Position numbers and translations under genes: made by a program
Source: Candidatus Heimdallarchaeota archaeon AB_125
GTDB lineage: Archaea; Asgardarchaeota; Heimdallarchaeia; Heimdallarchaeales; Heimdallarchaeaceae
Assembly: GCA_001940755.1 (NCBI GenBank)
Contig: MEHH01000030.1
Location: forward strand, 1 to 15,617
Length of the DNA: 15,617 bases
Direction: 5' to 3'
The notes under the pieces: generated by a model
The model's database searches: none
Told to the model about the DNA's origin: nothing
The model's input: the letters and a program-made list of their open reading frames with translations, nothing else
Shown: piece by piece, positions 1-15,617 of the stretch
Layout of the letters: every line of letters starts with the position of its first letter
Position numbering within the stretch: position 1 is the first letter of the stretch

Positions 1-17
1 TATCTATATTTTGTAAA

Positions 18-33
18 TTTGTCCCGAGACAAA
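18..33. promoter_or_regulatory. Imperfect palindrome TTTGTC-CCGA-GACAAA, candidate operator upstream of the TATA box
   Basis: Read directly: tttgtcccgagacaaa. The half-sites TTTGTC/GACAAA are inverted around a 4-nt core. A second near-identical copy lies 44 nt downstream at 62-77. Confidence 0.45.
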
Positions 34-36
34 ATC

Positions 37-44
37 TTTTTATA
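37..44 (+). promoter_or_regulatory. Archaeal TATA-box-like element (TTTTTATA) for the 93..950 gene
   Basis: tttttata lies between the two palindromes, about 50 nt upstream of ATG 93. A transcription start about 25 nt downstream would fall inside the second palindrome. Confidence 0.4.
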
Positions 45-61
45 CGATTAAAAGAATCCTT

Positions 62-77
62 TTTGTCTCGAGACGAA
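62..77. promoter_or_regulatory. Second palindrome TTTGTC-TCGA-GACGAA, candidate operator at the predicted transcription start
   Basis: tttgtctcgagacgaa; the core gtctcgagac is a perfect 10-bp palindrome. It has the same half-sites as 18-33. Confidence 0.45.
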
Positions 78-92
78 ATACGTGTGATAAAA

Positions 93-950
93 ATGAATGA
101 CACAGAGAAAAAAGGTCCAGGAAGACCCAAAAAATATGCAACTGATGCAGAACGAAAAAAAGCCTATCGTGAGCGTAAAAAGGAAGAAAGACAAAACTGG
201 GAGAAATCACGAGTTAAAAGAAGAGTTGAATTACAAGAAAGAGTTTATAAAATGGAAAAAACTATTGTAAAAAAAGTCTATGATGAGGAATATTCTGGAA
301 CCTCCTTATATAGAGAGTTACATGAACAAATTAAGGTACGTTCAGCTAAATATACTCCTTTGGAATTGTCTGAGATGCCACTCGAAGACTTACTTAGTAT
401 CCAAGAAACACTAACCACTAGATATTATGGTAGTTATTACAATCCTATTCTTGTAGCATTGGAAACTGCTATCATGCCATCAGTTGATAAGGAATTTGAT
501 TCTCGAAAATCTGAACTTGGTCTAGTGACTTCACAAGATCAATTAGCTGAAAAATTAGCTAAAATTCATGATGAAACTACTCCAAAAACTGATCAAAAAG
601 TGGACAAGTATATAGATAAACTCAAAGCTGAAGGAATAACATTGTCAATAGAAGAAATGCTAACACTTCGATCAACAATGGAGAAAAGATCAGATGAACA
701 ATCTAGACCCTGGAGAGTAATAAAAGCTCCTTACAGAACAGATAATCTAATTGAGGTTTTTCAAGAATTGATGATGCTTTACAATGTTCAAGCTGAATTA
801 TCTAGAAGAGAAAGAGGCACCGAACTTGACTCAACAATTGAAAAACTTGAGAAAAGATTCGAGAATATAGAAAAAATTCTAGCAAACGAGAAAAAACGAA
901 TTGCTAAAGAAAACGCAACCAGAAGTAAGAAGAAACAAAAAGACAATTGA
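93..950 (+). CDS. Lys/Glu-rich protein with an N-terminal basic GRP/AT-hook-like segment and predicted coiled coils; putative DNA-binding protein of unknown family
   Basis: The track ORF 63..950 opens with TTG inside the palindrome, so the first ATG at 93 (MNDTEKKGPGRPKKYATDAERKKAYRERKKEERQ...) is the more likely start. The N-terminus is strongly basic with a GRPKK motif, and the rest is charged heptad-like sequence. I recognised no family. Confidence 0.6.
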   Translation: MNDTEKKGPGRPKKYATDAERKKAYRERKKEERQNWEKSRVKRRVELQERVYKMEKTIVKKVYDEEYSGTSLYRELHEQIKVRSAKYTPLELSEMPLEDLLSIQETLTTRYYGSYYNPILVALETAIMPSVDKEFDSRKSELGLVTSQDQLAEKLAKIHDETTPKTDQKVDKYIDKLKAEGITLSIEEMLTLRSTMEKRSDEQSRPWRVIKAPYRTDNLIEVFQELMMLYNVQAELSRRERGTELDSTIEKLEKRFENIEKILANEKKRIAKENATRSKKKQKDN

Positions 951-1096
951 ATCAATAAGTACGAAATCCTTGTACTAGATGTGCTATTGGGAAGAAAATC
1001 CTTTCTGTATACTTCTCTTCAAGCAATATTGCTTTTTCTCCCTTTTGTAGAGTAAAAGTTATATTTTGCTAGTAATATTATCTTTCTAGTGATTAA

Positions 1097-1273
1097 ATGG
1101 TTGTACATAGACCTGATGCATTTATCTGTAATAATTGTGATAATCGTTTCAACAATAATGAGAAGAAAACACTGAAAGAAGAAGTTGATGGTATTTTCAC
1201 AACAAAAACTGTATGTCCTGAATGTCTTTCAGCTGATATACGAACCACAATTACAGGGCAGAGAGAAGAATAA
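1097..1273 (+). CDS. Small zinc-ribbon protein (58 aa), not in the supplied ORF track
   Basis: My translation: MVVHRPDAFICNNCDNRFNNNEKKTLKEEVDGIFTTKTVCPECLSADIRTTITGQREE*. It has two CxxC pairs (CNNC, CPEC). A TATA-like aagttatatttt sits about 30 nt upstream of the ATG. Confidence 0.6.
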   Translation: MVVHRPDAFICNNCDNRFNNNEKKTLKEEVDGIFTTKTVCPECLSADIRTTITGQREE

Positions 1274-1348
1274 TTTCTAAAAAGTGTATTACGAGAGTAA
1301 TGTCCTTATCATACTTATTCTATAAAAAAGCCACTCCATTTTAGATTC

Positions 1349-1522
1349 ATGCAGCCAGAGAGTCTTGTTGAAGAAATGAATAGTATTCTCTCTAAAATGG
1401 ATAGAGAATTGAAGAACTTAAACAAGGAATTAGATAAAATATTAGTTAAATATCCAAGATATATGGATAATGATGAAAAGAAGCTCAAATATGAACTATA
1501 CAAGTTCAATCACGGAAAATAA
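1349..1522 (+). CDS. Small charged helical protein (57 aa), not in the supplied ORF track
   Basis: My translation: MQPESLVEEMNSILSKMDRELKNLNKELDKILVKYPRYMDNDEKKLKYELYKFNHGK*. A TATA-like ttctataaaaaag sits about 25 nt upstream of the ATG. The antisense track ORF 1315..1509 is low-complexity S/L/F-rich and is probably its shadow. Confidence 0.5.
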   Translation: MQPESLVEEMNSILSKMDRELKNLNKELDKILVKYPRYMDNDEKKLKYELYKFNHGK

Positions 1523-1665
1523 TTAAGTAAATCTCTTCTTTTTATAATAACTGAGTTTTGGGGGGTTAAATTAGTCATCTAATTTCATTCATTTTTAGGT
1601 TTTTTGAGGAACAATTTTATAGCAAAGGATTCTTATCGTAATCAGAGAACTGAATAGGTTTTTCT

Positions 1666-2706
1666 ATGAAAGAAGTAAAAATAATCATACCTTCAGAGAA
1701 ACTAGAGATAGTTAAAGAACTGGAGGAAAGACTTGGATTAGTGTTCAATATATTTATTTTCGAGAATGTAGTAACAATAAATACAACTCTTGAGAATCAG
1801 CACACTTCAACTTTATTGGAGGAATTAAAAGGATTAGGAGTTGGAACTGTTTTTGGTCGTATCACAGTTTCACCTGTTTCCTTTGAGATTTCATCAGATA
1901 AGAAGGATCCAAAAACTCGAAGAAGAAGTATAAGTATTGACGAAATGATTGCTAATATCAAAGATCTATCATTGCTGAATCCAACTTATTTGGGTCTGAT
2001 TCTGCTTGCTGGAGCTTTGGCTTCATTTGGACTAATCTACAATAACGTCATAATTATGATTGCAAGTATGATCATTGCACCTCTATTAGGCCCAATTGCT
2101 CTAGCAGTTATAGGAACTATGACACCTAAAAATATCTTCTCAAAGAAAGCAATAGTGACTGAAATATTTGGTTTAGCAGTCATAATAGGTTTCGGAGTCA
2201 TCGTTGGTTTGATTTTCAATAGATCACCTGATTCTTTGATCTTAGATCAGATCCCTCCAGGTGATTTAGATTCACAAATAGCTATTAGAATCATCCCTAA
2301 TACAGGAGATGTTATATTTGCAATAGCAAGTGGTTTAGCAGCTGGAATATTTATAATCAGAGGAGAAAATACAGCAATAGTTGGTGTTGCTGTTGCTGCT
2401 TCATTGTGCCCCCCTGCTGCAAATGTAGGAGTTTTACTAGCACATCATACTACAATCAGAATGGCAACCGGATCATTATTACTTCTTGGTCTAAACATTA
2501 TCTCAATTTATGCTTCATGTGCACTAATATTCTGGACATCACAATCCTTCGTTAGAGGAGGAACTGTCTCAACAAGACAATATAGAAAGATAAGTAAAAT
2601 GTACATTACTCAGATAGCTATTACTTTTCTAATCTTAGCTGGCGTTGTGATTCTAATTGGATTGAACAATCTATATAAATTTCTAGAGGTTCTATTTTTC
2701 GGGTAG
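1666..2706 (+). CDS. DUF389/TIGR00341-type integral membrane protein with a small N-terminal soluble domain
   Basis: About 100 aa of soluble N-terminus is followed by multiple TM helices. The segments MIIAPLLGPIALAVIG and VGVAVAASLCPPAANVGVLLA match the two signature stretches I recall for DUF389 (xAPLMGPI, VGVAIAxALxPP). Confidence 0.65.
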   Translation: MKEVKIIIPSEKLEIVKELEERLGLVFNIFIFENVVTINTTLENQHTSTLLEELKGLGVGTVFGRITVSPVSFEISSDKKDPKTRRRSISIDEMIANIKDLSLLNPTYLGLILLAGALASFGLIYNNVIIMIASMIIAPLLGPIALAVIGTMTPKNIFSKKAIVTEIFGLAVIIGFGVIVGLIFNRSPDSLILDQIPPGDLDSQIAIRIIPNTGDVIFAIASGLAAGIFIIRGENTAIVGVAVAASLCPPAANVGVLLAHHTTIRMATGSLLLLGLNIISIYASCALIFWTSQSFVRGGTVSTRQYRKISKMYITQIAITFLILAGVVILIGLNNLYKFLEVLFFG

Positions 2707-2713
2707 GGATTTC

Positions 2714-2890
2714 TTACCTGAAATGTTCAATCATAGATTTCATTACCATTTTTACTGCATGTTGAGCTTCGTCTGTAAGATCAGTGAAACCCTTCCCACA
2801 GTCTGGACAAGCTTCATACCCCTCAGGGTCACTTTTGTCAAACTTAAATCCGCAATGGAAGCAGTAAACATCATTAGGAAGTTTGCTCAT
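2714..2890 (-). CDS. Small zinc-ribbon protein (58 aa)
   Basis: The track ORF 2714..2899 starts with TTG, so the in-frame ATG at 2890 is preferred (MSKLPNDVYCFHCGFKFDKSDPEGYEACPDCGKGF...). It has two CxxC pairs. The overlapping + strand ORF 2723..2926 looks like its shadow. Confidence 0.6.
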   Translation of the reverse strand: MSKLPNDVYCFHCGFKFDKSDPEGYEACPDCGKGFTDLTDEAQHAVKMVMKSMIEHFR

Positions 2891-3016
2891 TTGTATCAAA
2901 AAAAGATAGAGATTAGTTACAAATAAACCTTTGTGAAAAAAGAGTTCTTTTGTCGAGAAAGTATATAAGCAAAATCGTATAATTGTATTTTTAGAACTAC
3001 TATAATTGGTGAAAAG

Positions 3017-4228
3017 ATGAAAATAACAAAAAGAAAAGAGGTGGGAGGATTATGGGTTTTAGTTTTACTGATTGGTTTAAATCTAATGGTATTCTCACAA
3101 GATACAATAGCTTTACAGAATGATTTTTCCGAATCAATTTATCCGGCTTTGGATGATTATATAGAAATTCCTGAAATGTTTATAGATACTGATGAAGATT
3201 TTGGACCTGCTGAATGGAATTTTCCAGGTGATGGTTCTCCAGGTAATCCCTTCATAATTGAAAACTATAATGTTACAAGCGGAGGTCCATTTGGTATCCT
3301 AATTGATGCTAGTGGAGGACCCCACGCATTTAATGTTTCTTTCATTATTCGTAACTGTATAGTTACAGCGTTGGAAGTTTGTATAAAAATAGTTGATGCT
3401 TATCCAAATTTAGTTAAAATAGAAAATTGTATCTGTAGTGGTACAATTGCTGGAGATGGAATAGGTATTCACCTTGTAAGATGTGATGGTGCAATATTAA
3501 CAGACAATACATGCAATTTTAATCATCATACAGGGATTAGATTAGATACTACAGCTGGAGCAGTATTAACAGGGAACACATGTCAAAATAATGGTGATGA
3601 AGGAATATATCTTGACAATGCCTCAGACAATTGCATACTCAATAGTAATACGTTAACATTGAATGTTTATGGATTCTGGGATCAAATAAGTCATGGTACT
3701 CTCCTAAACTACAACGTAATTGCTAACAATAGTTTCGAAGGAATACTAGTATATGATTCAAGCAATGTTGTAATTGAAAACAACACGATTGAAACGAATG
3801 GAGGAGTTTCAGCAGATGGAATCTATTTCTCAAACGCTGACAATGCTCAAGTAATTTTCAACGAGATTATTGGAAATGGTGGTTATGGTTTAAACATGGA
3901 TGAGTATTCAAACTATAATGTTATTCACCATAACAACTTCATACAGAATAATCAAGGAGGAGTACAAGGAAAAGAAGATTATACTACTGGTCATCAGAAT
4001 GCTACCTGGTATGATGTAGCTATTCAAGAAGGCAATTTCTGGTTTGATTATGTAGGCCCCGGAGTTTACAACATAGATGGTACATGTGCAAACACTGATC
4101 CATTTCCGTTAGGCTCTCAAGTGATAATTACTACTATAGTTATCCCTGAATTTTCATTAAATCTTATTGGCTTAATTCTTACTCTATCGATCTTTGGTTT
4201 AGTTATAATCTTCATAAAGAGAAAGTAA
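3017..4228 (+). CDS. Secreted right-handed parallel beta-helix (PbH1/NosD-like) repeat protein with a PEF-CTERM-type C-terminal sorting/anchor signal
   Basis: It has an N-terminal signal/TM segment (GGLWVLVLLIGLNLMVFS). Tandem ~22-aa repeats rich in N/G/I follow (e.g. GIHLVRCDGAILTDNTCNFNHHTGIRLDTTAGAVLTGNTCQNNGDEGIYLDNA). The C-terminus reads PEF-SLNLIGLILTLSIFGLVIIFI-KRK, a tripartite motif + TM + basic tail. GGTGA lies 5 nt upstream of the ATG. Confidence 0.75.
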   Translation: MKITKRKEVGGLWVLVLLIGLNLMVFSQDTIALQNDFSESIYPALDDYIEIPEMFIDTDEDFGPAEWNFPGDGSPGNPFIIENYNVTSGGPFGILIDASGGPHAFNVSFIIRNCIVTALEVCIKIVDAYPNLVKIENCICSGTIAGDGIGIHLVRCDGAILTDNTCNFNHHTGIRLDTTAGAVLTGNTCQNNGDEGIYLDNASDNCILNSNTLTLNVYGFWDQISHGTLLNYNVIANNSFEGILVYDSSNVVIENNTIETNGGVSADGIYFSNADNAQVIFNEIIGNGGYGLNMDEYSNYNVIHHNNFIQNNQGGVQGKEDYTTGHQNATWYDVAIQEGNFWFDYVGPGVYNIDGTCANTDPFPLGSQVIITTIVIPEFSLNLIGLILTLSIFGLVIIFIKRK

Positions 4229-4254
4229 TTCTTTCCTTTTTTTTCTTTATTTTT
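4229..4254 (+). terminator. Oligo-T archaeal-type terminator after the beta-helix gene
   Basis: ttctttccttttttttctttattttt follows the stop codon directly. It contains a T8 run at 4237-4244 and a T5 run at 4250-4254. Confidence 0.5.
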
Positions 4255-4398
4255 GCCAATAAGAAGGATCATCAATTCCAAGATGCCAAGTAATTTTGTA
4301 TGCCAAGGTTTCACATGAATACTGTATTTGTTATTTAATTTGGTCTATTCCTCAAAAGACTAAAGATTTATTACTCTCTATGCGTGAAAAAACACACT

Positions 4399-6324
4399 AT
4401 GACATTAGTAGAAAAGTTGTGCGAAAAACATACTGTAGAAAATGCTTTAGAACACGGGAAAGCTGCTGTAGGGCCAGTTATGGGGCTAGTATTCAAAGCA
4501 GATCCTGAATTGAGAAAAGATGCAAATAGCATCAAAGAGATTATCGAAAAGAAAGTTAATTATGTTAACTCACTAACAGCTGAAAAAATACAACAACTCG
4601 CACAAGATCAATATCCCGAACTTCTTCAAAAGAAAGAGAAAGAGGTTCAGGAAGAAGCTGATTTCATAAGAGAGATAATCGAAGAACACAATCGAACTGG
4701 ACGATTTGGTGGAAAGGTTCATACTCGATTCCCTCCTGAACCTAATGGTTGGTTACATATTGGTCACGCTTATTCGATAAATAGGAACTATAATTTTGCA
4801 GTAGAGTATGGTGGTAAGTTTAACCTTAGATTTGATGATACAAACCCTCTCACAGAAGAAGAAGAGTTCGTTGATTCAATTATCAAAGACGTGCTTTGGT
4901 TAGGAGTTGACTACGAAGATAGATTGCTGTTTGCGTCTGATTATTTCGATCAACTCTATGAATATGCAGTCCAACTAGTAAGAAAAGGGCTGGCGTACGT
5001 AGATGATTCAAGTGTTGAAGTAATTAGAGAGATGAGAGGAACTATTACTGAACCTGGAAAGGAAAGTCCTTACAGAAACAGATCCATTGAAGAAAACTTA
5101 GATCTCTTTGAGAGAATGAAGAAAGGTGAATTCAAAAACGGAGAAAAAGTACTTAGAGCTAAAATCGATATGGCTGATCCAAATATGCTCATGAGAGATC
5201 CTATAGTTTACAGAATTCTTCATGCTAGTCATCATAGAACAGGTGATAAATGGTGCATATATCCAATGTATGACTGGGCACATGGATTAGAAGATTCCAT
5301 TGAGAGAATCACACACTCTATCTGTACTCTTGAGTTCGAAGTTCATAGACCTCTATATGATTGGTATATTGACCAACTGGAAGAAGAGGAAGGAAGTCCA
5401 ATTCATCATTCTCAACAAATCGAATTTGCAAAGATGAATCTCTCCTATATGGTTCTGAGTAAAAGAAATATGAGGATGCTTGTAGAAGGAGAATATGTTA
5501 ATGGCTGGGATGATCCTAGAATGTTAACTATAGCTGGTATGAGACGTAGAGGATACACTCCTGAAGCTATTCGCAATTTCTCTTTAGCAATAAACTTCAC
5601 CAAAAGAGAGAAGATCATTGATATGTCTATCTTTGAGCACTATATTCGTGAAGATTTAGACAAGAAGTGTCCAAGAGTGATGAGTGTACTAAGTCCACTA
5701 AAAGTAGTAATTACTAATTATCCTAATGAGAAAGAAGAAGTATTTTCAGTACCTAATCACCCATCAGATAAAAGTATGGGAAACCGAGAAGTGAAATTTA
5801 CTAGAAACATATACATTGAACAAGAGGATTTCATGGAAAATCCTCCTGAAGATTATTATAGACTTTCTCCAGGTAAGGAAGTTAGGTTAAAGTATGCTTA
5901 TTTCATCAAGTGTGAAAATGTTGTTAAAGATGAAGGAACTGGAGAAATTAAGGAAATCCATTGTACTTACGATTCAGAGACAAAAGGAGGAGAATCTTCT
6001 GATGGAAGAAAAGTGCAAGGAACTATTCACTGGTCATCTTCAGATAATGCATTAGAAGTTGAAGTCAGACAATATGATCGTCTGTATACTAAAGAGAATC
6101 CCATGGAAACTGAAGAAGGTAAAGAATTCAAGGACTACATCAATTCTGATTCTATAAGTATTTTGAAATCCTATGTCGAACCATTTCTCAAAGAGAAGGA
6201 ACCTGGGTCAAGATTCCAATTTGAAAGAAATGGATATTACGTGATAGATATAGTTGATTCAACTAAGGAAAATATTGTATTCAACAGAATCATAACATTA
6301 AGAGATTCTTGGGCTAAGAAATAG
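4399..6324 (+). CDS. glnS: Glutaminyl-tRNA synthetase (class Ic) with an extra ~90-aa N-terminal GatB/YqeY-like helical domain
   Basis: HTRFPPEPNGWLHIGHAYS (HIGH), NLRFDDTNP, YPMYDWAHGLEDSIERITHSICTLEFEVHRPLYDWYI and MVLSKR (KMSKS) match the E. coli GlnRS motifs as I recall them (TRFPPEPNGYLHIGHAKS, LRFDDTNP, YPMYDF..THSLCTLEF, VMSKR) rather than GluRS. DFIREIIEEH aligns to E. coli NFIRQIIDED, so about 90 residues are N-terminal extension. The start is either GTG 4384 (track) or ATG 4399. A TATA-like aagatttatta about 27 nt upstream favours a leaderless ATG at 4399. Confidence 0.9.
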   Translation: MTLVEKLCEKHTVENALEHGKAAVGPVMGLVFKADPELRKDANSIKEIIEKKVNYVNSLTAEKIQQLAQDQYPELLQKKEKEVQEEADFIREIIEEHNRTGRFGGKVHTRFPPEPNGWLHIGHAYSINRNYNFAVEYGGKFNLRFDDTNPLTEEEEFVDSIIKDVLWLGVDYEDRLLFASDYFDQLYEYAVQLVRKGLAYVDDSSVEVIREMRGTITEPGKESPYRNRSIEENLDLFERMKKGEFKNGEKVLRAKIDMADPNMLMRDPIVYRILHASHHRTGDKWCIYPMYDWAHGLEDSIERITHSICTLEFEVHRPLYDWYIDQLEEEEGSPIHHSQQIEFAKMNLSYMVLSKRNMRMLVEGEYVNGWDDPRMLTIAGMRRRGYTPEAIRNFSLAINFTKREKIIDMSIFEHYIREDLDKKCPRVMSVLSPLKVVITNYPNEKEEVFSVPNHPSDKSMGNREVKFTRNIYIEQEDFMENPPEDYYRLSPGKEVRLKYAYFIKCENVVKDEGTGEIKEIHCTYDSETKGGESSDGRKVQGTIHWSSSDNALEVEVRQYDRLYTKENPMETEEGKEFKDYINSDSISILKSYVEPFLKEKEPGSRFQFERNGYYVIDIVDSTKENIVFNRIITLRDSWAKK

Positions 6325-6340
6325 CAGAGCATTAGAAAAA

Positions 6341-6348
6341 TTTAAAAT
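6341..6348 (+). promoter_or_regulatory. TTTAAAAT TATA box preceded by an A-rich BRE-like stretch, upstream of tRNA-Gln(UUG)
   Basis: The identical octamer TTTAAAAT also occurs upstream of the other two tRNA genes (9264-9271, 10921-10928). Here it lies 53 nt upstream of tRNA position 1. Confidence 0.55.
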
Positions 6349-6366
6349 TGAAACAATAAATCAACG

Positions 6367-6388
6367 GTTGTCAAAGAAATTTGACAAC
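6367..6388 (+). other. Perfect 9-bp inverted repeat with a GAAA loop (GTTGTCAAA-GAAA-TTTGACAAC) between glnS and tRNA-Gln
   Basis: Read directly. It lies 43 nt after the glnS stop and 5 nt before the tRNA 5' end. It could be an RNA hairpin (mRNA 3' end or pre-tRNA leader) or a protein-binding palindrome. Confidence 0.5.
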
Positions 6389-6393
6389 ACTTT

Positions 6394-6501
6394 AGTCCCT
6401 TGGTGTAGCCTGGAAACATTCCAGACTTTGAATCTGGCGCCGGGAGTTCAAAAGGTATTCTCTTGCGAGGAGAGCCTGAATTTATCTCCCAGGGACTACC
6501 A
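6394..6501 (+). tRNA. tRNA-Gln(UUG) with a ~32-nt intron in the T-loop and a genomically encoded CCA
   Basis: Manual fold:
- acceptor AGTCCCT/AGGGACT (A1:U72)
- D arm GTGT-AGCCTGGAA-ACAT
- anticodon arm CCAGA-CTTTGAA-TCTGG (TTG at 6428-6430)
- T stem GGGAG (6442-6446)/CTCCC (6486-6490), enclosing 39 nt instead of 7
- discriminator A, then CCA. Confidence 0.85.
6453..6484 (+). other. Non-canonical tRNA intron (about position 58/59 or 59/60) with a BHB-like fold
   Basis: Removing 32 nt restores a canonical T-loop TTCAAAT. The junction is ambiguous by +/-1 because of the A run. TTCA (6447-6450) pairs with TGAA (6477-6480), a 4-bp helix flanked by an AAA bulge (6451-6453) and a T-rich bulge (6481-6485). 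The inner helix is GGT/GCC. The apical hairpin is TTCTC-TTGC-GAGGA. Confidence 0.65.
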
Positions 6502-6648
6502 ACTTTTTCTAATTAATGAGATCAAAAACTAGTATCTTTTGTTTCAAGTGATTCTTTCAGTTCAAGTAACAAGGATTTCTTATAAAAAAGAGTTAAATAC
6601 GTACACTACTTCTGTATTTGTTGAAGAGATTAATAAGAAGGAGATTAT

Positions 6649-6981
6649 GTGATCTCAGAGAAATTTAAGAGAAAGATTCAAGCAATATGGATTTCATTCA
6701 GACCTTTTCTGATTTTCTTATTAGTAATAGCTATTTTGTTTGCTATAGCTCTGCTCATTATAGCTTTGGTTTGGTTATTTGATGATAATAACGTTACTTT
6801 CCTAATTCTTGTAATTATAGACTTCTCTGTTCTTGGAATTTTTGCTATAGGATTCTTAGCTTTTGGATTCCAGTATGTAATATCATTACTAATAGAAAAA
6901 GAAGAAGTAAAATGTATCAATTGTGGAAAGACAATATCGAGTAAAGCTAAAATCTGCTCTGAATGTGGTGTAGAGCAGTAA
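6649..6981 (+). CDS. Small membrane protein (2-3 TM helices) with a C-terminal zinc ribbon
   Basis: It has a GTG start with AAGGAG 6 nt upstream and a TATA-like tcttataaaaaag about 65 nt upstream. The hydrophobic core is FLIFLLVIAILFAIALLIIALVWL... and the C-terminus is CINCGKTISSKAKICSECG. The antisense ORF 6678..7022 is probably spurious. Confidence 0.6.
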   Translation: MISEKFKRKIQAIWISFRPFLIFLLVIAILFAIALLIIALVWLFDDNNVTFLILVIIDFSVLGIFAIGFLAFGFQYVISLLIEKEEVKCINCGKTISSKAKICSECGVEQ

Positions 6982-7009
6982 TAAGCGCAAATCAACACTA
7001 AAAGACTAA

Positions 7010-7441
7010 CTAAATATAACAAACTAAGATTTCAATTTCTGAATCACTAAACACTTCATGTATTATATCTCTAACTTTATTCCATTCTAGTTTATCTATT
7101 CCACTGCCTACTTTAGGCATCGCTAACTTCTTGATGCTCTTCTCTACGCATATTTCTCTCATTCTTTCTAATGCTTGTTTCATAGTTTCATAGGTAGGTT
7201 TGTGAAAAACTAGATTCTTTGTAATTAAATTGAATACTCTCCCTAATAGAATGCAAGTTGGATGATCTAGAACTGAAGGATTTTCTTTCTTTATCTGCCT
7301 GAATTGTTCTTTTAGATCAAATTTCTTGTTGAATGGAACTGCTATTCCTCCTCCCATAACGAAATCTGAGCTTATGCAATGAGCAAGATAATAGTCTTCA
7401 GACACAGTAAAAAGATCTTTTTGTAATTCTTGATAATGCAT
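7010..7441 (-). CDS. Macrodomain protein of the TARG1/OARD1 (C6orf130)/Poa1-like type; putative ADP-ribose/O-acetyl-ADP-ribose hydrolase
   Basis: [38 protein letters not shown] and [24 protein letters not shown]...IEILVCYI align by eye with human TARG1 as I recall it ([54 protein letters not shown]..IEEVF). The Lys (HKPTYE) and Asp (GxGxD) that are catalytic in TARG1 are both present. Confidence 0.75.
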   Translation of the reverse strand: [143 protein letters not shown]

Positions 7442-7476
7442 CTCATATCACATTTTTCTGATTTTTCTTATTCATT

Positions 7477-9210
7477 CTATTTCATATCTTTTTCAGCTAA
7501 ATATCTTCTTTCAATTTTTTCTTTATCTATAGACATTGTAAATCTCGATTTAATCCAAATAGTCAAGTTCTTTATCATTTTAACTGTTACTTTGTATTTT
7601 CTCTCAATAATAACAGCTGCTACAACTGTACCAATCCATACGGGTAAGAGATATCCAGCATATAAAACGGACCAGTTATCCCATTTTTGTGGATTTAAAC
7701 CTCTTCTGTATTCTTTCAAGTTGATTATCCCATCTGAATCCGAATCCAAGTTTGAATCATCAAGGAGAGGATCGAGATTATATTCATATTCCCAGTTATC
7801 TAGCATTCCGTCTGAATCACTATCTGGATTTGATATGTTTGTACCAGCAAATGTTTCACATAGATCACTCATATAATCTCCATCACTATCAATGTGACCA
7901 TGATTTCTGTAATCTCCTCTAAAGCTCCACCACGAACTTTGACTTGGTTGAGCTTCAGGATATTGAATACATACAAGATTTCCGGGATCTGGATTAGCTA
8001 CAATCTCTACGATTCCATCATCATTTAGATCTCCTATTGCATAACTAGAAAACCAGCACTTACCAATATCTAAAACTAACTCTTGGGTTCCATTTTCATC
8101 ATATATCTCTATACCATGAGTAGTCCCAAACAATATTTCTATATCATTATCTCCGTCAACATCTGATAATGCTATATGAGAACTACCAATTCCAGCTAAA
8201 CTGCTTGTATTCCACTTTTGTAATCCATTGCTACCTAAACAAACAAGAATTGAAGTATAGATATCTTCTAACAATATTACTAACTCCATTTGATTATCAT
8301 TGTCGAAATCTGCAAAACTAGGAGCATAATGAATTAAGTGATGATAGCTTTGGGATGAATTATGATAACTTCCAGTATTATACTTCCACCTCAATGTTCC
8401 ATTATGATTGAAACAGTAGACAAATTGTCTTAAAGTAGTCACGAACAACTCTAAATTTCCATCATTGTCTATATCAGCAAAATTTGTCCATCGAGGATCA
8501 TCGTTGTACCACGCATCTAAAAGATCATAGCTCCATTTAACAGTTCCATTTGAATCAAATACATAAAGCTGCTCATCCTTTGGAAGAACAATAATATCTA
8601 AACTTCCGTCTTGATCTAAATCTATAATGTTAGGAGAAGAGTATGTTTCATAGCCTTCGGTTGATACATTTAATAGCCTAACCACCTTTCCCCTAGAATT
8701 TAAGATAAAGGGTGTACTTCTATCAGGTTGAATAACAATTTCCAATCTATCATCACCCTCTAAATTTCCTATTGCAGGAAGACTATGCTCTGTATCACTA
8801 AAATCTGTATTTTTCCACATTAATCGTCCTTTATGACTTATGCAATATATCCCATATCTTGCCGCAAAGATTATTTCCATTTTGCCATCTCGATCTACAT
8901 CACTCACACTATAGTAGTCACAAAAACCTGTTATGTCTCTGAAATAAAATTTCCATATTGTTTTTCCAGAAGAATCAAAACATATAAGTCTTGGATTTGT
9001 TCCATAATCATCAGTAATAACAGCTAACACTTCCTTTCTTCCATCCTGATCTATATCTGCAATTGTTATTGATCCTTCCACATCTTCAAATTCTCTTATC
9101 CACAATGCTAGATCTAAATCATCAGATGCTGATTGAGTAAAGGTAACATTTGAGGTAAGAAACAAAACTGTGAAAATAAAAGAAATACTCCACAACCTAA
9201 TAATTTTCAT
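7477..9210 (-). CDS. Type-I membrane surface protein: signal peptide, about 8 FG-GAP/VCBS Ca-binding beta-propeller repeats, TSP3-like Asp-rich repeats, C-terminal TM helix and a 42-aa cytoplasmic tail
   Basis: The signal peptide is MKIIRLWSISFIFTVLFLTSNVTFTQSA. DxDxDG-type loops recur at regular spacing (DIDQDGRKEVL, DVDRDGKMEII, DLDQDGSLDII, DIDNDGNLELF, DFDNDNQMELV, DVDGDNDIEIL, DLNDDGIVEIV). These are followed by DSDGDYMSD / NPDSDSDGMLDNWE / DSDSDGIINLKE. The TM helix is SVLYAGYLLPVWIGTVVAAVII (nt 7606-7671), then ERKYK. Confidence 0.75.
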   Translation of the reverse strand: MKIIRLWSISFIFTVLFLTSNVTFTQSASDDLDLALWIREFEDVEGSITIADIDQDGRKEVLAVITDDYGTNPRLICFDSSGKTIWKFYFRDITGFCDYYSVSDVDRDGKMEIIFAARYGIYCISHKGRLMWKNTDFSDTEHSLPAIGNLEGDDRLEIVIQPDRSTPFILNSRGKVVRLLNVSTEGYETYSSPNIIDLDQDGSLDIIVLPKDEQLYVFDSNGTVKWSYDLLDAWYNDDPRWTNFADIDNDGNLELFVTTLRQFVYCFNHNGTLRWKYNTGSYHNSSQSYHHLIHYAPSFADFDNDNQMELVILLEDIYTSILVCLGSNGLQKWNTSSLAGIGSSHIALSDVDGDNDIEILFGTTHGIEIYDENGTQELVLDIGKCWFSSYAIGDLNDDGIVEIVANPDPGNLVCIQYPEAQPSQSSWWSFRGDYRNHGHIDSDGDYMSDLCETFAGTNISNPDSDSDGMLDNWEYEYNLDPLLDDSNLDSDSDGIINLKEYRRGLNPQKWDNWSVLYAGYLLPVWIGTVVAAVIIERKYKVTVKMIKNLTIWIKSRFTMSIDKEKIERRYLAEKDMK

Positions 9211-9263
9211 AAAAACACAATAATCTGTTCGAATTTAAATATCCTTTGGTTTCAAGAGAAGGA

Positions 9264-9271
9264 TTTAAAAT
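9264..9271 (+). promoter_or_regulatory. TTTAAAAT TATA box upstream of the 9307 tRNA
   Basis: Same octamer as at 6341 and 10921. It lies 43 nt upstream of tRNA position 1. Confidence 0.55.
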
Positions 9272-9306
9272 CTAACTAGTAGAACAAAAGATGTAATCAA
9301 CAAACT

Positions 9307-9381
9307 AGCCCTATGGTGTAGTGGCCAAGCATTGTAGGTTTCGGTCTGCAGACGGAAGTTCGAATCTTCCTAGGGCTACCA
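9307..9381 (+). tRNA. tRNA-like gene with an irregular anticodon arm; identity ambiguous (Arg-UCG in the standard register, or an 8-nt loop containing UUC/UCG); encoded CCA
   Basis: The acceptor AGCCCTA/TAGGGCT (A1:U72), D arm GTGT-AGTGGCCAA-GCAT and T arm GGAAG-TTCGAAT-CTTCC are all good, followed by discriminator A and CCA. The anticodon stem is the problem. The standard register GTAGG/CTGCA gives only 2 pairs. Shifting by one nt gives 5 pairs, TGTAG (9333-9337)/CTGCA (9346-9350), with an 8-nt loop GTTTCGGT. Confidence 0.6.
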
Positions 9382-9399
9382 GTTTCTTTTATTCTTCTT

Positions 9400-10119
9400 T
9401 TACCAAGGTAACTCATTACCTTCCCAATCAAAGAATTTACCGGTTTCTTCTATAGACAGATTATCAATTACATTTCTAATTCCTTTAATTGATTCATATG
9501 TGGTTAGAGGAGCATTTTCAGTATATTCCATAGTGGTCTTGACCCATCCAGGATGAATGGAAACAACAGTTATTCCATCTTCTTCTAGATCAACAGAAAG
9601 TGCTTTAGTGATCATATTCAATGCCGCTTTACTAGCACTATAACTATATCCTCCTCCTTTTCGACTTCTTCTTCCAATACTCCCACTTGTTGATGAAATG
9701 TTGATAATAATTGGATTTTCTCCGTTTTTAATAAGTGGTAAAAATCTCTCAATAATAAGAACTGGAGCAATTGTGTTTACAGAAAATATTCTTTCAAAAT
9801 TCTCTTTATACAACTTACCTAGTTCATCATTGTACTTCTCTTGTGCCCCGAAACGGATTCCTGCATTGTTGATCAGTATATCTAAACCCTCCACTTCTTG
9901 AGAGACTATTGTAAAAGCATTATCAATTGAATCTTTATCAGAGACATCTAAATCAACTAAAATTAATCTATCTTGAAATTTGCCTTTTAATTCTAATAGT
10001 TCTGGATACTTTGATGGATTTCTATTGCAAGCTATAATTTTGTCTCCATTATCTAGGAGTTGTCTTACAAATTCGAATCCTAATCCTCTACTACTTCCAG
10101 TTATCAAAATCCTTCTCAT
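9400..10119 (-). CDS. Short-chain dehydrogenase/reductase, sniffer/C-factor-like classical SDR (paralog A)
   Basis: TGSSRGLGFEF (TGxxxGxG), NNAGI, YSYSASKAALN (YxxxK), HPGWVKT, and a C-terminal ...GNELPW. Confidence 0.85.
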   Translation of the reverse strand: MRRILITGSSRGLGFEFVRQLLDNGDKIIACNRNPSKYPELLELKGKFQDRLILVDLDVSDKDSIDNAFTIVSQEVEGLDILINNAGIRFGAQEKYNDELGKLYKENFERIFSVNTIAPVLIIERFLPLIKNGENPIIINISSTSGSIGRRSRKGGGYSYSASKAALNMITKALSVDLEEDGITVVSIHPGWVKTTMEYTENAPLTTYESIKGIRNVIDNLSIEETGKFFDWEGNELPW

Positions 10120-10145
10120 AACTATCTTTCCTATATGTCAAATAT

Positions 10146-10865
10146 CTACCAGGGAACTTCTTTTCCTTCTCTATCAAGAAATTTACCAGAATCTGAGAGT
10201 CCACTTCTTTCAGTTAAATCAATTATTTGTGATATTGGTTCTTCTATTTCCAATGGAGCATTCGAACCACCCATATCTGTTTTTATCCACCCTGGGTGAA
10301 TTGCTAATGCAACTATTCCTTTATCCCTCAAATCATTTGATAAAACTTTTGTAACCATGTTAAGAGCTGCCTTACTTGTTGAATAGGAATATTTGCCGCC
10401 AACATTTCTCAAAGCAATACTTCCATTCTGAGAAGAAATGTTAACTATCTTTGCATTACTGCTATTTTCCAAAAGTGGTAAAAATCTTTCAGACATTAAT
10501 AATGGTGCAATAGTATTGACTAAAAAGACCTTACTAAAGTCTTCTTTGTAAATCTCTCCAAGTACTGAGGATTCTTCCTCATTTCCGGAAATTATTCCTG
10601 CATTATTGATAAGAATATCAATATTATCGAATTCTTTCTCAATTTCTTCAAAAACTGTATTTCGAGACTGCTCATCTGCAACATCAAGTTGTACAATAGT
10701 TAATCTATCAGAAAATCTAGTCTTCATCTCTTTCAAATCATCAGCTTTCTCAGGTTTCCTGCAACTAGCAATAACATAATCTCCTCTTTCAAGATATTGT
10801 TTTGTAAATTCAAATCCTAACCCTCTACTAGCTCCAGTAATGAAAATTTTCTTCATAAAATTCAT
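10146..10865 (-). CDS. Short-chain dehydrogenase/reductase, sniffer/C-factor-like classical SDR (paralog B)
   Basis: TGASRGLGFEF, NNAGI, YSYSTSKAALN, and a C-terminal ...GKEVPW. HPGWIKTDMGGSNAPL is close to the Drosophila sniffer motif HPGWVKTDMGGSSAPL as I recall it. The start is ATG 10865 or ATG 10856. Confidence 0.85.
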   Translation of the reverse strand: MNFMKKIFITGASRGLGFEFTKQYLERGDYVIASCRKPEKADDLKEMKTRFSDRLTIVQLDVADEQSRNTVFEEIEKEFDNIDILINNAGIISGNEEESSVLGEIYKEDFSKVFLVNTIAPLLMSERFLPLLENSSNAKIVNISSQNGSIALRNVGGKYSYSTSKAALNMVTKVLSNDLRDKGIVALAIHPGWIKTDMGGSNAPLEIEEPISQIIDLTERSGLSDSGKFLDREGKEVPW

Positions 10866-10920
10866 AGAAATTAGACATTTATAACAACTTTCTTTGAAGT
10901 TTTGAAGCTTCTACCAAAAC

Positions 10921-10928
10921 TTTAAAAT
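10921..10928 (+). promoter_or_regulatory. TTTAAAAT TATA box upstream of tRNA-Gln(CUG)
   Basis: Same octamer as at 6341 and 9264. It lies 42 nt upstream of tRNA position 1. Confidence 0.55.
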
Positions 10929-10962
10929 TTCCCGTTAATCTACTCAATTCGGTAAGAAGTGA

Positions 10963-11036
10963 AGACCCATCGTCTAGTGGAAGGATACGGGACTCTGGAT
11001 CCTGTGGCAGGCGTTCAAATCGCCTTGGGTCTGCCA
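10963..11036 (+). tRNA. tRNA-Gln(CUG), intron-less, encoded CCA
   Basis: Manual fold:
- acceptor AGACCCA/TGGGTCT (A1:U72)
- D arm GTCT-AGTGGAA-GGAT
- anticodon arm CGGGA-CTCTGGA-TCCTG (CTG at 10995-10997)
- variable region TGGC
- T arm AGGCG-TTCAAAT-CGCCT
- discriminator G, then CCA. Confidence 0.85.
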
Positions 11037-11038
11037 TT

Positions 11039-11515
11039 TTAACATTTTAAGCAATAATTATCTAGATGGATGGTTTTATTATCGCAGTTTGAGCAAAAGA
11101 GAATCTTTGTTTTATCTAAATTGAATTTATTTAGTTTCTCTTCTATTTCAGCTTTAGAGTGATACATTAGAACTACAGTATTTGGACTACCTTCAACCAT
11201 TCTAGAAAGAGGTCTATTCTTTTCATTCAACAAACAAATTACTGGCATATCATTTTGAAGAGCATACATTATTTCCATCCCAACTCCATGAGATGGTTCA
11301 TTAACATCTGCAATTATCCTTGCTGATTGTTGTAACCAATTCATATCTCTCTCAAACACTTCTTTTGATGTGGCATCTTCCATTTTACCAGGAACAAATG
11401 GATTGTATCCTTGTGATTCTGCGAATTTAACAAGAATATCTAGTAAAGAGAAGTCTAGTTGTGTGGCTTTTATCATTGAACAAGCAATGTAAACATTTTT
11501 TTCTCTCTTTATCAT
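11039..11515 (-). CDS. DNPH1/Rcl-like 2'-deoxynucleoside 5'-phosphate N-hydrolase / nucleoside 2-deoxyribosyltransferase-fold protein fused to a C-terminal zinc ribbon
   Basis: ERDMNWLQQSARIIADVNEPSHGVGMEIMYA...PVICLL aligns by eye with mammalian DNPH1 as I recall it (EQDLEWLQQADVVVAEVTQPSLGVGYELGRA...ILCLF). The catalytic Glu in GVGxE and the Asp in the D(L/M)xWL motif are both retained. The C-terminus is CSNCDNKTIHLDNYCLKC. A TATA-like cttttatatt sits about 27 nt upstream of the ATG. Confidence 0.7.
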   Translation of the reverse strand: MIKREKNVYIACSMIKATQLDFSLLDILVKFAESQGYNPFVPGKMEDATSKEVFERDMNWLQQSARIIADVNEPSHGVGMEIMYALQNDMPVICLLNEKNRPLSRMVEGSPNTVVLMYHSKAEIEEKLNKFNLDKTKILFCSNCDNKTIHLDNYCLKC

Positions 11516-11558
11516 TAAACAAAAATAAAATAAAGAAATATAAAAGTAGTTTTCAAGC

Positions 11559-12989
11559 TTAAATCATTACTGCTTGTTCTGATAGCTTCTTTAATCCATT
11601 TAATGCTGTTAATGCTATAGTAGTTTCTTCAATACTAGAGTTCCATAGACCCTCTTTATCTTGAATTGCAGCAAGATAAATGGCAGACTTCTTTAGAGGT
11701 AAGGAATCAGCTGTTTCACTTGGGAGGAGTGATTGAATAACATATCCAGTTGTTCCAATATTCGCTGCCCATGAGCCTTCAATAAATTGGGTTCCAATAA
11801 CAGCTTGAACAAATTGTTGTCTTCTTGTAGGGGCTCTTCTGATATCATGTAATGCCAGCATCATTCTTGCAAACATTTCAATAGGAGTTTTTCCTGTCTG
11901 CGATGTGGAAAATCGAGCATACCCTCTTTTAACAATAATATCAATTGATGCGGAGAAAAGATTAGCCATCTTATCAAGTAATTTAATATTACCGGTAATA
12001 TCTCCAACATAACTCATCATGATATGTAGAGGGGTAGTTCTAGAACGAAGATTTGAAGTAAATCTATTCAACTTATTGATGAAATCCCATTCTGTTTCTT
12101 CAAAAATTGAATCGAAGAATTCAGTTACCAAATCTATTCTAGTATCGAAAATTGTTGGATCAAAGAGACTAAGAACATATAAAACGTAGAACTGTTCATA
12201 TGAGTTATCAATTGTTTCAGCTGTGTCAACTACAGCTTTAAGACTCTCAATAGACTTACCTAAAGTTACAGTTTTCTTACCTTCTTCTGTATTAATTATC
12301 CATTCTGTGTCCTCATTGTATCCTAAAACGTTAAAAAGTTCCAATACACAAGCTGTTTCGAATGTGGGATTAAAGTCTCCCCAGAAACCTTCTTCAGAAA
12401 CTCTGCGTTTCAGCGCATTTAATCCCTTAGTCATAGATTTGTTAATGTTTAGTTCAGCTAATCTCTTGGTCTCAAGACTTTTTTCAAGAAGAGAAAATTG
12501 ATTTTCCAATCCAAAAGTGTCAGACCTATCAGTTCTTGGTATTGAAAACAGGAAATACGCTGATTCTATCACATTAAGGAGAAAGAACAAGACTATTAAC
12601 GCAACACTTATCGAGTCTACTCTTCCTAATGGATCACCTGTTGCTACTTCAATGTAAAATCCAGGTATACTTGCATAAAGAATGATTACAGTGAGAGAAG
12701 CAATTCCTAAAACTGATAATAGTTTATTTGTATTTTCACCAAATATATCTATGAAATAGTGGTTTTCAATATAACTAAGAATCAGAACTAATTCAAAGAA
12801 AAATCCTAATGGGAAGAAAATGTATTTACCTGTTGGGCCCATCGGTGCAAAGGTAATAACGTACAGATACACCAGAGTGATAGCAAAAATGGTTAAACCA
12901 AACACTAATGTTTCAACAAATCTTCTCAGTCCAATCCTTTGCCCAAACTTCAGTACCCTCGAATAAATACGGTAAGTTTCTTGAGTCAT
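11559..12989 (-). CDS. Membrane protein: 4 N-terminal TM helices plus a ~320-aa C-terminal domain with prenyltransferase/terpene-cyclase-like alpha/alpha-toroid repeats
   Basis: Hydrophobic helices lie within aa ~27-148. Later repeats resemble the PF00432-type motif: EEGFWGDFNPTFETACVLELFNVLGY, EGSWAANIGTTGYVIQSLL, KEGLWNSSIEETTIALTALNGL. I recognised no catalytic motif. Confidence 0.55.
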   Translation of the reverse strand: MTQETYRIYSRVLKFGQRIGLRRFVETLVFGLTIFAITLVYLYVITFAPMGPTGKYIFFPLGFFFELVLILSYIENHYFIDIFGENTNKLLSVLGIASLTVIILYASIPGFYIEVATGDPLGRVDSISVALIVLFFLLNVIESAYFLFSIPRTDRSDTFGLENQFSLLEKSLETKRLAELNINKSMTKGLNALKRRVSEEGFWGDFNPTFETACVLELFNVLGYNEDTEWIINTEEGKKTVTLGKSIESLKAVVDTAETIDNSYEQFYVLYVLSLFDPTIFDTRIDLVTEFFDSIFEETEWDFINKLNRFTSNLRSRTTPLHIMMSYVGDITGNIKLLDKMANLFSASIDIIVKRGYARFSTSQTGKTPIEMFARMMLALHDIRRAPTRRQQFVQAVIGTQFIEGSWAANIGTTGYVIQSLLPSETADSLPLKKSAIYLAAIQDKEGLWNSSIEETTIALTALNGLKKLSEQAVMI

Positions 12990-13050
12990 TAGATAAACTA
13001 ACTTAACTTAATATAAAAAAATTGCTGATAAACCGTATAAAAATTAAGCA

Positions 13051-13395
13051 TTATGCAAACACATAAGCTAAAATTATGACCAATACACTAATTATTGTAA
13101 GAGTTCCCATAATCCAAGTCCATTCTTTGAACATTTTACCTGCTTCTTCAGGTTTATCTCTTTTCTTCATTCTGAAGGAAGATGCAATTCCTGCCAAACC
13201 CAATGGATAGAGCATAAAAACGATATTTACAGCGTTGAATGCTTTGTCTCCTAAAAAGATAACAATGAATGAAATTATAAATAATACTGCACCAACAATT
13301 GAGATCAAATCTAAAATCTTGTCACCAAATTCTGTCTTTCCATATTCATCTTTTATGGTTTTGAATGTTTTGCCAATAGTTTGTCGTATGCTCAT
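13051..13395 (-). CDS. Small integral membrane protein (3 TM helices), unknown function
   Basis: Three hydrophobic stretches: ILDLISIVGAVLFIISFIVIFL, IVFMLYPLGLAGIASSF, WIMGTLTIISVLVIILAYVF. A TATA-like gtataaaatag sits about 22 nt upstream of the ATG. Confidence 0.55.
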   Translation of the reverse strand: MSIRQTIGKTFKTIKDEYGKTEFGDKILDLISIVGAVLFIISFIVIFLGDKAFNAVNIVFMLYPLGLAGIASSFRMKKRDKPEEAGKMFKEWTWIMGTLTIISVLVIILAYVFA

Positions 13396-13484
13396 AGATT
13401 TCCCCTATTTTATACTCTCGACTTAAAGACTGATAATCTATTTATAAATCTTCTTTTCTCTTCGGAAATTAGAAACACATTGAT

Positions 13485-13856
13485 TTATTCATTTACCTCA
13501 ATTCTTACGCCAGAGGACATTTTTAATGATTCGAAGACCTTTAGACCTTTTATTATTTCACCTATATTAGCCATCTTAGAATCAAAACGTTTTTCCTCTA
13601 ACAATATAATTATGGCTTTAGCTTTTGAATCGTAAACAATATCACCCTTTTTACCCAAATTTACTGGTTTTTCAATTGTATAGAGGACATTTGTAGGTAT
13701 GATAAACATTCCTTCTCTTATCAGGCCTCTGGAATTAATGGGTAAATTTCTGTTGATGAGTTCAGTTAAGTGAGGACCTTTGATACGAACTAACTCTCCT
13801 AGTACTTCTCCTTTACCAGGTATAGTAAATTTGATGCTATATCTATCTCCAATCAT
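13485..13856 (-). CDS. Small soluble protein; possibly a cyclophilin-like fold (TM1367/PF04126-type)
   Basis: The ORF is 123 aa with a clean start. The pattern ...LPINSRG...G.FIIPT...EKPVNLGKKGDIVYDSKAKAIIILLEE...ANIGEII.GL..F resembles the family layout I recall. This is a weak, memory-based assignment. Confidence 0.35.
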   Translation of the reverse strand: MIGDRYSIKFTIPGKGEVLGELVRIKGPHLTELINRNLPINSRGLIREGMFIIPTNVLYTIEKPVNLGKKGDIVYDSKAKAIIILLEEKRFDSKMANIGEIIKGLKVFESLKMSSGVRIEVNE

Positions 13857-13984
13857 ATCGAACCTCCAGAATCTGAACCCCTATTTATATTGTTTGATAT
13901 AAAGAGAAGAAAAATAGAAAATAAATAAATAGTTAGCTGAAATATTATATAATATCTAAAAAAATTGATTCATAGTTGATTAGA

Positions 13985-14188
13985 ATGAGTCGCTATATTA
14001 CTCCAATAGAAGATGTGAATGAGCTTCTTTTCGTTTCTGAAGAAGAATCTGACATCAAATGCGGTAAATGCAATAAATTAATGTTCTATACAATCTACTA
14101 TAAGGAGAAAGAGTCATTTGATTTTCTAGTTTGCAAGGATTGTGAAATTTATATGCAAAGAGTAATCCTTGAAGATGATGACTTTTAG
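13985..14188 (+). CDS. Small acidic zinc-ribbon protein (67 aa)
   Basis: The track ORF starts with TTG at 13976, so ATG 13985 is preferred (MSRYITPIEDV...). It has two CxxC pairs (CGKCNKL...CKDCEIY). A TATA-like attatataat sits about 35 nt upstream. Confidence 0.55.
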   Translation: MSRYITPIEDVNELLFVSEEESDIKCGKCNKLMFYTIYYKEKESFDFLVCKDCEIYMQRVILEDDDF

Positions 14189-14246
14189 TTTCACTTAATG
14201 CGTTAAATTTATTAATTCTACATGGTTCATAATATTCGAAGTAAGG

Positions 14247-14328
14247 AGGTGTCATAGACAAAATGATTGCAAGTATAAATTTACAAAAGAATACATTTGT
14301 TTGCGAAAAACTAGTCGCTATGACACCT
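14247..14328. repeat. 11-bp perfect inverted repeat (AGGTGTCATAG ... CTATGACACCT) with a 60-nt spacer in a 242-nt intergenic region
   Basis: Read directly: arms at 14247-14257 and 14318-14328. The left arm overlaps a strong SD-like AAGGAGGTG. Confidence 0.55.
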
Positions 14329-14430
14329 AAGATACTGTTTTGATCTTCAAAGCTTTTTCAGTGTAACCTAGTTTTGCATACACTTGTTGTCTTTTTGTCT
14401 TAACCCCCTCTTTGTGGAAGTGTATCAAAA

Positions 14431-15222
14431 GTGATTAACAGAGAATATCTGGAAAAAAGAGATATTAATAATGAAATTTCAGAGTTATCTACTCAAGAAG
14501 CCTTAGCTGAGGCTATCGAAAATGGACTTTTGGTAGAAGTACAGCAACTAATTGGTCAAGGAAAAGAAGCATTCGTTTGCTGGGGAATAGATAAATATCA
14601 ACAACAGGTTGCTGTAAAGACTTACAAGCTCTATAGGACCACACATCGAGGGATTATACACGGTACCTACCGAACCTCACCTTATGCAGTAATAGCTCAA
14701 TTTGCAAAGCTTGAATATTACAAGAATTTGGATTTACATGAAGCAAGATTACCTGTTCCTCAACCCTACAATTATGCTGGTTTTAGTTATTCTATGCAAC
14801 TAATTGGAGATGAAGAAGGACCTGCTCCTCTGCTAAGTGATCTGAGCAAGAATTTCATTGACGATCCTTCAGACATACTTGAGCAATGTATAGACATTCT
14901 AAGTGATATGTTTAAAGCTAGATATGTTCATGGAGATTTTAGTGAGCATAACCTTCTTTGGTATGAAGATCAAGTCTATGTTATAGATTTTCTTCAAGCA
15001 AAGAACTTTGCTTTGAAGGATGCAGTACGATACGGGTCTCCTCTTATACCACTAACACGGGCATACAGAATCTTGAAAAAAGATCTTAATTCGCTTCTAC
15101 CATTTTTCAAAAGATTGTTCAGAATTGAAGTAGATTATAACGAAGTACTAAATTATGTTATAGGAGATATAAAGGAAAAAATAGACAAGGAACTAGAACT
15201 ACAAGTAGAAGTTAGTTCTTAA
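14431..15222 (+). CDS. RIO-type serine/threonine protein kinase (Rio1-like, no N-terminal wHTH)
   Basis: GQGKEAFVCWG (P-loop-like STGKEA), VAVKTYKLYR (catalytic Lys), YVHGDFSEHNLLW (catalytic loop HGDLSExN) and VYVIDFLQA (metal-binding IDxxQA). GTG 14431 is the only in-frame start after the stop at 14401. Confidence 0.8.
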   Translation: MINREYLEKRDINNEISELSTQEALAEAIENGLLVEVQQLIGQGKEAFVCWGIDKYQQQVAVKTYKLYRTTHRGIIHGTYRTSPYAVIAQFAKLEYYKNLDLHEARLPVPQPYNYAGFSYSMQLIGDEEGPAPLLSDLSKNFIDDPSDILEQCIDILSDMFKARYVHGDFSEHNLLWYEDQVYVIDFLQAKNFALKDAVRYGSPLIPLTRAYRILKKDLNSLLPFFKRLFRIEVDYNEVLNYVIGDIKEKIDKELELQVEVSS

Positions 15223-15236
15223 TCTCCTCTTTTTTA

Positions 15237-15614
15237 TTATGAATTCTGTATTTGTTTAAGAGCACTCAAACCGTACTTATCATCAAGTTTCTTTAAAACC
15301 TTCTCAACTTTTTTGATTTTTCTAGTAGCATCTTCTTTAGTAATCATTTCTGATTTGAGTTGAAATTTTATAACCATCATATCTGACCAAGCTGCTAATC
15401 CCTTATCTTCTGGTTCTTCTAAAGCTAGTTTTGCTGTTTCTTCCAATGTTTTCAAAGAAGTTGAGACATCTCCTTTAATATACTCACTTACACCTAAAAG
15501 CCATTTTGCCCAGAGTAATGGAACTTTGTCATCGATCTTTTGTCTCAATTTATAATCAGCTAAAGCTGCTTGATATCCAGGTTCGATGAATTTTGAATCA
15601 ACACCATCGTCCAT
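15237..15614 (-). CDS. Hypothetical helical protein (125 aa); its start lies 3 nt from the window edge
   Basis: Clean ORF from ATG 15614 (MDDGVDSKFIEPGYQAALADYKL...). I recognised no family. It could extend upstream beyond the window. Confidence 0.45.
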   Translation of the reverse strand: MDDGVDSKFIEPGYQAALADYKLRQKIDDKVPLLWAKWLLGVSEYIKGDVSTSLKTLEETAKLALEEPEDKGLAAWSDMMVIKFQLKSEMITKEDATRKIKKVEKVLKKLDDKYGLSALKQIQNS

Positions 15615-15617
15615 ATT

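Follow-up and report, generated by a model that had tools for sequence, protein, structure and literature searches.

A bacterial-type glutaminyl-tRNA synthetase with an archaeal GluRS-like N-terminal domain in Heimdallarchaeia

The GlnRS locus and its tRNA-Gln genes

The window, by which we mean the whole 15,617-nt stretch of Heimdallarchaeota contig MEHH01000030.1 analysed here, encodes a predicted glutaminyl-tRNA synthetase (GlnRS) followed by two tRNA-Gln genes. The features are as follows:

4399..6324, + strand: GlnRS coding sequence, 641 aa plus TAG stop (open reading frame and translation, TIGR00440, Pfam, homologue starts)
4399..4644, + strand: N-terminal domain (N-domain), aa 1-82, a predicted four-helix module (homology to the N-terminus of archaeal non-discriminating GluRS, ND-GluRS; AF2 model)
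4645..4659, + strand: charged linker KKEKEVQEEA, roughly aa 76-87 (low pLDDT; length varies among homologues)
4660..6321, + strand: bacterial-type GlnRS body, aa 88-641 (end-to-end alignment to bacterial GlnRS; neighbour-joining trees)
4756-4767 and 5452-5466, + strand: HIGH and VLSKR, respectively, in the catalytic Rossmann fold of the body
5035-5061, + strand: acceptor-unpairing loop RGTITEPGK of the GlnRS body
5380..5397, + strand: six-residue acidic insertion EEEEGS in the catalytic domain (alignment and length counts)
6394..6501, + strand: tRNA-Gln(UUG), intron-split, with encoded CCA, A1:U72 and A73 (sequence; ARAGORN after excision)
6452..6483, + strand: archaeal tRNA intron of 32 nt at T-loop position 58/59 (strict hBHBh' splicing motif)
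10963..11036, + strand: tRNA-Gln(CUG), the second isoacceptor, with A1:U72, G73 and encoded CCA (ARAGORN; Rfam, 55 bits)

The open reading frame spans 4384-6324 (+), with an in-frame GTG at 4384 that would add five residues. Since the homologues are 641 aa long and begin MTSVEK or MNSVEK, the ATG at 4399 is the likely start codon. The whole protein scores 690 bits against TIGR00440 (glnS), above the cutoff of 426, and 386 bits against the archaeal gltX model TIGR00463 (gltX_arch), under its cutoff of 402. The Pfam domains matched are tRNA-synt_1c, _1c_C and _1c_C2. Every GlnRS motif quoted in the first-pass annotation could be located in the translation (641-aa numbering): HTRFPPEPNGWLHIGH at aa 108-123, LRFDDTNP at aa 143-150, THSICTLEF at aa 305-313 and the KMSKS-type VLSKR at aa 352-356. 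The last of these and HIGH (aa 120-123) are the two class I signatures. The alignment also agrees that the core begins near DFIREIIEEH (aa 88-97), opposite NFIRQIIDED of E. coli. HGKAAVGPVMGLVFKADPELRKDANSIKEIIEKKV occupies aa 19-53, inside the N-domain.

The glutamine-pocket residues of E. coli (R30, Y211, C229 and Q255) have aligned counterparts in TRF, YPMYD, SICTLEF and QQIEF. At each of the anticodon contacts R341, R402, R410, Q517, E519 and R520 (E. coli numbering), 23-25 of 25 Heimdall sequences carry the same residue as E. coli; five of the six positions are kept in all 25, and R410 is replaced by K in two. Position 136 in the unpairing loop is hydrophobic (I, L, V or F) in 24/25. By its profile scores and motifs the Heimdall protein is a true class Ib GlnRS, predicted to join glutamine to tRNA-Gln, and the earlier proposal of a true GlnRS on an archaeal contig stands.

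The tRNA-Gln(UUG) gene starts 69 nt after the GlnRS stop codon, close downstream on the same strand as previously noted. ARAGORN and Rfam overlook the unspliced gene because the 32-nt intron breaks the T-loop; with the intron removed, ARAGORN reports tRNA-Gln(ttg). Checked base by base, the site forms a bulge-helix-bulge (BHB) of 4 bp / 3 nt / 4 bp / 3 nt / 4 bp (h, GC/GU/GC/AU; B1, AAA; H, GU/UA/UA/CG; B2, UUA; h', AU/GC/GC/UG). The spliced tRNA has 76 nt and a T-loop UUCAAAU, the same form as the intron-less orthologue of L001. The motif identifies 6452-6483 as an archaeal BHB tRNA intron; orthologues free of introns occupy the corresponding locus in L001, L002 and L083.

The order GlnRS, tRNA-Gln(UUG), tRNA-Gln(CUG) is common to the window, L001, L002 and L083, so that in one sub-clade the GlnRS gene lies directly 5' of both tRNA-Gln genes. 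In L084 and L085, more distant clade members, tRNA-Gln is not adjacent to GlnRS. The neighbouring tRNA-Gln genes are presumably the substrates that the enzyme charges. Both carry A1:U72, as had been pointed out before. Heimdall tRNA-Gln has A1:U72, mostly A73 and no G3:C70, whereas its bacterial counterpart has U1:A72, G73 and G3:C70. Since the A1:U72 pair that is kept is also a GatDE identity element, the indirect route to Gln-tRNA-Gln may still run.

More than 50 homologues share the 641-aa architecture at 62-90% identity. The contig comes from Heimdallarchaeia: the homologues are named Heimdallarchaeota or Heimdallarchaeaceae, a contig syntenic with the window (L083) carries an actin gene, and the window itself has the BHB tRNA intron and the archaeal-type A1:U72 pair.

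Affinities of the N-terminal domain

Single-sequence phmmer matched the N-domain to residues 3-83 of the archaeal GluRS 3AII (E = 1.9e-9), and profile searches matched it to the N-terminus of the same protein (residues 1-83; E = 3e-14 and 5e-29). A HMMER search of 1.84 billion representatives returned 68 matches; the full-length ones examined were all archaeal GluRS, and the others were short N-terminal fragments. Identity to the GluRS matches is 35-44%, 44% at most. None of the 95 bacterial GlnRS examined has the domain. These searches indicate homology between residues 1-82 and the small helical domain that normally stands first in archaeal ND-GluRS and has been called a "YqeY domain" (Nureki et al. 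2010, PMC2978374).

In the AF2 model, residues 1-70 have pLDDT >90, with helices at 3-19, 24-34, 36-58 and 61-71. Linker residues 80-86 fall below pLDDT 50, and their sequence and length differ in the alignment. The extension is kept in 48 distinct homologues, with N15, G20 and A22 invariant, and the differences between the window and L001 fall on codon positions 1/2/3 as 10/4/27. This pattern argues that the extension is translated and held by purifying selection even though identity within the clade falls to 62%, and the roughly 90-aa N-terminal extension described in the first-pass annotation is borne out. The domain changes faster than the core (within-clade identity ratio 0.73). Its identity to GluRS N-domains is 32.6%, and that of GluRS N-domains among themselves is 34.4%.

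The extension had also been described as GatB/YqeY-like, and the two comparisons proposed for it came back empty. The window N-domain had no match to Pfam PF02637, PF09424, PF04557 or PF04558. With the GatB_Yqey models (PF02637, PF09424), neither the window N-domain nor any of 36 N-domains taken singly gave a match at a threshold as loose as E <= 10. Foldseek found no match to GatB, GatE, YqeY (1NG6) or the Gln4 N-terminal domain. Profile-profile alignment with hhalign gave weak matches to YqeY (P = 0.003, probability 11%) and to GatE/YqeY tails (P = 6.5e-4, probability 27%, 25 columns only). The match falls every time on the GKAxxGxVMG motif, and its score was reached by 0/200 and 1/200 column shuffles. 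The N-domain may share a distant ancestry with GatE/GatB tails and YqeY. What survives of the earlier description is the homology to a GluRS domain labelled YqeY (PMC2978374) and the motif it singled out, which is the stretch that hhalign aligns to GatE/YqeY tails; the direct tests, with no Pfam and no Foldseek match, support it weakly and at the level of that motif.

By analogy with appendages of yeast and Deinococcus GlnRS, the N-domain may serve in tRNA binding. The C-terminal YqeY domain of D. radiodurans GlnRS helps tRNA binding. The N-terminal domain of yeast Gln4 is GatB-like and increases tRNA-Gln affinity (PMC3333875). An unlikely but not negligible alternative is that a working, transferred GlnRS carries an N-domain that does not bind tRNA, and that either makes protein contacts (with GatDE or another synthetase) or is a tolerated remnant of gltX/glnS recombination. 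It would be consistent with the disorder of the GluRS N-domain in its sole crystal structure, 3AII (PMC2978374), with the lack of a Foldseek match to the tRNA-binding GatB/GatE tails, and with a GatE/YqeY sequence similarity that spans only about 25 columns. However, those columns correspond to the G-x-x-M-G motif that GatE/YqeY tails carry, at a score that none of 200 shuffles reached, and the two precedents are appendages that raise tRNA affinity. Purifying selection, seen in the three invariant residues and the third-position-biased substitutions, also argues against this alternative. We keep tRNA binding as the preferred, putative role.

Phylogeny of the GlnRS body

The body, which also holds two beta-barrel anticodon-binding domains, aligns over its full length to P. 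aeruginosa and E. coli GlnRS (644-647 bits). Its identity is ~58% to the E. coli enzyme and 62-65% to GlnRS of Chloroflexota (Dehalococcoidia/Anaerolineae). The stretch that holds EEEEGS is 14 residues long in 25/25 Heimdall sequences, 8-10 in 90/95 bacteria and 8 in 3/3 eukaryotes. One of the 95 bacterial GlnRS has a longer, unrelated stretch at this site.

Neighbour-joining trees were built from about 400 columns, with three eukaryotic sequences, and bootstrapped over three distance corrections and two rootings, under all of which the results were stable. Heimdall monophyly was recovered in 99-100% of bootstraps and Heimdall plus bacteria in 100%, whereas bacteria were monophyletic without Heimdall in 0-6%. 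The Heimdall clade lies within the bacterial radiation, nearest to Anaerolineae, and its nearest sister sequence (P0074) has a plainly bacterial gene context. Six alignment columns favour nesting in bacteria and none favours a basal Heimdall position. No bacterial sequence branches within the Heimdall clade in these trees. Although the neighbour-joining placement may be open to model artefacts, this nesting indicates that the body was acquired horizontally from bacteria, the closest enzymes being Chloroflexota/Anaerolineae-like ones. Internal branches among the bacteria are very short, and the donor assignment is therefore approximate.

The first-pass annotation had named a core branching inside a recent bacterial clade as an outcome that would count against its reading. 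The nesting in bacteria is what we found; the transfer is not recent, since the clade has diverged down to 62% identity. The mean distance to eukaryotic GlnRS is 0.92 for Heimdall and 0.85 for bacteria, and the Heimdall body is no forerunner of the eukaryotic enzyme. The suggestion that it would bear on how the direct pathway or eukaryotic GlnRS arose is therefore not sustained by the tree.

One could instead suppose that GlnRS arose from a duplicated archaeal GluRS in the Heimdall/eukaryote stem and that bacterial GlnRS descend from it with loss of the N-domain. This would move the birthplace of direct glutaminylation into the archaeal ancestors of eukaryotes. In its favour, collinearity with archaeal GluRS extends from residue 5 of the protein to its very end, a GatB-like appendage is found at the N-terminus of eukaryotic GlnRS too (PMC3333875), and Heimdallarchaeia are the nearest archaeal kin of eukaryotes according to Appler et al. 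2024; the very short bacterial branches would also leave room for it. We nevertheless regard it as very unlikely, given the bootstraps, the 6:0 character count, the greater distance of Heimdall than of bacteria to eukaryotic GlnRS, and a Heimdall clade that contains no bacterial sequence. The N-domain, too, is fast-evolving, yet as GluRS-like as GluRS N-domains are to one another, which points to a later graft. There is accordingly a very slim chance that the N-domain-bearing enzyme is the original GlnRS architecture and that an Asgard enzyme, and not a eukaryotic one, gave rise to bacterial GlnRS. That the gene is foreign to the archaeon, a product of misassembly into a chimera or of a bacterial fragment placed in the wrong bin, is next to impossible despite the metagenomic source and the 62-65% identity to bacterial enzymes. 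Many independent contigs of up to 365 kb, drawn from different samples, carry this gene together with its N-domain, and it is flanked by archaeal genes and by tRNAs that have BHB introns or are of archaeal type. In addition, GC is even across the window (0.30-0.36) and the domain occurs in 0/95 bacterial GlnRS.

A proposed chimera and its relation to known synthetases

Together, our results suggest that the Heimdall enzyme is likely a chimera, functional and glutamine-specific, of a horizontally transferred bacterial GlnRS body and an archaeal GluRS N-domain. We then propose a model for how it works. The N-domain would have been joined to the body early in the history of the Heimdall clade. 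The body would read the (C/U)UG anticodon, use its hydrophobic unpairing loop to open the weak A1:U72 pair and join glutamine directly to tRNA-Gln. The N-domain may add, in cis, extra and largely non-specific tRNA affinity, and this could offset the missing bacterial identity elements (U1:A72, G3:C70 and usually G73). It was probably through the fusion that the enzyme became able to charge archaeal tRNA-Gln. These archaea would then make Gln-tRNA-Gln directly, either alongside ND-GluRS plus GatDE or in place of that route.

Textbook accounts leave these archaea without GlnRS. Reviews from 2016 to 2022 place GlnRS in no archaeon and hold that archaeal tRNA-Gln is orthogonal to GlnRS, which in their view accounts for its never having crossed into archaea (PMC9499178, PMC8762117, PMC5388404). 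The Heimdall clade is a natural exception, in the archaeal class nearest to eukaryotes, and the grafting of the host GluRS N-domain onto a bacterial body suggests a route past the tRNA-Gln barrier. In the literature as searched, this enzyme appears in one passing gene-neighbourhood sentence, in the Appler et al. 2024 preprint. It offers a system for probing the role of the archaeal GluRS N-domain and the rewiring of synthetase/tRNA identity after horizontal transfer, and for asking if the direct and GatDE routes share one cell. It may also be of use in engineering orthogonal GlnRS/tRNA pairs. The origin of eukaryotic GlnRS is left unrevised.

Four known systems come closest. Bacterial GlnRS (E. 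coli GlnS, 1GTR/1QTQ; P. aeruginosa, 5BNZ; TIGR00440) aligns to the full length of the body at about 58-65% identity and shares HIGH, (K)MSK, the unpairing loop, the G36-recognition loop, both beta-barrels and the anticodon-contact arginines and glutamine. The 87-residue N-terminal appendage and the six-residue acidic insertion are found only in Heimdall when set against the bacterial GlnRS examined. Archaeal ND-GluRS (M. thermautotrophicus, 3AII; TIGR00463) has a homologous N-domain in the same position, before its Rossmann fold, and shares the overall domain order, but its identity to the Heimdall body is only ~32% and it lacks the GlnRS-specific unpairing and G36 loops.

The GlnRS-YqeY fusion of D. 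radiodurans (2HZ7; NF011291) likewise combines a bacterial-type GlnRS body with a helper domain, which is YqeY in Deinococcus and may be GatB/YqeY-related in Heimdall. NF011291 is the best-scoring model for the Heimdall protein (814 bits), and NCBI names the Heimdall homologues after it (GlnRS/YqeY fusion). However, only positions 6-558 of the 769-position model are matched; the Heimdall GlnRS ends with its body and is thus without the C-terminal YqeY domain. The Deinococcus helper is C-terminal and a full YqeY, while that of Heimdall is N-terminal, about 80 aa long and apparently derived from archaeal GluRS, so that the NCBI product name is misleading. The N-terminal domain of eukaryotic GlnRS (yeast Gln4 1-187, 3TL4; PF04558/PF04557) resembles the Heimdall one in its position, in a proposed kinship to the tRNA-binding domains of amidotransferases and in a role in tRNA-Gln affinity that is putative for Heimdall. 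It differs in having two subdomains (helical plus tail) over about 187 aa, whereas the Heimdall domain is modelled as one helical bundle of roughly 75 aa, and the two GlnRS bodies sit on separate branches of the GlnRS tree.

Identity and host of the synthetase

The synthetase gene and an acidic insertion within it are placed as follows.

Features of the GlnRS gene
4384 (GTG) to 6324 (end of TAG), forward strand: GlnRS open reading frame, 646 codons
5380-5397: acidic insertion EEEEGS, amino acids 328-333, following the YDWY(I/L)DQL helix; general form E-[DE]-E-[DEN]-G-x

We took ATG 4399 as the start, which gives a protein of 641 residues, because more than 50 homologues (636-647 residues long) begin at the equivalent position. 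The window is AT-rich, with a GC content of 0.30-0.36 throughout. The GlnRS motifs quoted in the first-pass annotation, which had proposed a true GlnRS, are all found in the translation, and Pfam identifies the class I E/Q catalytic domain together with both anticodon-binding barrels. With NCBIfam models, the protein scores 690 bits for glnS, well above the cutoff of 426, and 386 bits for archaeal gltX, slightly below the cutoff of 402. The P. aeruginosa and E. coli GlnRS structures align with it from residue 87-91 to the C-terminus (644-647 bits), and the glutamine-pocket residues are discernible in the alignment to solved GlnRS structures. The E. coli anticodon-contact residues R341, R402, R410, Q517, E519 and R520 are kept in 23-25 of the 25 Heimdall GlnRS sampled, with R410 replaced by lysine in two, and in 24 of the 25 the acceptor-unpairing loop has a hydrophobic residue (I, L, V or F) at its tip. 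By all sequence criteria at hand, the protein is thus a bona fide GlnRS, as proposed.

The six-residue acidic insertion is present in all 25 Heimdall enzymes and in none of three eukaryotic GlnRS; this stretch is 4-6 residues shorter in 90 of 95 bacterial GlnRS. The Heimdall enzymes have V, I or N in place of D235. We rejected this as an adaptation to tRNAs without G3:C70, since these residues also occur in 44 of the 95 bacterial enzymes, including the bacterial sister of the Heimdall clade.

The nearest proteins, of equal length and 62-100% identical, come from metagenome-assembled genomes named Candidatus Heimdallarchaeota, Heimdallarchaeaceae or Asgard group. Given these relatives, an actin gene a few kb away on a syntenic 365-kb contig and the archaeal-type tRNAs in the window, we consider the contig archaeal. 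The recurrence of the GlnRS gene on many independent contigs makes contamination a very unlikely source; Heimdallarchaeial genomes that carry it include GCA_030603365.1 and the assemblies with JAAFKJ01 and JAHLWR01. One of the close homologues, P0026, bears the label Candidatus Bathyarchaeia; this may mean that its contig was misbinned or that a second archaeal group hosts the enzyme.

Origins of the catalytic body and the N-terminal domain

Beyond the Heimdall clade, the best matches are bacterial GlnRS of 551-586 residues and 62-65% identity, mostly from Dehalococcoidia and Anaerolineae, and GlnRS of about 20 bacterial phyla are 54-62% identical to the window enzyme. Neighbour-joining trees were computed from 401 columns of the catalytic domain for 25 Heimdall and 95 bacterial GlnRS, 3 eukaryotic GlnRS (from human, yeast and another fungus, transcribed from PDB alignments) and 21 GluRS outgroups, using three distance corrections with or without the GluRS outgroup. 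Heimdall monophyly received 99-100% bootstrap, and the separation of Heimdall plus bacteria from eukaryotes plus GluRS 100%. Bacterial monophyly excluding Heimdall was recovered in only 0-6% of replicates under all three corrections and both rootings. In the best tree, the Heimdall clade lies twelve nodes inside the bacterial radiation beside Anaerolineae sequences; its sister (P0074) has sigma-54 activators, two-component systems and a bacterial-type GluRS as gene neighbours. A relaxed character count, scoring derived states common to Heimdall and some bacteria where the remaining bacteria have the eukaryotic state, gave six columns for nesting and none opposite; the strict test, with eukaryotic GlnRS and GluRS both as ancestor, gave 1:0 and is almost powerless. 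The Heimdall enzymes are no closer to eukaryotic GlnRS (mean distance 0.92) than the bacterial ones are (0.85).

These are distance trees whose internal branches are short. On them, the catalytic body of the Heimdall GlnRS is bacterial in origin, and the donor phylum, with Anaerolineae-like enzymes nearest, is only suggested. Since none of the 95 bacterial sequences falls inside the Heimdall clade, the transfer would have run from bacteria to archaea, and it would be old, because the clade itself has diverged to 62% identity. The first-pass annotation had expected the enzyme to bear on the origin of the direct glutaminylation pathway and of the eukaryotic enzyme. Its enzyme, appendage and tRNA linkage are real, but this evolutionary weight is not supported, as the body is a bacterial import.

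The N-terminal domain (residues 1-82) has a different kinship. Its sole PDB match is residues 3-83 of 3AII, the N-terminus of the M. thermautotrophicus non-discriminating GluRS, with E values of 1.9e-9 for the single sequence and 3e-14 and 5e-29 with profiles. A HMMER search of 1.84 billion representatives returned 68 proteins, and the full-length matches examined were all archaeal GluRS (Nitrososphaerota, Thermoprotei and others) above the GluRS cutoffs, with the match always at the extreme N-terminus at 30-44% identity. The domain occurs in none of the 95 bacterial GlnRS. We therefore assign it firmly to the archaeal GluRS N-domain. Recent copying from a sampled GluRS can be set aside, as identity reaches at most 44% in an exhaustive search and no recent donor is identifiable.

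The appendage itself is real, as the first-pass annotation held: it is kept across the clade, where N15, G20 and A22 are invariant, and its differences from a 90%-identical orthologue number 10, 4 and 27 at the three codon positions, as expected of a translated and constrained segment. Within the clade it is less conserved than the core (52% versus 71% identity) and thus faster-evolving. Its identity to GluRS N-domains is 32.6%, versus 34.4% among GluRS N-domains themselves, and the core is more distant from GluRS cores (32.1% versus 37.4% among them). Because the domain evolves faster yet, unlike the core, falls within the GluRS spread, it seems to have been grafted on, not inherited together with the core; the argument is soft, as identities near 30% are saturated.

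The proposed likeness of this domain to GatB/YqeY stands in part. The relationship is real in the published literature, where the paper on 3AII labels the domain 'YqeY' (Nureki et al. 2010, PMC2978374), but deeper kinship is weak in our comparisons. Pfam searches for PF02637 and PF04558/PF04557 gave no match; neither the domain alone nor 36 N-domains run singly hit GatB_Yqey, YqeY or tRNA_synt_1c_R1/R2 at E <= 10, with scattered chance matches only. N-domain HMM profiles against all PDB sequences found 3AII and no GatB, GatE or YqeY chain. The AF2 model, a four-helix structure predicted with confidence (residues 1-70 at pLDDT above 90), has no Foldseek match to GatB, GatE, YqeY or the Gln4 N-terminal domain. 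With hhalign, the N-domain segment GKAxxGxVMG...PELR pairs with (S/G)xxxMGxVMG...GKAD of YqeY/GatE tails; the match is weak (P = 0.003 and 6.5e-4, probability 11-27%), and 0 of 200 and 1 of 200 column shuffles reached the score. Thus, we only tentatively regard the domain as a relative of GatE/YqeY tails.

The adjoining tRNA genes

RNA genes and neighbours downstream of GlnRS
6394-6501: tRNA-Gln(UUG), starting 69 nt after the GlnRS stop codon, CCA encoded
6452-6483: intron of tRNA-Gln(UUG), position 58/59, hBHBh' type
9307-9381, forward strand: tRNA-like gene, Rfam tRNA 46 bits, ARAGORN 'tRNA-???'
9400-10119 and 10146-10865, both reverse strand: two tandem short-chain dehydrogenase paralogues, 239 aa
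10963-11036: tRNA-Gln(CUG)
13615-13690 of locus L001 and 12235-12311 of locus L083, both forward strand: syntenic tRNA-like genes of other clade members, about 5 kb downstream of GlnRS

The claimed linkage of GlnRS to tRNA-Gln(UUG) is borne out, as is A1:U72 in both isoacceptors. The order GlnRS, tRNA-Gln(UUG), tRNA-Gln(CUG) recurs in L001 (90% enzyme identity), L083 (75%) and L002 (65%), and is not kept in L084 and L085 (62-66%). ARAGORN and Rfam overlooked the intact tRNA-Gln(UUG) gene because of a 32-nt intron in the T-loop, which folds as a classic hBHBh' motif, three 4-bp helices separated by an AAA and then a UUA bulge. With the intron excised, ARAGORN reports tRNA-Gln(ttg), the same form as the intron-less L001 orthologue. 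The first-pass annotation was silent on the intron, although its end coordinate takes it in. Since the intron is absent from the orthologous genes in L001, L002 and L083, its presence in the window indicates recent gain or loss within Heimdallarchaeaceae.

Both isoacceptors have G2:C71 besides A1:U72; at 3:70 one carries U:A and the other A:U. The UUG species has A73 as its discriminator; the CUG species has G73, and its L001 orthologue A73. The weak A1:U72 pair suits a pair-opening enzyme, and therefore its retention alone does not demonstrate continued use of GatDE. No GluRS or GatDE was found on the Heimdall loci compared, where tblastn with archaeal GluRS and the GatE tail matched GlnRS genes only.

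A tRNA-Gln(CUG) also lies directly beside glnS in three Anaerolineae loci (L008 7743-7819, L031 5857-5931, L035 6907-6982). The window tRNA-Gln(CUG) resembles these in G73 and a short D-arm (UCGUCUAGUGGAAGGAU) and has an archaeal acceptor stem; at 54-65% identity, the likeness may be chance. We do not infer co-transfer of an adjoining tRNA-Gln with glnS, as the acceptor stems of the Heimdall tRNAs are archaeal and their identity to the Anaerolineae tRNAs is only 39-65%.

The tRNA-like gene at 9307-9381 lies in a segment absent from syntenic L001. Its acceptor and D-arm resemble archaeal tRNA-Gln, with A1:U72, A73 and an encoded CCA. The anticodon loop is short, at 6 nt (UUUCGG), or 8 nt with a shifted stem. 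The dehydrogenase pair sits between it and tRNA-Gln(CUG), where L083 has only one such gene. The L001 and L083 tRNA-like genes, about 65% identical to it, occupy a site where the window has a 37-nt gap. The two are conserved in the acceptor, D- and T-arms, where they show compensatory changes, and their anticodon arms are aberrant and AU-rich: L001 has the loop AUUUAUU with anticodon UUA and U37 (ARAGORN 'tRNA-Stop'; unreported by Rfam at the gathering threshold), and L083 an 8-nt loop (AUAUUUAU). Such genes may encode suppressor-like tRNAs or derivatives that do not decode.

A working model and comparison with known enzymes

The Heimdall enzyme combines a bacterial-type body, whose active site and anticodon-reading residues are intact, with an added archaeal GluRS N-domain; archaeal-type tRNA-Gln lies alongside, and the fusion has long been retained. 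In Deinococcus GlnRS, a YqeY domain at the C-terminus adds tRNA affinity. The GatB-like N-terminal domain of yeast Gln4 likewise raises tRNA affinity in cis (PMC3333875). We then propose that the Heimdall GlnRS would directly glutaminylate both tRNA-Gln species, and that its N-domain, by analogy with these two enzymes, may supply extra tRNA affinity in cis, which could offset the bacterial identity elements missing from archaeal tRNA-Gln. Tumbula et al. 2000 (cited in PMC9499178 and PMC8762117) argued that GlnRS had been excluded from archaea by the idiosyncrasies of their tRNA-Gln; the graft offers a plausible way past this barrier.

Several homologues of the window enzyme (P0002, P0011, P0015 and others) bear the NCBI product name 'glutamine--tRNA ligase/YqeY domain fusion protein', a consequence of NF011291 being the best-scoring model. 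The window enzyme matches only positions 6-558 of its 769, and neither it nor these homologues have the C-terminal YqeY domain of that model. Judged from this alignment, the name is correct about a YqeY-like appendage by accident only and wrong about its position.

Reviews published as late as 2022 hold that GlnRS is absent from all archaea (PMC9499178, PMC8762117, PMC5388404). Our literature search found a single mention of a Heimdall GlnRS gene, in the Appler et al. 2024 preprint, beside cox genes in Hodarchaeales and Kariarchaeaceae, and no account of its architecture or origin. The kind of enzyme and the idea of a helper domain are known already; the combination of a bacterial body, an archaeal GluRS N-domain and an archaeal host is new. 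The Heimdall GlnRS is a clear exception to the textbook rule, and its chimeric architecture is instructive.

Follow-up and report, generated by a model that had tools for sequence, protein, structure and literature searches.

The stretch of DNA analysed here, 15,617 nucleotides of a contig from a Heimdallarchaeota archaeon (called the window below), most probably contains a functional tRNA-Gln(UUG) gene at 6394-6501 that carries a spliced bulge-helix-bulge (BHB) intron, and we place the probability of this reading at about 0.85. The initial annotation of this DNA had proposed a tRNA-Gln(UUG) split in its T-loop by a 32-nt intron of the BHB type, at position 58/59 or 59/60. Orthologous genes, tRNA models, independent assemblies and shuffle tests all bear that proposal out. 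In the register that gives a strict BHB motif, and with L091 and L098 denoting two syntenic Heimdall loci, the parts of the gene are as follows.

6394-6451, + strand: 5' exon, covering tRNA positions 1-58 if the junction is set at 58/59 (strict register); it comprises the acceptor 5' strand, D arm, anticodon arm, variable loop, T-stem 5' strand and UUCAA; identical to the L091 and L098 genes and matched by a covariance model
6452-6483, + strand: proposed intron of 32 nt in the strict 58/59 register (6453-6484 in the equivalent 59/60 register); absent from 11 syntenic Heimdall orthologues
6484-6501, + strand: 3' exon, comprising A59, U60, the T-stem 3' strand, the acceptor 3' strand, A73 and CCA; identical to the L091 and L098 genes

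The exons read AGTCCCT TG GTGT AGCCTGGAA ACAT T CCAGA CTTTGAA TCTGG CGCC GGGAG (39 nt) CTCCC AGGGACT A CCA and form a complete class-I cloverleaf. The acceptor stem pairs AGTCCCT (6394-6400) with AGGGACT (6491-6497) and is followed by A73 (6498) and an encoded CCA (6499-6501), and the anticodon TTG occupies 6428-6430. The first pair is A1-U72, which together with discriminator A73 is the archaeal tRNA-Gln signature (PMC9499178). The T stem, GGGAG (6442-6446) with CTCCC (6486-6490), had been described as enclosing 39 nt instead of the usual 7, and the coordinates of the enclosed segment (6447-6485) confirm this.

Standard tools missed the gene in its native form. ARAGORN, and Rfam at the gathering score, called just two other tRNAs in the window (9307-9381 and 10963-11036) and left 6394-6501 uncalled; on the unspliced gene the Rfam tRNA model gave a partial match of 20.5 bits over 6401-6464. 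The initial annotation had held that removing about 32 nt would restore the T-loop TTCAAAT and had proposed ARAGORN as a check. ARAGORN returned tRNA-Gln(ttg) once about 32 nt had been deleted in silico, and the joined exons matched the L091 and L098 genes at 76/76 positions. This mature sequence scored 58.2 bits with the Rfam tRNA model. A covariance model derived from ten Heimdall tRNA-Gln(UUG) orthologues matched 6400-6491 with 54.2 bits (E 2.7e-13), and 33 nt sat in place of one T-loop position in its alignment.

The canonical BHB motif has a 3-4-3 arrangement (PMC6379350), and a crystal structure of EndA with RNA places the cut between the second and third bulge bases (PMC12397907). From the 3-4-3 motif, this cut rule and the standard 37/38 intron position, it follows arithmetically that the central helix should lie 5' of the bulge on each strand. 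A strict hBHBh' (3-4-3) motif of this kind forms in the window gene when the T stem slips by one base, giving the pairs G49-C63, G50.U62, G51-C61 and A52-U60, and its three helices h, H and h' are each 4 bp long.

6442-6445, + strand: 5' strand of outer helix h (G49 G50 G51 A52), paired with 6485-6488 as G-C, G.U, G-C and A-U
6446-6449, + strand: 5' strand of central helix H (G53 U54 U55 C56), paired with 6478-6481 as G.U, U-A, U-A and C-G
6450-6452, + strand: 5' bulge AAA, with a predicted cut at 6451/6452, after the second bulge base
6453-6477, + strand: inner helix h' and apical hairpin, AGGU (6453-6456) with GCCU (6474-6477) and UUCUC (6458-6462) with GAGGA (6467-6471), loop UUGC (6463-6466)
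6478-6481, + strand: 3' strand of central helix H (GAAU), pairing as G53.U6481, U54-A6480, U55-A6479 and C56-G6478
6482-6484, + strand: 3' bulge UUA, with a predicted cut at 6483/6484

The helix internal to the intron (6453-6477) is present in the minimum free energy (MFE) fold with pair probabilities above 0.9; within it, h' consists of A6453-U6477, two G-C pairs and a U.G pair, capped by the UUCUC/GAGGA hairpin. Cuts at 6451/6452 and 6483/6484 would leave GGGAG-UUCAAAU-CUCCC, the exact mature sequence. Only the slipped register places both cuts after the second bulge base, giving an intron of 6452-6483 with a 58/59 junction. When introns were shuffled, the strict 3-4-3 motif appeared in the correct register in 0.12-0.29% of cases. 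The T arm of the strict conformer has a predicted energy of -12.0 kcal/mol, 4.3 above the MFE (-16.3), and requires the slipped T stem with its G.U pair; EndA binding would have to capture this conformer. If the intron is spliced, we lean moderately towards the strict motif, with its 58/59 junction, as the substrate that is actually used.

The initial annotation had described a second conformer, a relaxed BHB. All of the base pairs listed there are present: a 4-bp helix of TTCA (6447-6450) with TGAA (6477-6480), flanked by the bulges AAA (6451-6453) and TTTAT (6481-6485), then an inner helix of GGT (6454-6456) with GCC (6474-6476) and an apical TTCTC/GAGGA hairpin with the loop TTGC (6463-6466). 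The relaxed conformer thus exists as described, with a T arm of -14.6 kcal/mol that makes up ~10% of the ensemble; the relaxed designation is not required, as a strict 3-4-3 motif becomes available when the T stem slips.

Splicing could nonetheless proceed from the relaxed motif, with a broad-specificity (alpha-beta)2 EndA removing 6453-6484 at 59/60 while the native T stem is retained. At -14.6 kcal/mol it is predicted to be more stable than the strict conformer (-12.0 kcal/mol), and its 5' half (H, 3-nt bulge and h') is canonical. In the T-loop, 59/60 corresponds to 37/38, and introns at this site have been documented; the 59/60 intron of ARMAN-2 tRNA-Cys, with a relaxed hBH motif, was cleaved in vitro (PMC3239211). 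Asgard EndA also has an L1 loop tied to relaxed substrates (PMC5829648). Against this, a 7-nt T-loop would demand a 3' cut after the fourth base of the 5-nt bulge, whereas the standard cut after the second bulge base would yield a 9-nt T-loop, and the relaxed bulges reported so far span 1-4 nt (PMC3239211). The relaxed motif also arises by chance in the correct register in 1.1-2.6% of shuffled or random 32-mers, about ten times the rate of the strict motif. Splicing from the relaxed substrate is therefore possible, and we consider it rather unlikely.

Comparison with related loci fixed the extent of the insert. The alignment of the window with its syntenic orthologues contained a single clean gap of 32 nt, and the insert was missing from 11/11 of these orthologues (L001, L002, L081, L085, L091, L095-L098, L100 and L101). 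In each of these eleven loci, L001 and L002 included, the intron-less tRNA-Gln(UUG) directly follows the same GlnRS gene as in the window, and the flanks of L091 and L098 are 78-93% identical to those of the window (7-22% diverged). Metagenomes were scanned with a pattern whose exon ended at UUCRA, so that intron-bearing and intron-less genes were equally findable; the 22 tRNA-Gln(UUG) genes recovered were intron-less in every case (22/22), 9 of them from syntenic Heimdall loci. A run of A residues makes the junction ambiguous by one base, because deletion of 6452-6483 (58/59) and of 6453-6484 (59/60) leaves the same product.

Since the 11 orthologues lack the intron and a single lineage has it, parsimony favours a gain in the lineage of the window, and the intron is probably a recent, lineage-specific gain at 58/59. 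A fuller version of this history would have a strict-BHB intron gained at 58/59 very recently and in this single lineage, its BHB arising from a slipped T stem, with L091 and L098 preserving near-identical intron-less 'before' alleles. We offer that version tentatively, at somewhat below even odds.

Other classes of insert were considered and rejected. A C/D-box sRNA inside the intron is excluded by inspection, as the insert is too short and a C box is absent, and a self-splicing group I or II intron is excluded by length, 32 nt compared with a ribozyme core of hundreds of nt. Rfam intron models gave no match across 6340-6560 at E values up to 10.

Sequence elements around the gene are consistent with its expression.

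6336-6348, + strand: A/T-rich TATA-like putative promoter box AAAAATTTAAAAT; invariant in the window, L091, L098 and L001
6367-6388, + strand: inverted repeat GTTGTCAAA-GAAA-TTTGACAAC, downstream of the promoter box and ahead of the tRNA; kept in the window, L001, L002, L091 and L098
6504-6508, + strand: T-run just 3' of the CCA; a T-run is conserved there in orthologues

The position and conservation of the 6336-6348 box suggest that it may serve as the promoter. The repeat at 6367-6388 is probably a hairpin in the 5' leader or a protein-binding palindrome, and the T-run at 6504-6508 likely acts as an archaeal transcription stop signal. Glutamine codons in the window's open reading frames are mostly CAA (CAA:CAG = 86:16), and within the ~31 kb of host genome examined no tRNA other than 6394-6501 has a UUG anticodon. 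The only other Gln tRNA nearby has the anticodon CUG, and the tRNA at 9307-9381, where some relatives have a second tRNA-Gln(UUG), has an anticodon other than UUG. The ~15 kb of host genome beyond the window held no further tRNA, and the window's two remaining tRNA genes have no intron. With its signals conserved, CAA dominant and no other UUG tRNA within ~31 kb, this copy of tRNA-Gln(UUG) looks live.

These observations also bear on whether the gene might be a pseudogene, in which a random 32-bp insertion inactivated tRNA-Gln(UUG), the insert stays unspliced and CAA is decoded by another copy. Such a history would account for an insertion unique to the window lineage among 12 syntenic loci and for the failure of standard tRNA finders to call the gene. 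Redundancy does exist in the clade, where a second UUG copy is present in the cluster of L085 and L095, and the search for UUG copies spans ~31 kb of the host genome. However, a random insert would rarely happen to fold into a BHB whose register gives back the tRNA (p about 0.001-0.003), and the exons match those of L091 and L098 without a single change despite the divergence of their flanks. The promoter box, leader hairpin, CCA and putative terminator are all intact, the second paralogue in the window (9307-9381) does not supply a UUG anticodon, and CAA is the main Gln codon. We therefore regard inactivation by a random insertion as improbable.

For a functional intron-bearing gene, a processing pathway can be proposed by analogy with established archaeal BHB introns, in which the pre-tRNA would be transcribed, cleaved and ligated. 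Transcription from the A/T-box promoter would give a pre-tRNA with the 32-nt insert in its T-loop. The T arm would then refold, with the T stem slipping by one base to form the strict bulge-helix-bulge. EndA would cut after the second base of each bulge (AA/A and UU/A) and release 6452-6483, and an RtcB-type ligase would join the exons, giving a tRNA of 76 nt whose T-loop, UUCAAAU, is normal. The predicted spliced 76-nt tRNA carries GGGAGUUCAAAUCUCCC.

The insert is not confined to one assembly. The macro-domain protein encoded just downstream of tRNA-Gln(UUG) was found on 21 contigs, and an identical pre-tRNA was present in 9/9 of the examined loci that cover the tRNA, representing at least nine independent assemblies.

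JGI: 3300028837, 3300008516 and 3300008517
Logan: SRR3085416 and SRR3085435
NCBI: GCA_029856355.1
ENA: three assemblies

Because the same pre-tRNA recurs in independent assemblies, produced by different pipelines from different samples, an assembly or sequencing artefact is ruled out. The nine intron-bearing loci are 99.8-100% identical to the window overall, and such near-identical copies therefore hold no variation to inform covariation or selection on the intron. [quoted passage not shown]

The gene immediately upstream (4399-6324) encodes a 641-aa protein and ends 70 nt before tRNA-Gln(UUG). The protein is a glutamine--tRNA ligase (GlnRS), scoring 690 bits against a TIGR00440 cut-off of 426; its ~95-aa N-terminal extension had no significant match in Pfam. 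Among species-representative genomes, its closest homologues come from the Candidatus Heimdallarchaeota MAGs L001 (90% identity) and L002 (65%), where synteny is conserved, and the next are bacterial, at ~60% identity. The flanks of the contig encode archaeal NucS, Alba, RIO1 kinase and an archaeal prepilin peptidase. The GlnRS homologues, synteny and these flanking genes thus identify the host as a Heimdall-group Asgard archaeon. endA was absent from the ~31 kb of host genome examined. The initial annotation had suggested that the intron blocks charging by the adjoining GlnRS until it is spliced; the generic need for pre-tRNA splicing stands, and we saw no sign of a special regulatory link between the two genes.

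The locus around the intron looks more unusual than the intron. It combines a bacterial-type GlnRS in an archaeon with a family of Gln-like tRNA paralogues whose anticodon loops are 6 nt long. A literature search on 6- or 8-nt anticodon loops in archaea found nothing relevant.

Introns at sites other than 37/38 have precedents. Positions 53/54, 56/57 and 59/60 are documented (PMC4090602), and the T-loop introns of ARMAN-2 include both relaxed and strict BHB motifs, one of them, at 59/60, cleaved in vitro (PMC3239211). The ARMAN-2 case, reported in 2011, is similar to the window gene in having a BHB intron in the T-loop that uses the T stem as its outer helix and is missed by standard finders, and its tRNA-Pro also has a strict hBHBh' motif. 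The two differ in that ARMAN-2 is a DPANN archaeon with an epsilon2 EndA, whereas the host here belongs to the Asgard/Heimdall group, which has an (alpha-beta)2 EndA according to the literature. They differ also in the window intron's length of 32 nt, its strict motif reached through a T stem slipped by one base and its 58/59 junction. The tRNA-Cys substrate of ARMAN-2 was cleaved in vitro.

Introns of Thermoproteales and other Crenarchaeota (Sugahara et al. 2008; Fujishima et al. 2010; PMC4090602) likewise occupy many positions other than 37/38, have BHB motifs and include lineage-specific gains among close relatives (PMC4090602). Unlike the window, which yielded one intron and no copy related to it, those genomes, from a different host phylum, carry many introns, often with related sequences that suggest transposition.

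The nearest parallel by host is within the Asgard archaea. Asgard archaea, including a Heimdallarchaeote, are reported to have an (alpha-beta)2 EndA whose L1 loop is linked to broad specificity (PMC5829648), and in Atabeyarchaeia and Freyarchaeia 92-95% of tRNA genes contain introns, often non-canonical (Valentin-Alvarado et al. 2024, PMC11291895). As in those lineages, the host here is an Asgard archaeon, and Asgard machinery handles non-canonical substrates. Many tRNA genes there have several introns, in contrast to the window, whose other two tRNAs and all orthologues are intron-less, so that the intron seems to have been gained in isolation, within a Heimdall lineage. The initial annotation had called introns at these positions rare and mainly a feature of Thermoproteales-type genomes. 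This view needs refining: the host is not of the Thermoproteales type, and for Asgard archaea both an (alpha-beta)2 EndA with the L1 loop and numerous tRNA introns at non-canonical positions are on record (PMC5829648, PMC11291895), which makes the intron less rare than first implied.

As T-loop introns, Asgard EndA and non-canonical Asgard introns are all documented, the mechanism and the class are already established, and the intron reveals no new mechanism. Its interest is modest and lies in the before/after comparison and in the concealed strict BHB. The analysis rescues a tRNA gene that ARAGORN and Rfam missed, the sole decoder of CAA within the ~31 kb examined. For Heimdallarchaeia it also supplies an intron that is present in one lineage and cleanly missing from its relatives; intron-less orthologues whose exons are identical pin the insertion to the exact base, which is of use for work on how tRNA introns are gained. 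When the T stem slips by one base, an apparently relaxed T-loop intron can conceal a strict BHB, which matters for EndA specificity inferred from genome data. If the recent-gain reading is true, the window and its intron-less relatives would be a rare natural before/after pair for studying the insertion of introns into archaeal tRNA genes, for instance through a reversed EndA/ligase reaction into a T arm already able to form the outer helix, and would bear on whether intron gains shield tRNA genes from the tRNA-targeting mobile elements of Heimdall archaea.

Every time the GlnRS / tRNA-Gln cluster was found, it contained a tRNA-Gln-like paralogue with an odd anticodon loop, which seems more unusual than the 32-nt intron in the T-loop of the tRNA-Gln(UUG) gene (6394-6501). 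Copies lie in the window, in an orthologous Heimdallarchaeota MAG locus (L001), and in syntenic Heimdall loci from a metagenome scan (L081, L085, L095, L098).

Window 9307-9381, + strand: tRNA-Gln-like paralogue (tRNA detection and Rfam)
L098 1787-1861, - strand: tRNA-Gln-like paralogue
L081 1627-1702, - strand: tRNA-Gln-like paralogue
L085 123-198, - strand: tRNA-Gln-like paralogue
L095 532-607, - strand: tRNA-Gln-like paralogue
L001 13618-13693, + strand: tRNA-Gln-like paralogue

These genes scored 40-46 bits in Rfam and encode the CCA end. Paralogues from three lineages have 6-nt anticodon loops (window UUUCGG, L098 UUUAGG, L081 CUUCAG) that retain Y32, U33 and R37, and the closing pair of the loop covaries as G.U, G-C and U-A, with further compensatory changes in the acceptor, anticodon and T stems. 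Read as triplets, these loops give the anticodons UCG, UAG and UCA. The L085 and L095 paralogues are ordinary UUG tRNAs, and the L001 paralogue has the anticodon UUA, which would decode the stop codon UAA. The paralogue could represent a conserved tRNA that decodes in a non-standard way or that works outside translation. Bacterial GlnRS opens a weak 1-72 acceptor pair, and the mismatched A1.A72 or A1.G72 pairs in several of the paralogues (L085, L095, L081) resemble such a weak pair.

The synthetase of the cluster is a true GlnRS encoded in an archaeal genome, as shown by its match to the TIGR00440 glnS model.

Window 4399-6324, + strand: GlnRS (TIGR00440 glnS, 690 bits)

The protein is ~60% identical to bacterial GlnRS, and other Heimdall MAGs keep GlnRS at 65-90% identity to it. 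A 2022 review described GlnRS as absent from all archaea (PMC9499178), and a 2024 preprint mentioned GlnRS in Hodarchaeales and Kariarchaeaceae in passing. An N-terminal extension of ~95 aa, which bacterial homologues lack, had no match in a Pfam search; nevertheless, the archaeal GluRS model TIGR00463 aligns starting at residue 5, which hints that an archaeal GluRS-type N-terminus has been joined to a GlnRS core of bacterial type.

Between the A/T-rich promoter box (6336-6348) and the 5' end of tRNA-Gln(UUG) is an inverted repeat whose two 9-nt arms pair perfectly around a GAAA spacer, GTTGTCAAA GAAA TTTGACAAC. Alignment of Heimdall loci, including a second orthologous MAG locus (L002), showed that its sequence is kept even though the surrounding DNA has diverged. 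The repeat probably forms a hairpin in the leader or else is a palindrome resembling an operator.

Window 6367-6388, + strand: inverted repeat (also L001 ~7963-7984 and L002 ~8048-8070)

Downstream of tRNA-Gln(UUG), ~2.8 kb separates it from the next tRNA (6502-9306) and codes for a small membrane zinc-ribbon protein, a macro-domain protein (its gene is common to the syntenic locus L091) and a 577-aa FG-GAP repeat protein, whereas the tRNAs are closely spaced in L081, L085, L095 and L098. This comparison of gene order indicates gene-content flux adjoining the tRNA-Gln(UUG) gene. Beyond the odd tRNA, a tandem pair of short-chain dehydrogenase paralogues precedes tRNA-Gln(CUG), an arrangement shared by L098 and L001.

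Window 9400-10119, - strand: short-chain dehydrogenase, 239 aa, paralogue 1
Window 10146-10865, - strand: short-chain dehydrogenase, 239 aa, paralogue 2
Window 10963-11036, + strand: tRNA-Gln(CUG) (Rfam)

Both tRNA-Gln(CUG) and the intron-bearing tRNA-Gln(UUG) encode CCA. The former has A1-U72 but a bacterial-like G73 discriminator, whereas the latter has an archaeal-like A73, a difference that may bear on which isoacceptor is charged by GlnRS or by ND-GluRS with GatDE.
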